Shown here piece by piece: positions 1 to 64,000 of a stretch of 64,000 nucleotides of DNA. The notes beneath the pieces are model-generated. The model made no database searches. It saw only the letters and a program-made list of their open reading frames with translations, and had not been told where the DNA came from. The stretch is from positions 1,984,001 to 2,048,000 of the forward strand of contig OY969706.1 of assembly GCA_963702095.1 (NCBI GenBank). The letters are read 5' to 3'. The position numbers were made by a program, and so were the translations under genes. This DNA is from Candidatus Bathyarchaeota archaeon (GTDB taxonomy: Archaea > Thermoproteota > Bathyarchaeia > Bathyarchaeales > Bathycorpusculaceae). Numbering within the stretch: position 1 is the first letter of the stretch; each line of letters begins with the position of its first letter.

Positions 1-2
1 AG

Positions 3-590
3 GTTGACGCCATCGTCCGCAGAAACTTTGTCACTAATACCCTCAACGTTATCCCTCTCTCACCCAAGAAAGCTTCAACGCAAAAGAAATGCGGCATCCA
101 CGCCATTTGTGGTGCAGGAACTGGAGCCCTTCTTATGAAAGCCCTAATTGACGAGGGATATAGCGTTACAGCAGGTGTCTTAACTACGCTCGACACCGAC
201 TTTGAAGCCTGTGAAATGCTAAAAATCCCAGTTGTAACCGAAGCGCCATTCACAACTATAACCGATGAAGCCTATTCGCAAACACTAGAAATGGTTGGCA
301 ACGCAAGCATGGTCGTTTTAACTTCGGTGCCCTTTGGCTTGGGCAACCTCAGAAACTTGGAGATAGCTAAAGAAGCGCTTAAACGCGGGACCCCAACCTA
401 CGTCATCGATGAGGTGCCTATCGAAAGCCGCGATTTCACCGGCGGAAAAGCAACTAAACTCATGTCGCAACTCAAGGAGGGTGGCGCAGTTTTTGTTAAG
501 AGCCCCTTGGATGTGCCTTCACTGCTCAACGGCGCTAAGGAAAAACCTGACTTGTCCGTGCAAACGGCGCTTGCCGGCCACACAAAATAA
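3..590 (+). CDS. C-terminal part of a cobalamin/iron ABC transporter ATP-binding protein (BtuD-like), 5'-truncated by the window
   Basis: Frame is open from the window start; IHAICGAGTG...LDTD C-terminal extension typical of archaeal BtuD-like ATPases; next to the cbi operon. Confidence 0.65.
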   Translation, partial: VDAIVRRNFVTNTLNVIPLSPKKASTQKKCGIHAICGAGTGALLMKALIDEGYSVTAGVLTTLDTDFEACEMLKIPVVTEAPFTTITDEAYSQTLEMVGNASMVVLTSVPFGLGNLRNLEIAKEALKRGTPTYVIDEVPIESRDFTGGKATKLMSQLKEGGAVFVKSPLDVPSLLNGAKEKPDLSVQTALAGHTK

Positions 591-601
591 TTTACGCTAG
601 G

Positions 602-1432
602 TTAAGCTGAGAGGTCGTAGCCTCTTGCAGTAACCATCTTTCCATTGATGATTTTGGTAGCAGAGTTGCCAACGACTATGGTTGTGACCATGTCGATGTC
701 GCAGTTTAGCATATCCTTGAGTGTGGTAATGGTGAAGTTCTGTCCTTCCCTGCCCGCTTGCCGAACAACACCCACAGGCGTTTTGGGGTCAATATGCTTT
801 AGCATAATCTCGTAGGCTTTTATCAGCGGTTCCGTGCGTCCTTGGCTCTGAGGGTTATAGAGCACAATCGACATGTCAGCGGACGAGGCAGCTTCCAAGC
901 GGCGCTCGATTTTTGCCCATGGCGTCAACAGGTCGCTTAGGCTGATGACGGCGAAGTCGCTGATCAGGGGTGCGCCGAGAATGGCGGAGGCAGCTGTTGC
1001 CGCGGTCACGCCGGGGACAATTTCGACTGGCACGGGGTTTTTGTCTTTTGCAGCTACTTCCAAAACGACGCCTGCCATGCCGTAGACTCCTGGGTCGCCG
1101 CTGGAAACCATCACCACGGCTTTGCCCTCTTTGGCTTTGTCGACTGCGATTTGGGCACGTTCAACCTCTTTGCCCATGGTGCCTGAGATGACTTCAGCGG
1201 TTTTTTTGACTACGTTTTGGACAAGTTTGATGTATATGCCGTAGCCTACGACTACGTCGGCGCCCTTGATTTCACTGCGTGCCTTAGGCGTTAAGTGCTC
1301 GAGGCTGCCAGGTCCGATGCCGACGACGCTTATTCGCCCTGGGCTACCGCCACTGTTACCCCGTTTAGCTTCGTCTTTTTTAGAATCAACTTTGCGTTGT
1401 TTCCCGCTACCAGTAACGCTGCTCGTTCGCAT
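602..1432 (-). CDS. cbiH: cobalt-factor III / precorrin-3B C17-methyltransferase (start uncertain; possibly fused to CbiG)
   Basis: VVGIGPG, VSSGDPGVYGMAG, DFAVISLSDLLTPW, LYNP, RGY motifs. Confidence 0.93.
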   Translation of the reverse strand: MRTSSVTGSGKQRKVDSKKDEAKRGNSGGSPGRISVVGIGPGSLEHLTPKARSEIKGADVVVGYGIYIKLVQNVVKKTAEVISGTMGKEVERAQIAVDKAKEGKAVVMVSSGDPGVYGMAGVVLEVAAKDKNPVPVEIVPGVTAATAASAILGAPLISDFAVISLSDLLTPWAKIERRLEAASSADMSIVLYNPQSQGRTEPLIKAYEIMLKHIDPKTPVGVVRQAGREGQNFTITTLKDMLNCDIDMVTTIVVGNSATKIINGKMVTARGYDLSA

Positions 1433-2415
1433 ACTCCTCCAACACCTATTTTTTCTTGAACCATCGCTGAATCAGGCGACAAATCCTCGTTAGTGACCAA
1501 ACGAAGTGCCTCGACACTTAAAAACTCCAGCGGTGCCCCCAACTTCTCCACTGCCTCAAGCATCGGCTGCGAATCCCGTTTGATATCAACTGTTGCGAAG
1601 CGGTACACCCGCGATAGTGGCACATGGACTTTTTCGAGTGCAGTGTCGACCGCTGTTATTATGCTATCCGCTGACGCATCCTTGCGGGCTCCTAACCCAA
1701 CCACAACATGCCTGGTTTTTAGTATAGTGAAGGGCTTCACAAAGCTGGCGACGGACAATGGTTCATGGGTGATTATGATGCCTGCGTCAAACCTGTTGAT
1801 TACGTCAAGCGCTTCTGCACCATTCTGTGCAGTTTGCACTTCAAACGCGCCTATGGCGTTAGCTGGAATCTTGGGCTCGGCAACCAAAACAATCACAACG
1901 CGGTCTCCGTTGACAATTGCAGAATTCACTGCGACGAGGCTGTCAGGATTCTGGATTGAAAGATGCAGGGTTTGGGCGAGTCCATCCACGCTTTGCTTGC
2001 CCATCACATCAGTGGCGGTGGTGATGACGGGTACGGCGTTTATGGCTTTAGCGACGATGTGCGCTAAATCGTTGGCTCCGCCTAGATCGCCGCTGAGGAG
2101 GCTTATGGAGAATTTTCCCGCTGCATCCACCCCGACCACTGCAGGGTCAGTTAGTTTGCTCTCTAAGAGCGGTGCAACGGATCGGATGATTATGCCTGAA
2201 GCCATAACCGCCACGATAGCGTCCACTTTGTTGTAGATGTCTTTTAGGAAGTCGGCGAGTTTTTTATCCATCGAGAGGACGCCGTTTTGGCTGTACTTTT
2301 TTGTGGCGTAAACCGTCGAGTTTAAGCCGGCGACGTCTAAGCCCTTCTGGATTTTCAGCGCTGTCTCGATGCCTCGACGCGTAATTGCAACAACAACTAT
2401 GCCGCGGTCATACAT
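1330..2415 (-). CDS. cbiG: cobalt-precorrin-5A hydrolase
   Basis: MASGIIIR, DPAVVGVD, GGAN, PVITTATD, GVCERAAL, GVTVAVA; ATG at 2415 follows the cbiF stop. Confidence 0.93.
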   Translation of the reverse strand: MYDRGIVVVAITRRGIETALKIQKGLDVAGLNSTVYATKKYSQNGVLSMDKKLADFLKDIYNKVDAIVAVMASGIIIRSVAPLLESKLTDPAVVGVDAAGKFSISLLSGDLGGANDLAHIVAKAINAVPVITTATDVMGKQSVDGLAQTLHLSIQNPDSLVAVNSAIVNGDRVVIVLVAEPKIPANAIGAFEVQTAQNGAEALDVINRFDAGIIITHEPLSVASFVKPFTILKTRHVVVGLGARKDASADSIITAVDTALEKVHVPLSRVYRFATVDIKRDSQPMLEAVEKLGAPLEFLSVEALRLVTNEDLSPDSAMVQEKIGVGGVCERAALLVAGNNAKLILKKTKLNGVTVAVAQGE

Positions 2416-2416
2416 C

Positions 2417-3181
2417 TTACTCTTCGCCTTTACGGAACCCCGTCGTGAATTTGGGGTCATAGAGCTTAGATAAATCGTAAGCTGGGGGGTCTAAAACTTT
2501 TCCCACAAAAATCAAGGCTGTTTCCGTTATGCCAGCCGCTTTAACCTTCCAAACGATGTCTGCTAGGGTTCCTTTGACGATTTTCTGCTGTGGCCAAGTG
2601 GCTTTGTATACGACTTGACAGGGCGTGTCTTCTGCGTAGCCGCCTTTCTGGAGTTCCTCCACGACTTTGGCGATGTGGGGGGTGCCCAAGAAAATGACCA
2701 TGGTGGCTTGGTGGGTGGCGAGTTTTCGGATGCTTTCCGCTTCGGGGACGGGTGTGCGGCCTTCTGGTCGGGTGATTATGACTGTCTGGGAAATGTTTGG
2801 CAGAGTCAATTCGCGGTTGAGTGATGCGGCTCCGCCTTGTAGGCAACTGACGCCGGGGATGCGAAAGTATTCTATGCCTTCGCGGTCAAGGGCAGTCATG
2901 ACTTCTTGGATTGCACCGTAGAAGCTTGGGTCGCCGTCGTGGAGGCGCACGACGAGTTTGTCGGCTTTGATGCCTGCCACTATTACCTTGAGCATTTCGG
3001 GCAACCCCATCTTTGCGCTGTCATAGAGTTCCACGCCTTTTTTGCAGTACTTGAGGTAATCTGGGTTTAGGAGGCTGCCTGCGTAGATGACGACGTCAGC
3101 TTGCTCCAGCACTTTTTTGCCCTTAAGAGTGATTAACTCAGGGTCACCGGGGCCAGCGCCGATAAACACGAGTTTCTTCAT
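2417..3181 (-). CDS. cbiF: cobalt-precorrin-4 C11-methyltransferase
   Basis: FIGAGPGDPELIT, YAGSL, RLHDGDPSFYGAI, SKLYDPKF; ATG at 3181 overlaps the cbiL stop (ATGA). Confidence 0.95.
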   Translation of the reverse strand: MKKLVFIGAGPGDPELITLKGKKVLEQADVVIYAGSLLNPDYLKYCKKGVELYDSAKMGLPEMLKVIVAGIKADKLVVRLHDGDPSFYGAIQEVMTALDREGIEYFRIPGVSCLQGGAASLNRELTLPNISQTVIITRPEGRTPVPEAESIRKLATHQATMVIFLGTPHIAKVVEELQKGGYAEDTPCQVVYKATWPQQKIVKGTLADIVWKVKAAGITETALIFVGKVLDPPAYDLSKLYDPKFTTGFRKGEE

Positions 3182-3951
3182 TTTTTGCCGCATCCGTTTC
3201 CGTTTTCTTTCCAGTGAATAGGAACCTGACTTTTCTTGACTATAGCAACTGAGAAATAGTCTTCTTTCACATCCCACTTGGCAACGTCGCCGAGTTTACC
3301 AACCATCACCTTCTCCTCAGGCAAAGTGCACCGCTTCACTAAGGCGACGGTGGAGTTTTCGGTGAAGCCAGATTTAAGCAGGATGGGGATGAATTCTTTG
3401 AGGTGATAAGCGCATTTCATAAAAACCAGGTTTTCTGCGTGTTTAGCTGCATCTTCCAAATGGGCGGGGCTTAAATCTGTTGGAATAATGGTCACGACTT
3501 CTTCTTTCTCCGCCAACGGCAATTTGGAGCTGGCTGCCACGGCTGTGACTGAGGTGACGCCCGGGATGATTTCAAGTTCTATCTCGGGGTAAGTTTCTTT
3601 CACAAACTCATAGAGGTAGAGGAATGTGCTGTAGAGCATGGGGTCGCCCAGTGTAATGAAGACAACGCTGCCTCTTCGGGCTCTATCGGCGACGATAGCT
3701 GCGTTTTCAGCCCAGAGTTTGCGGCAGTTTAGTTCATCTCGACTCATGGGGAAAACAAGTTCGAGGATTTCAGCGGGTTTAGTGCGTTCATCCAAAATCG
3801 GTTTAATCATGCCCAGTGCCATGCTGGGTTTACTTGCGTGGCTTTTAGGTACACAGATTACATCTGCTGCTTTGAGCGCTTTTGCCGCTTTAATTGTGAG
3901 GAGTTCGGGGTCGCCTGGACCAACACCGATGCCTATGAATACGCCAACCAA
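3178..3951 (-). CDS. cbiL: cobalt-precorrin-2 / factor II C20-methyltransferase
   Basis: GIGVGPGDPELLT, LVFPM, TLGDPMLYST, YFS motifs. Confidence 0.93.
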   Translation of the reverse strand: MVGVFIGIGVGPGDPELLTIKAAKALKAADVICVPKSHASKPSMALGMIKPILDERTKPAEILELVFPMSRDELNCRKLWAENAAIVADRARRGSVVFITLGDPMLYSTFLYLYEFVKETYPEIELEIIPGVTSVTAVAASSKLPLAEKEEVVTIIPTDLSPAHLEDAAKHAENLVFMKCAYHLKEFIPILLKSGFTENSTVALVKRCTLPEEKVMVGKLGDVAKWDVKEDYFSVAIVKKSQVPIHWKENGNGCGKK

Positions 3952-3964
3952 ACCAATTTTCCCC

Positions 3965-4579
3965 CTAAAGTTTTGTCGCTGAAACTACCGTAATTGGATT
4001 TCTCGCCAACATCATGGTTCCACTGTTTATTTGTTTTCCTTTAGCCACAGAAATATTGGCTATATCAATGTCTCTGTAGCCTAAAGCTTGGAGTTCAGTT
4101 ATTGCAGCAGTTGCGGTTTCCAGCAGTATGGCATTGATGACGATTCTGCCGTTCGGTCTAAGTTTGCTGCTGGCAATTTGGAGAATTGCCCTAAGGGAAG
4201 CGCCTCCTCCGCCAACGAGGACAACATCAGCGTCTGGGACAGTAATAAGAGCCTGAGGCGCTTTGCCGCTTAAGATTGTTACGCTGCTTTTGACGCCGAA
4301 TTTTTCGCAATTGCTCGATGTCAATTTGATTGCTTCTGGATCTTCGTCGATGGCGTACACTTTGCCTTTTGACCCCACTTGGAGCGCTGCCTCCACTGTT
4401 AAGCCGCCTGTGCCACAACCAACGTCGACAACGATGTCTCCTTCGCTTAGCCTCGCTTTGGCGATGGTGACTACTCGTATTTCCTCTTTTGTCGGTCCTG
4501 GAACCGCTTCGCTTTGTATGAATGCTTCGTCAGGTATGCCTGGCGTCTTGTATGCCCATTCTTTGGTCATTTCCTTCAA
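3965..4579 (-). CDS. cbiT: cobalt-precorrin-6B C15-methyltransferase (decarboxylating); alternative ATG at 4570
   Basis: PGIPD..F, GPTKEEIR, DVGCGTGG, ARNP. Confidence 0.93.
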   Translation of the reverse strand: MKEMTKEWAYKTPGIPDEAFIQSEAVPGPTKEEIRVVTIAKARLSEGDIVVDVGCGTGGLTVEAALQVGSKGKVYAIDEDPEAIKLTSSNCEKFGVKSSVTILSGKAPQALITVPDADVVLVGGGGASLRAILQIASSKLRPNGRIVINAILLETATAAITELQALGYRDIDIANISVAKGKQINSGTMMLARNPITVVSATKL

Positions 4580-4595
4580 CTTCTCGTTTAGTTCG

Positions 4596-5252
4596 TTATT
4601 GTTTGATAACCATTACACATAGATGCCTAAAACTTTGGGTAGCTGCCTTTTCAAGGGTGGTTTGGGTGATTTTTTCGTTTTCTAGGGTGATGTTTTCACA
4701 GGCGTAGACCGGGGTTTGGGGGTCTGCACCGGTCTCGAGGAGTAGGGCTGCGATGTCTTTGGGTGCAAAATCCTTCTGCGCAGGCAACAGGAGGATGGTG
4801 CGTCCACATTGGTAGGCGGAGACCAATTTGCCTTTAGCGTCGTCGGATACGTCGCCTTCATGGAAAGTGAAGAGGCGTGTGTTGTCCCAGCTTATGTTTA
4901 AGCGGGCTGCGCAAGCCTGTATTGAGCTGACTCCGGGAATGACATGGATGTCTTTTTCTTGGAATAATCCGCTTTCCAGAACCGTATGCAGTAGCCCAGA
5001 GAAACCGGGGTCGCCTGTGGAAAGCAAAGCAACGTTTTTTCCTGCTTTAACTGATTGGGCCGCTTTTTTTAGCGAGTCTTCTAGGTTTTTGGCGGTTAAA
5101 ACAACTGTTTCCGCTTTGATACCCCCAGAAAAGAGTGCAACACTTCTTTGCGCCCCAAAAACCAAATCTGCGTTCTGCACAGCCTTTTCTGCGGCTGCTG
5201 TAACATAATCGGGTGAACCTGGCCCGACGCCGACTATTTCAAGTTTAGCCAA
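4596..5252 (-). CDS. cbiE: cobalt-precorrin-7 C5-methyltransferase
   Basis: IVGVGPGSPDY, LSTGDPGFSG, PGVSSIQ, ENITLENE. Confidence 0.92.
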   Translation of the reverse strand: MAKLEIVGVGPGSPDYVTAAAEKAVQNADLVFGAQRSVALFSGGIKAETVVLTAKNLEDSLKKAAQSVKAGKNVALLSTGDPGFSGLLHTVLESGLFQEKDIHVIPGVSSIQACAARLNISWDNTRLFTFHEGDVSDDAKGKLVSAYQCGRTILLLPAQKDFAPKDIAALLLETGADPQTPVYACENITLENEKITQTTLEKAATQSFRHLCVMVIKQ

Positions 5253-6334
5253 GGCTTATCACACCGTGCGTTCGTGTCCATCCCAAGGACTTTGCCGTCC
5301 ATGGCGACGATTACAACACTTATCTTTATCTTATTTTCTACCCTGTCACTGACTTGCTTGTGGATCCGCTCGGCGATGAGGTTGTATGTGGGTTCAACGA
5401 GGTTGGTTTGGCGGAGGATTTCGGTGGCTTCGTCGGTGGTGTTTGCTTCGAGGAGTGCCCTGATGGTTTTGGTGTCTGCCCCTGCGGCTCCTGCGTAGGA
5501 TGCGACGACTTCGTTGCGTGCGTCGCCGACTTTGTGGTGAGTGTTAAAGATTCTTGCGGCAACTTTGACAAGTTTCCCCGAATGCCCGAGCATGATAATT
5601 TCTTTGACGCCTCTCTCGACGGCTTTGTCAAGCATGTAGCCGACGAAGTCGCCTGTCTGCACAATCGCATCCTCGGATACGCCGAATTTTTCTTTGGCGA
5701 TGCGTTCGCCGATGTTGCCTGGTACGTAGAGTATACGCTTGTAGCCTCGGGCGATGGCAACGTCGATTTGGGGCACCAGTGAACGGCGGCATGCTTCGAG
5801 CGAAAGCGGCTTCACAACGCCTGTTGTGCCCAAGATGGATACGCCGCCTTTTATGCCGAGCTTGTCGTTCATGGTTTTCTTGGTGATGCTGGCGCCTTCG
5901 GGTGCAGATATGAGGATTTCTGCGCCTTTTCCGGGCGGGAGGACTTCTTTGACGGCTTCGATTATCATGGCTTGGGGCACGGGGTTGATGGCGCCTTCGC
6001 CGATGGGCACCTGCAAACCGGGTTTGGTGACTACGCCGATGCCTTCGCCGCTTTTAATGGTAATTTTGCCGTCGTCAGTCAAGGTGACTTTGGCAGTGAT
6101 TTCCATTTTGTCGGTTACGTCGATGTCTTGCCCCGCGTCCTTTACGGTGACTGCTTCTGCGGAGTCCACGCCGAGTTTTCTGCTGCTTTTAATTGGCACC
6201 TCAAAACGTAGCCCGATTGGGGTAGGGATAACAACGCGGTCCACCGGCTCCTTTTGTGCTGCGATTGCCGCGGCTTTCGCCGCCGCAGCCGCTGTTGCAC
6301 CCGTCGTTATGCCATACTTCAAAAACCGAGCCAT
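5234..6334 (-). CDS. cbiD: cobalt-precorrin-5B C1-methyltransferase
   Basis: GITTGATAAAA, KDAG.D.DVT, GIGVVTKPGL, AINPVP, GGVSILGTTG, GHSGKLVKVA. Confidence 0.95.
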   Translation of the reverse strand: MARFLKYGITTGATAAAAAKAAAIAAQKEPVDRVVIPTPIGLRFEVPIKSSRKLGVDSAEAVTVKDAGQDIDVTDKMEITAKVTLTDDGKITIKSGEGIGVVTKPGLQVPIGEGAINPVPQAMIIEAVKEVLPPGKGAEILISAPEGASITKKTMNDKLGIKGGVSILGTTGVVKPLSLEACRRSLVPQIDVAIARGYKRILYVPGNIGERIAKEKFGVSEDAIVQTGDFVGYMLDKAVERGVKEIIMLGHSGKLVKVAARIFNTHHKVGDARNEVVASYAGAAGADTKTIRALLEANTTDEATEILRQTNLVEPTYNLIAERIHKQVSDRVENKIKISVVIVAMDGKVLGMDTNARCDKPWLNLK

Positions 6335-6346
6335 AACCAATCACTT

Positions 6347-7417
6347 TTAACCGTATAGTTTGCCTTCTGCTTTTGTGAGTAACGCGTTGAAAATTGCAAC
6401 GGCTATGGTGCTGCCGCCTTTGCGTCCCCTTGTAATGACATAGGGAACGGGGAGTTTAGCTACGACTTCTTTGGATTCCGCTGCACCGACGAAGCCCACG
6501 GGAACAGCCACAATCAATGCGGGTTTGACTTTGCCAGCTTTGACTTGGTCAGCGAGTTCTAAAGCTGCAGTGGGCGCGTTGCCAATGAGCACAATCGCAC
6601 CGTCTAAGCCATCGTCAATGGCAAGTCGCATGGCGGCTGCAGAACGGGTGAGTTTTTCGGATTTAGCCAATTCCATGACACGATAATCATTCATGTAAGT
6701 TTGCACTTGCGTTCCGAATTTCTTGAGGCGCACGTCATTGATGCCTGCTTTGACCATCTTGACGTCTGATATGACTTTGGCGCCTGCTTTAATCGCGTCA
6801 ACGCCAGCTTGAACTGCGTCGTCGCTGATAACTAGGAGTTTTGCGAATTCGGGATCGGCTGTGGTGTGAACAACTCGCTCAACAACGGCGACTTTGTCTT
6901 GGGGGAGTTTGGCGAGGTCTTCTCCGATGGCTTCTCGGATAAGCATCATGGACTTGTCCACGATTTTTACTGCTGCAGCAACGGAGTAGGCGTCTTGGAT
7001 CTCGCTGTCTTTTTTGATTTCTGCACCGGCGGCTTTGAAGGCTTTCTCTTCAAGGATGTCGGCTATGCGTTCGTCGCTGCCGATGGGTTCGCCGTAGACG
7101 AGTTCGATGCCTCTTGCTTTGAGGTCAGGCTGCTTCTCTTTCACCCCGATGAGTCCGGGAATGTCTTGTGTAGTGTGGACACCCTGTGCAAGAAAAGCGG
7201 GAACCAACACAATTTTTGTTACGCCTTTGGCTGCGACGGTGTCGATGGCTTCTTCGACGGTAGGGGTGTCGCGGACCATAAAGGCGATTTCCACGGTTTT
7301 GAATTCTTGGCGACTGCGCAGTATGTCTGCTAGTTTTTCGAGGTTTTCTCGGTTATGGGGCAGTTTGCTTCCGTGTCCAATCAGTATTAAACCAACTGTG
7401 CTTAGTGACTTTAACAA
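6347..7417 (-). CDS. cbiX-cbiC: fusion of CbiX(S)-type sirohydrochlorin cobaltochelatase and cobalt-precorrin-8 methylmutase
   Basis: N-terminal GHGS...VPAFLAQGVHTTQDIP (CbiX); C-terminal RVVHTTAD, IGNAPTA, PVGFVGAAESK, GRKGGS (CbiC). Confidence 0.92.
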   Translation of the reverse strand: MLKSLSTVGLILIGHGSKLPHNRENLEKLADILRSRQEFKTVEIAFMVRDTPTVEEAIDTVAAKGVTKIVLVPAFLAQGVHTTQDIPGLIGVKEKQPDLKARGIELVYGEPIGSDERIADILEEKAFKAAGAEIKKDSEIQDAYSVAAAVKIVDKSMMLIREAIGEDLAKLPQDKVAVVERVVHTTADPEFAKLLVISDDAVQAGVDAIKAGAKVISDVKMVKAGINDVRLKKFGTQVQTYMNDYRVMELAKSEKLTRSAAAMRLAIDDGLDGAIVLIGNAPTAALELADQVKAGKVKPALIVAVPVGFVGAAESKEVVAKLPVPYVITRGRKGGSTIAVAIFNALLTKAEGKLYG

Positions 7418-8704
7418 TTAGTTTTTCTCCGCTTTATCAAACAGTTTCGCCGCAACTTCAATGGCTTGCCTATCACCATTTTTGGCGGCTACCCTAAGAT
7501 TTTCAACTATAGGAATAAAAGTTTGCTTGAGCAAAATAGAAGTTAAATCGTTGAGAACCCCTTTTTGGCGTTCGTCAAGGTTGCCCATCATACCTATTGC
7601 AGTAAGGAGTTCTCTTTGCCGTATCTGTTCCGCTTGGGAGAGCAAGTCCGAGACAATCAAGCGCACGCTGAGGCCTTTCATGTCATCTTCGAGAACAAGG
7701 AGGTCTTTGTCTAGGATGGTTTGGGCTTTCTCGATGGCTTTCTCGCGCTGTGCCTTGTTTTTCTCAGCGATCATCTGGAGGTCGTCGATATTGTAGAGTT
7801 TGGCGCCTTCGACTTCACTGACGGTTTTTTCCACGTTGCGGGGGTTGGATATGTCGATGATTATCATGGGAGCTTTGTTTTTGCGCTGCTTCATCAACCG
7901 CGACATAATCTCTTTAGTGAGCAGGTAGTGGGGGGCTGAAGTCGAGCAGATAACCACATCTGCATCAACCATGACCTCGTCAAACTTGTCAAACTTTACC
8001 GCTTTACCCGAGAGGTCCTCTGCCAGTTTAACTGCACGGTCATAAGTGCGATTTGCTATGAAAATCGGGCTGAGGCATCGGCGTGCTAATGCTTTAGAGA
8101 CTAAGGTGCCGATTTCTCCTGCGCCCATAACGAGGATTTTTTTGTCCTCCAAATTGCCAAGCAAAGTGACTGCTAATTCTACGGCGGCGGACCCGACCGA
8201 AACTGCACCCTTGTTGATGCCGGTTTGGTTGCGGACCCGCCGACCGATTGTCATGGCTCTGTTGAAAAGGTGTTTAAGTACTGGACCTAAAGTTTTTGCG
8301 TTGTCAGCTTGAAGGTAGGCGTCCCAGGCTTGGTTGAGGATTTGGTCTTCGCCGATAACCATGGACTCCATGCCCGAGGTTACTCGGAGGAGATGGTTTA
8401 TGGCGTCGTTGTCAGACGCGGTTTCTATGGCTTTGAAGGCTTCCGCGGTGTGTTCCCCAGCTCTCTTTGCAAATAATTCCTTAGCCAATGCGGCTGTGTT
8501 TTGGGCTTCTTCTGCGACAAGATAGATTTCTATGCGGTTACAAGTCTGCAGGTACAGGCATTCCTCCACGCCTTCTATGGCGTGTAGTTCGGCAAGGGCT
8601 TGTGTTTTCTCTTTGAAGGCTACTGCTTCCATCAGCATCACACGCGCTGTCTTATGCGTGATGCGAACGTTGAGTATGTGATCCGTCTTTGCCGAGGAAT
8701 GCAT
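7418..8704 (-). CDS. hemA: glutamyl-tRNA reductase
   Basis: TCNRIEIY, GMESMVIGEDQI, GAGEIG, ANRT, DISNPRNV. Confidence 0.96.
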   Translation of the reverse strand: MHSSAKTDHILNVRITHKTARVMLMEAVAFKEKTQALAELHAIEGVEECLYLQTCNRIEIYLVAEEAQNTAALAKELFAKRAGEHTAEAFKAIETASDNDAINHLLRVTSGMESMVIGEDQILNQAWDAYLQADNAKTLGPVLKHLFNRAMTIGRRVRNQTGINKGAVSVGSAAVELAVTLLGNLEDKKILVMGAGEIGTLVSKALARRCLSPIFIANRTYDRAVKLAEDLSGKAVKFDKFDEVMVDADVVICSTSAPHYLLTKEIMSRLMKQRKNKAPMIIIDISNPRNVEKTVSEVEGAKLYNIDDLQMIAEKNKAQREKAIEKAQTILDKDLLVLEDDMKGLSVRLIVSDLLSQAEQIRQRELLTAIGMMGNLDERQKGVLNDLTSILLKQTFIPIVENLRVAAKNGDRQAIEVAAKLFDKAEKN

Positions 8705-8767
8705 GGTTGGATAAACCGACCGGCTTAAATATAAGGTTTACTCGTAAATAGCCGATGGCGCTCTTCG
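8705..8767. promoter_or_regulatory. 63-nt divergent promoter region with a central AT core (TTAAATATAAG)
   Basis: The only intergenic space between hemA and the amidotransferase gene; TATA-like on both strands. Confidence 0.55.
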
Positions 8768-10333
8768 ATGATTTTACGTCACAAAATAGGCTTAGTTTAC
8801 CTCCCAGGCGCACTTCCCTGCTTTGAAGACTTCGGAAACCTCCCAACAAACCTCGTTTGCGCCGACGCCTTAGTCGACGGCAAACCCGCTTCAGAGGTTT
8901 TAGACATGCTCATCATTCCAGGCGGCAGCTTAGTAGAATCTGGAAGCATCAACCCACAAGTCACCAAAGAAATCATAAAAATGGCTGAATCCGGCAAGTA
9001 CGTGCTGGGTATCTGCTCGGGCTTCCAAGTTTTAGCTAAAGAAACCGATGTGGGGCGCCTCTCCACAATTCCAATCACCCGAGAAGGCCTCGGCTTATTA
9101 GATGCAGAGTTTTCTCCACTTATCTGCACCGACCGTGTAACCGCCGACATCGTGGACACAAGCTTTCTCACCAAAGAAGTCGGCAAACAAGTAACAGGGT
9201 TCCACTGCCACACCTACGGAGAAATAAAACTGGGAGGCGACGCCAAACCCATCCTTATCACCCACGCCCAGCACGTTAACTATTTTGTGAGGGGCAAAGA
9301 TTTGGTGTCAGGCGTTTCAAATAAAGACGGCAACGTAGTGGGCGTCTTCATCCATGGTTTACTGGATAATAACCCAACAATCACTGGGAGCATCATAGAA
9401 TCGCTTGACCTAAACCAAACCGACCTCGCGGCAATTAAGGAGGCTAACGCTAAGCTTCTGGAGAAAATTAAAGGCGAAGTCGGCGTCTCCACCGGCATAC
9501 ACCAACAGCCCCCCATCGTGAGCAAAGTGCCAAAACTTTTGTTGGTGACAGCGTTAGCCAGTGGTTCAGGAAAAACTTTTGTGGTAACAGGAATCGCTGG
9601 AGCCTTAAAGAAATGCGGGTACAAAGTCGGCGTAATCAAAGTGGGCGGAGACATCCGAGATGCTGTTCCCTCACTTTACCTGATTAAGGAACCCATGAGA
9701 GAGTACTCCTCCATCAAGGTTGGGCAAAGCGGCTGGATGTCGCCCGAACAAGCAGTCAAAGAGGCAGCTAAAGACTACAATTTCTTGCTTGTTGAAGGCG
9801 CCATGAGTGCCTTCACCGGGTTACTAAACACCAAATATACTCGGCCCATGTCAACTGTTGAAGTAGCCGCCGCTTTAGGTGCCTCAACTGTTCTGGTGGT
9901 GGCATGCGACCAAGAAGGCTTAGAAGGCGCCTTGCTCGACACACTCAACAACATTGTTGCCCTAAGAAGCTTAGGTGTAAACACGACCGGCGTCATATTA
10001 AACAAACTCCACATCAGCTACATGACTAAAGAAACCGTGGCTATGATGAAGGATGCTTTCGCAAAAGTGGGCGTGCAACTGCTGGGTATGCTTCCACGTC
10101 TGGATTTGCAGCACCGGGGAATGATTCCGGAAGTGGAAATTCGCTATGACGATTTCTGCGCACAAGCAGTTGAAACCGTCGAAAAATGTCTTAACTTAGA
10201 TTTGCTAACGGAGGTGGCTGCACCGCCTAAACTCGCCAAAATCGACTATGACGCTTTGACTGCTAAATTCAAAAACCTCTTAACCAACTACACCATTAAC
10301 GCTTCCAAAGGTGGCAAACAAGAAAAGTGTTAA
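8768..10333 (+). CDS. CobB/CobQ-like glutamine amidotransferase with inverted domain order (GATase N-terminal, P-loop ATPase C-terminal)
   Basis: IPGGS, GICSGFQ nucleophile elbow, GLGLLDA, FIHG; then ASGSGKT, KVGGD, LVEG, GVILNK. Confidence 0.8.
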   Translation: MILRHKIGLVYLPGALPCFEDFGNLPTNLVCADALVDGKPASEVLDMLIIPGGSLVESGSINPQVTKEIIKMAESGKYVLGICSGFQVLAKETDVGRLSTIPITREGLGLLDAEFSPLICTDRVTADIVDTSFLTKEVGKQVTGFHCHTYGEIKLGGDAKPILITHAQHVNYFVRGKDLVSGVSNKDGNVVGVFIHGLLDNNPTITGSIIESLDLNQTDLAAIKEANAKLLEKIKGEVGVSTGIHQQPPIVSKVPKLLLVTALASGSGKTFVVTGIAGALKKCGYKVGVIKVGGDIRDAVPSLYLIKEPMREYSSIKVGQSGWMSPEQAVKEAAKDYNFLLVEGAMSAFTGLLNTKYTRPMSTVEVAAALGASTVLVVACDQEGLEGALLDTLNNIVALRSLGVNTTGVILNKLHISYMTKETVAMMKDAFAKVGVQLLGMLPRLDLQHRGMIPEVEIRYDDFCAQAVETVEKCLNLDLLTEVAAPPKLAKIDYDALTAKFKNLLTNYTINASKGGKQEKC

Positions 10334-10981
10334 TCGACCTAAAACTCGAAGGCAAAACCGTCATGGTAGTCGGCGGAGGCGCAGAAGCCCACCGCAAACT
10401 CCAAAGCATAATCGGCTCAGGCGCTAAAGTCTGGGTGATAAGCCGAGAATTCTCCGACGAAGTTAAGAAACTCGGCGAGGAAAAGAAGGTTGCCTTGCTC
10501 AAGACAGGCATCAAAGACGCCCAAGCCTTCGTGGACAGCCTCAGCCCAAAACCCTACATACTCTTAGCCGCCACCAACGACAGCGGCCTTCAACTTGGGG
10601 TTGGTTAAAGCCGCCAAATACTACGACTGCATGGTTTATGCGGTGGATAATCCGCAACTGAGCGATTTCATTTTGCCTGCAGTGGCGCATGTAGGCGATG
10701 TGAAAGTGGCTGTTTCCACAGGGGGCAAAAGCCCAGCGATGGCACATGTGCTCCGCGAAAGGATAGAGAAACTAGTCACTCCGCAAGACCTACTTGAAAT
10801 CGAATTACAAGAAAAAGCCAGAACCGCCCTCAAAACCAAGATCTCCGACCCAAGTCTGAGAAGTAAATTGTTATATGAGATATTGAATAACGTAGACATC
10901 AAGCGTGCCCTCTCAGAAGGTAAGCTGACTGAGGCAGAAGAATTAGCTACCAAACGCATCGAAGGAGAAACAAGACAATGA
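10327..10981 (+). pseudogene. sirC: precorrin-2 dehydrogenase (SirC / CysG N-terminal-like), split by one extra base near 10589
   Basis: VVGGG.EA.RK and AATND in one frame; VDNP..SDF..PA and VAVSTGGKSP in the next frame. Confidence 0.88.
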
Positions 10982-11952
10982 GTTTTCCAACTGTACGAAT
11001 GAGAAGACTACGCAGAACCCAAGCCCTGCGCGATATGCTTAACCAGATTACACTCAACCCAGCGCACCTGATTTACCCCATCTTTGTTGAAGAAGGCATC
11101 AAGAAGCCTGTTCCAATCGCGTCTATGCCAGGCTACGCCCGACTGCCCCTCTCCATGGTTGCGGAAGAAGGCAAAGCAGCGTTGGCACAGGGCGTCAAAA
11201 GCGTGCTCCTATTCGGCATACCCGCCAAAAAAGACCAAGAAGGCACCTCAGCCTACGCCCAAAACGGCATAGTGCAGCAAGCCATCCGCGAACTCAAGAA
11301 AGCCCATGGAGACGAACTCGTCGTCATCGGCGACGTTTGCCTCTGCGAGTACATGAGCCACGGTCACTGCGGTATCGTCAAAAACGGTGAAGTACAAAAT
11401 GACTCTACATTGGAGTTACTGGGAAGAATTGCTGTAAGCTATGCCGAAGCAGGTATCGACATCGTTGCGCCCTCTGCGATGATGGATGGTCAAATCATGG
11501 CTATCCGCGAGGCACTTGATGAAACTGGGCACGAGAACAGCCCAATCATGGCATATGCCGCCAAATATGCTTCGGGCTTCTATGGACCCTTCCGTGAAGC
11601 AGTTGAGTCCACGCCTAAATTTGGAGACCGACGCAGTTACCAGATGAGCCAAAGCAGCCCAGAGGAGGCGTTGCGTGAAATGGAACTTGATGTTGCAGAA
11701 GGCGCCGACATGATAATGGTCAAACCCGCCTTGGCATACCTCGACATCATCGCCTTAGCCAAAGCCAACTTTAATGTACCAGTCGTTGCCTACAACGTCA
11801 GCGGCGAATACAGCATGGTCAAAGCTGCAGCTGCCAACGGGTGGATAGACGAAAAAACCATCATCCGCGAAATCCTTGTCGCTATGAAACGCGCCGGCGC
11901 CGACCTAATCATCACTTACCACGCTAAAGACGCAAAATCCTGGTTGACATAA
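10978..11952 (+). CDS. hemB: porphobilinogen synthase
   Basis: RMRRLR, DVCLCEYMSHGHCG, APSAMMDG, FYGPFREA, MVKPA, YNVSGEY. Confidence 0.97.
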   Translation: MSFPTVRMRRLRRTQALRDMLNQITLNPAHLIYPIFVEEGIKKPVPIASMPGYARLPLSMVAEEGKAALAQGVKSVLLFGIPAKKDQEGTSAYAQNGIVQQAIRELKKAHGDELVVIGDVCLCEYMSHGHCGIVKNGEVQNDSTLELLGRIAVSYAEAGIDIVAPSAMMDGQIMAIREALDETGHENSPIMAYAAKYASGFYGPFREAVESTPKFGDRRSYQMSQSSPEEALREMELDVAEGADMIMVKPALAYLDIIALAKANFNVPVVAYNVSGEYSMVKAAAANGWIDEKTIIREILVAMKRAGADLIITYHAKDAKSWLT

Positions 11953-11953
11953 C

Positions 11954-13255
11954 TTGACTGAACCCAAATCCAAAGTGCTCTTTGAGAGAGCCAAAAAAGT
12001 CTTGCCCGGCGGAGTAAACAGCCCCGTCCGCGCATTCGACCCCTACCCCTTCTTCGTCGAATCCGCTTCAGGAAGCAAACTATACAGTGTAGACGGCAAA
12101 ACATACGTTGACTACTGCATGTCTTACGGTGCCTTGCTTTTGGGTCACGCATTCCCAGAAGTCATGGAAGCTGTGAGGGCACAACTTGCCAAAGGCACAC
12201 TCTACGGCGCCCCAACCGAACTCGAAATCCAGTTTGCCGAACTCATAGGCAAAGCCTCGTCCTGTATGGAGATGCTGCGTCTCGTCAGCACGGGCACAGA
12301 AGCCACCATGCACGCCATCCGGGCAGCCAGAGGCTACACCGGCCGCAAAAAAATCGTTAAATTCGACGGTTGCTTCCATGGCAGCCACGACAACGTCTTG
12401 GTCAAAGCGGGGTCAGGCGCAGCCACTTTTGGCACCCCCAACTCATTGGGCATCCCCGAGGAAACAACCCGCAACACTATCGTGCTGCCCTACAACGACG
12501 TGGAAGCGCTCGAAGCCACTTTCAAAGCGGAAGGCAACGACATCGCAGCAGTCATCATCGAGCCGGTGTTGGGAAACGTGGGTTTGATTCTGCCCAAAAA
12601 AGATTATTTGCAAAACTTAAGAAAAATCACCGCTTCAAACGGCACCGTTTTGATTTTCGACGAAATCATCACAGGCTTCCGACTGGCCCTCGGCGGCGCA
12701 CAGGAGTTCTTCCGCGTTAAACCCGACATGGCAACCTTAGGCAAGGTTTTGGGCGGTGGTTTTCCGTTGGCGGCGTTTGGCGGCAAAAAAGAAATCATGC
12801 AAACCATAAGCCCCGTCGGCAAAGTCTACCAGGCGGGCACTTTTAGCGGCAACCCCGTCTCAGCCACCGCAGGCTACACCATCCTCAATTACCTAACCAA
12901 GAACAAGAGCCAAATCTACCCTAAACTCCAAAAAAACGCCTCCGAACTCACCAAAGCCCTAACCGACCTAGCCACAGCCCACAATGTACCCGCACAAGCC
13001 TACAATGTTGCCAGCATGTACCAAATCTTCTTCACCTACAAACCCGTCGTCGACTACGCCTGCGCCAAAACCTCAGACACAACCATGTTCACCACGTACT
13101 TCCAAACCCTACTCAAAGAAGGCGTATTCATTCCACCCTCCCAATATGAAACCTGTTTTGTCTCCGCAGCACACACTGAGGAAGACCTCAAATTCACCAT
13201 CGGCGCCTTCGACAAAGCCTTAGCAGCGGCGGGTAAACTGAGGAAACAGGCATGA
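11954..13255 (+). CDS. hemL: glutamate-1-semialdehyde 2,1-aminomutase
   Basis: PGGVNSPVRA, TGTEATM, FDEIITGFR, GKVLGGG, YQAGTFSGNP. Confidence 0.97.
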   Translation: MTEPKSKVLFERAKKVLPGGVNSPVRAFDPYPFFVESASGSKLYSVDGKTYVDYCMSYGALLLGHAFPEVMEAVRAQLAKGTLYGAPTELEIQFAELIGKASSCMEMLRLVSTGTEATMHAIRAARGYTGRKKIVKFDGCFHGSHDNVLVKAGSGAATFGTPNSLGIPEETTRNTIVLPYNDVEALEATFKAEGNDIAAVIIEPVLGNVGLILPKKDYLQNLRKITASNGTVLIFDEIITGFRLALGGAQEFFRVKPDMATLGKVLGGGFPLAAFGGKKEIMQTISPVGKVYQAGTFSGNPVSATAGYTILNYLTKNKSQIYPKLQKNASELTKALTDLATAHNVPAQAYNVASMYQIFFTYKPVVDYACAKTSDTTMFTTYFQTLLKEGVFIPPSQYETCFVSAAHTEEDLKFTIGAFDKALAAAGKLRKQA

Positions 13256-14187
13256 AGTTGAAAGTTGGCACAAGGGGCAGTAAACTCGCGTTAGCACAGA
13301 CAAACCGCACGCTTGAGTGGATTAAAGCCAAAAACCCCAAGGTAGAGTTCGAACTGAAAATCATCCACACAATCGGCGACAAAGAACACGGCAAACCCCT
13401 CTTCAGCATCGACTGCAAAGGGATATTTGAGAAGGAAATCGATCAGGAAGTTGTTGCAGGCGAAATTGACTTTGCAGTGCATAGCTTAAAAGACGTGCCC
13501 ATTGTGGAGCAGCAGAGTGGCACGGTTTTAGCCTCAATTCCCAAACGAGACTCACCCCACGACGTGTTCATCTCCAAAAACAAGGTTCCGCTAACAAAGT
13601 TGCCCCAAGGCGCCGTGGTTGGTACAGGCAGCCTCCGCCGCCTCGCAGAAATCAAGTACATCCGCCCCGACCTCCAAGTGGAACCCATCAGGGGCAATGT
13701 GGACACACGCATCGGCAAAGTCCGCAAAGGCGACCTCGCAGGCATAGTCATCGCCGAAGCTGGGCTGGAACGCATGGACATCACCAGTGAAATCACAGAG
13801 CGACTCCGCCTCAACGAGTTTCCCTCTGCAGCTGGACAAGGCGCCATTGCAATCGTCGCCAAAGAAGACAACACCGAAGTAATCAAGCTCCTTCAATCAG
13901 TCGAGGATAACGCCAGCCGAGCCGAAATCACCGCTGAACGCAGCCTTGTCCTCAAGTTGGAAGGCGGATGCCGCGTGCCCATCGGTGCAGTCGCCAAAGC
14001 AGACGGCGACAACCTTAGCCTCCACGGCTGTGTGTTCTCGCTGGAGGGGGGCAAAAAAATATTTGCCCAAGCAGAAGGCACAATTTCTCAGGGAGTAGAT
14101 TTGGGCAGAAAAGTGGGCGAAGACCTAATAGCGCAGGGCGCAAAAGACTTCGAAAAGGAATGGAGAGAAAAATATGGCGTATGGTAA
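13252..14187 (+). CDS. hemC: hydroxymethylbilane synthase
   Basis: GTRGSKLALAQ, VHSLKDVP, GTGSLRR, RGNVDTR, GGCRVP. Confidence 0.97.
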   Translation: MKLKVGTRGSKLALAQTNRTLEWIKAKNPKVEFELKIIHTIGDKEHGKPLFSIDCKGIFEKEIDQEVVAGEIDFAVHSLKDVPIVEQQSGTVLASIPKRDSPHDVFISKNKVPLTKLPQGAVVGTGSLRRLAEIKYIRPDLQVEPIRGNVDTRIGKVRKGDLAGIVIAEAGLERMDITSEITERLRLNEFPSAAGQGAIAIVAKEDNTEVIKLLQSVEDNASRAEITAERSLVLKLEGGCRVPIGAVAKADGDNLSLHGCVFSLEGGKKIFAQAEGTISQGVDLGRKVGEDLIAQGAKDFEKEWREKYGVW

Positions 14188-14929
14188 AGTTTTCCTTGTC
14201 GGCGCAGGCCCCGGCGACCCCCAACTACTCACAATCAAAGCCGTTAAAGTGCTAAAGGAAGCAGACGTAGTAATCTACGACCGACTGGGCGTCAGCGCGG
14301 ATGTGCTTTGTTTAGTGCCCGATGACGCCGAACGCATTTTTGTGGGCAAACGCACGGGCATCCATGAGGTGCCACAGGACAAAATCACTGAACTCATCAT
14401 CGAGAAAGCCAAGGAGGGCGGCAACGTGGTGCGGCTCAAAGGCGGCGACCCCTTCATCTTCGGACGGGGCGGCGAAGAAGCCGAGGCACTCGTCGCGGAA
14501 GGCATCGAATTCGAAGTGGTGCCCGGAGTCAGCTCGTCGGTTGCGGCTCCGATGTATGCGGGTATACCGTTGACTCACCGTGACTACGCTGCGTCAGTTG
14601 CCATCATAACGGGGCACCGTGCGGGAGACTCCGAGAAACCTATCGACTGGGTGAAAATCGCCAACGCCGTCGACACCATGGTCATCTTGATGGGCGTCGA
14701 ATCGCTGGAGGGCATTGTGGGGAAGCTACTGACAGGCGGCATATCTCCAAGCAAGCCAGTCGCAATGGTTGAATCAGGCACTCTTCCACAGCAACGCACC
14801 TTAATCGCCAATTTAGGCACCATCATCAAAGAAGCCGAGGAGAAGCAGATCAAGCCGCCCTCAGTCATAGTTATCGGTGAAGTCGCCAATTTAGGCAGGA
14901 AACTGGCATGGTTCAAAGAACCCCTCTGA
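14174..14929 (+). CDS. cobA: uroporphyrinogen-III C-methyltransferase
   Basis: LVGAGPGDP, RLKGGDPFIFGRGGEE, GIPLTHR. Confidence 0.96.
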   Translation: MAYGKVFLVGAGPGDPQLLTIKAVKVLKEADVVIYDRLGVSADVLCLVPDDAERIFVGKRTGIHEVPQDKITELIIEKAKEGGNVVRLKGGDPFIFGRGGEEAEALVAEGIEFEVVPGVSSSVAAPMYAGIPLTHRDYAASVAIITGHRAGDSEKPIDWVKIANAVDTMVILMGVESLEGIVGKLLTGGISPSKPVAMVESGTLPQQRTLIANLGTIIKEAEEKQIKPPSVIVIGEVANLGRKLAWFKEPL

Positions 14930-15732
14930 GCGGCAGAGTCATCGCCATCACCCGCCCCATGGGGCAAGCTGAAGAAGCAGGCGAACTCATACGCGCTAAA
15001 GGCGGCGTCCCCTACTACATACCCGCCATAGAAATCAAGCCCCTAAACAAGCCGGAGCCCATGAAGAAATTCATCGCCGAACTCCAAGAAGGCACTGTGG
15101 ACTATGTTATTTTGATGAGTACCAACGGCGTCAAGTATCTTTTTAGCGCCGCTGAAGATTTGAAGCTAACTATGCAACTTCGCGAGGGCTTAGCCAAAAC
15201 CTTCGTCATCGCAGTCGGTCCCAAAACCGCAGAAGCCATAAAAGAAACAGGCGTCCACGTGGATTTGGTGCCTCAAAAATACAGTGGCGAAGGCTTACTT
15301 GAAGCCCTAAAAGACACCGACGTTGCGGGTAAAAAAATCCGTATGCCAAGAACCAGCAATGCGCCTCCAACGCTAAGCCAAGCCCTCAAAGCCAGAGGCG
15401 CTGACGTGGAAGAGATTTACGTGTACGAGTCGGGTTTGCCCGTGGATGAGGCGTTGAAAACCAAATTCTACGACGACCTCACAGGCGGACGCATAGATGC
15501 AGTTCTATTCGGCAGCGGGCTAAGCGCCAAAAACATCTTCAAAATGCTCACCGAAAAAGCATCCATGGAGCAACTAAGAAAGGTCCTCGCCGAAAAAGTC
15601 ACCGTCGTCGCCATCGGACCCACAACCGCCGAAGCCCTAAAAGAACTCCAAGTCAAAGTAGACGTGATGCCGGACGACTACCTCTTTGATAAAGCCCTCG
15701 ACGCCCTTGCCGACTACTGGGCAGAGTGTTAG
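14908..15732 (+). CDS. hemD: uroporphyrinogen-III synthase (possibly fused to CobA)
   Basis: IAITRP, STNGV, AVGPKTA, VYES, AIGPTTA. Confidence 0.92.
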   Translation: MVQRTPLSGRVIAITRPMGQAEEAGELIRAKGGVPYYIPAIEIKPLNKPEPMKKFIAELQEGTVDYVILMSTNGVKYLFSAAEDLKLTMQLREGLAKTFVIAVGPKTAEAIKETGVHVDLVPQKYSGEGLLEALKDTDVAGKKIRMPRTSNAPPTLSQALKARGADVEEIYVYESGLPVDEALKTKFYDDLTGGRIDAVLFGSGLSAKNIFKMLTEKASMEQLRKVLAEKVTVVAIGPTTAEALKELQVKVDVMPDDYLFDKALDALADYWAEC

Positions 15733-17015
15733 TCGGTTTTTATTTCGATGTTTATGCGGCGGATTATGGGGATAGCTAACGCCGTGATAACCGCAGCCAA
15801 AGCAAAACCTACCGCGTAGCCGAATGTGCCTATGACGACTCCGCCGATAAGCGCCCCCAAAACGTTTGCCAACGAAACCACCGCCAACAACTCACCCTGT
15901 ACAGTGCCCTTTTTGTTATATTGTGCCTGTGAAATCGCAAAACACATAATTGGGTACCAAACAAGCGCGTAGCAAATCAGAAAAAGAATCTCGAAGATTA
16001 ATGGAAAAATAAACGCGAAAGACACTTGGGTCAATAAAAACACGGTTAAACCCGCCCAAGACAGGATAATCACTGACCGCGACGCCATCATCAAAGTCAT
16101 CAGCCGCTGATACTCCAACTTCACTCTGGGCATCAAACTTGAAAAGGAAAAAACCGTTGCAACGTTTTCAGCTACGGTGATGGAGAGGATAAAGCTTGCA
16201 GACAACCCGATGGCGCTCATAAACGGCACCTCACCGACACTGTAAGCGTAGACCCCTGTCCAATGAATTAGGCAAGCAATGAATAGCAGATGTAGTGGTT
16301 TGAGGCGGCGTAGGCTCTTGGGCACCCTGATTTTTCTTATGTCAAAATATTCGAGCACCGACATCGATGTTGGCTGCTCCTCATCCTGCACGTTGATTAT
16401 GGCGTAGGCTTCGCGTTCCAGAGGCAACATTGGCTCCTTGGCAGTGCGCCAAAGAATCAACGCTGAGCCCACACAGAACCACGCAGCTAAATAAAGCACC
16501 CAACTCAGCGGAATCACCAATGTTATTAGGCTGTTGACGACTAAGCCTATGATGACGCCTAGGTTCCAGTAAGAGTTGTATTTGATGATTTCTTTCTGCC
16601 AGTCTTTGCCTTCGCGGGACTCGACGGCGTACATGGCAGCGATGGGTTGGATGCCAGCAGTAAACACCGCCAAAACCGTATAGAGCAAAATAAGCTGCCA
16701 CACTGCCCCAGCTAAACCAAGTAGGACAAACACGGGTGCAGAAGCCAAAAAGAGCACCAGCATAAACCGAACGCGTAACCCATAATAGTCTGATAATCTG
16801 CCCCATGCAATCGACATGACTATGGTGGCCCCTGAACTGGCTGCGATGATTAAACCGATTTCAAAGAGGCTGGCGCCCAGTGACAGCGCCGCAAGCGTGA
16901 TTACAACTCGTATGGAGCCCACTGCCATGTTGATGGGAACCAAAGAAAAATACCATTTAGAAGAGTTGCGGCTGATTCGGCGGATAGAACACATAAAATC
17001 CCAGAGCGCCAACAT
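15729..17015 (-). CDS. MFS transporter
   Basis: About 12 hydrophobic segments; WGRLSDYYG motif A; start uncertain. Confidence 0.8.
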   Translation of the reverse strand: MLALWDFMCSIRRISRNSSKWYFSLVPINMAVGSIRVVITLAALSLGASLFEIGLIIAASSGATIVMSIAWGRLSDYYGLRVRFMLVLFLASAPVFVLLGLAGAVWQLILLYTVLAVFTAGIQPIAAMYAVESREGKDWQKEIIKYNSYWNLGVIIGLVVNSLITLVIPLSWVLYLAAWFCVGSALILWRTAKEPMLPLEREAYAIINVQDEEQPTSMSVLEYFDIRKIRVPKSLRRLKPLHLLFIACLIHWTGVYAYSVGEVPFMSAIGLSASFILSITVAENVATVFSFSSLMPRVKLEYQRLMTLMMASRSVIILSWAGLTVFLLTQVSFAFIFPLIFEILFLICYALVWYPIMCFAISQAQYNKKGTVQGELLAVVSLANVLGALIGGVVIGTFGYAVGFALAAVITALAIPIIRRINIEIKTD

Positions 17016-17167
17016 CGAGGCGGGCTCAAATATACGTTTACTGTGAAGCTTAATTTCTCTTTAGCAACACTGTTGCTGTGCCTATACAGCCACTTACGTT
17101 TAAGATGCTCAACCGCCAACCAATAAAATGGATGAATCGTCTTTTTTGATTTTTAGGAGGTGGAATT

Positions 17168-17365
17168 ATGGAAGCAGCAGATAAAACAGGTAAAATCAAG
17201 TTGACCATGGAGTTAGAAATTAACCCTGCCGCCATGGAGCTCATTAAAGAAAACATGTCCAACATGATGGAGATGGCTCAGCAGTGGCGACAGAACATGG
17301 GTCAAGGCGGCAAAGGAAAGATGGGCGAAGGACACATGGGCATGATGCATCATGGCTCAGAATAG
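17168..17365 (+). CDS. small protein with Met/His/Gly-rich C-terminus
   Basis: GGAGGTGG ribosome-binding site before ATG; ends GHMGMMHHGSE. Confidence 0.7.
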   Translation: MEAADKTGKIKLTMELEINPAAMELIKENMSNMMEMAQQWRQNMGQGGKGKMGEGHMGMMHHGSE

Positions 17366-17368
17366 CCG

Positions 17369-18145
17369 CTATAAATAATCAGAGGTGAATGATGGTTCAT
17401 CAGCTACAGAAGCGATGACTTGAGCCGCAAACTCCTCTTGCTCTATTTCTCCCGAAACAGCCACCCAAACTGAGCCTTCGGCACCACATACGCCGCCAGC
17501 CGCAATCAACTCCACCTCGGCAGCAGTCAACGCCCGCAAAGCCTCTAACTCAGTGAACACTTCACCGTTGATTGGCAGCAAACGGTATCCGCCTGCACCG
17601 GGGGCGTTGATTTTCGCTGCCAAAGCATCTAAGTCGCCTGTTATGCGCTTCTCTAATCCAACGGGTATTATGAGTTTAACTCGGCGTCCCACAACTGCGG
17701 GCAAGGCTAAGCCTATGGTTCCAGCTTTGGGGTGACCAATCAAAAGAGCAGCACGATTATGCTCTAAGTCCAAGGCGTTTGCACCCTTCAAAATCACATC
17801 GCCCTCTTTTAAGTCGTCAACTACGTCGGCGATGGTTTTGCCCTTCTCCCAGACGCCCTTGACTATGACGACGTCGCCGGGGAATTTACTTTCGTCAGAC
17901 AACCTTCCTTCCTTTGTTACGGGCCCATTTGGAGGCATGGTTATGCCACGGAAAAAATGTTTTCTCAAAAAGTCGCCTGCTATGTTGTGGGTTTTAAAGA
18001 TTTCTTCAACTACATAGCCGTTGGTTGTTCCAGCGACTATAACGATTGTACCGTTTTTGAGGGCTTTTCGGATGGCCGGGTGGGTGGCGAGTGTTTTGGC
18101 GATTAAACGTTTACCCATAGCGGGTGTAATCAGGAATTGCTTCAA
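17369..18145 (-). CDS. conserved hypothetical protein (alpha/beta; GTTNGYV, KGANALD, PVGLEK)
   Basis: Long protein-like ORF; probable TTG start at 18145 preceded by AAGGAG. Confidence 0.7.
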
Positions 18146-18210
18146 CTCAAAGGCTCCTTTTGGGTACATTGATAATCCAGTTGGGCTTAATAATTTAGTG
18201 CTTCGCAAGG

Positions 18211-18222
18211 TTAGTCAAGAAA
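18211..18222 (+). repeat. TTAGTCAAGAAA motif, 14 nt before a TATA-like CTTTAA
   Basis: Exact 12-mer recurs at 62504-62515 with the same 14-nt spacing to CTTATA. Confidence 0.7.
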
Positions 18223-18265
18223 CATGTACAAGAACCCTTTAATTTGATGGTGAACCGAGCATTCT

Positions 18266-19633
18266 ATGGGAACTAACATGCGAAAAGTCTACGGGTTTAC
18301 ACTACTTTTGGTTTTAGCTATCGCACTTCCGGTGCCGTTTGGATCAGCACAGAGCGGAACATTCAAGGGCGGAGTAATCAGCGCCAACGAAACATGGACT
18401 CCAGAAGGCAGCCCCTATAACCTTACAGGCAACCTCCTTATAGCCAGCGGTGTAACCCTGACTGTTCAATCCGGCGTAACCATCAACTTCGGCAACTACT
18501 TTCTATGGGTCAATGGCACCATGAATCTGCAGCCGGGCGTCACCCTCAACATGAACCTATTAGGCGAAAGCCTGCGCGTCAACGGCGTCCTAAAAGCAAT
18601 AGGTACACCCAACAATCCTGTACACATTAACGGGGTAGCGTTGGGCCACAATTTCCCACAGCCCTTCTACTCCTACTCGTCCCTTACCTTCGCCGAGGGC
18701 AGCTCAAGTGACACGGTGGTAGAATATACAGAGTTCACTCAGTCATACCTGGAAATCAGCAACTCCATGAAATTCCAGTACAACAACATGCCCAACGGCA
18801 GCATCATAGTGCATGAGGGCACACCAACCATCAAAGGCAACACCATTCCTGACGGACTCAGCGTTGGAGGCGGCTCCCCAACAATCACCGACAACACCTT
18901 GGGAGCAGTCATGTTCTACAACCTCAACAGCCCCGGAAACGCGGCGGTGTTGCAAAACAACCAGATCCACGGCAGCTTAACAATCTACGCCGAGTGGCAA
19001 CATCTATTGGTTCAGGGGAACACTATAAGCGGCGCTGGCATTGGCATTCAAATCTCTACCGGTCAAAGCGGCGACTCTTTTGATCCACGCTTATACCAGA
19101 ATTCGCAGACCATCATCCAATACAACACCATAACGGGCAACATAGTCGGCGTCTACGTGCCAATCTCCTACACGCCCACTATAACCCACAACAACATTTA
19201 CGGCAACCAAATGAACCTGAAACTTGGCACGTGGGGAGGCATCCCAGCATCAGGCAACATTACCATGATCAACAACTGGTGGGGAACAGCCGATCAGGCG
19301 GCAATACAACAGTCAATCTATGACTACAACAACGACTTCACCTTGGGACACGTCAACTTTGTTCCCTTCCTGTCAGCCCCCGTTTCCGGAGCGCCACCGG
19401 CAACCCCGACAAATTCGACCACTACCCCAACGCCTCAGCCGACAGCTAATCCAACATCTGTTTATCCGACGACAACGCTTCTGCCCCCGTGGAATGGAAC
19501 CACAACACCCCATGGACCCAGCAGCAACAACGGAAGCGGCTCTGACGTGGTGGAAATTGCGATTTTGTCGGTTCTGGTTGTTTTGGCTGTTCTTGTCGCA
19601 GTCTTAATTGTCACATTAAGACGCAGACGATGA
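18266..19633 (+). CDS. membrane-anchored right-handed beta-helix surface protein
   Basis: Signal peptide, Asn-rich I..N.I repeats, NNWWGT, Pro/Thr linker, C-terminal TM helix plus RRRR. Confidence 0.85.
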   Translation: MGTNMRKVYGFTLLLVLAIALPVPFGSAQSGTFKGGVISANETWTPEGSPYNLTGNLLIASGVTLTVQSGVTINFGNYFLWVNGTMNLQPGVTLNMNLLGESLRVNGVLKAIGTPNNPVHINGVALGHNFPQPFYSYSSLTFAEGSSSDTVVEYTEFTQSYLEISNSMKFQYNNMPNGSIIVHEGTPTIKGNTIPDGLSVGGGSPTITDNTLGAVMFYNLNSPGNAAVLQNNQIHGSLTIYAEWQHLLVQGNTISGAGIGIQISTGQSGDSFDPRLYQNSQTIIQYNTITGNIVGVYVPISYTPTITHNNIYGNQMNLKLGTWGGIPASGNITMINNWWGTADQAAIQQSIYDYNNDFTLGHVNFVPFLSAPVSGAPPATPTNSTTTPTPQPTANPTSVYPTTTLLPPWNGTTTPHGPSSNNGSGSDVVEIAILSVLVVLAVLVAVLIVTLRRRR

Positions 19634-19639
19634 TTCTGC

Positions 19640-19776
19640 TGTGGAAAACGCCACAACCAAACGCAACGTTTGCCAAACGCTTGAAGTTTGTTCCACAACC
19701 ACATAGCAACCTGCCGCAAACACCAAACAAAAAAAGCAGCAACCTGCCAAGCCCGCTGGTAGTTGTTGTGCATAGG
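19640..19776 (+). repeat. degenerate non-coding repeat downstream of a surface-protein gene
   Basis: 19750-19776 matches 63965-63991 at 23/27 nt; AAAACGCCACA is shared with 57138-57148. Confidence 0.7.
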
Positions 19777-19906
19777 CGACTTTTCACTACTACTAAGACA
19801 CTAAAAAACGAAAAGCCAAAGAGAAACAACTAATCAAAGAACAACTGAAAGGTTAAAAATAAAAAAAAGAAATTTAAATTGTTAGGACAGATGCATAAGC
19901 TTGCGC

Positions 19907-20050
19907 TTAGTATCTTCTTGGGGGTCTACGCTTAGAGTAGCACTCACGGCAGTAAACTGGTCTTGTTCCGTCTGGTTTGAAAGGAACATCGCATTCTTTT
20001 CCACAGTCGGCGCAAGTTGCCTTGTGCATCTCTCTGTTACCATATGACAT
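19907..20050 (-). CDS. CxxC-x17-CxxC domain zinc-ribbon protein, 47 aa (not in ORF track)
   Basis: MSYGNREMHKATCADCGKECDVPFKPDGTRPVYCRECYSKRRPPRRY; upstream AGGAG and TTTATAAG. Confidence 0.92.
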   Translation of the reverse strand: MSYGNREMHKATCADCGKECDVPFKPDGTRPVYCRECYSKRRPPRRY

Positions 20051-20330
20051 TTCGCTATTTCAACTCCTACTTACTTCGTGTGCAAAAACTTCTTTTCGCA
20101 CAGTACCCACATAGACGAAGTCGATGCTTATAAATTGCATGCTTCATTAACTAAATATGCAACGAAAAAAACAATCCAAAACACCAACGAAACGCCGACG
20201 TGGTAAATGGAAAAACGATGAATAGTCAAACTAATATAGTTAAAACCCCATAATAGATGTCCTATTCGAATTTAAAATACGAATAAAAGGGAAAAGCAGA
20301 CAACGCGGCAAGAAAAGGCTTTTCTCAAAA

Positions 20331-20990
20331 ATGAGTGAGGGCAGTTTGAGACAAAAAAAATCAACTTTAGGTGAGCATTTGGCTTTGCTCTCCGTAAAAT
20401 ACAGCGTTTACCCAAACGAAGTTTTCCAAGCCCTCGTTCAAGCAAAACAAAACGAGAGAGCTATCTGCGGCAACCTAACCGTAGAATACCGCGGCAAAAC
20501 CAAAACCGAAACAATCTTCCTCATTACCAAAGATAACGACGTCGTCGCCCAATTCCGCGTTGAGGAAACGTTTCTCCACCGTAAAGACAACCCCTTTGAA
20601 ACTTGGATGAGCACTGATAAAATCAAAAGGAAACTCGCCAAACAAAACACCGAATCTACCCAAACCCAAATCAAAGACCTCCGAGCCGGAATGAAACGAG
20701 TAAACCTAAAAGCCACGGTCATTGAAGTCCCCAAACCAGCTCAGGTACATACTCAATTCGGCAACACAGTCATGGTTGTTAACGCTATAGTCGGGGATGA
20801 GTCAGGAAAAGTTAAGCTGTGCCTCTGGGAGGGACAAATCGGCATCATAAACGTCGGGGACAGCATTGAAATCAAGAATGGGCAAGTCTGTGTGTTCCGC
20901 GGCGAAAAACAGTTGCGGCTGGGAAAGAATGGTTCGCTCTGCGTGCTCAAGGGCGCAGATGTTGACCCGCAAATCGCAACAATCCAATAG
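20331..20990 (+). CDS. OB-fold single-stranded DNA-binding (SSB/RPA-like) protein with an extra N-terminal domain
   Basis: IKDLRAGMKRVNLKATV...VGDESGKVKLCLW...FRGEKQLRLG. Confidence 0.8.
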   Translation: MSEGSLRQKKSTLGEHLALLSVKYSVYPNEVFQALVQAKQNERAICGNLTVEYRGKTKTETIFLITKDNDVVAQFRVEETFLHRKDNPFETWMSTDKIKRKLAKQNTESTQTQIKDLRAGMKRVNLKATVIEVPKPAQVHTQFGNTVMVVNAIVGDESGKVKLCLWEGQIGIINVGDSIEIKNGQVCVFRGEKQLRLGKNGSLCVLKGADVDPQIATIQ

Positions 20991-21124
20991 TTGTTCTGCA
21001 TCCCTAATAATTAGCTCTACAGCCTCCATAGAGGATTGTGAGCCGCCGCACCCTATTTCTCCAACATCACTGTCGAAAGGAGATTAGAAAAGACAGATTG
21101 CCGATAGCTTTGGCGGTTTACCTC

Positions 21125-22624
21125 TTATGGTTTTGCTGCTCCTAATTGGGGGATCTTTGAGTTAGCCAATGCTTCCTCGATGTTCTTGCCTTCACTGACT
21201 TTCAGGTCATAAGCCTGTGCAAAGTTGCGAGCGTTAGGCGTTAAGCTAGGGATTGCGAAAAGCAGAAAGTCACATTCTATGTCGCTAATTTTACCGAGTA
21301 TCCGTGTGATTTCCTCCACATCGACTGGTTTTGAGGAAATGAGCACTTCAACTGCGGTGTTGCCGTTGCCGATTTTAGGTGAAGCCTTATTCGGGCTGGT
21401 GTTTTGGGTTTCCATCCAGCCAACACGCCCCAAGATTAGGATGTCAAAGAGGTGCTGGGTGCCTGATCGCCCACTAATAAACGCAGGTGCCACAATCGTG
21501 TAACCTAGCGCCTTGAAGAATTGGGCGCAGGTGTAGAGCGGCTTTATATGGGGCAGTTCCCGCAGAGGAACACGCAAGTTGGCTGTGTACTTATTGAGGA
21601 GAATTTCAGGTTCATCATCCACATCTTCAGCAGAGGTGCAGTCGCCGCATTTGAGGGCAATTTTGGGTTCACTGCTAATTGCGTTGCAACTTAAGCATTT
21701 GTAGGCAGATGGCAATTGGCGGTAATCTGAACCGATAGATTGAAGCTTGCTTTGGCAATTAGGACAGATTAGATCACCGTTTTGCGTTTTGAAATCACTT
21801 TGTGTATCTACTTCACCGCAGGAGAAATGCTCGATTAAAGCTTCTTTACGGATAAGCGGCGACCCGCATTCGGGACAAGTTTTTATCAGCCTAAGGTTAC
21901 CTGAACCGCATGTCTGGCAAACGATAACCTTGTCGACGGGTTCAGCATTCAAGTAGCCTTTTTGAACAAGCGTATCGAGCACTTGTCGACTGTGCTTAGT
22001 ATCCCAGTCCAATTGGGGGATACCCTCATAGAAGTAACCCTCAGGTTTGCTTGCGTCAACTATTGGAGTGATTTTGCTGACTTTACCGAATAGAAAGAGC
22101 TCCATTATACATTGCTCGTCCCGGCGCAAACCCTGATCAAAGTCGGTTTCAGGGGTTTTAGATAAAGCTATGTTGGCGGCAGTTGTGGGTTGAGTTTGGC
22201 TGGCGGCTTTTACGGGGGTTATAACGATTGGTTCATCGTTTTCGTGGGTAACGGCGGATTTGGCGGAACGTTGCCCTATTGCAAAAACGATTCCAAAACC
22301 TAAACCCAATCCTGCTTCCAGCGCCGCTATGAGAAAAATATTCGCAACTAATGGAGCGTTATATTTTATGATATCAATATTTACGCCGACGAAGATAGTG
22401 GTGAAGTTTTGGAATAAACTAAGCGAGCCCAAAGCGTTACTGACTGTGCTGGTGAACAGAAACGCCACTGCTAAGCAAACCGCACCGGCTATTACGGCGA
22501 AGAGTACCAGGGGAAGAGCCTTACGGCTTTGGGATTTAACTGGAACAAAATTGAAAAGTGCCCCTATAATTATTGCGACGGCTATTGTGAGAACGGGAAA
22601 AAGCAGGGAATCAACTGTTACCAT
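21125..22624 (-). CDS. membrane-anchored TackOD1-like multi-zinc-ribbon protein with a C-terminal PD-(D/E)XK-like domain
   Basis: N-terminal TM helices; C..C, CPECG, EHFSCG, CPNC, C..C; GRSGTQHLFDI. Confidence 0.7.
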   Translation of the reverse strand: MVTVDSLLFPVLTIAVAIIIGALFNFVPVKSQSRKALPLVLFAVIAGAVCLAVAFLFTSTVSNALGSLSLFQNFTTIFVGVNIDIIKYNAPLVANIFLIAALEAGLGLGFGIVFAIGQRSAKSAVTHENDEPIVITPVKAASQTQPTTAANIALSKTPETDFDQGLRRDEQCIMELFLFGKVSKITPIVDASKPEGYFYEGIPQLDWDTKHSRQVLDTLVQKGYLNAEPVDKVIVCQTCGSGNLRLIKTCPECGSPLIRKEALIEHFSCGEVDTQSDFKTQNGDLICPNCQSKLQSIGSDYRQLPSAYKCLSCNAISSEPKIALKCGDCTSAEDVDDEPEILLNKYTANLRVPLRELPHIKPLYTCAQFFKALGYTIVAPAFISGRSGTQHLFDILILGRVGWMETQNTSPNKASPKIGNGNTAVEVLISSKPVDVEEITRILGKISDIECDFLLFAIPSLTPNARNFAQAYDLKVSEGKNIEEALANSKIPQLGAAKP

Positions 22625-22968
22625 GTAGACTCACCATTAACTTTCTTGTTATTGTTAGGTTGAGGGAGATCAAAGCAAACGGTGTTTTTGGTAGGTTTGA
22701 AAGTCAAATGTTGCTTCTCTAAGCAATGAACGGTTTGGCCTTCTACTACAACCATTGTTGTGACACTTTGCGGTTTAGGAAGCAAATTCTTGATTATGGA
22801 AATGATCGTGGATAATTTGTCGAAGGTTTCCGCTTTAACTCTAACCACTATGTCGTAGGCGCTTTGGACAGGATAAGCTTCTTGAACGTACTCCTGTTTC
22901 CTTAGGCAATGGAGGATGGCTTTTTCGGTTCCTGCTGCCGCACTTAACAATATGATAGCTGAAGGCAT
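22618..22968 (-). CDS. Lrp/AsnC ligand-binding domain protein
   Basis: EAYPVQSAYDIVVRVKA...SVTTMVV; no HTH. Confidence 0.8.
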   Translation of the reverse strand: MPSAIILLSAAAGTEKAILHCLRKQEYVQEAYPVQSAYDIVVRVKAETFDKLSTIISIIKNLLPKPQSVTTMVVVEGQTVHCLEKQHLTFKPTKNTVCFDLPQPNNNKKVNGESTW

Positions 22969-23282
22969 CTTTTATCCTTAGCCACAGTAGGGCTCGCTAA
23001 TCAATTAAGCATTTTTGAAAAGAGCATTTTGCATGATTTGCAAACTACTCTATAGCTCGCAATAGGGGGCTATTTTCCTTAGCAAAGCCCAGTTCGCTTG
23101 GTGGTTTAAGTCGAGAATTGTCTGTTCAACATTTTTCTTTATTAGTGAGTGATTAAAGGTGGGCTTGTCTTTTACTTCGTTAGTAGGAATATGAAAAGCA
23201 GTTGCTGTATTGTGGCAGTCACGTGATTATTTATGCATCAATAACACTGTAATGCATAATTCAAAGCTAGAGTGGTTAAATT

Positions 23283-23528
23283 TTGGAGTTCGTAAGCAGC
23301 TATAAGCCTCATAATGCCCTGTTTGGTATTGCAAATGTAGAATCGTCAGATGGCAACTGTAGACTTACAATCGGATACTACTTGGGCGAATCAGCGTTGA
23401 CGCTCATTCTACCGCAGTCCTGTCAAACCTGCCAGCGTATAGTTGTTTGCACAAGGGAATTCGGCGAACAAATAATACAAAAATACAATGAGTCACATAA
23501 GGGCGCAGAAATTTATTTTCTATTGTAG
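23283..23528 (+). CDS. hypothetical protein
   Basis: ORF in an intergenic gap; no recognised motif. Confidence 0.35.
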   Translation: MEFVSSYKPHNALFGIANVESSDGNCRLTIGYYLGESALTLILPQSCQTCQRIVVCTREFGEQIIQKYNESHKGAEIYFLL

Positions 23529-23571
23529 GGTCTCCTTGGAGCGGGACTGACTTTGTGTGGACAAATTTGGG

Positions 23572-23997
23572 CTAGAGATTCTGCCGTATTTTCTCTGCAT
23601 CTAGCTCCAGCGCTTCAGGCATCCGTCCCTGAGAGTGGTCCCTGTAAGCCTTACCGTGCATAAACCCCTGATGTGGCTTCATGGGAATAACGTGCACATG
23701 GAAATGGAATATTACTTGCCCAGCCGCCCAACCATTGTTCTGCACCACCCTAATTCCCTCTGCAGCCATAGCATCCCTGACGCCGACTGCGACACACTTG
23801 ACTATCTTGAAAAGATAAGCAATTTCTTCGTCAGGTATCTCGTAGATGTTTTCATAATGTTTTTTTGGAACCACCAAAGTATGTCCCTCGTTGACTGGGC
23901 GGTTACTCAGGAAAGCCACTACTTTGTCGTCTTCGTAGACTATGCATGCGGGGGCTTCTTTGCGGATTATCTGGCAGAACACACAGTTCTCAGACAT
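23572..23997 (-). CDS. HIT family hydrolase
   Basis: CVFC, GHTLVVPKKH, AGQVIFHFHVHVIP. Confidence 0.93.
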   Translation of the reverse strand: MSENCVFCQIIRKEAPACIVYEDDKVVAFLSNRPVNEGHTLVVPKKHYENIYEIPDEEIAYLFKIVKCVAVGVRDAMAAEGIRVVQNNGWAAGQVIFHFHVHVIPMKPHQGFMHGKAYRDHSQGRMPEALELDAEKIRQNL

Positions 23998-24070
23998 AGA
24001 ATGTCATACCTTTCAGCGGTTTGATGTTAGGGTAATGGTTTAATAGAATTTGCCCTTTCAATAATACTTT

Positions 24071-25093
24071 ATGGAAATCTACGTTGACGACATCGGCAGT
24101 TTCCCCTTGCCTGCGGGAATAAGAAGAGACGATTATGCGAAAGCGTACGAAATGGCACGGGACTCCATAACAAGTGGCCAAGACCCCTACAGAGACGAGT
24201 TCATAGAGAAAATCTTCTGCGCAACAGTCGTGGAATCGTTTAAGAAAAAACTCGCCTCAGGCTTAGACGTGCCCAATTTCCCCCAGCACTTCAGCGGGCT
24301 CAGACAGGTCGGCGACGCCATACACACTGCAATGGCGAACGGTTCATTTGTGGTTGAAGAAAAAAACGCGGTTCTCCCAGAAATTTTTGTTTTGAACAGA
24401 GAAGCAAAGCTTCTGAGCGAGGAAATCGGCAAAAAAATAGAGTTACGAGTGTCAATTTTTGGACCCATAGAACAGTACCTCAACGAAGTGGGCGCAACAG
24501 CATACCCCGATGTGCTCGACGGATTTGCCCAAACCATAAATCGATTCGCAAAAAACAGCATCCTAAACAACAAGTACATCGAAACCAAAGTTGTCTCCAT
24601 CGATGAACCCAGCCTCGGCCACAGCCCCTTCACTGGCTCCGCTGAATTGGTTAGGGAAATGCTGGAAAAAGCCTACGATTTTCATGGACCTGTCCGCCAG
24701 ATTCATCTGCATTTTGCTTCAGGTTTACAGGACCTGTTAGCCGTGAAAGGCTTGGATGTGGTTTCGTTTGAGTATGCGGCTTCGCCGAAAAACATCTATG
24801 CAGTCTCTAAAAACGTACTTGAGCAAGCCGACAAACATATCCGTGTGGGCATCGCCCGAACAGACATCGACGCTATATGGGCTGAACTCTACGAAAAAGG
24901 CATCACTCAACCATCCAACGAGCAAATCGTTGAGCCTCTAGAAACCATCAAGAAGCGCTATCGATATGCGAAGGAAAAGTATGGGGAGCAGATGACGTTT
25001 ACGGGTCCCGACTGCGGCATGGGCAGCTGGCCCAGCCAAGAGGCAGCGGCACTCTTGTTGAAGCGCACGGTTGAAGCGGTAAAAACCGCTTAA
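24071..25093 (+). CDS. single-barrel archaeal MetE-like methionine synthase (methylcobamide:homocysteine methyltransferase family)
   Basis: DDIGSFP, SIDEPSLG, QIHLH, GPDCGMGSW. Confidence 0.75.
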   Translation: MEIYVDDIGSFPLPAGIRRDDYAKAYEMARDSITSGQDPYRDEFIEKIFCATVVESFKKKLASGLDVPNFPQHFSGLRQVGDAIHTAMANGSFVVEEKNAVLPEIFVLNREAKLLSEEIGKKIELRVSIFGPIEQYLNEVGATAYPDVLDGFAQTINRFAKNSILNNKYIETKVVSIDEPSLGHSPFTGSAELVREMLEKAYDFHGPVRQIHLHFASGLQDLLAVKGLDVVSFEYAASPKNIYAVSKNVLEQADKHIRVGIARTDIDAIWAELYEKGITQPSNEQIVEPLETIKKRYRYAKEKYGEQMTFTGPDCGMGSWPSQEAAALLLKRTVEAVKTA

Positions 25094-25097
25094 GCGA

Positions 25098-25991
25098 TTA
25101 TTCCTGTGGTTCTTCGGGTTGAGTCGGTTCAGGGAACGGAGGTGTAGGTCTGGACCCTGTTTTCTTTACTGGTTTCTCGCCGGGTTGAGCTTTGGGTAGT
25201 TCTTTGAAACCGAACGTGCCAACGGGCGGCCACCCTGCTTCAGGCATCGCGGAGGGTATGAGCATTATGGTGTTTGTGCCAGCTTGTTGACCAAGCTCAT
25301 AGATAATATTCATCCATCTTAAACGTAAACCTTGCTCGCTTGACTCATACATTTTTGCTGCTTCAATCATCTTTGCTGATGCTTCAAACTCGGCAGTTGC
25401 CAAAGTTACCCTTGCAATACGTTCGCGTTCTGCTTGTGCTTGGCGACTCATTGCATCTTGTAAGCTGCCCGGGATGATAACGTCTCGAACTTCAACAGCT
25501 GTGGCTTTGATGCCCCACGCCTCTGTCTTCTCATCGATGATTTCTCGCAGGTGCGCCCCGACTTTTTCACGTTCAGCAAGTAGTTCGTTGAGGCTGACTT
25601 TGCCGATGACTTCTCGCAGTGTTGTCTGAGCCGCTAATTGCGTGGCTTGGTAGTAGTTTTCGACTTGCAACACAGCTTTCTCCAAGTCCACGGGCTTCAT
25701 GTACATAACGGAGTCAACGTTTACGGGTACGTTGTCTTTGGTTAAGGTTGATTCTGTACGAAACTGGATTGTATCAAGCCGTGTTGAGATACGAATAGGC
25801 GCTCGGTCAATCAACGGAAACAGATAAGCTAAACCTGGTCCACGCAAACCTACATAGCGTCCCAGTCGCAGCACAGGCATGCGTTCCCATTCTTTGAGAA
25901 TACGGATACCACTTAAGAAGAAAATTGCGATAAAAATAGCTACAATACCTATTATTGGAAGTATAACATCAACCATACGCTTCGCCTTCAA
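25098..25991 (-). CDS. SPFH/stomatin (slipin) family protein
   Basis: GPGL, TKDNVPV, AQTTLREVIG, MSRQAQAERER. Confidence 0.93.
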   Translation of the reverse strand: MKAKRMVDVILPIIGIVAIFIAIFFLSGIRILKEWERMPVLRLGRYVGLRGPGLAYLFPLIDRAPIRISTRLDTIQFRTESTLTKDNVPVNVDSVMYMKPVDLEKAVLQVENYYQATQLAAQTTLREVIGKVSLNELLAEREKVGAHLREIIDEKTEAWGIKATAVEVRDVIIPGSLQDAMSRQAQAERERIARVTLATAEFEASAKMIEAAKMYESSEQGLRLRWMNIIYELGQQAGTNTIMLIPSAMPEAGWPPVGTFGFKELPKAQPGEKPVKKTGSRPTPPFPEPTQPEEPQE

Positions 25992-26014
25992 TAGGCTATC
26001 GGTAGTTTAGAGAG

Positions 26015-26410
26015 TTAAGCTTTTTGCTCAACTGGCGTAACGATTAAAAACATGCCTTCCATATCGACCACTTCAACAGTTTGCCCAACAGGAAGCGAGC
26101 CAGTTTTAGAAGTTGCTTCCCAGAACTCGCCAAGGACACGAACTTCCCCTTTAGGTGCAAGCGCAGTGGTTACGATGCCTTTGGCGCCGATTAGGGCCTC
26201 TTTGCCAGTTTTGATTTTTTTGTGCTGCGCTCTAACGCCGACATAGAGCAGCCAGGTTACAATAAGACCGAAGACTATGAGGATTAAAGCGATTACGGTT
26301 TCAACTTGTAGGGCTAAACCGTAATATACTATGCCAAAACCAGCGGATAAAATAAGAAATACGCCGACGGCGAATAAAACTCCTGCCAGAAAGGCTAGCC
26401 AAGCATGCAT
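26015..26410 (-). CDS. NfeD-like protein
   Basis: TM helices plus TGKEALIG, GEVRVLGEFWEA; paired with the stomatin gene. Confidence 0.9.
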   Translation of the reverse strand: MHAWLAFLAGVLFAVGVFLILSAGFGIVYYGLALQVETVIALILIVFGLIVTWLLYVGVRAQHKKIKTGKEALIGAKGIVTTALAPKGEVRVLGEFWEATSKTGSLPVGQTVEVVDMEGMFLIVTPVEQKA

Positions 26411-26472
26411 GCGAAATCCCTCTAAATAGGATAAGGGGATTCGGCTTATAAGTTATTACAAAAAAAAGTGGA

Positions 26473-26619
26473 TTAGTTCCACTGTTGATTCACGAACAGT
26501 CTTAGTGACGAAGGCTCGTTTATGCTGCTAAACTGCGGCGTTATAGATGGTCGTTTGCGTAGTGGTGGCGCAGGCATCGGAGACGGCGGTTCGAGTTCAA
26601 TGGGGATTTCAGCGATCAG
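26473..26619 (-). CDS. putative 48-aa Pro-rich peptide with a CTG start
   Basis: GGAGG upstream; CTG overlaps the protease stop (CTGA); open to TAA at 26473. Confidence 0.3.
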   Translation of the reverse strand: MIAEIPIELEPPSPMPAPPLRKRPSITPQFSSINEPSSLRLFVNQQWN

Positions 26620-27551
26620 TCTTGCTCGCCTCCATTGGCTGTTGGGATAACGGTTGTTTCAAGGAGGGTTTCTCTGCGGATGATGACAACTTTGGCTTCT
26701 TTGCCAACAACATCTTCTGCTAGCAGCCTTGGCAAGTCATAGAAGTGGGTGACGGGTTTGCCGTTGAATTTCACCAGTACATCGCCCATGGCTAAGCCGG
26801 CTTTGCGTGCGGGGGAGCCTGCTTCGACACTGAAGATCATGACGCCTGTTTCCTGTTCTAGCCCTGCTTGCTCGGCGATTTCTTCGGGGATGGCGACGGT
26901 GTTGGCTATGATGCCGAGGTAGCCGCGTTGTGCGGTTTTGCCGGTCATGAGTCGGTCTGTGATGGCTTTGACTTTGCTGCTGGGGATTGCTATGCCTCTT
27001 TGCCAGACGTAAGCGGTGTTTATGCCGATGAGTTTGCCTTCTGCGTCGATGAGTGGTCCGCCGCTGAAGCCGGGGTTGAGTTGTGCGTCGGTTGCGATGA
27101 CGTTTTCCATGGCGGTGGCGCCTCTCCAGCCGCGGATGGTGCTGTTTACGCTGGTCACCATGCCCGATGTGGCGGTGGGCTGGCTTCTGTTGAACGGGTT
27201 AGCCAACGCCAAAACATATTGGCCCACGTTTAGTTTTTCGCTGTCACCCACCTCAATGGGCGTAAATTCCCCCTTCTCAGCCTTCAGCAAGGCAACGTCG
27301 TTGTATGGGTCAACCCCCACGATTTTTGCGTTTATGGTTTTTTCGCCTATGCCGATTTTGACTGTGCTGCATCCTTGAAGCACATGGCAGCAGGTGACTA
27401 TGTAGCCGTCCGCTGTGAGGACGACTCCTGTGCCCCGTGACATTTGAGCTTTTACGGCAACGACGGACTGCGCGGTTTTCTGGATTAGGCTGCTGGTTGC
27501 GTCTGAGAGCGACTTGAGGACTTCAAGCGGATTAGCAAGTTGTTGAGTCAT
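26616..27551 (-). CDS. HtrA/DegP-like trypsin serine protease with a PDZ domain
   Basis: TCCHV, DVALL, TDAQLNPGFSGGPL, GSPARKAGL; no signal peptide seen. Confidence 0.92.
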   Translation of the reverse strand: MTQQLANPLEVLKSLSDATSSLIQKTAQSVVAVKAQMSRGTGVVLTADGYIVTCCHVLQGCSTVKIGIGEKTINAKIVGVDPYNDVALLKAEKGEFTPIEVGDSEKLNVGQYVLALANPFNRSQPTATSGMVTSVNSTIRGWRGATAMENVIATDAQLNPGFSGGPLIDAEGKLIGINTAYVWQRGIAIPSSKVKAITDRLMTGKTAQRGYLGIIANTVAIPEEIAEQAGLEQETGVMIFSVEAGSPARKAGLAMGDVLVKFNGKPVTHFYDLPRLLAEDVVGKEAKVVIIRRETLLETTVIPTANGGEQD

Positions 27552-27677
27552 ATTTTTTCACTGCAACAGTAATAGGCAAAAAAGTATTTGTTGACTAAGG
27601 AACCCCAAAAGTCAGTCACAAAAGCAGCGGTTTAGCGAAAGAGGCCCCTCCCTCTATAGGTTTCTGCATAGATATGC

Positions 27678-27693
27678 TATTAGGATCCTAATA
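27678..27693. repeat. perfect 16-bp palindrome TATTAGGATCCTAATA
   Basis: Self-complementary; at the left edge of the accessory island. Confidence 0.75.
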
Positions 27694-27871
27694 TGATTCC
27701 CAAAGTCCTGAATTTGCAAATTAGTGAAGCAATGAACAGCAAAATACAGTCGGGCACTAGGCATGACCCATTCGGACAACTTCCGCCCGCACCACAACTA
27801 ACCCCCAGCCAACCCTATAAGCAATTTTGCGCCACAAAACATCCTTCTAAAAAAACCTAAACAAACAGTTG

Positions 27872-28097
27872 CTACTCGAATTCGGAACGGGGCTTCTCCG
27901 TCTGCTTAATAATGTACTGAATAACAAAAAACCGAAACTTCCCCATGATGCGGAACCCACGTAGTCAAAACCCTGCCCCCAGCGCTCTTCTTAAAAGTCG
28001 TATGCTTACCCGAACGAACCTCAACAAAACCGTTCGACTGCAGAATCTCAATGACTTTTCGCTGAGGAAGCGGTCGAAGCTTGCGTATCAGGATCAT
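27872..28097 (-). pseudogene. hicA: HicA-family toxin, frameshifted in a T run near 27930
   Basis: RKLRPLPQRKVIEILQSNGF..RSGKH...VPHH; removing one T restores VFVIQYIIKQTEKPRSEFE*. Confidence 0.8.
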
Positions 28098-28245
28098 GGA
28101 GGTAATCGTTAATCAAATCCGCCATGTTCTCCTTAACCTCCACCTCAGACTTGCCTTGCGTAGCAATATCCAGCAGCGGGCAAGAAGCAACAAACCACTT
28201 CCCCTCACGCGCAATAATAATGGGAAACGGCAATTGAACAGACAC
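28048..28245 (-). CDS. hicB: HicB-family antitoxin (short)
   Basis: REGKWFVASCPLLDIATQGKSE.EVKENM; probable GTG start at 28245. Confidence 0.82.
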   Translation of the reverse strand: MSVQLPFPIIIAREGKWFVASCPLLDIATQGKSEVEVKENMADLINDYLHDPDTQASTASSAKSH

Positions 28246-28450
28246 ATCGAACACCCTTACAACAAACAACCACAATAAAGATATAAATTATTTCTAAAAA
28301 CCAGCGCCACTACAAAACCCAAACAGGAAAAAATGGATACTCTAACACGATTTAGGCTCTGGGGGCTACACCAGCCTTTCGTTTTAAGGGGCGTATAAAT
28401 GTCAATGCACTTCAACGGAAGACTTTCCAGCAGCGCCCCGCGCCCTTGGG

Positions 28451-28828
28451 CTAGATTATTTTGATGTTTGCCTCAGCCAGACACTCAAACCCCTTATCCC
28501 TCGTCAACAACACATCCCCACACGCAACCACAACCCCCGCAATCAACAAATCATTCTCATTAATCATCGTCCCCTTTCCCCGCAGCCTCCCAAAAAGCAA
28601 CGCAGCCTGCCTAGCCGCAGCCCCATCAAACGGGCAAACCCTAACGGCAGAGAGAAACTTTTCTGCAACCTCCCGCTTCAACACATCACCATGCTTGAGC
28701 AGTTCATACTCGGTTATGGCTGTGGTCTTAAGGGTATCCCGCTTCGCAAGACCCTTTATCATCGAGACCACCTTTTCGTCGCCAGCCAAAAAATCAATCA
28801 CAACGCTGGTATCAAGAAACGTCATCAA
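28451..28828 (-). CDS. vapC: VapC PIN-domain toxin
   Basis: FLDTSVVID, TEYEL, DLLIAG, LLTRD..F. Confidence 0.92.
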   Translation of the reverse strand: MMTFLDTSVVIDFLAGDEKVVSMIKGLAKRDTLKTTAITEYELLKHGDVLKREVAEKFLSAVRVCPFDGAAARQAALLFGRLRGKGTMINENDLLIAGVVVACGDVLLTRDKGFECLAEANIKII

Positions 28829-28829
28829 A

Positions 28830-29063
28830 TCACTTCAAGCTACGCCCGTAGTTAGCTTCCCGTTCCTCTGCGATCTTGGCTTTTAACTCTTCAAGAGCCT
28901 TCTTTTCACCCTTGAGAGCGCCCGCAAAAACCATGATGTCGGGTTTTTCTTCTTTGCCGCAAAGGCTTTCCTTTATGACCTCTGAGAAACTGCGTTTGCC
29001 TTTCTTCTCTAACAGTAACTCGTACACTTCGTTTGAAACGGAAATTTGTCTAGCCAATTTCAT
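28830..29063 (-). CDS. vapB: VapB-type antitoxin (DUF217-like)
   Basis: ISVSNEVYELL..KKGKRSFSEVI, FAG; directly upstream of vapC. Confidence 0.85.
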   Translation of the reverse strand: MKLARQISVSNEVYELLLEKKGKRSFSEVIKESLCGKEEKPDIMVFAGALKGEKKALEELKAKIAEEREANYGRSLK

Positions 29064-29178
29064 CAACACTCTTTCAAGCATATACATATGTATACATATC
29101 GATAAAAATGCTTCTGCTCAAGAAATAAGGGCAAACCAAAACCGCTTAACAACCTTCACAAAAAACCCTGTGCGGCCA

Positions 29179-29280
29179 TCACTTTTTGCCGCCCTTCTTC
29201 GCACAAGCACTACTACAATACTTCGACTTCGCATCAAACGTAGTACAGGTCTTCTTACAGACTGAACATTTCTTTTCCAT
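29179..29280 (-). CDS. 33-aa zinc-finger microprotein (CxxC...YCSxxC), not in ORF track
   Basis: MEKKCSVCKKTCTTFDAKSKYCSSACAKKGGKK; GGAGGAGGG upstream. Confidence 0.72.
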   Translation of the reverse strand: MEKKCSVCKKTCTTFDAKSKYCSSACAKKGGKK

Positions 29281-29608
29281 AACATTCCCTCCTCCATATT
29301 GCGGTTTTAATAAATTAATATTTTACCCAAATCACGGTGACTTCTGCTGCTCTCAAGAGACCCCCCTCCCCCCTATAAAAAGGCGAAACAGGGCATACGG
29401 AAAGATCGGAGTGACTTTCTAAGGCGGGAGAGCGAACACAAACTGTCAAAAATTGACTAAAGTATTACACACGAAGCCTAAAGGGCGAGTAGTCGGTCGG
29501 ACAGTCTGTCAATTTTAGTAGGATTAAAGGGGAAGTAAACGCAAAAACTAAAAGCTGTAACAATAAACATTTGCAGAAAGACTACCAAATAGCATGAGTG
29601 AATAGTCT

Positions 29609-30385
29609 GTGCGAACAGAACACCATCATCCAGTATTCAAAGAGCTTGATGCAAAAATAAAAATTTGGCATTATATGAGTTTTGCTAAATACGTCTCACT
29701 TCTCGATAGAAAGGCATTACACTTTTCGAGAGTAGACTGTTTTAAAGACGACCCACTTGAGGGTGCCTTGCCAGAGCATATATTTGACCCAATTCTTGAA
29801 GCACAAGCTACAGAAGAACAACGGCGCATTCTTAAAATTAACAAAGAAAGGCTCAAAACAGGTAATGAATTGACTATGAGGGAGCTAGTTATAAACTGCT
29901 GGCACATTGATGAATGTGCATCTGATTATATGTGGACACAATTCTTGAAATGCGAGGAAGGGGTTGCCATCCAATCAACTTTTAAACGGCTCTCAGATAC
30001 TTTTGCCAACTATAACGAAAATGACGTGTACATTGGTGCGATAGATTACATTGACCACGAAAAGGACACTATACCGTGGGACAATGCATTTTATCCGTTT
30101 GTTCATAAAAATAGAAACAAGTTTGAACACGAAAAAGAGCTAAGAGTCGTTTTGTCAAAAAATATTAGATTGGAACTTGCCAAAGCCCAAGAAAGAGGCT
30201 ATGACAAAATAGTGGATACTATTGAATTTCCAGTTAATGGTATAGAGGTTCAAATTGATTTACAAACATTGATTGAAAAAGTAGTCGTTTCTCCAAAAGC
30301 TGGAAAATGGTTTGAAGAAGTAGTACAGTCAGTAACAAAGAAATATGGTCTAAATAAAGCAGTAATCAAATCTTTAGCTACTTAA
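29609..30385 (+). CDS. DUF2971-like protein
   Basis: WHYM, DPLEG, INCWH, MW, GVAIQS, IDY, FEHEKELR; AT-rich. Confidence 0.75.
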   Translation: MRTEHHHPVFKELDAKIKIWHYMSFAKYVSLLDRKALHFSRVDCFKDDPLEGALPEHIFDPILEAQATEEQRRILKINKERLKTGNELTMRELVINCWHIDECASDYMWTQFLKCEEGVAIQSTFKRLSDTFANYNENDVYIGAIDYIDHEKDTIPWDNAFYPFVHKNRNKFEHEKELRVVLSKNIRLELAKAQERGYDKIVDTIEFPVNGIEVQIDLQTLIEKVVVSPKAGKWFEEVVQSVTKKYGLNKAVIKSLAT

Positions 30386-30499
30386 CGCTTCAACCTCCCC
30401 TACTTCCGCCCATGTACAATTTTAATTTTTTCAAAAAGTGACTTCTAAAAAACGCTAATCCGAATCGTTCAAAAATCTTAAATCTGCCAACAAGCAGAA

Positions 30500-30841
30500 T
30501 TGGCTAATATGAATCAAAATAGCTCTAAAAATCAAATGCGTTTGGTCTTTTGGTTTGCTATATTTCCTCCGTTCATTTTAGGGCTATATCCCTTTGTTGT
30601 CAACACCGAGTACGTCGTTACAATTGCCAATGGCTTAGTGACGGCACAAAGTATACTTGTCGCTCTCGCTATTTTTTCAATTGATAGAGGCAATAAAAGT
30701 AAACGTTCTTTACACCTTTTTGCACTTTTGCTTCTTTTGCTTGTTGATGTAGTTGGTGGTTATCAGTTAATTTTAGCTAACGAATTGTTGGTGGCGGCTA
30801 AAGTGTTCTTAGAGTGTTTATTGTTTCATGCTGGTTTTTGA
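30500..30841 (+). CDS. hypothetical membrane protein
   Basis: Three to four hydrophobic segments; AT-rich. Confidence 0.5.
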   Translation: MANMNQNSSKNQMRLVFWFAIFPPFILGLYPFVVNTEYVVTIANGLVTAQSILVALAIFSIDRGNKSKRSLHLFALLLLLLVDVVGGYQLILANELLVAAKVFLECLLFHAGF

Positions 30842-30973
30842 TGGACTTGTGGATGACACAGTAAGTTATTCATATTTTCATGTTTACCACTCTTGAGCAT
30901 ATTCACTAAGGTTTGATTTACTTAGGAACTAAGTATATGACATAATCCCACTTTACCAAAAACTTAAATCAAA

Positions 30974-31480
30974 ATGCATAAAATAGGGCAAATGAGGATG
31001 ATTGAACTGTCTGAAGAGAAGAAAGGAACCCTTAACATTCTGATAGGTTTCAAAACAAGTAATGCTGATTGTGGAACGTTTAATCCATGGAATGCCTATG
31101 CCCTCAAAAGTATGGGTTACACAGGAGGCGCAGTAGACCCAAAAAATTGGTCATACAATGTGCGAGGTGATTTATATGAAGTCCCAGACATAGCTCGCAA
31201 AAACCATGAATGTGGTGGCAGCGTAAACGTTTGCGGATTAGACCCTACAGGCTGTAGCATTGCGTTATCGCATGTTTTTTACATTGACGAAACTGGTCAT
31301 GGTGAAAAACCTTACCATTGGAATCACGAGATTTATACTAGAAAAGGGGATGGAGAATGGGTTCTGTTCGATAAAAAAATGACAGAGAATCACATAATTC
31401 CGATTTCAGAGTGGATTGAAATATCAGTAAAAGAATCCGATGGAAACGTTGTGGCAAAAAAAGTTAATAGAAACAAATAA
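30974..31480 (+). CDS. hypothetical protein
   Basis: 168-aa ORF in the AT-rich island. Confidence 0.6.
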   Translation: MHKIGQMRMIELSEEKKGTLNILIGFKTSNADCGTFNPWNAYALKSMGYTGGAVDPKNWSYNVRGDLYEVPDIARKNHECGGSVNVCGLDPTGCSIALSHVFYIDETGHGEKPYHWNHEIYTRKGDGEWVLFDKKMTENHIIPISEWIEISVKESDGNVVAKKVNRNK

Positions 31481-31708
31481 AACCTCCGCGGTCTAAAAAC
31501 ATATTCCAACACGTAAGCAGTTCTAAAAAAAATAAACCATCTTTTCAAAACGGTTTGGAATTAAAAAGAATTTTACAACAACTTCAAAAAGCCGTAACAA
31601 GCTTCCAATCCGCTTTTTCTGAAAGCGATCAAATAAACGACCATGCCTAAAACAGAATTTGCAGAATTCATCTTTCAGATGTCTTGTCACAGTATTGCGA
31701 AGCAAGCG

Positions 31709-31987
31709 TTAAGGTCCAAGTATTTTTTCTATCTCCGCTAAATGCTCCGCTACCTTTTTTCCCCTATCACTCAAGGAATATTTAGGTGCGCCTGACGACA
31801 TGTCGATGTCTAAAAGCCCGTTTTCGTCTAGGAATTGTTTTGCCGAGTAGAAAGCCCTCTGACCTGAAGCAGAACTTTTTAGAATTTTTGTGGTTTTTGA
31901 GTTTGGATGCTTGTAGAGATATAAAATTAGCCTGTTAACAGCAGTTAATTCATCGAATTCGTCGAATTTCATGCCGATTTCAGCCAT
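31709..31987 (-). CDS. winged-helix DNA-binding protein
   Basis: RLILYL...FLDENGLL...YSLSDRGKKVAEHL. Confidence 0.75.
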   Translation of the reverse strand: MAEIGMKFDEFDELTAVNRLILYLYKHPNSKTTKILKSSASGQRAFYSAKQFLDENGLLDIDMSSGAPKYSLSDRGKKVAEHLAEIEKILGP

Positions 31988-32034
31988 TACAAGTTTATCG
32001 CAACCTTGTTCTTTTTGACTATTATCTTTTTGTA

Positions 32035-32099
32035 TGCATAGTGAGTATGCAATATGCACAAGACTTATATGTGAAAACGTGTGCAAATTGAATATGCAC
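32035..32099. promoter_or_regulatory. putative operator: TGCATA-N5-TATGCA and GTGCAAATT-G-AATATGCAC inverted repeats
   Basis: Between the divergent wHTH and nuclease-like genes; AATATGCACA at 32051 and 32091. Confidence 0.6.
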
Positions 32100-32124
32100 A
32101 AAACACATTAAAAATGGTGATACC

Positions 32125-32607
32125 TTGAAAAGAGAAAAAACTAACCCACTCCCACAGGGGGATATAAAAAACTTAATCGACAAGTTGCCTGAAGAACTCA
32201 GGGCAAAATACAAAACGCAAGCGTGTGTGTGTTGTGATGTTGTTGAGTGTTTGAAGGTTGTGGCGGCGTTGAAGTTGTGGTGTGATCGTGGTTATCGGGA
32301 GGTGGAGTTTAGTGCGCCGTTGACGTGGGGTAGGAAAAAGTTTTTTGTTGATGTTTTGGCGAGGAAGGGGGATGGTGTGGTTGGGGTTGAGTGTATGCCG
32401 AGTCTCAATTTGGGGTGGTTGCGTGGGCGTATGGCGTTGTTGCGTCGCTGTTTGGGTCCAGACACTTATTTTGTTATTGTTTTTCCCTCAACGGTGGATA
32501 AGCGGGTTGATAAGGCGGCTTTTTTAGCTGACGAAGTATGGGTCACCAGCGAGGACAACGACAAGGTGGCACGCACGATGTTTGTCTCGGTCTGCCATAA
32601 AGGATGA
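32125..32607 (+). CDS. PD-(D/E)XK nuclease-fold-like hypothetical protein
   Basis: GYREVEF...VDVLARK...VGVEC...ADEVW. Confidence 0.55.
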   Translation: MKREKTNPLPQGDIKNLIDKLPEELRAKYKTQACVCCDVVECLKVVAALKLWCDRGYREVEFSAPLTWGRKKFFVDVLARKGDGVVGVECMPSLNLGWLRGRMALLRRCLGPDTYFVIVFPSTVDKRVDKAAFLADEVWVTSEDNDKVARTMFVSVCHKG

Positions 32608-32632
32608 AAATGCCAAACGCAGTCAAGCCTGT

Positions 32633-33262
32633 TTAGGTTAGGAGGTAGCTGCTGCCGAAGTAGCCCACATTCCTTGTCGCTGCTGAAGCTGTCTGTGAGC
32701 TGATGCAGACTTTGCCGATAAGCGACATCAACTGGTAGGAGGCTTTGAGGGCTAAGTTGAGGTTGTTGTTGGTTAAGAATTTGGCTTCGATGTTTAGTGC
32801 GGTGCCCTGTATGTTAGCGGCGACTTGTATTCCGCCATCCTCAGTGATCCACTTCAAGGTGACGCCTTGGTTGTTCTCGGATATGCCTAGCCAGCGGAGC
32901 ATGCCGAACCATTTGCCACGGAGCTGTAAAATCAGCTGTTGGGTCATCAAGTCCGAGGGCAGATAGGTCTGTATAAGTGTCGTCGATGGGGTTTCGGTAC
33001 GGGGCGGGGTGAGTTTGACTTCTGTGATTTTTGGGGTAACCCGGTAGCCTTGGGGACCCTTTTTTATGATGCCTTCCTCTTCGAGGTGGCCCAGGATGCG
33101 GCTGAGGGTTTCGGGGTGTAGTCCTGTTCTGCGTTTCAGTCCGTCGAAGGTGAAGGTGGCGAAGTCTTCGGTTTCAATCAGTGCCAACACGTCTACGTCG
33201 CGTTCGCTAAGGGAGTAGTCGGTTGCTGCATTTTGCAGATTAACGTTTAGAATAGGTACCAT
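32633..33262 (-). CDS. winged-helix domain hypothetical protein
   Basis: FTFDGLKRRTGLHPETLSRILGHLEEEG. Confidence 0.7.
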   Translation of the reverse strand: MVPILNVNLQNAATDYSLSERDVDVLALIETEDFATFTFDGLKRRTGLHPETLSRILGHLEEEGIIKKGPQGYRVTPKITEVKLTPPRTETPSTTLIQTYLPSDLMTQQLILQLRGKWFGMLRWLGISENNQGVTLKWITEDGGIQVAANIQGTALNIEAKFLTNNNLNLALKASYQLMSLIGKVCISSQTASAATRNVGYFGSSYLLT

Positions 33263-33798
33263 TATTGTATGGATGGCTGGGATGTTGCTTTTGAAGGTTA
33301 CCCACATTACCCAGGATTATCCATGGAAAAACAGGATTAAATTAAAAACTAATTGCTCAGCGAACCGAACGTCCAGCAATGGGCAAACTAGGAATCCAAC
33401 TCGGGGATACAATGGCTGCTGGGCGTTGATTCGCCGAGCCTTACTCGCTTTTGGCTTTGCGATTCTCGGCAAACTATATGGTTGGTTGAGGGCTCTTAAG
33501 AGTTTCACAAATAATCTATATAGAGAAAAGATTCTACATAGGAATTTCTTAACTTACTCCCATGAGAAAGTATAGTTGAGAGCGTGAATAGAACTTGAAG
33601 GTTAAATGCATAGGCTGCGACCATAAATTCGAGGTTTATCCTGAGAATTTTTCTAACCACGAAATAATTTTTTGTCCAGTATGCGGTTTAGACCATGAAG
33701 TAATCAAGAAAACCAGCCATGCCATAGTGGCGTCCCCCATTTTATAGCTGACAACGCAAGTCTTAAGGCTTTTAAACTCAAAATGCTAGTCTTGAGTT

Positions 33799-34326
33799 AT
33801 GAAAGAAGTCGAAGCCAAAATCTTAGAAATAAACAAAGAAAAAACCGTCAAAAACCTCACAGCATCCGGAGCGTCAAGAGTTTTTGACGGCGAAATATTA
33901 ACCCTCTTTCTAGACTTCCCCGACAATCGAATCCACAAAAGAAGAGACGTTCTGAGGCTAAGAAAAGAGGGAGACAAATCAGAGTTAACATACAAAAAAA
34001 TTGAAGAGAACAAAGCGGTTAAGCAAGCGCAAGAATACTCCGTGGAAATCTCCGACATAGAAACAACCCAAAATATTCTACAGAACCTCGGGTTGGGGGT
34101 GACACAGAAAATGGAGAAACATAGGCTCAGCTATAAAATAGGGCACGTCCGCTTTGACATTGACCGCTATACTGGTGAATACCGATTTATTCCCGAATTT
34201 CTTGAGATTGAAGGGCCCGAGGAGGATATCAAAAAGTACGCCAAGGTTTTGGGTTTCCAAGAAAAGGATTGTTTGCCTTGGTCCACAGACGAATTAATCC
34301 GTCATTATCAAGGTAAAAGGGTTTAG
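33799..34326 (+). CDS. CYTH-domain protein (class IV adenylate cyclase / triphosphatase family)
   Basis: EVEAK, LRLR, LTYK, KHR, FDID, FLEIE. Confidence 0.9.
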   Translation: MKEVEAKILEINKEKTVKNLTASGASRVFDGEILTLFLDFPDNRIHKRRDVLRLRKEGDKSELTYKKIEENKAVKQAQEYSVEISDIETTQNILQNLGLGVTQKMEKHRLSYKIGHVRFDIDRYTGEYRFIPEFLEIEGPEEDIKKYAKVLGFQEKDCLPWSTDELIRHYQGKRV

Positions 34327-34784
34327 CGTTTGGCTTTGGGCGACTTGGGTTTGCGTGCTGGTGGTGATTTAACGATTTTTGCTGCTTGTTTAGGTTTAGC
34401 AGGTGACTTCTTAGAAGTATTCCACTTTGGGTATTCGCCGTGCTCTTTTTTGAAGTTCTCAAGCAGTTGTTCCTGAGTGGTCTTGGGTTTGTCGCTTAGC
34501 ATCCAGCCGACTGCAACCTTTTCTATGAAGCCGTCGTCAAAAAGCAGGGAGTGGATTTTCCTGGTTGTTTTTCCGCCGTATCCAGCTAAGTAGCCGCCGA
34601 AGACTCTTTTTGTGGGTTTTTTGGATTTGCCGATGAAGAGTATGTCGGAGGATGGTTTGTCACTGACTGTAGAATCGATTAGCACTATAACGCTGTTTTT
34701 GTTGTAGGGCAGGCTTGTGATTGGTAGGCCTTTGAGGGGTAAGAATTCGGTGAAGCCATTTTCCTTTAGGTTCTGGGAGTTCAT
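34323..34784 (-). CDS. GIY-YIG-like hypothetical protein with a Lys-rich tail
   Basis: ILFIGKS..R, EQLLENFKKEHGEYPKWN. Confidence 0.55.
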   Translation of the reverse strand: MNSQNLKENGFTEFLPLKGLPITSLPYNKNSVIVLIDSTVSDKPSSDILFIGKSKKPTKRVFGGYLAGYGGKTTRKIHSLLFDDGFIEKVAVGWMLSDKPKTTQEQLLENFKKEHGEYPKWNTSKKSPAKPKQAAKIVKSPPARKPKSPKAKR

Positions 34785-35048
34785 GTATTTGAGTAGGCGA
34801 ATGCCAGAATTTAACCGTTACTATATTAAATATATTGCACTATAGATTTTATGTTCAAAGGACTTAACCATCACATGCGACTTAACTCGTTCACGGTGTT
34901 CTTCAGTGAACAAGAAAGTACCGCTCTTCAAATTCGAAAGCTTTACAGTCGCCCGCCCTAAATGCAGAGACATAAGCGATTTGCCAAGGAAGCACAACCG
35001 CTGAATCCCTTCGAGTCTACGCCCACAACTTATTATTTACACGAGTCA

Positions 35049-35056
35049 CTATATAG
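35049..35056. promoter_or_regulatory. CTATATAG palindrome upstream of ppk1 (candidate Pho box)
   Basis: Also seen at 33516, 48513 and 49944, all intergenic. Confidence 0.5.
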
Positions 35057-35122
35057 TATATTGCGCTCATTGTCTTTCGGTAAAATAGATGCGCCGAAGG
35101 AGAGGGCTCGGTAGGGTAAGGT

Positions 35123-37261
35123 TTGTCGACTAAATCCAATTTCTATACTGAAGAAAACAGTGTTCTGCCCCAAGAGATTAACCTAGATAACCCAAGGTAC
35201 TACATTAATAGGGAACTGAGTTGGGTAAGATTCAACGCCCGCATCCTAGAAGAAGCACGTGATGAATGGCACCCCGTACTTGAGAGAATCAAATTCATCG
35301 CTATATGCGGTAGCAACCTTGACGAGTTTTTCATGACAAGAGTCGCCAAGTTGATAAAGAAAAATAACAAGCGCTCTGAGGAAAAATCCATGGACGACAC
35401 GACCGCTATGGAACAGATAAATGCCACCCGCCAAGAGATTATTCCTTTGCTTGTGAAGCATGCGGATTGCTGGAAAAACGAGCTTGTGCCTGCTCTATCG
35501 AAAGAGGAGATATTTATTCGGCAGTTTAGCGAGTTGCCCGATAGCTCCAAAGAAAGTTTGCGGGAGTATTTTAAAACCGCTATCTTACCTGAAATGCAGG
35601 TTTACAAACCCGATTTTGACAGCGCATGTATAGAGAATCTACGGGTCTGCATATGCGTTGTCGGCTTTGGAGAGGATTCTTATAGGATTGTTGAGGTTCC
35701 AACTGAACATGTTGGCCGCTTAATTGGGTTTCCTCAAAGAACCTACAGGCAGGTTTTAGATGGCGAATTAGAGTTTGTATTTCTTGAAGACCTCATTTGT
35801 AATTGTTTAGACCTTGTTTTTCCAAACGAAAAAAGCATAGCAGGGTATCCTTTTCGGTTGACCCGTAACGGCGAGATAGAAATTCTTATGGATGAATCCT
35901 CTGACTTCATGAGTTCCATAAAGAAGGGGGTTTCCAGAAGGAAAACAGGGTTCCCCACCAGACTTGAATTCGACAAAAGAACGCCCTCAAAAGTCAGGGA
36001 AACAATAACAGCTCACTTTAATTTACCACCGTACTTGATCTACGAGTTTGATGGACCACTAGGGCTTGTAGATTTATGGCAGCTACATAAGGTGAATCGC
36101 CCGGATTTGAAGGACAAAACGTTTCTTCCCTCAATTCTGCCGCTGCTGACTCCCAACGAGAACCTGTTTCAAACTATAGCGAAAAGGGATATTGTCCTCT
36201 ATCATCCCTATGATGGGTTTGAAGTAATCATCGACCTGCTCAAGGAAGCAGCACAGGATAGGGGGGTTGAAAAAATATTCATCACAATGTATCGCATGGA
36301 CCATAAATCCCCCATCGTTGATGCACTCATAGATGCAGTGAGAAACGGCAAAAAAGTAACCGCTATAGTTGAGTTGAAGGCAAAGTTTGATGAAGAAAAC
36401 AATATTTTGCTGGTTTCTAAGTTTAGGGCGGCAGGCATCAACGTGGTTTACAATTTCCCTAACCTGAAAGTCCACGCTAAACTCTGTCTTATAGTTAGGA
36501 AAGAAAAGAAGAACATCGTCAGGTATTCACATATAGGGTCAGGCAACTATAACGCGGTAACCGCAAAAATCTACGGCGACATCGGGTACTTAACAGCTAA
36601 CCATGACGTTGGAGTGGAGTTGGATGAGCTCTTCCACATATTGATTAATGGATTACAGGAAAAAGAGTTCAAGCATTTACTTGTTGCCCCAAGGTCTCTT
36701 AAAAATGAAATTCTTAGACGAATCGATAGGGAAATCGAGGTACACCGCAAAACCGGCAAAGGCTACCTCGCATTTAAACTGAACAACTTAGAAGAGAAAG
36801 ATATCATAAAAGCGCTCTATAGGGCATCTATGGCGGGAATTAAAGTGGACCTTAACGTGAGGGCTCTTTGCTGTCTACGACCAGGAATCAAAGGAGTCAG
36901 CGATAATATCTCGGTGATCTCCATTGTGGGCCGTTTCTTGGAGCATGCCCGCATGTACTTTTTCCAGAACGGCTACGACCATGAACTCTTAATCGGCAGT
37001 TCAGATATGATGTTCCGCAACCTCAACGAACGAGTGGAAGTTCTCTTTAGCGTTCCTGACCCCCAGATTCGATGCGCAATCCTCGAGGACATGCTGAAGA
37101 TACACCTCAAAGATAACGTTAAAGCCAGAAAGCTCCTTTCTGATGGAACTTACGAAAAGGTTTTACCCAAAGAAGGCGAAAAAGGTCTAAATTCTCAGTT
37201 CTGGCTAATTCAAAACCGAGGCATCTGGCATGAATACGCAGCCTACATCTCAGATATGTGA
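35123..37261 (+). CDS. ppk1: polyphosphate kinase 1
   Basis: NRELSW..FN.R, NLDEFFMTRV, HPYD, VELKAKFDE, LKVHAK, GNYN, GRFLEH, RNLNERVE. Confidence 0.96.
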   Translation: MSTKSNFYTEENSVLPQEINLDNPRYYINRELSWVRFNARILEEARDEWHPVLERIKFIAICGSNLDEFFMTRVAKLIKKNNKRSEEKSMDDTTAMEQINATRQEIIPLLVKHADCWKNELVPALSKEEIFIRQFSELPDSSKESLREYFKTAILPEMQVYKPDFDSACIENLRVCICVVGFGEDSYRIVEVPTEHVGRLIGFPQRTYRQVLDGELEFVFLEDLICNCLDLVFPNEKSIAGYPFRLTRNGEIEILMDESSDFMSSIKKGVSRRKTGFPTRLEFDKRTPSKVRETITAHFNLPPYLIYEFDGPLGLVDLWQLHKVNRPDLKDKTFLPSILPLLTPNENLFQTIAKRDIVLYHPYDGFEVIIDLLKEAAQDRGVEKIFITMYRMDHKSPIVDALIDAVRNGKKVTAIVELKAKFDEENNILLVSKFRAAGINVVYNFPNLKVHAKLCLIVRKEKKNIVRYSHIGSGNYNAVTAKIYGDIGYLTANHDVGVELDELFHILINGLQEKEFKHLLVAPRSLKNEILRRIDREIEVHRKTGKGYLAFKLNNLEEKDIIKALYRASMAGIKVDLNVRALCCLRPGIKGVSDNISVISIVGRFLEHARMYFFQNGYDHELLIGSSDMMFRNLNERVEVLFSVPDPQIRCAILEDMLKIHLKDNVKARKLLSDGTYEKVLPKEGEKGLNSQFWLIQNRGIWHEYAAYISDM

Positions 37262-39563
37262 GTTAAACAGGAGTTACTGCAGATTCGGAACGGAAACACT
37301 GCTTAAACTTCTCGACGGCGTCGACAACTTAATCGATGGAGTCGTAGAGAATGTTGATATTGAATGTGTCCATAAAACCCGTGTTGCTTCCCGTCGATTA
37401 AGGGCGGCTCTGCCTCTGTTTAGCGCCTGTTTTGACAAAAAAGACTACAAAGACTGGACAAAGGAAATCAAGAAAGTCACTAAACTGCTTTCCCAAGCAA
37501 GAGACCTTGACGTCCAAATCGCCTTTATCGAACAATACCTAAAAAAACTCAGCTCAGCGGAAGAGAAAGCAGGCATTAATGTGCTACTTAAGGACCATAA
37601 AAGCTGTCGAAAAAACATCCAATCCCAGGTCGATTCAGGGCTAAAAGAACTAAAAGACTGCAGCACCCTCGGCGATGTGGAGCATAACTGCAAGGACATA
37701 CTTGCTCAAGAGCTAAACCAACCCTTTGACCCCGCTCAAGTGCTGGAAAAAGCCCACTGGCACATATCCTATAGACTGGATGATTTTCTGTCGATGGCAG
37801 CCTACGTTTATGTGGAGAAAGAAAAATCAAAGCATCACCAGATGAGGATTTATGCTAAGAAGCTACGTTACACGATGGAGTGCTTTGCTCCTCTCTATCC
37901 AGATAAGCTCAATGGTGAAATAGAAACCATAAAAAACTTCCAAGATGTCCTAGGCGAAATGCATGACTGCGACGTCTGGACCGATTACATCCCCCAATTT
38001 AACAGAAAAATACAGGGAAAAACAAAACTTCCAAAGGGCACAAATAAACAAAAAATCAATCAAGCCCTCCATAACTTCCAAACCTACGTAGTAGACCGCA
38101 GAAAGAACTACTACAACCAGTTCATTAAACTCTGGGAGGAAAAAGAAGAAAACGGTTTTTTTGATAAACTAAGGGAAAAAACTGGGCGACACTATATGGC
38201 GTTAACTCAAGAGAGAATAAAAAAAGCGCTCAGGGACCCTAACGTGAAAATCGCGTTGATATCTGACGTCCATGCTAACCTGCAAGCTCTGGAGAAAGTG
38301 TTTGAAGACGCAATGAGCCGTGGAGCCAACGTTTTTCTCAATGCAGGCGACTCAATCGGTTTCGGCGCTAACCCCAACGAAGTGATAAAGTTGCTTTGTG
38401 AAAGAGGCGTCTTAAGCATCATGGGCAACTATGACTTAGAAGTGTTAGAGGGTAAAAGTGATGCTAAAGCAGAAAAAAAGGCAGCTTACAAATTTGCCAA
38501 AAAAGAACTGTCACAGTCAGCGAACTGTTATCTTCAGTCTTTGCCGCATGAACTCCGCCTTGAAGCAGTAGGACAGAAACTTTTCGTTACCCATGGAAGC
38601 CCCGAATCCATCGAAGAACACATTTACCAAGATACTCCGCCACAGCGTCTTGAAGTTTTTGCGGCTGTCGCCCAAGCAGACATCATTGTCGGGGGGCATT
38701 CGCATGAGCAGTTTCAGCGGACAACAAACGGAACCTGCTTTGTGAATCCGGGGAGCGTGGGCAGACCCGGCGACGGCAACCCTCAGGCCGGCTACGCTCT
38801 CCTCACCTTCAACCCCCTCAATATTGAATTGGTCAGGGTGGATTATGATGTTTGGGCTGCTGCAGACGCACTTAGAAAAGAGGGGCTGCCGGAGAGTTTT
38901 GCACAGATGCTTCTGTATGGAGTATCCCTTGATGTTATAACAAAGGAAGATCATGCTAAAGCTGGCTTTTCTGAGGCAGACTGCACAAGGGCGGTGGATG
39001 CATCAGGTAAGTTTTCGCGGGAACTATGGCCGGACGTTGACCATTATAAACAGGTAACTAATCTTGCGTTAGGCTTGTTTGATGGGCTGGCTAAATTGCA
39101 CAAGTTGGGTAAGCGGGAGCGTTGCTGGTTGGAATGCGCCGCCATATTACATGATGTCGGCTTGTCAAAAAACAGCGGTAAACACCACAAAAGCTCGATG
39201 CAAATCATCTTAAACAGCACCCAACTGCCGTTTCCATCCATGGATAGAAGGGTAATCGCAAGCATCGCCCGATACCACCGCAAGGCAATGCCGAAACAAA
39301 AGCACTACAATTTAACTACTTTAAACCGCGCCACAATCCATAAAATCTGTATTTTATCGAGTCTTCTGCGTTTGGCAGACAGTCTTGATTACACTCATGA
39401 ATCCGCCGTTAAACTGTTAGGCATCAAAGTTGGGACCAAAAAAGTAACTGTTGAATGCGTTTCTAAGACGGATTTTGCACTGGAAGAGCAGGCGTTTATT
39501 AAGAAGAAGGACTTGTTTGAAAAAGTCTTTAATAGAAAAACGATGCTGGTATGGAAACAGTGA
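37230..39563 (+). CDS. CHAD + YfcE-like metallophosphoesterase + HD-domain fusion protein
   Basis: VHKTRVASRRLR, RDLDV, HQMRI.AKKLRY, QDVLG.MHD (CHAD); SDVHAN, GD, GNYD, HGSP, GHSH, NPGSVG; LHDVG, ARYHRK, LRLADSLD. Confidence 0.9.
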   Translation: MNTQPTSQICELNRSYCRFGTETLLKLLDGVDNLIDGVVENVDIECVHKTRVASRRLRAALPLFSACFDKKDYKDWTKEIKKVTKLLSQARDLDVQIAFIEQYLKKLSSAEEKAGINVLLKDHKSCRKNIQSQVDSGLKELKDCSTLGDVEHNCKDILAQELNQPFDPAQVLEKAHWHISYRLDDFLSMAAYVYVEKEKSKHHQMRIYAKKLRYTMECFAPLYPDKLNGEIETIKNFQDVLGEMHDCDVWTDYIPQFNRKIQGKTKLPKGTNKQKINQALHNFQTYVVDRRKNYYNQFIKLWEEKEENGFFDKLREKTGRHYMALTQERIKKALRDPNVKIALISDVHANLQALEKVFEDAMSRGANVFLNAGDSIGFGANPNEVIKLLCERGVLSIMGNYDLEVLEGKSDAKAEKKAAYKFAKKELSQSANCYLQSLPHELRLEAVGQKLFVTHGSPESIEEHIYQDTPPQRLEVFAAVAQADIIVGGHSHEQFQRTTNGTCFVNPGSVGRPGDGNPQAGYALLTFNPLNIELVRVDYDVWAAADALRKEGLPESFAQMLLYGVSLDVITKEDHAKAGFSEADCTRAVDASGKFSRELWPDVDHYKQVTNLALGLFDGLAKLHKLGKRERCWLECAAILHDVGLSKNSGKHHKSSMQIILNSTQLPFPSMDRRVIASIARYHRKAMPKQKHYNLTTLNRATIHKICILSSLLRLADSLDYTHESAVKLLGIKVGTKKVTVECVSKTDFALEEQAFIKKKDLFEKVFNRKTMLVWKQ

Positions 39564-41128
39564 AAACCGCAGAACGTGTCGTGGGATTCATTGATATCGG
39601 CACAAACGCCGTACGACTTCTAGTGGTTAGGATAAACCCAAACCTTTCTTACACGATAATAAGCCAAGAGAAAGAAGTAGTGAGGCTAGGCGAACAGGAA
39701 TTCAAAGATTGCATTCTAAGACCTGACGCTAAGGAAAGAGCTATTTTCGTATGCGGTAAATTCGCTGCGCTAGCTAGAACCTACGGTGCAGACGAAATCG
39801 TTTCGGTTGGAACTTCAGCGATTAGGGAAGCCATAAACAGAGACGAATTTCTTGGGGAACTTAAAGCGAAAACTGGGTTAGAAGTTAAGGTTATTTCGGG
39901 GCAAGAGGAAGCAAGGCTCATCTGGTTGGGCGTATCCAGCGGGATAGACATCGGCGACCAAAAAGCGTTGTTCATAGATTTAGGCGGAGGCAGCACTGAA
40001 ATTGCAATCGCAAATCAAAACGAATGCTTCTACATCAACAGCCTCCGCTTGGGTGCAATCCGTTTGACTTCACAGTTTATCGGTGAAGGCTGGACTGGAC
40101 CCATAAGCGCCGAAACATACAAGCAAATCCGGAACTACTCCTGCAACAAAATAAACATCGTAAAATCCCGAGTTCTACAATACGGTGTCAGGTTAGCGTG
40201 GGGTTCTTCTGGGACGATGATTAATCTGGCAGAGGTTTCGAATAAACTGTTCAAGAAAACTGCCGGCGAAAAGGAACTGGTATTGTCCAGAAAGAACCTC
40301 AAAAAATTGGCCACTGTGCTTTGTTGGCTGCCCCTTGAGGAACGAAGAAAAGTACCAGCCATCAACCCTGACCGCGCAGATATTATTATCGCTGGAGCCG
40401 CGATAATCGAAGCGGTTATGGAACAGTTTGGACTCGAAGAAATAAACATCAGCCACCGAGAACTCCGAGACGGCCTACTGGTTGACTACCTCTCCAAGTA
40501 TGAAGGCTTTAGGCAACTTCAAAAAACCCCTATGAGAAACCGCAGCATTTTGCATTTGGGGAGATCATGCAATTTCGATGAGAAACACGCTGAAACAGTC
40601 ACTACATTGGCTTTACAGCTTTTTGACAGTGCAAAACAGGTTGGTTTACATCGCATGGGCGAAAAAGAAAGAGAACTGCTAAAACACGCGGCTACTCTCC
40701 ATGACGTCGGCGACTTTCTCTCCTTCAACAATCACCATCTCCACTCACACTACATCATCAGTAACGCGGGGCTCCCAGGCTTCGATAAGGAAGAAATCCA
40801 AATCATTGCTAACATCGCCCGTTTCCACAGAAAAAAGTTGCCTTCCAAGAAAGCCCTAAAATATGAGGGGCTCGACGAGGAAAACAAAGACACTGTGGCG
40901 TTACTATCTACGTTTTTGAGGTTTGCTGAAAAACTTGATCGAAGCCACTGTGGGTTGGTGAAGAAAGCAGAGTTTGTCAAGGTCAATAAAGACCAAGTGC
41001 TTCTTAGGTTCTATTCAGACACGGATTGTAGCCTTGAAGAGTGGAGTATCATCCAGAATCGGCAGGCGTTTTTCGAAGCGTTCGAGAAGCAGTTGGAAGC
41101 GCAATGCATCGAAACCCCCAGCAAATAG
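39551..41128 (+). CDS. ppx: Ppx/GppA exopolyphosphatase with an HD domain
   Basis: IDIGTN, TSAIREA, EEARL, DLGGGSTE, RADII, LRDG, LHDVG. Confidence 0.95.
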   Translation: METVKTAERVVGFIDIGTNAVRLLVVRINPNLSYTIISQEKEVVRLGEQEFKDCILRPDAKERAIFVCGKFAALARTYGADEIVSVGTSAIREAINRDEFLGELKAKTGLEVKVISGQEEARLIWLGVSSGIDIGDQKALFIDLGGGSTEIAIANQNECFYINSLRLGAIRLTSQFIGEGWTGPISAETYKQIRNYSCNKINIVKSRVLQYGVRLAWGSSGTMINLAEVSNKLFKKTAGEKELVLSRKNLKKLATVLCWLPLEERRKVPAINPDRADIIIAGAAIIEAVMEQFGLEEINISHRELRDGLLVDYLSKYEGFRQLQKTPMRNRSILHLGRSCNFDEKHAETVTTLALQLFDSAKQVGLHRMGEKERELLKHAATLHDVGDFLSFNNHHLHSHYIISNAGLPGFDKEEIQIIANIARFHRKKLPSKKALKYEGLDEENKDTVALLSTFLRFAEKLDRSHCGLVKKAEFVKVNKDQVLLRFYSDTDCSLEEWSIIQNRQAFFEAFEKQLEAQCIETPSK

Positions 41129-41376
41129 CAGTAAACTGGGTTATGGAGAGCCCAACGTTCCTTTATAAAAACGGGGGATACCTCTAAGATAGGTCGCGTG
41201 GGCTCCAACATGGCTTTTGAGCTGCTTGAGGAAAACGCCTCAACCATATAGCACCCCATCTCCGTTGCAGAACCCAAACAGAGCCGTCTGCCAAGCCCCT
41301 AAGAAGATGATGAGCAAGGGGCACTCTCTCTTCTTCTTAAACTAGAAAACACAACTTGCCATTCTGCAGGATGCGG

Positions 41377-42270
41377 TCACTCTTTTTCCAGTTCCGCCTT
41401 AGCTTTAGACAACTCTTTCCGTTGCGCATCAGACACAGAAGGATACTTCAAGTCTAGTTTCTGTATTTGAGTAACGATGATTTCGGAGATAAGGGCATGC
41501 GTCACCCATTTTTTGTCTGCGGGAATAATGTACCAAGAAGCCCACTCAGTGCTGGTTCTGCTTAGCATTTCCCCGTATGCCTGCTGGTACTGCTGCCACT
41601 TGGAGCGTTCAGAGAGGTCTGCTAAAGAGAATTTCCAGTATTTATCTGGGTTTTCTAGGCGTTTTAGTAAGCGGTCTTTCTGTTTCTTCTCTGAAATATG
41701 CAAGAAAAACTTGAGTACCACCGTGCCGTTTCGGATTAGATGTCGTTCGAAGCAGTTTATGTCTTCATAGCGTTGACCCCAAAAGGCTTCACCATCGGCA
41801 TGAGGCGGCAACTTGTTTTTTTCTAAAACTTCAGGACGAACCTTCACGACCAAGACGTCTTCGTAGTAAGAGCGGTTAAAGATTCCGATGCGTCCCCTCT
41901 CTGGGAGGGCTTTTTGGTGTCGCCAAAGAAAATCATGGTCAAGTTCCTCCTCACTGGGGGTTTTAAAGCTTGTTACCTCGCATCCCTGCGGATTAACCCC
42001 AGACATAACATGGCGGATGGTGCTGTCTTTGCCTGCGGCATCCATGCCCTGCAGAATAATCAACATTGCGTAGTTATCGCTGGCCCAAAGCAGCTCCTGT
42101 TCGTTTATTAGTTTTTGACGGTTTTCCGCAAGGACCGCTGTCGCGTGTTGTTTTACGGTTTTTTTGTGTTTTTCCTCTCTAACCCACTTCGGAGCCCAGT
42201 TTGAGGGGTAAGTTTTCAAGTCTACTTTTTTGCCGACTGGCACTTTAAAGTCTTCAGGGTGCATTGACAT
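41377..42270 (-). CDS. ppk2: polyphosphate kinase 2 family (polyP:nucleotide phosphotransferase)
   Basis: QGMDAAGKD, GVNPQG, HDFLWR, FNRSYYEDVL, KFFLHIS, WKF. Confidence 0.94.
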   Translation of the reverse strand: MSMHPEDFKVPVGKKVDLKTYPSNWAPKWVREEKHKKTVKQHATAVLAENRQKLINEQELLWASDNYAMLIILQGMDAAGKDSTIRHVMSGVNPQGCEVTSFKTPSEEELDHDFLWRHQKALPERGRIGIFNRSYYEDVLVVKVRPEVLEKNKLPPHADGEAFWGQRYEDINCFERHLIRNGTVVLKFFLHISEKKQKDRLLKRLENPDKYWKFSLADLSERSKWQQYQQAYGEMLSRTSTEWASWYIIPADKKWVTHALISEIIVTQIQKLDLKYPSVSDAQRKELSKAKAELEKE

Positions 42271-42469
42271 TAAAACCAACCTATTGTTTGTAGGTTAATG
42301 TTGCATATATTTGCTAGGGCAACTTCCGCTGTCCCGGTTGAAGAATCCATGGCGTGAATCGTCAGACTTTTTTATAGGAAAACCTAAAAAACAGCAGCTA
42401 CCTTAACAGTAAACTAAGCGACACAGCGAATCAGCACTGTGTTAAGCGACTAATTATCAAAGTTAACTA

Positions 42470-44047
42470 ATGCTTGGAGAGAGGAGTCCCACAATGGTTG
42501 AAAAGCCTGCATTCACCGGTGAAAAGAAAGCCAGCGGTGACAGTGCCAATTGCCATTCAGTCAGCAGCCAAAACATCCACCAGGGCTTATTCGTGCATAT
42601 GAACGATGGATTCGCATACTGCAAAGTAATCTTTGACCAATCAGGCAACCCCATAGACTACGTTTTCTGTGAAGTAAACAAAGCTTTTCGACAGATAACC
42701 AAGATATGTGACAGACCTATAATCGGGGAAAAAACCACCGAGGTCTACCCTTGGTCAAAGACAGAAGCGTCTGAATGGATAAAAATATGCGGCACAATCG
42801 CTCAAACAGGAAAAAGCATGATGTTTGAGGGACAATGCAAATCGTTGAATCGATGGTTTGCAGTTAACGCTTACTGCCCAGAAAAAGGCTATGTCGCCAT
42901 GATAATCAAGGACATCTCTGGGCGCAAAAAAACGGAGCAGGCGCTGAGGCAGAGCGAAAGGCAATATAAGAAACTCGCTAACAGCATAACTGACCCCTTT
43001 TTCGCTTTGGATTCCTGTTTAAAGTTCACTTACTGGAATAAAGCAAGCGAAAAAAGCATGGGAATCAAAAGCGCAGATACGCTGGGGAAACATTTCTTTG
43101 ATGTTTTCGGCCGAACTAGAGCTACCCGCAAAGCCTCCAGCGTCTACCTTGATGTTATGCGGACAAAGTGCCCCCGGACCATTATTGACCGGCTTCCTAA
43201 AGCCGAAGCTGAAACAGTGTTTGAAATCGAAGTGTCCCCCACCGGCAACGGCATTTCAGTGTTAGCTAAAGATATCACGGAACGTAAGAAAAAGCAAATT
43301 ATCATGGAGGAATATGCTAAGCGGCTTGAGGAACTGGTGAAGGTTCGCACGGAGAAGTTGAAAAATGCTGAGCGGTTAGCTGCGATTGGTGAAACTGCAG
43401 GCATGATTGGTCATGACATCCGCAATCCGCTACAATCCATAATCGGTGAATTGTATCTGGCAAAAGATGAGTTAAGTGATCTAGCGGATTTAGGGGCAAA
43501 AGAGAGATTGCTCGACAGCCTCGACCACATCGAAGAACAAACGCTCTACATCAACAAGATTGTGGCGGACCTTCAGGATTTCGCTAAACCCCTAACCCCC
43601 GTCACCACAGAAACCGACCTTGAACAAATAGTTAAAGCGGTAATGCGGGAGTTAGAAGTGCCAGCCAACGTTAAAGCCGCGTATTCGGTTACCAAGCCCT
43701 TTCCACTCCTCAAAACCGACCCCTCGTTTATCAAACGCATCCTCACAAACTTGGTTCGCAACGGCATACAAGCCATGGATGAATACGGAGGCGAATTGTC
43801 GGTGAATGCTTTTCCAAGAGATGGTTCAGTTATACTGGCAGTTTCAGATACTGGCGCAGGTATCCCTGATGCAGTTAAGGAAAAACTGTTCAAACCCCTG
43901 TTTACAACCAAGTCAAAGGGGCAGGGTTTTGGGTTGCCTGTGGTGAAAAAACTAGTTGAGGCGTTAGAGGGAAACGTGAGTTTTGAAACTCAAGTGGGTA
44001 AGGGCACAACTTTTGTTGTTGAATTGCCCTTGAAACGGAAGGTTTAG
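42470..44047 (+). CDS. cytoplasmic PAS-PAS sensor histidine kinase
   Basis: Two PAS-like domains; GHDIRNPL, NLVRNG, DTGAGI, FTTK, G.GFGL boxes. Confidence 0.92.
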   Translation: MLGERSPTMVEKPAFTGEKKASGDSANCHSVSSQNIHQGLFVHMNDGFAYCKVIFDQSGNPIDYVFCEVNKAFRQITKICDRPIIGEKTTEVYPWSKTEASEWIKICGTIAQTGKSMMFEGQCKSLNRWFAVNAYCPEKGYVAMIIKDISGRKKTEQALRQSERQYKKLANSITDPFFALDSCLKFTYWNKASEKSMGIKSADTLGKHFFDVFGRTRATRKASSVYLDVMRTKCPRTIIDRLPKAEAETVFEIEVSPTGNGISVLAKDITERKKKQIIMEEYAKRLEELVKVRTEKLKNAERLAAIGETAGMIGHDIRNPLQSIIGELYLAKDELSDLADLGAKERLLDSLDHIEEQTLYINKIVADLQDFAKPLTPVTTETDLEQIVKAVMRELEVPANVKAAYSVTKPFPLLKTDPSFIKRILTNLVRNGIQAMDEYGGELSVNAFPRDGSVILAVSDTGAGIPDAVKEKLFKPLFTTKSKGQGFGLPVVKKLVEALEGNVSFETQVGKGTTFVVELPLKRKV

Positions 44048-44687
44048 CCTAGGCTGACTTTCTCGCCTGTAACAATGTAGATGATGGATTCACAGACGTA
44101 AACCGCGTGGTCTGCAATGCGCTCGAGATATCGGCTGACCAGTAAGCTCGATATGATGCATTTGTAGTTTGGCGTCTCATGGTCGATTAGTCTAGTTGAA
44201 AGTCTAGGTACATTTTATCGACTTCTCGTTCTATTGGGCAGATGGTTCTTGCATGAACCAAGTCGTGTTTACGCAACGAGTCTATGCTGATTCTCACCAT
44301 GGTGAGCACTTTCTGACTCATTTCTGCAAGGTAATCCCTTGTTGCCTCATCACATGGGTTAAGTCCGCTTAATTGATCATTAATTGAGGAAATGTCAAGT
44401 GCGTATCTGCCATACCTTGCGAAGTCGTTGCCGATTTTCATGTAAGATTTTATGGCGCGTAAATCCGAGGCAACTGGCTGATAACGTGCAATCAACTCAA
44501 AGGTTTTATCTTCCACTTTATCAGCCATCACAACAAGCATGTCGGACATTTCTCGCACTTGGGCTTGGACGCTTTTGCCTTCCAAGTATCCATGTATAGA
44601 CACCGATAAGGCTTCATACGTTAAATCCCCCATGCGAGTCAGCAATACGGACTGTTCTTCTAATCCTTTGTCGATTATTCTACTCAT
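44044..44687 (-). pseudogene. phoU: phosphate signalling protein PhoU, one base short near 44200
   Basis: ARYQPVASDLR; C-terminal RYLERIADHAVYVCE..IYIVTG lies in another frame ending at 44044. Confidence 0.88.
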
Positions 44688-44699
44688 CTAACTGGTCCC

Positions 44700-45473
44700 T
44701 TATCCGAATTCTCCTGTTATGTACTTCTCAGTTAATTGGTTTTTCGGAGACTCAAAAATCTCTTTCGTAGAACCATACTCGATTAAAGAGCCCAAGTATA
44801 AGAAGGCGGTGTAATCGGATACTCGGGAAGCTTGCTGCATGTTATGGGTAACGATGACAACAGTATAGTTTTTCTTTAATTCAACGACTAAACGTTCAAT
44901 CTTTGAAGAGGCAATAGGGTCCAAAGCAGAGGTAGGTTCATCCATCAAGATAACTTCGGGCGCCAAGGCAATTGCACGGGCAATACACAAGCGTTGTTGC
45001 TGCCCGCCTGAAATGCTTGTACCCGGTTTCTTGAGGTCATCTTTGACTTCCTCCCAAAGGGTTGCTTGTTGCAGGCTATGTTTGACAACTTCGTCAAGGT
45101 TCTTTCCTTTTCTTGCGCCTGTTAATTTTAAACCTGCTGCAACATTGTCATAAATGGACATGGTGGGAAAGGGGTTTGGTTTTTGGAAAACCATGCCAAC
45201 TCGCCTCCGTATCATTACTGCATCAACGTTTGGAGCGTAAATGTTTTCGCCATCCAAGAGTACCTGCCCAGACATCTTGGCACCGGGGACTAATTCATGC
45301 ATTCGGTTGAGAATGCGGATAAAAGTAGATTTGCCGCATCCTGAAGGGCCAATTAACGCGGTAACTGCGTTGGTTATGATTGGTACGTTTATGTCTTTGA
45401 GGGCTTGCTTTGTTCCAAACCAAGCGTTCAATCCTATGCTTTGCATTTTAATGTTTTCTGAGTCATACGTCAT
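44700..45473 (-). CDS. pstB: phosphate ABC transporter ATP-binding protein
   Basis: [38 protein letters not shown]. Confidence 0.97.
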
Positions 45474-46339
45474 CTTGCTACTCCTCCATATCGATCTCTA
45501 GTGGCTAATCTAACGCCTACGTTAAGAGCCAATACTATTAAAATCAACACTAACGATGCACCCCAAGCTTGAGCTTGTGTTTCTAAGGAGGGCATTCTTG
45601 AATCATAGAAAATTCTAAGGGGCAATGCATCCATCGGCGAACTGAGTCCTTGAAAGAAGAAACTACTGCCCAGAATCGTAAGCAGTATGGGCGCGGTTTC
45701 TCCTGCGATTCTTGCGACCGCAAGTAATGTTCCGGTAACTAAGCCGCCTTTTGCTGAAGGTATTACTATGCTAAGGATGGTTCGCCATCGGTGGACGCCT
45801 AAAGCCATTGATGCTTCACGCACGCTGGTGGGTACAAGTTTGAGGGATTCCTCAGTTGTTCTTGCCACAATGGGAATCATCATGAAAGAAAGTGCGATGG
45901 CTCCAGCAATCGGTGAGAAGCCCATGCGTATTAAACCCACAACAATTAAGCTGTAAGCTGTGATGCCAACGATTATTGAGGGAAACTCTGTTAATATGTC
46001 GTTGATTGTCCGCATCCAGGTGGCATACTTGTTATTTCCGTATTCAGCAAGGTATACGCCGGATAATACACCGAGCGGAATTCCTATGAGGCTGGTTAAA
46101 CCCAAAAGAATTAAAGTTCCCTGAATAGCTGGTCCAATACCCCCCTGTAATCCGTTAGCAGTTAAAAAGTGCAGGTTAATTACGGGAGCACCTCGGGCTA
46201 TTACTTCAAAGAGGATACTTAACAGAGGCACAATTGCAATTAGGACGCAGAGGAGACAGAGCACGTAGAAGAACTTGTTCCTGAATTTGCGAAAGTGATA
46301 GTTGTCAAGTTTTATTTTTTGGAGGATACGGTTTGCCAT
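45470..46339 (-). CDS. pstA: phosphate ABC transporter permease
   Basis: [27 protein letters not shown]. Confidence 0.95.
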
Positions 46340-47274
46340 TACTCTACAGCGCCTCCTTTTACTTTCAGAACACGAGTAACCATTACATGAGCTATGACGT
46401 TTATGATTAAACTGATTGCAAGCAGAACTAATCCTGCAGCGATGTATGCTGAACCTTCAATTGGTGATTGGGAATCGAAGAAGCCGTTGGCTATCAATGA
46501 AGGCAAAGTTTGGCCTGGCTGAAACAGTGTAGTGGGCATAGCGGCTGGACCTGTGGCGTTGCCTATTACCATGGTTACAGCCATAGTTTCACCTACTGCT
46601 CGGCCTAAACCGAGAATGACTGCTCCGAAGATTCCAGAGCGTCCATAGCTGAGAACCCAATGTCGGATAACTTCCCATTTTGTAGCTCCAATGCTGTAGG
46701 CGCCTTCTCTAATCGAGTCTGGAACTGCAGCGATGACTTCTCGAGAGACTGAAGCAACTGTGGGAATAATCATTATGGATAGAATCAAGCCTGCAGTTAG
46801 GAAATCTAAGCCGAAGGGAGTTCCGCTGAATATGGGAATCCATCCGAGGTAGGTGTTGAGGGGAATTTCAATGTAGTCTAAGACCCAAAAACGCAGAACA
46901 AACAAGCCCCAGAGCCCAAAAATAACACTGGGTACGGCTGCAAGCATCTCTACCAGGTAGGAAAAGGGAACTTTCACGAATTTAGGAGCCATCTCTACAA
47001 TAAAAATGGCGATTCCTATGCTTAAGGGTACACCGATTAATAGAGCGATTCCGGATGTTATGAGTGTACCAAGAATGTAGGGCAGAACCCCAAAAGATGC
47101 AATACCAGGATTCCAGTTTATCCCTGTTAAGAATCTAACTCCAAATTCGCTTAGAGCTAAGGTTGATCCGGAAACTAGGACATAAGTATTCAAGATAAAG
47201 ACGACGGCGGCTGATGCGGCGATTACTGCGACCAATATCTGGAAGACTTTATCGCCAGTTAGCTTACGCGTCAT
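46339..47274 (-). CDS. pstC: phosphate ABC transporter permease
   Basis: LAAVPSVIFGLWG, GATKWE, GRAVGETMAV. Confidence 0.95.
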   Translation of the reverse strand: MTRKLTGDKVFQILVAVIAASAAVVFILNTYVLVSGSTLALSEFGVRFLTGINWNPGIASFGVLPYILGTLITSGIALLIGVPLSIGIAIFIVEMAPKFVKVPFSYLVEMLAAVPSVIFGLWGLFVLRFWVLDYIEIPLNTYLGWIPIFSGTPFGLDFLTAGLILSIMIIPTVASVSREVIAAVPDSIREGAYSIGATKWEVIRHWVLSYGRSGIFGAVILGLGRAVGETMAVTMVIGNATGPAAMPTTLFQPGQTLPSLIANGFFDSQSPIEGSAYIAAGLVLLAISLIINVIAHVMVTRVLKVKGGAVE

Positions 47275-47349
47275 ACAAATCTGCCTGAGTTTTTAAACTT
47301 GAAAGAAAAAAAAGGTTTTGGAGTTTGATTCGTCATATCATCGTCGCAT

Positions 47350-48444
47350 TTAATGGGTCGGTATGGCTTGTCCGTTGAAAGTTATTGAGTTAAGCGTTGC
47401 TTCGTCGATCTGAACTAGGTTTGAGGGAAGCGTTGCATATTCTAGTGAAGGCGCAAGTTGCTGACCGTCATGCACTACATACCACATGTATTGCACAATT
47501 GCTGTTGCTTTGTCTATTGTCATGCCATCGACTACGCCGAGGTCTTTGTATATCAACATGTATGTTGGAGTCACAATTGGGTAGGCTTGAGCACCCGAGG
47601 TGTTGAGTATGGAAACATCTGCCCAACTGTCACTTCCAGACGGAAGGGAACTTGGAAGCGCTTGAGCTGCTGCTGTTGTTGAGTCCAGTGTGGGGAGAAT
47701 ATAGTTGCCCGCTGGGTTTTGGATTGCTGCCACGGTTACGTCGTTTTGTAAGGCGTAGGCTAATTCGATGTATCCGATGGCATAGTCTGTTGTGGTGACT
47801 GTCGCTGCAACGGCTGAGTTGCCGCTTTGACCTGTTCCGACTGGCCATTGAACAGTGGTGTTTGCTCCGACGTGTGTACTCCATGTGTTACTGACTAGTG
47901 AGAGGTATTTTGTGAACCAGTTGGTTGTTCCTGAACCGTCTGATCTGTGTACAACAGCTATGGAGTGGTGTGGTAACGTCAAGTCTGGGTTGAGCGCTAC
48001 GATAGCTGGGTCATCCCACGTTGTTATTGTGCCAAGGAAGATGTTAGCGATTACAGGACCTGAGAGTTTTAGACCGGAGTCAATACCGGGTAGGTTGTAA
48101 GCGACTGTGATTGCACCGATGGTTTCTGGGATGTGGACGGTGTCAGGCGCTGCTGCTCTCTGAGAAGCAGACAAGGGCGCGTCTGAACATGCGAAGTCAA
48201 CGACTTTGTTTGTGAGGTCGCTGACACCTTTGCCGCTGCCGCCACCTTGATAGTTAATTTGTACATTTGGTTTCATGGAAGAGTATTCGGTTATTGTTGC
48301 ATTAAGGAATGGCTGGGGGAAAGTTGCGCCTGAAGCGGTTAAAGCGATTGTGGGAGTGCTTGGGGTTGATAGATAGACGTATGCTGCTACACCGCCGATT
48401 ATTATTACGATTGCGACTATTGCTAATATGATTGAAGTCTTCAA
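47350..48444 (-). CDS. pstS: phosphate ABC transporter substrate-binding protein
   Basis: GATFP, GGGSGKG, SDAPL, HRSDGSGTT, IGYIE, AYPI. Confidence 0.96.
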   Translation of the reverse strand: MKTSIILAIVAIVIIIGGVAAYVYLSTPSTPTIALTASGATFPQPFLNATITEYSSMKPNVQINYQGGGSGKGVSDLTNKVVDFACSDAPLSASQRAAAPDTVHIPETIGAITVAYNLPGIDSGLKLSGPVIANIFLGTITTWDDPAIVALNPDLTLPHHSIAVVHRSDGSGTTNWFTKYLSLVSNTWSTHVGANTTVQWPVGTGQSGNSAVAATVTTTDYAIGYIELAYALQNDVTVAAIQNPAGNYILPTLDSTTAAAQALPSSLPSGSDSWADVSILNTSGAQAYPIVTPTYMLIYKDLGVVDGMTIDKATAIVQYMWYVVHDGQQLAPSLEYATLPSNLVQIDEATLNSITFNGQAIPTH

Positions 48445-48482
48445 ACTTATTTCCTCACTTGCCCTAATTGGAAAATAAGTTA

Positions 48483-48563
48483 CTTATATTGAACCTACGT
48501 ACAAGCTATAAACTATATAGATATAGCATATATAATTAGTAGATGCTAAAGACACTATATTAG
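48483..48563. promoter_or_regulatory. divergent pstS/regulator promoter with clustered CTATA(TAG) elements
   Basis: CTATATAG at 48513, CTATAA at 48506, CTATATTAG at 48555. Confidence 0.55.
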
Positions 48564-48582
48564 AGCAGGTTGAGACTTTCTC

Positions 48583-49632
48583 TTGACTAAAGAAGAAGCA
48601 AAACTAAACGAGGAACAACGGAAACTCCAAGTCACAGGCGGATCAACTTTCATACTGTCGCTTCCCAAAGAGTGGGCAACGAAAAATGAACTTAAACGCG
48701 GAAGCTCGATGCTGGTCCGCGAAGAAGACGATGGCTCACTGTCTATTGCGCCCGCAAGTTTTCCTAAAAAAGAAAAACAAGACGAAGCCTTCATTAGGGT
48801 AGGACAAACCGACAACCCTGACGCCGTAATGCGGACAGCAATATCAGCCTACTTAAACGGCTACAACATACTCCACATTCGATCACAAGGACAAAAAGTC
48901 CTCTCATCTAAACTACGCAACCACCTCAAACACTTCGCAAGACACTACCTAGTGGGCACAGAAATCGTCATAGACACACCCACAGATTTAACGTTACAGG
49001 TTTTGCTCAATTATCCTGAATTAACGGTGCAGAATGCTTTGAGTCGCATGGCAATCATCGCTTCATCCATGCATAAAGAAGCTATCTCGGCACTCAAAAA
49101 ACTGGATACCCAGAGCGCTAAAGCAGTTATCGAAACAGACCGCGAAGTCAACCGTTTCGGCCTCTATATCGTACGCCTGTTGAAGCTGGCGGTTTCAAAC
49201 CAGAGGATAGTTAAAGAAATTGGGTTAAGCTACCAAAAAGAATGCTTGGGCTATAGGCTAATCGCTAAAGCGGTAGAGAGAACCGCTGATCACGCCACAA
49301 AAATCGCTGAAAACACTCTGCTACTCAAGGAGCCAGCAAACGCAGAATTCCTCGAAAAAATCAGCCAGCTAAGTGAGTCGGCGAATTCAATGTTTGACAA
49401 CGCAATGGAAGCCCTCTTCAAACGTGACTTTAACTTAGCCGAAAATGTCCTTGAGAAACTCAGTTACGTACATAAAGTTGAGGAAGAAACAGTATTGCGC
49501 TTGCCTAACGCAAAAGTCGATGACATGGTCAACTTGAGGTTGATAATTGAAAGCGTCAGGCGTACTGCGGAGTATGCAAGTGATATTTCTGAAGTTGTGC
49601 TTAACCTTAATGTTGAATCGGTCTTAAGCTAA
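48583..49632 (+). CDS. archaeal phosphate uptake regulator (AbrB-like domain + PhoU domains)
   Basis: RKLQVTGGSTFILSLPKEW; ERTADHA; RRTAEYA.DI. Confidence 0.92.
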   Translation: MTKEEAKLNEEQRKLQVTGGSTFILSLPKEWATKNELKRGSSMLVREEDDGSLSIAPASFPKKEKQDEAFIRVGQTDNPDAVMRTAISAYLNGYNILHIRSQGQKVLSSKLRNHLKHFARHYLVGTEIVIDTPTDLTLQVLLNYPELTVQNALSRMAIIASSMHKEAISALKKLDTQSAKAVIETDREVNRFGLYIVRLLKLAVSNQRIVKEIGLSYQKECLGYRLIAKAVERTADHATKIAENTLLLKEPANAEFLEKISQLSESANSMFDNAMEALFKRDFNLAENVLEKLSYVHKVEEETVLRLPNAKVDDMVNLRLIIESVRRTAEYASDISEVVLNLNVESVLS

Positions 49633-49726
49633 TTTTTTTCTTCCAGAATCCTTTTTTGATTGCTTACGAAGCGCTTGAAGGCTATGTTTTAAAATAAAAA
49701 AGTATCGTTAAGTGAGTTAGTTTGGC

Positions 49727-49906
49727 TCACTGGTATTGCAGGAAGCAAACAACGTTTTGGGTGTCTATTATACTGCCGTTGTCTATTAGATGGGCGGTTC
49801 CATCTGGACAGTAGACTTTGTCGCCCACTATGGCTTTTTTGTAGCGTGCACTGCATTCTTTTAGTTTACAGCAGCCATCACAATCTCTTGACAGCATACG
49901 TATCAT
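49727..49906 (-). CDS. Cys-rich small protein, 56-59 aa (not in ORF track)
   Basis: MIRMLSRDCDGCCKLKECSARYKKAIVGDKVYCPDGTAHLID...; AAGGAG upstream. Confidence 0.6.
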   Translation of the reverse strand: MIRMLSRDCDGCCKLKECSARYKKAIVGDKVYCPDGTAHLIDNGSIIDTQNVVCFLQYQ

Positions 49907-50053
49907 CTCTCCTTGTTTTCAATAGTGTATCACCGGAATACGCCTATATAGATAATCTTCATAAAATATATACTCTAAATATCCAGGCGTGCCATCCGAA
50001 AGACCACTAACAAAGAGGAAACTTTAAGAAACAAGAACCCCAAAATCAACCAG

Positions 50054-50710
50054 ATGCAACATAACAGGTTAAAAGCCAAAGGCATATTCTTAGATTTAGA
50101 CGGAACCCTCGTCGACTCCACAGACGCCTACATAGAAGCCGCACGCATCGCCTTTACAGCCCTCAATAAACCCTTACCGCCAAAAGAAATTTTACTGGAA
50201 ATCCCCCGCCGCATAGAACAGCGGTTAAGCATCGACGGTTACACCGAGGGCTGCACCCAAAAGTTTCTGCCCATATACCTCCAAGCATACTACTCCACCA
50301 CAGAGAAACACGCAAAACTCCTCCCCAACGTGGCAGCCGCCCTCGACACCTTATCAAAAAAATCCAAGCTTGCACTCATCACCATGCGCCATGTACCCAA
50401 CGAAGTCATCTATAAAGAACTGGATTACCTCGGTATTGCCAAGTATTTCAGCCATATTATGACTGCACTGGACACAGCTAAACCGAAGCCTTCACCTGAA
50501 GCGTTAATCCGCTGTGTGGAAACCTTGGATTTAGAGATGCACCAGTGCCTCATCGCCGGCGACTCCATTAACGATATGCGGGCGGGAAAAGCGGCAGGCG
50601 CAAAAACCGTGGCGGTGCTCTCAGGACTCTATGGAAAAGAGGAATTGGCAAAGGAATATCCCGATTTAATGTTGGCGGATGTTAGTTTGTTGCCAGAGCA
50701 TGTTGAATAG
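50054..50710 (+). CDS. HAD-family phosphatase
   Basis: DLDGTLVDS, KPSPE, GDSINDM. Confidence 0.92.
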   Translation: MQHNRLKAKGIFLDLDGTLVDSTDAYIEAARIAFTALNKPLPPKEILLEIPRRIEQRLSIDGYTEGCTQKFLPIYLQAYYSTTEKHAKLLPNVAAALDTLSKKSKLALITMRHVPNEVIYKELDYLGIAKYFSHIMTALDTAKPKPSPEALIRCVETLDLEMHQCLIAGDSINDMRAGKAAGAKTVAVLSGLYGKEELAKEYPDLMLADVSLLPEHVE

Positions 50711-50810
50711 GACTTCTTTGGATATATCGATTCCCGTAATATTACCAGTTTTTGCTTAAGGCGTTATATGTGAACTAACAAAATAAAGTTTAATTGGAAC
50801 CTCAATCTTT

Positions 50811-51458
50811 ATGGTTGTGGAGAGGGCTTCAGCGGGAATCATAATGAATTTCGTAGAGATTATGATAGGGGAGAAATTAAGGGACGCCGATCCAGCCTTG
50901 GATATTATGGGTTCGGACCGCAAAGTCTTGCAAGTGGCGTGTCAGGACTTCACAAACTACCTTAAATTCCATTGGAACCTAATTGGGAAAGAGGCAAACC
51001 AATGCGAAACGGTAGAAAAACTCGAGACACTTTTCAAAGAAAACGCTGATGAACTAGACGCATTTTTAACTGTCTGGTGCAACATCTGGTTTAAGAAGTG
51101 GAAGCAACGGGTCAAACTGCTCATCGGCAACCAAAACGCCAACAAATGGAATAAAATGACCAAAAACATAACCGACGCAGAACCCCTCTGGCACAAAATC
51201 GAGCGCAAACAGGAACTCCAAGAAATCGTCGTTGCAACTCTGATTAAAAACGGGGAAATTTGCGGTACAGAAATTTTAGCCGAGAATCTCCTCAAGATGG
51301 AGCTTGGCGAAAAATCTGTCCAAAACTTAACTGAAAGGGAAAGGGTGCTTATTATTTTGAACAATTCGTTGCGTAAGGCGCGTGAGATGGCGCAAAGCCG
51401 TGGTCCCCTGATCTTCGTTAAGATCGATAAGGGCTACTATAACACGGCAGCTGAGTAA
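50811..51458 (+). CDS. conserved hypothetical protein
   Basis: 215-aa ORF with host-like composition. Confidence 0.7.
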   Translation: MVVERASAGIIMNFVEIMIGEKLRDADPALDIMGSDRKVLQVACQDFTNYLKFHWNLIGKEANQCETVEKLETLFKENADELDAFLTVWCNIWFKKWKQRVKLLIGNQNANKWNKMTKNITDAEPLWHKIERKQELQEIVVATLIKNGEICGTEILAENLLKMELGEKSVQNLTERERVLIILNNSLRKAREMAQSRGPLIFVKIDKGYYNTAAE

Positions 51459-51594
51459 ACTTCCCTAACTTTCCTTTTGTGATTACTGAACGGTTTTTGT
51501 GTTTTAATGCATACGCTATGCTGATTTGATGCTAAAAAGAATGTAACAAATTGAAAGGACAAACGCTTGCTTTAAAAGAGAGTTTTGGCGGCGT

Positions 51595-51783
51595 TCAACA
51601 GACTCTTTGCCTCTGTAGAGTCTTGGTTCGCCAACTGTAGCGCCTCATGGTTGCTTGTTCGCCGTAACCGCAGGCTCCACAGCGTTTGTTGCGTACGTGA
51701 TAGGCACGTCTGCCGCAGCGCCTACATTTTATGTGGACAACTTTGCCCTGGCGCTTGCCCATCGAAGGAGTACCCTTACCCAT
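51595..51783 (-). CDS. rpl37e: 50S ribosomal protein L37e
   Basis: KGTPSMGKR, HIKCRRCGRRAYH, CGACG, YSW. Confidence 0.96.
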   Translation of the reverse strand: MGKGTPSMGKRQGKVVHIKCRRCGRRAYHVRNKRCGACGYGEQATMRRYSWRTKTLQRQRVC

Positions 51784-51788
51784 TTAAC

Positions 51789-52016
51789 TCACCTGGGTGG
51801 GGGTGAAATAAGGACTACGTTGTCTCCTCGAACGATAATTAGCCCTAACTTCTTCTGGTTTTCAATGGCAGTTGTGTCTTCTGTTTCTTCTAGAACCAAG
51901 TTTAAGTGTTGATCGAATCCTTTGAGCCGTCCTCTGAGGCTTTTGCCGCCTTTTAAGCGTACAAGCACTATTTTGCTGAGGTTCTGTTCAAGGATTTCGG
52001 TTGTCATTTCGCTCAT
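51789..52016 (-). CDS. LSm/Sm-like RNA-binding protein
   Basis: GRLKGFDQHLNLVL, IVRGDNV; conserved linkage with rpl37e. Confidence 0.95.
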   Translation of the reverse strand: MSEMTTEILEQNLSKIVLVRLKGGKSLRGRLKGFDQHLNLVLEETEDTTAIENQKKLGLIIVRGDNVVLISPPPR

Positions 52017-52203
52017 ATTGGAATCCTCAAGTATCTTTATCTCTTCTATACTTTATATCTGCCCATTTAAACCTATCTCAAAGACATCTCAAAGACTCAC
52101 AGAAATAGGCATTTAGGGCCTGTTCGGATTCTGGGCAAGGGAAAAGCACGTTTTCTGCCAAGGTAGGAAAAACGAGGAAGAAAAAAATGAAAGGGAGCAA
52201 GCT

Positions 52204-52371
52204 TTAGGACTTGCTTGTTTTTAGCTCTGTATTCTCTTTTTTAAGATCAGCATTCTCCTCCATCAACGCCTTCATGACGGCGTTAAGCTGAGTCATCATG
52301 TCGTTGATGCGCAGGTTCAACATACCAATTTGCTGCATGATTGGAGATACTTCTGTGGGTGCTTGTGTCAA
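52204..52371 (-). CDS. 55-aa coiled-coil protein downstream of the tail fibre (not in ORF track)
   Basis: GGAGGTGA plus TTG; ...MQQIGMLNLRINDMMTQLNAVMKALMEENADLKKENTELKTSKS. Confidence 0.8.
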   Translation of the reverse strand: MTQAPTEVSPIMQQIGMLNLRINDMMTQLNAVMKALMEENADLKKENTELKTSKS

Positions 52372-52410
52372 GGGATTCACCTCCGGTCTTGTATTGTGCC
52401 TGTTAGTTGT

Positions 52411-55302
52411 TTAGGAGGCTGTTTGCTGATTCAACAGTTGTTTTTCAAGGGCTATTATGCGGTCACGGAGTTTCTTCACTTCAATGAGCATTGGGATTGC
52501 GAGTTTTTCGTATTTGACACCCTCAACTTCTCCAAAGTTGTTTCTCCATGTAAGAAGAGTACTGACGGTATCAACGTCTTCGGCGATTAATCCTATTTCT
52601 TGTTGTGTGCCTCTTAGTGCCTGCTGGTCAGCTGTCCAGTAGAAAGTCACTGGATTTAGGTCGTATATCCAAGAGCAATCTTCAATGGGTACAATGTTAT
52701 CTTTGTATTTTTTGGCTGAGCCGCTGTTGTACAGGGTCCCGTTTACATTGGAATAAACAGTGCCGCCACTGCTTAGTGATTGAGGAACAGAGATATAACC
52801 ATCCCACCAAACTTGGAATAAATTAGTTCCCGATGAGTACCTGTCGATATGCCAGTATTTGCCGGTTGAGCCACCTTCAAAGTAGAAGTTGCCCCATTGG
52901 TTCTCTATTATTAGGCCGCCACTGGGTGTTCCGTTATTGCTATTGGCGTTGTACGATTTGAAAAATGCCCCAGATGTTGTGGATGGCGTAAGAAAACCAT
53001 TGTAACCGCCTGTTACTATACCTTTCGAGCTATCTAAGGGAACTAGGTAATTAGTGTACAATGAACCTATGTTTAAGGCGCCATAGTAATATGTGGAGCT
53101 GTTGTAGACGAAAGAGCCGCAGCCTGAATCATAGCTTGCCCCGAGCCGAAGTGTGTAGTTGTTTGTCCAAATCAAGTAAGCGTAGTTTCCACTGCTTGGA
53201 TTGAAGTTTATTTGTCCTGCCATGTTGAGTATGCCATTTATGTTGAGGTCGTCGCTTGTGGTTATTTTGTTTGTTCCGCCGCTGCCAACAGTTAAGTATG
53301 CTGAGTTGTTACCGTTGAAGATTACATGGTCGCAATATACATCATCGCCAGCATAGACGCTATATGTTACGTGATGGCTTCCGTCAGTCGTCGCATCGCA
53401 ATCAATGAAGCACATAGCTGCTGCTGAACGATAAATTGGGACATCTCCGCCGATCAGTAAACCGCCAGATGAACCCTGGGTTGGCAATGATAACTTGCCT
53501 GTTATTGTTGTAGCTCCAAAAGTTTGCGGTAAAGTCCCAGCAGTATTAGTGGCATAAACCTGTGACCCTGACGGACTTGACACTATAGGAGCAAAATAGC
53601 CGTTTGTGCCATACGCATTGTTTTCATCAACTCTCAACGTTATATCCGCATACGCTTGCTGATAGATATATAGGTAATAGTTGTTGCTCCCATCATTGTA
53701 AATCGCAAAATATGACCTGTTTGAACTATTGTCGCTTAGAGCACCATAGTTGATGTGAACAGGAGCCGTGGCTCCACTTCTTGTTCCCGCTATTAGACGC
53801 GTGCCGGATGATGTGTTAACTCCAAAGTTTCGACCATCAGTCATAGTTACGTCAACATAGCCAATTTCGCCGCTGCCAGTAGAGCCTACTATGTTATTGA
53901 TTTTTCCTATACACAACCATCGTGCAGAAGCCGTGTAATTAATACTTATTACTTGAAAACCATTTGCGACCTTTAACCCAGCAAACGTTGGTATACTTGT
54001 TGTTAACAGTGGATTGCTTCCAGCGATGGTTGCTGAGATGTCTACTCCGTCTACTGTATAGCCGCTACCCATCGCAACATTGACGTTGAATGTAGTCGAG
54101 CCCGTCACTATGCCACCGTTCCAAGTTACATTAGACCATGTTGGCGTATTGCCGGTACCTTGCGAAGTTAAGACTTGTCCTGTTTGTCCCACGTTGCCAT
54201 TAAGGTTTATTTGTGCAGTTACACCATTTAGAACCAGATTGTATGTTCTGACGTTGGTGCCGTAGATGTCATACCACCTGTTTGTTGAAGAACCAAGCGT
54301 GAAGGTTTTAGCGGGGTTCTGGGGAATAATGCCACCTGTGGAGGCGGAAGTATCAAAGCCCAAAATCAACCCTGAACCATCAATAGCCATAGTTATGTAG
54401 CCGCTGCCGACCACACCCATCTGCAGATTCCTAGTGCAGACGCTGTTCCACATCTTCTCCATATTGCCGACAAACGATTGATTATCATTAACGGGGGCCA
54501 CTGAGCAACCGTTTTGGAAAGACGCATTCCCCATCACAGTATCGCCCTCAACGGTCAAGTTGCCATGCGCAGTCAAGTTACCCAAATCCAAATGAGCAGG
54601 ATCCTCGCTCGCGAATTTTTTCAGAAAAAGGGTATCGAAATTCCCTGCATAGTTAGAGGTTGGTCCCTTGTCATACCAATGAGGTGCTGATCCTTCCTCA
54701 TGATACTCGTATAAGTGATTATCGTTTGTATTGATGTAAAGTTGCAATTGCTGATGTGTTGGCGGTTCACCTGACAATTGGTCAATGTGGTCTAGGATTC
54801 CCATACCAGAGTGACCCAATACAATCTTTGGGGGATCACACTGCCAATTTAAGCCGCTCCCAAGCGTTAATACACCTTGATTGCTGCATATAAAGCCGCC
54901 CGCAGAGAAGTCCTTCTGCACAACTAATCCTGTGTTAGTGGCTAAAAGTGGTTCATATTCAGGAGGGTCATCGAATTGACTAATTATTCCAAAAAGGGAT
55001 GCTGTTTTTATATATTGGGTACTGGTGTCTTTGAATGTGATTTTACTTTTATTAGCAGCATTTTCTGGGAGTCCTGCAGGTGACCATATGCCATTTGACC
55101 ATCCCCAGATATCTCCCACAATTGTTGCTTTATTAATTACAGAAAAGTTATAAGGAAGAATCAGAGAATCACCTATCTGAAGGGCTAAATTGTCATAATC
55201 ATCAAAGATTGTCTGTAGATCAATTTGATCAGCGTCAGCATTCTCTTTAATAGTGAGTATGGGTTTGCAAGTTAAGTGAAGAAAATTTCCATCATCTACC
55301 AT
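52411..55302 (-). CDS. viral-type tail fibre with a C-terminal peptidase S74 intramolecular chaperone
   Basis: Gly/Ser/Asn/Thr-rich body; SAKKYKDNI, LNPVTFYW, GLIAEDV, VKYEKL, terminal coiled coil; GGAGGTGA upstream. Confidence 0.85.
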   Translation of the reverse strand: MVDDGNFLHLTCKPILTIKENADADQIDLQTIFDDYDNLALQIGDSLILPYNFSVINKATIVGDIWGWSNGIWSPAGLPENAANKSKITFKDTSTQYIKTASLFGIISQFDDPPEYEPLLATNTGLVVQKDFSAGGFICSNQGVLTLGSGLNWQCDPPKIVLGHSGMGILDHIDQLSGEPPTHQQLQLYINTNDNHLYEYHEEGSAPHWYDKGPTSNYAGNFDTLFLKKFASEDPAHLDLGNLTAHGNLTVEGDTVMGNASFQNGCSVAPVNDNQSFVGNMEKMWNSVCTRNLQMGVVGSGYITMAIDGSGLILGFDTSASTGGIIPQNPAKTFTLGSSTNRWYDIYGTNVRTYNLVLNGVTAQINLNGNVGQTGQVLTSQGTGNTPTWSNVTWNGGIVTGSTTFNVNVAMGSGYTVDGVDISATIAGSNPLLTTSIPTFAGLKVANGFQVISINYTASARWLCIGKINNIVGSTGSGEIGYVDVTMTDGRNFGVNTSSGTRLIAGTRSGATAPVHINYGALSDNSSNRSYFAIYNDGSNNYYLYIYQQAYADITLRVDENNAYGTNGYFAPIVSSPSGSQVYATNTAGTLPQTFGATTITGKLSLPTQGSSGGLLIGGDVPIYRSAAAMCFIDCDATTDGSHHVTYSVYAGDDVYCDHVIFNGNNSAYLTVGSGGTNKITTSDDLNINGILNMAGQINFNPSSGNYAYLIWTNNYTLRLGASYDSGCGSFVYNSSTYYYGALNIGSLYTNYLVPLDSSKGIVTGGYNGFLTPSTTSGAFFKSYNANSNNGTPSGGLIIENQWGNFYFEGGSTGKYWHIDRYSSGTNLFQVWWDGYISVPQSLSSGGTVYSNVNGTLYNSGSAKKYKDNIVPIEDCSWIYDLNPVTFYWTADQQALRGTQQEIGLIAEDVDTVSTLLTWRNNFGEVEGVKYEKLAIPMLIEVKKLRDRIIALEKQLLNQQTAS

Positions 55303-55586
55303 ATGCTCACCTCCAAAGCGTTAAAGCACTCTGAAGTTACCATATTAGATCTGATTTGAAACTTATTTTCTAACATTTTTTTTACCTCTAATAGTGCTAA
55401 CAACAATAAAATGAATAAGCCGAATTGTACCACCCATTGGACATTGTGTTGGGCAGTCTGATGACCGCTCTGTTGGGTCAATGAGAAAAATTAGAGATAA
55501 AGAGAACAATGCGCTAATAATCAGAATTAGTTATATGAGTAAAGCATATGAATAACAAGCGATGAATAGACTTAGGTCACTGATAT

Positions 55587-56915
55587 ATGAAGAAACCGCT
55601 CTTGTGCTTGTTTTTACTCATGGTGCTTGCATGTATCGCGTTAGTTAGTAGCTTCCACTCATCCATGGGACAAGTAACGAAGGAAGTTAAAGGCATATTA
55701 GATTCAAACACTGCATGGACAAAGGGAAACAGCCCCTACATGCTTACAGGACCTATATTAGTGAATAGCGGTGTTACTTTAACAATTGAACCTGGCGTTA
55801 CAGTAAATCTTGGCAGTTATTACATACAAGTAAACGGAACATTAAACGCTATAGGTACTACCAAAGATAACATACATTTCAACGGAGGCGGCGGCACCTT
55901 GCCAGGTGCTATCGCCTTCACCAGTTACAGTCCAAATGGGTGTAGCACCATAGAGAATGCTGTCATAAATGCGTCTAACTCAATAGCCATAGGCATCGGT
56001 GATACTTCCCCTAAAATAAACAACAACACTATTTATGGGATTATTTGGGCAGCAGCCTCTACACCGACCGGGGAACCATTAAAGTCATCAACCCCAATTA
56101 TCACCAATAACAATCTCATAGCAAAAAACGGTGAGGGAAGTGTATTAGAAATGAGTACTTCACCTATAATCGCCAATAATACAATTAAAGGAGACATAAG
56201 AGCAGATTCAGAGGATGTGATAATTTCCGGCAATTATATCGAAGGCTCAGTAGTATCGAACGGACAAATAATCAGCAACTTTTTGTCTGGCTGTGGTGGC
56301 GGAAATGGCATACAGGCAGGCTTTGGGGGCATCATAGATCACAATCTAATCACAAACTACGACAATGCGATTGAACTCGGAAGAGGTGCTTCTCCAATAA
56401 TTAGAAACAACACTATTATCAACAATGTTAACGCTGTCTCGGTTTCTGGGTACATCAAAAGTTCATACAACCCCCAAATTTACTGGAATAATATCTACAA
56501 CAATTCAGGTTACAGCATTAACCTGTATATGAGTGAAACCTACCCAACTAGTAACATTAATGCAACATGCAATTGGTGGGGAACAACCAATACTCAAGCA
56601 ATAAATGAGGCTATTCATGATAACGCGGACGATTATAACTTGGGCACGGTTAATTTTGTTCCCATCTTAACTGAACTTAATCCCCAAGCTATGCCTAACA
56701 TAACTGTATTAACGCCACTGCCTTCATCATATCCTACCCCCAACGCATCAGGCGCGACTTCTCAGAACCCAGTAACCCCAAACCAACCCATTTCTGGAGA
56801 GTCTATCCTGTTCGGTTTAGACTGGGTGGAAGTCGCCATAGCGGTTTTACTTGCGGTGATTGCTGTTTTGTTGGTTGTTGTGGTTGTGTTTTTGCGTAGG
56901 AGAAGCGTTGGGTAG
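55587..56915 (+). CDS. membrane-anchored right-handed beta-helix surface protein (paralog of 18266-19633)
   Basis: WTKGNSPY.LTG, GVTLTIEPGVTVN, NWWGT, LGTVNFVP, TM helix plus RRR. Confidence 0.85.
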   Translation: MKKPLLCLFLLMVLACIALVSSFHSSMGQVTKEVKGILDSNTAWTKGNSPYMLTGPILVNSGVTLTIEPGVTVNLGSYYIQVNGTLNAIGTTKDNIHFNGGGGTLPGAIAFTSYSPNGCSTIENAVINASNSIAIGIGDTSPKINNNTIYGIIWAAASTPTGEPLKSSTPIITNNNLIAKNGEGSVLEMSTSPIIANNTIKGDIRADSEDVIISGNYIEGSVVSNGQIISNFLSGCGGGNGIQAGFGGIIDHNLITNYDNAIELGRGASPIIRNNTIINNVNAVSVSGYIKSSYNPQIYWNNIYNNSGYSINLYMSETYPTSNINATCNWWGTTNTQAINEAIHDNADDYNLGTVNFVPILTELNPQAMPNITVLTPLPSSYPTPNASGATSQNPVTPNQPISGESILFGLDWVEVAIAVLLAVIAVLLVVVVVFLRRRSVG

Positions 56916-57039
56916 CGCTGTTTTGTTCTGATTTTTTTGTTTGCATTGTGTCGATTATGCTATTTAAATCAGAAAAAGCAGTCTATACATGCTTTCACAC
57001 CCACATGGCGGCTGCCTCTGCATGGAACCATGTACCGCG

Positions 57040-57185
57040 TGTAGAGCGAAACGCATTTGCCACACCGAAACAGACAAAGAAGCAAGCTGCAATCCAAAAA
57101 AGCAACCGTCCCCTCAACCATTCTTGTGGCGCCCCGCAAAACGCCACACCCACATAAAGAGAGAAAAGCAGTTTATCCCTTGTTT
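57040..57185 (+). repeat. degenerate non-coding repeat downstream of a surface-protein gene
   Basis: AAAACGCCACA is shared with 19645; CACACCCACA...AAAGA...GTT is shared with 63815-63845. Confidence 0.55.
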
Positions 57186-57315
57186 TATGGAAGGAAGTCG
57201 GTGGGAGCATTAGACGCTGCCCACTGGTCCACCAGCAACAAAATAGTGTAGCAGTTATCTATGCACAAATCTTTATGGGGTCAATCTGTAAACATCCATC
57301 AGAGGTTAACCGTAA

Positions 57316-57912
57316 ATGCAGAATATAGTTGAGGCGCCTGCTGAAGTCAACGTGTATGAAAAGTTTAGGAACCCCATTCAAGAAATCATAAACTTTACTC
57401 GGACAATCGATGAAGGATACCGCGAAAAATGCTTCGAAGTTTTACTAAACCACTACTTATCTGGCGGCTTAGAAGTGAAAACCTGCGGCGTCGTTGAATC
57501 ACCCCTAAAGAACATGTTTGAAATGGCAAATTTTTCGGGTGAAACCAAAGTTTTCCTTGAACAGAACAACATATCTGAACAAGTACTCACCAAACTGTTC
57601 ACTAAAATAAAAGGCGACATTTGCCCCATCTACAAAATCACTGAAAACCGAAGGGCAAAAGCCCAAATCCAAATAGCTCTCCTAACAGCCCTTGAGAATG
57701 CACTCAGAGGAGCTAATGGAACTTTCGAGTTTTCAGTCAACACTGTTAGGCAGAGATGTATGGAAATAAAAATGTATGATGGAAGAGACTACTACATCAA
57801 TTTCATGGATGCTGCAGGCTTGTTTGGCAATCTCAACTACGAAGTAATTAAGCTCAGTGGGACAGGCAAGACAGAATTAGCAAGCATAGTCGCGGCCCTT
57901 ACCAAGCAATAG
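57316..57912 (+). CDS. hypothetical protein
   Basis: 198-aa ORF with GAGGT upstream. Confidence 0.7.
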   Translation: MQNIVEAPAEVNVYEKFRNPIQEIINFTRTIDEGYREKCFEVLLNHYLSGGLEVKTCGVVESPLKNMFEMANFSGETKVFLEQNNISEQVLTKLFTKIKGDICPIYKITENRRAKAQIQIALLTALENALRGANGTFEFSVNTVRQRCMEIKMYDGRDYYINFMDAAGLFGNLNYEVIKLSGTGKTELASIVAALTKQ

Positions 57913-58021
57913 TATGTCCGTTTCAACCGGATACTAAACAAGCATCCGACACCTCCATGGCTTCCTGGCTTGCACTTATAAGCTGCGCACCTAAATCATA
58001 AAGACAGGGGGCACCCATAAC

Positions 58022-58648
58022 ATGGCAACACCAATTGACTTCCTAATAATCTTTGCAACATCCTTTGCCCTAAACCTCATTCCGTTTGCGGGCCCCTCAA
58101 ACCTTCTAATTGCATCCACAGCAGCGATTGGTCTAGCCGGCGCCGACGCAGGCACCCTTGCACTTGCCGCAGTAACCGTTGCCCTTGCATCCGCCCTCGC
58201 AAAAGGCATCCACTACATGGTCACATTCTTTGTCAGTGGACACCTCAGCCAAAAACGTCAGCAGCGGCTGCATCAAGACGCAGACAAAATCAGGCGATGG
58301 GCTTTTCCACTGCTTTTTGCGGTGGCTGCCACGCCTTTGCCTGATGAACCGGTGGTTATTCCATTGGGGTTGATGAAGTATAGTCCGGCGAAGTTTTTCG
58401 GCGCTTACTTTTTGGGTAAATTAACGATTGCTATGGTTGGGGTATTCATTGGTAAAGAAGCCAGTAACATGTTTGCACCGTGGCTGACGCCTGACCAGAT
58501 CTTCATACTATCCATCGTTGTATCAATCATCCTAACAGTAGCCATCACCTATGTCCTCTTAAAAGTGGACTTAAACAAGTTAGCCGAAAAGTACATGCAC
58601 CGCAAACCTGCAGGGACACAAGAAAAGCCATATAAACCCAGCCAATAA
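58022..58648 (+). CDS. VTT/DedA-like membrane protein
   Basis: NLIPFAGPS, AATPLPDE..IPLGLMKY, FLGK. Confidence 0.75.
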   Translation: MATPIDFLIIFATSFALNLIPFAGPSNLLIASTAAIGLAGADAGTLALAAVTVALASALAKGIHYMVTFFVSGHLSQKRQQRLHQDADKIRRWAFPLLFAVAATPLPDEPVVIPLGLMKYSPAKFFGAYFLGKLTIAMVGVFIGKEASNMFAPWLTPDQIFILSIVVSIILTVAITYVLLKVDLNKLAEKYMHRKPAGTQEKPYKPSQ

Positions 58649-58668
58649 CCCATTTGAGACGATACAGT

Positions 58669-59169
58669 ATGCCAACCAAACAGCGTCGATACCCCTTAAA
58701 AATGAAAGAAGCAAAACAGGTCCTTGAAGAAGCATCTACCAAACTCAACATAAATGTGGAGGAGCTCTTCGGCGCCAAAGCCAACGTTGAAGTGGTTGAA
58801 TCCGACGTAGGCTTGATTTACCTCATCGGGGGCAAACCAGTCCTTTTCAAAGCTGAGGATAAAGTGTTGCCGACACTGCTTTTTACTGAATTCACAACTC
58901 AGTCCCCTAAAATAGTTGTGGATATGGGGGCGGTTCCCTATGTTTGCAAAGGCGCAACGGTGATGGCTCCAGGTATTGTGCGGGTCGAAGGCGACTTCGG
59001 CGTGGGCGATTTAGTGTTGGTGGCTGATGTTAAGTTTGGGAAAGCGTTGGCAGTGGGGGAAAGCCTCATAGATGCTGCAACCGCGAGAGTTACCAAGAAG
59101 GGACCGGTAGTCAAAAACCTGCATTATGTGGGCGATAAAATCTGGGATTACATAAAAAACATTGACTGA
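58669..59169 (+). CDS. PUA-domain RNA-binding protein (DUF1947 / MCT-1-like)
   Basis: VVDMGAVPYVCKGATVMAPGI, AVG, NLHYVGD.IW. Confidence 0.9.
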   Translation: MPTKQRRYPLKMKEAKQVLEEASTKLNINVEELFGAKANVEVVESDVGLIYLIGGKPVLFKAEDKVLPTLLFTEFTTQSPKIVVDMGAVPYVCKGATVMAPGIVRVEGDFGVGDLVLVADVKFGKALAVGESLIDAATARVTKKGPVVKNLHYVGDKIWDYIKNID

Positions 59170-59192
59170 ATAAAAAAAGGATGCTTTGGCTC

Positions 59193-59441
59193 CTACATTG
59201 GGCTTGCCATTGTTTCATGTGTAGGTGCATTTCGTGCTTTAAAGTTGTCCGAAGATTGCCTTACACGGGTTAATAGCAAGTCAATTTCACGCATAGCCTC
59301 ATCACGTCCCATCGTGTTGGTCCAGCCGTCCATTTTGCGGTCTTCGACTCTCTCAGCGATGTCGTCTGCAATACATTCTTCAAAGCCAGCGTGTTGGAGC
59401 TCATGCTTCAACTCACCCTTGTTAAAACTATCTTTAACCAA
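59193..59441 (-). CDS. small protein, possibly ATP-cone-like
   Basis: GGAGGTGA upstream; FNK.ELK..L..AG....ADDIAERV. Confidence 0.6.
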   Translation of the reverse strand: MVKDSFNKGELKHELQHAGFEECIADDIAERVEDRKMDGWTNTMGRDEAMREIDLLLTRVRQSSDNFKARNAPTHETMASPM

Positions 59442-59559
59442 ATAAGTTCACCTCCAAAAGAATCCTCAAATCCAGACAATACTGGAACGGTGTATAGCAT
59501 TAAAACATAAGTGACTGTGCCAAACCAACAACAGGGCAGGGCAAACAAAAGATGCTTCG

Positions 59560-59973
59560 CTAAAAAGTTGGGAAGAAGGGGGATGGATAAGCAATTCCGA
59601 AGAGGAAACCGAACAAAAGACTAATCACAATAAACACAACCCAAGCAAGAATCGCTATAGCTATCGCCCGCAGCCAGCCAGTACCGAAACTAACCTTATA
59701 CACCCCAATCCACGCTAAAAGCGCCAAAAGATAGGCAAAGATATAGGCGGTTGCGCCGACCACTGATCCAAGTGCAAAGCTAACCAGCCAAGTCACCAGG
59801 AAAAAAACGATGGGACCCGCAAGCGTAGCGAGGAGAGCTCCGCCAAAGCTGGCGTGTCCACCCGTCAACGCCTTTGCAGCTAACCAAACAGGAATAGAAA
59901 CAATAATCCAGAGAACAACCAGTCCAATAATTGTAAAAAGAATGCTTTCTAAGCTTAGAGCCGCGAAAATCAA
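59560..59973 (-). CDS. hypothetical membrane protein
   Basis: Four hydrophobic segments; probable TTG start. Confidence 0.7.
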   Translation of the reverse strand: MIFAALSLESILFTIIGLVVLWIIVSIPVWLAAKALTGGHASFGGALLATLAGPIVFFLVTWLVSFALGSVVGATAYIFAYLLALLAWIGVYKVSFGTGWLRAIAIAILAWVVFIVISLLFGFLFGIAYPSPFFPTF

Positions 59974-60066
59974 GCAAATATTCCTCAATAGAGATTGTGG
60001 GTGCTGCCTTTTAAGGGTTACCAATACACCGTTAACACCAAAACTTACCTATTAAAAGAGCACAAC

Positions 60067-60182
60067 TCAGGAAAACTCTTTTGCAAGCTCATCAAGTTCC
60101 CTTCGGCATTTATCGCATACTCCATCGTTAAAAAAAAAGTCCTCCTCAACTATTTCGGCGCCACATTACCACACTTTATCAC
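60067..60182 (-). pseudogene. 38-aa CxxC...CxxC microprotein, one base short
   Basis: GGGGTGA plus GTG; adding one base gives MIKCG(K)CGAEIVEEDFFFNDGVCDKCRRELDELAKEFS. Confidence 0.5.
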
Positions 60183-60352
60183 TCTTCACCCCTCTCTATG
60201 CGTTGAAGTAAAAACCGCTTATTCCGGATTGCAACAGGCAAGTCTCCACCTAAATAATAACTTGGCTGGAAATTTAAGACTTTTCAAAGATACCCACACG
60301 CTAACGGCTCGCCCAAAGCGTATAATACTCTTTAGCGGTATCTTCTCTACAC

Positions 60353-61122
60353 GTGAATGCAGTACAATCCCCATTGGTTGTCTTGGAACCAAAAGAATTC
60401 AGCAAAATCGCTGTACTGGGGACCTGCATGGCGATTACAAATCACTCAGCACCCTGCTTGAACAGGTGAATTTAGAAGGGGACTTGCTGGTTTTTTTGGG
60501 CGACTACGCCGACCGCGGCTCAAAAGGCGTAGAAGTTATCCGAAAAGTAGCCCAGCTTCGGCGTGAGCACCCAAAAAACGTGTTGGCATTAAGGGGCAAC
60601 CACGAAGATTACTCAGCCACTGGGGAGCCAAAGTTCCAACCCTGCAGCCTAGTCGGGGAAGCAGAAGCCAAAACTGGAAGTTGGATTGTCTATTTTGAGG
60701 ACGAGCTTAAACCCTTCATCGACAGCCTGCCCCTATGCGCCCTAATCCCAAACAACGCACTACTCGTCCACGGAGGCGTCTCAAGCAAAATCCGCGGCAT
60801 CGACGATTTGCGTGAGCCCTCGGATGAGCTGCGGACAGATTTGCTCTGGTCAGACCCCATGGATGGCGAGGGGGAGGAGCCGAATTGGATGCGGGGCGTC
60901 GGCGTGTTGTGGGGCAGTGATGTCTCCGAGATGGTTTGCCGCGCGTTGGGTGTGAAGCGGATTATTCGAAGCCACCAACCGCAGTTGGCAGCATCCAAAC
61001 CCCACTTAGCACATGGTGGCAGGGTGATAACGGTGAATGCGACCTCAGTATATGGGGGAACGCCGTTTGTTTACTTTCTTGACCCAGCTACTCCACAGAA
61101 GAACAGTTTCTGCAACAGCTAG
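60353..61122 (+). pseudogene. PPP-family Ser/Thr protein phosphatase, frameshift near 60420
   Basis: GDLHG, GDYADRG, RGNHE, VHGG, LLWSDP, IRSHQ; the N-terminus from GTG 60353 joins if one base is added. Confidence 0.8.
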
Positions 61123-61224
61123 TAAGCGAGTTTGGTTACTGTTTTGATGTAGCCACATACTCTTATTGGGTAATTCTGTTTCTTTGCTTTTTGAGGTAAA
61201 TTATGTTTGTCTCAGGATGAACGC

Positions 61225-61365
61225 ATGAGTATGCTTCCGCCTAAAAGGACTGCTGATGGCAAATACGTCTGCACAGTGGACAACACAGTTTTCGACAACG
61301 AAGACGATTATGATCGGCATTGTATGGCGGCGCATACGGTGGCGGGCGGAGGAAAAACCTGGTAG
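61225..61365 (+). CDS. 46-aa C2H2-like zinc-finger microprotein (C-x2-D...H-x4-H), not in ORF track
   Basis: MSMLPPKRTADGKYVCTVDNTVFDNEDDYDRHCMAAHTVAGGGKTW. Confidence 0.7.
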   Translation: MSMLPPKRTADGKYVCTVDNTVFDNEDDYDRHCMAAHTVAGGGKTW

Positions 61366-61567
61366 CAAATAGTCTCGCCGCAGCAGTAGCCCTTGTAGCT
61401 GTCACCGCCGTCCTAACAATACTGCTCCTGACTCCTTCAACCAGCAAATTGAAAAAAAGCCCTCTTGAAGGGTTAAATGGCGTGATAGCGATTGGTAAAA
61501 CTTATAACCCTTTTTAAAAATCACATACAAGTAAGTATAGAGGTTTTTTGGCGGAGGTGAATACAAT

Positions 61568-61960
61568 TTGAAGATTGGCGAACTAATACAAGAATCAGAC
61601 TGGCGCTCAGAAAAGCATGTTCCAGTCGTTGACTGTCCAGACACCGTCAAAAAAGACGAGTACTTCGAAGTCACAGCAGCTATAGGCAAAGAAATCGCAC
61701 ACCCCAACACAACCGCCCACCACATCAGCTGGATCACACTCTACTTCCTCCCAGAAGGCGAAAAATTCCCCTACCAAATAGCAAAATGCGACTTCACCGC
61801 ACACGGCGCCTCAGCTCAAGGACCCGACACAAGCACCGTATACACCAACCACAAGGTTACCGCTTGGATGAAAACCAGCAAGTCCGGAACAATCTTTGCG
61901 GAGTCGCTTTGCAACATACATGGGCTTTGGCAGTTCTCTAAACAGATAAAAGTGCAGTAG
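61568..61960 (+). CDS. sor: superoxide reductase (neelaredoxin / class II SORL)
   Basis: EKHVP, HPNTTAHHISWI, CNIHGLW; GGAGGTGA upstream. Confidence 0.92.
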   Translation: MKIGELIQESDWRSEKHVPVVDCPDTVKKDEYFEVTAAIGKEIAHPNTTAHHISWITLYFLPEGEKFPYQIAKCDFTAHGASAQGPDTSTVYTNHKVTAWMKTSKSGTIFAESLCNIHGLWQFSKQIKVQ

Positions 61961-62055
61961 CCACCCGACGAGGAGAGTGGTCTATTTGTCACTGCCCAAT
62001 TTTTTAATCCACTATTTAATAGACTTTTAATTCGGCAGTTAGCGCGACGACAAAT

Positions 62056-62426
62056 TATGAACGTGAAACGACAGATGAAGAGTTAGATAGGCAGCCAAAG
62101 ATTTGCAAGAGACTTGGGGTGAGGGAACGTTTTGGTGCGACGCCCGCTTTCCTCAGTCTATTTTGAAGCTTTGCCGTGCAGGTCTAGACGCTAAGCCCTA
62201 CACTTTCAAACGAGAAGATGGCTTGCGAGAACTTGGAAGCCGCCTAACACCTGCGAGTGATGGGCATCCCCGCCAGTTTGTAAGCAAACGCTGCGTTAAC
62301 CTCATATCAGAATTGTTGGAGTATCGGGAAGACGTCAAGGAAAACGATCATGCGACCGATGCTTTGCGGTATAGTTTGCCGCTTACAGCCGAAGAGAAGC
62401 CGTTTCTGTATATAGTTAGACGTTGA
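62056..62426 (+). pseudogene. C-terminal remnant of a viral terminase large subunit (nuclease domain)
   Basis: WCD..., FVSKRCVNLISELLEY, NDHATDALRY; no ATPase domain; frameshifted 5' part. Confidence 0.7.
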
Positions 62427-62503
62427 CGATAGTGAGGATATACCCCACGTAGCAAGTCGATGGTCACGAAAGTTGACAATATGTTCTAGCTATTAGCTCA
62501 GGC

Positions 62504-62525
62504 TTAGTCAAGAAAGTTTGACGAA
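62504..62525 (+). repeat. TTAGTCAA-GAAAGT-TTGACGAA imperfect inverted repeat with a 6-nt spacer
   Basis: 7/8 arm match; the left 12 nt are identical to 18211-18222. Confidence 0.65.
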
Positions 62526-62567
62526 TTCCCTTATATCATTCATGCATTCTAACAACATATTGAAAGG

Positions 62568-63713
62568 ATGGATGGTATGAACAAAGGTTCAGTCTTAGCA
62601 ATTGCTCTCATTTTTCTAATGTCATTGGGTGTGCTTCCATTTGCTACAGTAAAGGCCCAATCAACAACGATTGTTGTTCCCGATAATTATCCATCAATTC
62701 AAGATGCGATAAATAACGCTAATGCAGGTGATACCATTTACATCAAGACTGGTACTTATGTGGAAAATCCAGTTGTCAATAAATCGGTTTCATTGGTTGG
62801 GGAAGATAGGGATGCAACTGTAATTGATGTGACAGCAGGTTTGAAGGTAGAAAGCGATAATGTAACCATAACAGGCTTGACCATATATGATGGTTGGCAA
62901 GGAATAACAGTAACTGCAAACTATTCAAAAATTTCAGGAAACAAGATAACAGATACTCAATACGGCATAGTATTACTAAGTTCACAAAATAGCACTATAA
63001 CGGAAAATACACTTCAATCAATCGGACTTTCGGCAGCTATTCAATTAAGCTACTCAAACAACAATTTGCTTAAGAATAATTATATTGAATCGTGCACAGA
63101 GGGAATTCAGCTTAGAGCAGGCAGTTCAAATAATATGGTTATAGAAAATATCATAACAAACTGTCAAGATGTAGCTATACGATTACTAGCGGAATACTCT
63201 CCCCCAAGATGGTATAATCCAAACGGCAACACAATAATGCGAAATAATATCTCAAATTCAGGATGCGGAACATCCGTTTATGGTTCAAGCAATAACATCA
63301 TATCAAATAATGACTATGTTAACAACACCATACAGTTTTCTGCTAATGAAGACTATTATCTTACATGGGGCGGTAGTCATTCAACTAATACTATTGACCG
63401 AAACTATTGGAGTAACTATAACGGGACAGACGCTAATAGAGATGGCATCGGTGACACCCCATTCATTATAGACTCCTACAATAAAGATAACAATCCTGTT
63501 ATGGCCCCAATTCCAGTTACTTTACCTAATTATGGTCCAACTTCCTCTCCAACCCCAACCATCAATACTGGTCCGCATATGCCAGAAACAGAGCCGTTCC
63601 CAACTTCAACACTTTTAGTTGGTGCTTTGATTCTTTTAGCGGTTGTTATCGCATCAGTTTTGCTTTTTAGAAGGCATCGAAAAACCGCTAATTTGGGTAA
63701 GAAGAGTCTATAG
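62568..63713 (+). CDS. NosD-like beta-helix surface protein with an EPFPT-TM-basic C-terminus
   Basis: VVPDNYPSIQDAIN.A..GDTI, NYWSNY.G.D...DGIGDTP, EPFPT plus TM plus RRHRK. Confidence 0.88.
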   Translation: MDGMNKGSVLAIALIFLMSLGVLPFATVKAQSTTIVVPDNYPSIQDAINNANAGDTIYIKTGTYVENPVVNKSVSLVGEDRDATVIDVTAGLKVESDNVTITGLTIYDGWQGITVTANYSKISGNKITDTQYGIVLLSSQNSTITENTLQSIGLSAAIQLSYSNNNLLKNNYIESCTEGIQLRAGSSNNMVIENIITNCQDVAIRLLAEYSPPRWYNPNGNTIMRNNISNSGCGTSVYGSSNNIISNNDYVNNTIQFSANEDYYLTWGGSHSTNTIDRNYWSNYNGTDANRDGIGDTPFIIDSYNKDNNPVMAPIPVTLPNYGPTSSPTPTINTGPHMPETEPFPTSTLLVGALILLAVVIASVLLFRRHRKTANLGKKSL

Positions 63714-63814
63714 CAAACCATAAATTCATTCTATTTTTATACTGCTTATTGTGGTGACCTTGAACAATTTAAGTAGGAATCGTTTGGTCGGTGCGTTCGG
63801 AGCTATTGGTATAG

Positions 63815-64000
63815 CACACCCACAAAAGAAAAAACAAGTTAGCCCCTCCAAAGGGATGGGAGAGGCGGCAGAGCAACAGAGGCTTCTATGATCTTGATTG
63901 CTTCTGCTTGCAGAATCATATACAACCAGCTTGCAGACCGCAGAATCAGCCAACGCAAAAGCAGAGCCCATTGGAAGTTGTTGTGTATAGGGGGTTTCCT
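63815..64000 (+). repeat. degenerate non-coding repeat downstream of a surface-protein gene (runs off the window)
   Basis: Shares blocks with 57145-57180 and 19750-19776; ends ATAGGGGGTTTCCT. Confidence 0.65.

Follow-up and report, generated by a model that had tools for sequence, protein, structure and literature searches.

The window analysed here is a 64,000-nucleotide stretch (G000:C1:1984001-2048000) of a Bathyarchaeia genome, G000, which consists of a single contig of 2,937,366 bases with a G+C content of 46.8%. Relatives of one window protein in public contigs come almost entirely from Bathyarchaeia or Bathyarchaeota MAGs of soil, peat and wetland origin, the best match being 91% identical. 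Three public wetland DNA runs list this genome, each at a small share, and no RNA run lists it.

Two loci of the window have the same layout. At the first, a plus-strand promoter (18207..18254), made up of an operator, an A-rich BRE-like stretch and a TATA-like box, precedes the plus-strand gene of a 455-residue surface protein (18266..19633, from the list of open reading frames). When its ends were read by eye, the protein was seen to have an N-terminal signal-like segment, a Thr/Pro-rich linker and a C-terminal hydrophobic helix with an Arg tail. A Pfam scan gave no match for this protein, and its match to the parallel beta-helix repeat model TIGR03804 (E=0.0011) fell slightly short of the cut-off. 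The ATG at 18278 may be the true start of the gene. Downstream, also on the plus strand, lies a copy of an interspersed repeat (19670..19810; nhmmer E=3.1e-34, profile positions 3-143) that folds into a hairpin and has no recognisable terminal inverted repeats. Between the two, a stretch that may be an additional, incomplete copy of the repeat's 5' block (19637..19669, plus strand) was noticed by eye and carries no model score; it begins at the stop codon of the 18266 gene and resembles the 5' block of the copy that relative G007 has at the same site.

At the second locus the same order of operator, BRE and TATA is found in the promoter at 62500..62547 (plus strand; alignment A6), which is followed by a plus-strand gene (62568..63713) for a NosD-like parallel beta-helix surface protein of 381 residues. 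This assignment comes from Pfam and NCBIfam (PF05048, 7.7e-19; PF13229, 8.4e-19; TIGR03804, 5.5e-13), and by eye the protein opens with a signal-like segment and closes, at the C-terminus, with a hydrophobic helix and basic tail. A repeat copy begins at 63896 on the plus strand, reaches the last base of the window and runs on to 64024 (nhmmer E=2.3e-31); it is flanked by the surface gene on one side and by the 3' end of a minus-strand 16S rRNA gene on the other. The third repeat copy of the window (41214..41346, plus strand; nhmmer E=4.6e-8) has another type of hairpin and lies downstream of a Ppx/GppA phosphatase gene (39551-41128, Pfam) rather than of a surface-protein gene. Searches of the window with Rfam at the gathering threshold and for tRNAs gave no match.

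A sequence-only reading of the window had noted that both surface genes are preceded by one 12-mer and followed by one 27-nt pattern. From these it had proposed a gene-cassette or site-specific recombination system in which the right and left motifs would be parts of one longer site. The strings are as that reading gave them. The 12-mer is present in exact copies at 18211 and 62504, in both cases with the TATA-like box 14 nt further on, and the 27-nt patterns at 19750 and 63965 agree at 23 of 27 bases, where chance would give an expectation of 0. The last bases of the window and the string on the minus strand at 27591-27606 had also been quoted correctly. With up to two mismatches the 12-mer occurs 20 times in the window (8.5 expected; none of 100 shuffles reached 20), and there are 13 exact copies in the genome.

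The proposed joining of the motifs did not survive reading past the end of the window. The left motif had been predicted to come next after position 64000, but the bases found there form the 3' arm of a hairpin; about 160 nt further along, the minus-strand 16S rRNA gene has its 3' end. Those bases are complementary to the right motif, which is therefore the 5' arm of this hairpin, and they pair with it instead of completing a longer site. The minus-strand site at 27598 is an isolated half-site that scores below 14 bits with the promoter matrix described below.

A predicted palindromic operator at surface-protein promoters

A predicted 22-nt palindromic operator, placed at a fixed distance from the BRE and TATA elements, has the left motif as its distal half; in the 18266 promoter this half is the 12-mer at 18211-18222. 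Genome-wide the 12-mer has 80 matches with at most one mismatch, many of which extend into the 22-nt palindrome followed by a TATA-like box, and a second palindrome is often present 24 nt upstream of the first. The sequence-only reading had suggested building a motif model and scanning the genome with it. A 48-nt promoter matrix, obtained in three rounds of refinement with the reversed genome as control, gave 67 sites at 18 bits or more against none in the reversed genome, and 92 sites against 2 at 14 bits or more. The promoters of the 18266 and 62568 genes score 39.2 and 33.8 bits, respectively. A TATA-like box is in place at 31 sites and for 30 of these an ORF starts within 300 nt, in most instances 54-77 nt after the start of the matrix. 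The 18266 promoter aligns without gaps with 21 others, and in this alignment of 22 promoters the core bases are invariant and the distance to TATA is fixed.

A sequence-only model made from the 22-promoter alignment (model R1, with which the 18266 promoter scores 38.6 bits) matched 22 of the 24 same-genus genomes searched, at up to 39 sites per genome. In one genome from a different family it matched at 25 sites, and the remaining 15 genomes of that search had no match.

The genes behind these promoters are largely those of anchored surface proteins. Inspected by eye, 21 of the 31 ORFs proximal to a site encode a signal-like N-terminus together with a C-terminal hydrophobic helix and basic tail, and four more encode the N-terminal segment alone. 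We scanned 22 regulon proteins (20 plus the two window genes) with Pfam and NCBIfam. NosD or parallel beta-helix models matched five and PQQ-type propeller models two. Two ORFs of 59 residues gave RING-like zinc-finger matches that were below threshold, and most of the others had no family, among them a set of 250-290 residue proteins that look paralogous by eye. The PEF-CTERM sorting signal was considered for the C-terminal anchors; there was no NCBIfam match at E <=0.01 and we do not claim it. At the best operator sites of 11 other genomes, seven of the 11 precede complete ORFs with signal and anchor, and one more ORF runs off its locus.

The palindrome would most likely be bound, at about 30 promoters, by a putative dimeric DNA-binding regulator. 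Archaeal activators are known to act from sites upstream of the BRE, and because the operator sits just upstream of the BRE, and not over TATA or the transcription start, activation is more likely than repression; the putative regulator would more probably recruit TFB/TBP than repress. The result would be co-regulation of secreted, membrane-anchored proteins of the beta-helix and beta-propeller kinds and of the 250-290 residue paralogous family. A shared regulon had been named as the alternative to cassettes in the sequence-only reading; it holds for the left motif and fails for the right one. Upstream activating sites bound by dimeric regulators beside BRE/TATA are known for Ptr2 of Methanocaldococcus and for EarA of Methanococcus, which acts on the archaellum operon. 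Those sites resemble the operator in being palindromic or repeated, in lying just upstream of the BRE, sometimes in tandem, and in governing surface structures. The operator differs from them in having an unrelated sequence and in serving about 30 single genes of anchored surface proteins in an uncultured lineage. A literature search on Bathyarchaeia promoters returned nothing relevant.

A hairpin-bearing interspersed repeat

The right motif belongs to an interspersed repeat of about 135 nt, of which, as judged from sequence and predicted folds, it is the stem and hairpin; at 19750-19776 it provides the long-range stem and hairpin 5' arm of the 19670..19810 copy. The exact 16-nt core of the motif occurs five times in the genome. 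An nhmmer search (E<0.001) with a profile built from these five copies found 174 copies in the 2.94-Mb genome, on both strands, of which 150 are almost complete and share a conserved core of about 135 nt. Crude ORFs of at least 100 codons cover half or less of 153 of the 174 copies, which are mostly intergenic, and orientation relative to neighbouring genes is about even (51, 49, 41 and 33 copies in the four classes). The copies are about 70-80% alike and contain no long ORF. When Rfam was searched around five copies with E values up to 1, 16S and one tRNA were found and nothing else.

The hairpin comes in two types (59 and 88 of 152 copies, with five unclear) that differ on both arms with pairing preserved. 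Single-sequence folds of the two types gave -13.6 and -11.2 kcal/mol versus -7.1 and -6.2 for shuffled sequences, and the first type has 131 G-U pairs on the element strand as compared with 16 on the opposite one. RNAalifold found no consensus structure in pooled or per-type alignments save four weak pairs. The 5' block of the repeat gave no convincing hairpin or covariation (-8.9 versus -6.6 kcal/mol for shuffles), the top mutual-information pairs being adjacent columns. In a draw of 41 genomes, taking the best 21 candidates per genome, many copies were found in G000, G005 and G007 only and some in G008, G024 and G016; the 16 genomes of other families had none among their best 21 candidates. 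Of 120 genomes drawn from the genus, 11 had a match to the repeat at E <=1e-8 among their best seven candidates.

This repeat is most probably the core of a MITE, a transposable element that is non-autonomous. In a comparison over 20 kb, G000 carries 262 nt (L094 9547-9808) that are absent from G007 and G005. The ends of this insertion are imperfect terminal inverted repeats matching at 11 of 14 positions, and it is flanked on each side by an identical set of four A+T bases that is found once, with one mismatch, in G007. At a second empty site another copy is missing from G007. Taking the end 12-mers by coordinates from the 262-nt insertion, we found both at a spacing of 163-329 nt in 16 of 155 copies, as compared with 5 of 2000 random places; a further 20 copies have the 5' end alone, 32 the 3' end alone and 87 neither, and those at the 18266 and 62568 loci have no recognisable ends. 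Among the 16 two-ended copies, read by eye, four have identical A+T-only 4-mers at the two ends and five more match at three of four bases. The end 12-mer is informative only through pairing at element-length spacing, because its single matches (145 and 142 genome-wide with up to two mismatches) are no commoner than those in the reversed genome (135 and 126). Exact inverted 11-mers were found at only 10 of 150 copies and are mostly chance.

Full copies of the element would be 163-262 nt long, with imperfect terminal inverted repeats of 12-16 nt and four A+T bases duplicated on insertion. The element would have spread to 174 mostly intergenic places, and most copies, including the three in the window, would be old and lack recognisable ends. 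Copies shared with G007 are 0.88, 0.80 and 0.77 identical, similar to their own flanks; as these are orthologous, the family partly predates the split of G000 and G007. At two orthologous positions the hairpin type differs between the two genomes. The difference is likely to have arisen by exchange between copies or by re-insertion, since point mutation is an unlikely source of it at 77-88% identity.

A mobilizing enzyme was sought in G000 with models for DDE_Tnp_1, DDE_3, Y1_Tnp and the TnpB zinc ribbon (PF01609, PF13358, PF01797 and PF07282). These gave no match, and the controls were positive. No pair of end repeats in G000 encloses a transposase-like ORF, and the only well-matching long pair encloses a hexapeptide transferase. 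The strong, strand-asymmetric hairpin near one end and the lack of terminal inverted repeats in most copies would also suit a REP/BIME or IS200/IS605-derived element moved as single-stranded DNA by a Y1 transposase. We consider such an origin very improbable, given that neither Y1 transposase nor TnpB zinc ribbon has a match in the genome and that the clean insertion has both terminal inverted repeats and a 4-bp duplication. The IS200/IS605 mechanism is not known to make either.

Like prokaryotic MITEs, the repeat is small, mostly intergenic, present in many copies, restricted to a taxon and variably present between relatives, with apparent terminal inverted repeats in a subset and a short target duplication. 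It departs from them in that recognisable ends are missing from most copies and that G000 gave no match to a partner transposase of the four families. A further difference is its core, which combines a strand-asymmetric hairpin of two compensating types with codon-like periodicity. Archaeal MITEs are known from Sulfolobus. With REP/BIME, Correia and Rickettsia palindromic elements, which are known for these traits, the repeat shares short length, a hairpin and a position near gene ends, and Rickettsia elements likewise keep an open frame. It is unlike these elements in that G000 has no Y1 transposase match, its copies lie between genes, not in frame within them, and its frame stops within the hairpin.

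The periodicity is seen in the middle of the core, where variability by codon phase is 0.34/0.17/0.43, and one frame from the start of the core stops 23, 24 or 26 codons past a fixed anchor in 105 of 172 copies, the stop falling inside the hairpin. These features, together with a hairpin kept in both types through changes on two arms and the excess of G-U pairs on one strand, would suit a core that is itself a working unit carried by the element, be it a structured small RNA, a terminator or a micro-ORF of about 30 codons. Orthologous cores differ by a 12-nt indel and are 0.77-0.88 identical, like their flanks, and end repeats, seen in 23% and 31% of copies, are less frequent than the core; these observations were also counted in its favor. 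Nevertheless, we regard a working unit as unlikely. No start codon is conserved, and the median in-frame stop lies 20 codons before the anchor. The pN/pS values (Nei-Gojobori counts) give no clear coding signal: in the middle of the core this frame has 0.66 and the other two have 0.72 and 1.25, and the value for the 5' block is 1.39. In addition, a peptide profile run against all ORFs of at least 70 codons matched repeat copies alone and no long protein, and one conceptual peptide had no match among public predicted proteins. Further points against a working unit are the failure to match Rfam, the pooled RNAalifold result and the unbiased orientation relative to genes. It is decidedly improbable that a transposable element has spread the core as a functional module and not as a dead relic, with each copy supplying a strand-specific structured RNA or a micro-ORF and with copies swapping hairpin ends, so that types differ at orthologous sites.

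The two motifs at variable surface genes

We estimate at about 85% the probability that the operator and the MITE are two independent features that flank the two surface genes by chance. Each is an ordinary feature of a known kind, and the two were wrongly merged into the cassette model. Several observations bear on their independence. Only five of the 174 repeats lie within 500 nt downstream of a regulon gene, one of the three window copies follows the phosphatase gene, and the repeat consensus never runs on into the operator. The two also differ in phylogenetic spread, the operator being in 22 of 24 same-genus genomes and the repeat in 11 of 120 (among the best seven candidates per genome).

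The 18266 gene is indeed a variable insert, as the sequence-only reading would have it. Genes flanking this locus are conserved in G003, G014, G007 and G008, and the segment between them (L027 1662 to ~3354) is not. G003 has 136 nt at this place, without the 18266 gene, and G014 has 464 nt with an operator-like site and a TATA-like box, with both gene and repeat absent. G007 has a different anchored-protein gene and two repeats, one of which is in the same spot beside the right-hand flanking gene and has the other hairpin type than that of G000. At the other locus, G007 and G008 also have the repeat next to the 16S gene, G005 has part of it, and G003 and G014 lack it; the DNA upstream of it differs.

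These comparisons contain arguments for a recombinase that moves surface genes between sites of which the right and left motifs are halves: both motifs occur at two surface genes of the window, neither G003 nor G014 has the two-motif 18266 gene at the orthologous site, and in G007 the repeat keeps the same flanking gene while the adjoining surface gene differs. However, the breakpoints between species at the 18266 locus fall outside the motifs, about 49 nt to the left of the left motif and 40-47 nt to the right of the repeat, and G014 retains an operator without the gene. Surface genes vary between species and the motifs are not the break sites. The other arm of the hairpin in place of the left motif past the window end, the dispersal of repeats on both strands with so few downstream of regulon genes, and the contrast between a genus-wide operator and a narrowly distributed repeat also argue against cassettes. 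As the sequence-only reading had noted, no recombinase is visible in the window; all seven tyrosine recombinase matches of the genome lie outside it. Integrons do offer a parallel in the attC site of their gene cassettes, an imperfect hairpin-forming site, here downstream of a promoter-bearing variable gene, but the present loci neither form an array nor share an orientation, no integrase adjoins them, and their site is independent of cassette ends. Given the failed read-through, the dispersed repeat, the differing distributions and the off-motif breakpoints, the proposed gene-cassette or site-specific recombination system is unsupported and we find it barely credible.

A milder form of linkage would be that the promoter module of about 50 nt and the repeat of about 135 nt serve as portable homology, so that homologous recombination could swap the surface genes lying between them. 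Repeats are enriched about threefold downstream of regulon genes: five of the 25 regulon genes of at least 100 codons have one within 500 nt, a share that among crude genes is 181 of 2683 (p=0.025). Presumably the two cases that prompted the idea of a link are among the five. The repeat retained beside different surface genes in G000 and G007 at two loci, the unlike hairpin types at orthologous sites, which suggest exchange between copies, and one synteny break at a repeat boundary would all fit such swapping. On the other hand, the enrichment is weak and its five cases presumably include the two prompting ones, 20 of the 25 regulon genes have no repeat within 500 nt downstream, and copies that are about 70-80% alike are a poor substrate for homologous recombination. 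Swapping by portable homology thus has a poor chance of being correct, and we retain the reading of two independent features.

Implications for Bathyarchaeia

One consequence is the removal of a false lead, in that there is no new cassette or recombination system at these genes. The repeat is a probable MITE family in Bathyarchaeia, and a literature search for MITEs in Bathyarchaeia or Bathyarchaeota found no paper on any. The main text of a census of prokaryotic MITEs (PMC11602168) does not include Bathyarchaeia, and its supplementary lists may hold this family. Knowing the repeat aids assembly and annotation, as contig breaks in G007 coincide with such loci. Were the core a working unit after all, each genome of one soil-dwelling Bathyarchaeia lineage would hold more than 100 RNA or micro-ORF units. 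The odd features of the repeat, provided that they are real, would be relevant to the way in which small RNAs or peptides are seeded by mobile elements. The conserved operator marks about 30 genes per genome across one genus, and would be the first cis-regulatory handle on the surface-protein genes of this uncultured and abundant group of soil and peat archaea.

Repeat copies and the modules beside them

At two orthologous positions the hairpin type of the interspersed repeat differs between the source genome (G000) and the related genome G007. One is the window copy at 19670-19810, the counterpart of which lies in G007 locus L032, and the other is the copy at 10665-10801 of G000 locus L096, the counterpart of which lies in G007 locus L151. 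Despite this difference the 5' parts of both pairs align well. Locus L096 also contains a 3-kb segment (10628-13708; G000:C1:2622627-2625707), in place of which the matching G007 contig has 234 nt, with a repeat copy at the left edge in both genomes. In locus L095 a break in synteny between G000 and G007 begins exactly at the 5' end of a repeat copy (position 2717).

Some repeat copies in G000 are adjoined, in either orientation, by a second repeated module that is G+C-rich and about 25-45 nt long. It is found at about 63855-63879 of the window and beside several copies elsewhere in G000, and in some cases long inverted flanks are formed.

Other genes of the window

The variable surface-gene site is adjoined by a gene (21125-22624, minus strand) encoding a protein that matches TackOD1 ("thaumarchaeal output domain 1"; E=9.7e-43). 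A phosphate gene neighbourhood occupies 35123-41128 and 47350-49632 and encodes polyphosphate kinase, a CHAD-phosphoesterase-Ppx fusion and Ppx/GppA, followed by a PstS-like binding protein and a PhoU/MazE-domain protein. By eye, the translation of a plus-strand ORF at 62103-62426 resembles the C-terminal part of the large subunit of a phage terminase. The stretch 62056-62455 has at least five counterparts of 81-88% identity in the related genome G014, versus one in G000.

Operator sites and small ORFs with weak zinc-finger matches

In G014 the intergenic space orthologous to the 18266 locus of the window (G014 locus L033, about 1037-1501) retains a TATA-like box and an operator-like site, and the only ORF behind them has about 30 codons; the arrangement looks like a promoter left stranded by gene loss.

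Two 59-residue ORFs of G000, at C1:2245420-2245599 (plus strand) and C1:905101-905280 (minus strand), are paralogues of each other (loci L111 and L119), and both give weak, sub-threshold matches to RING-like zinc fingers. Each is preceded by a tandem operator pair, and one of the two is among the best-scoring. These ORFs are candidates for a member of the regulon, or for its regulator.
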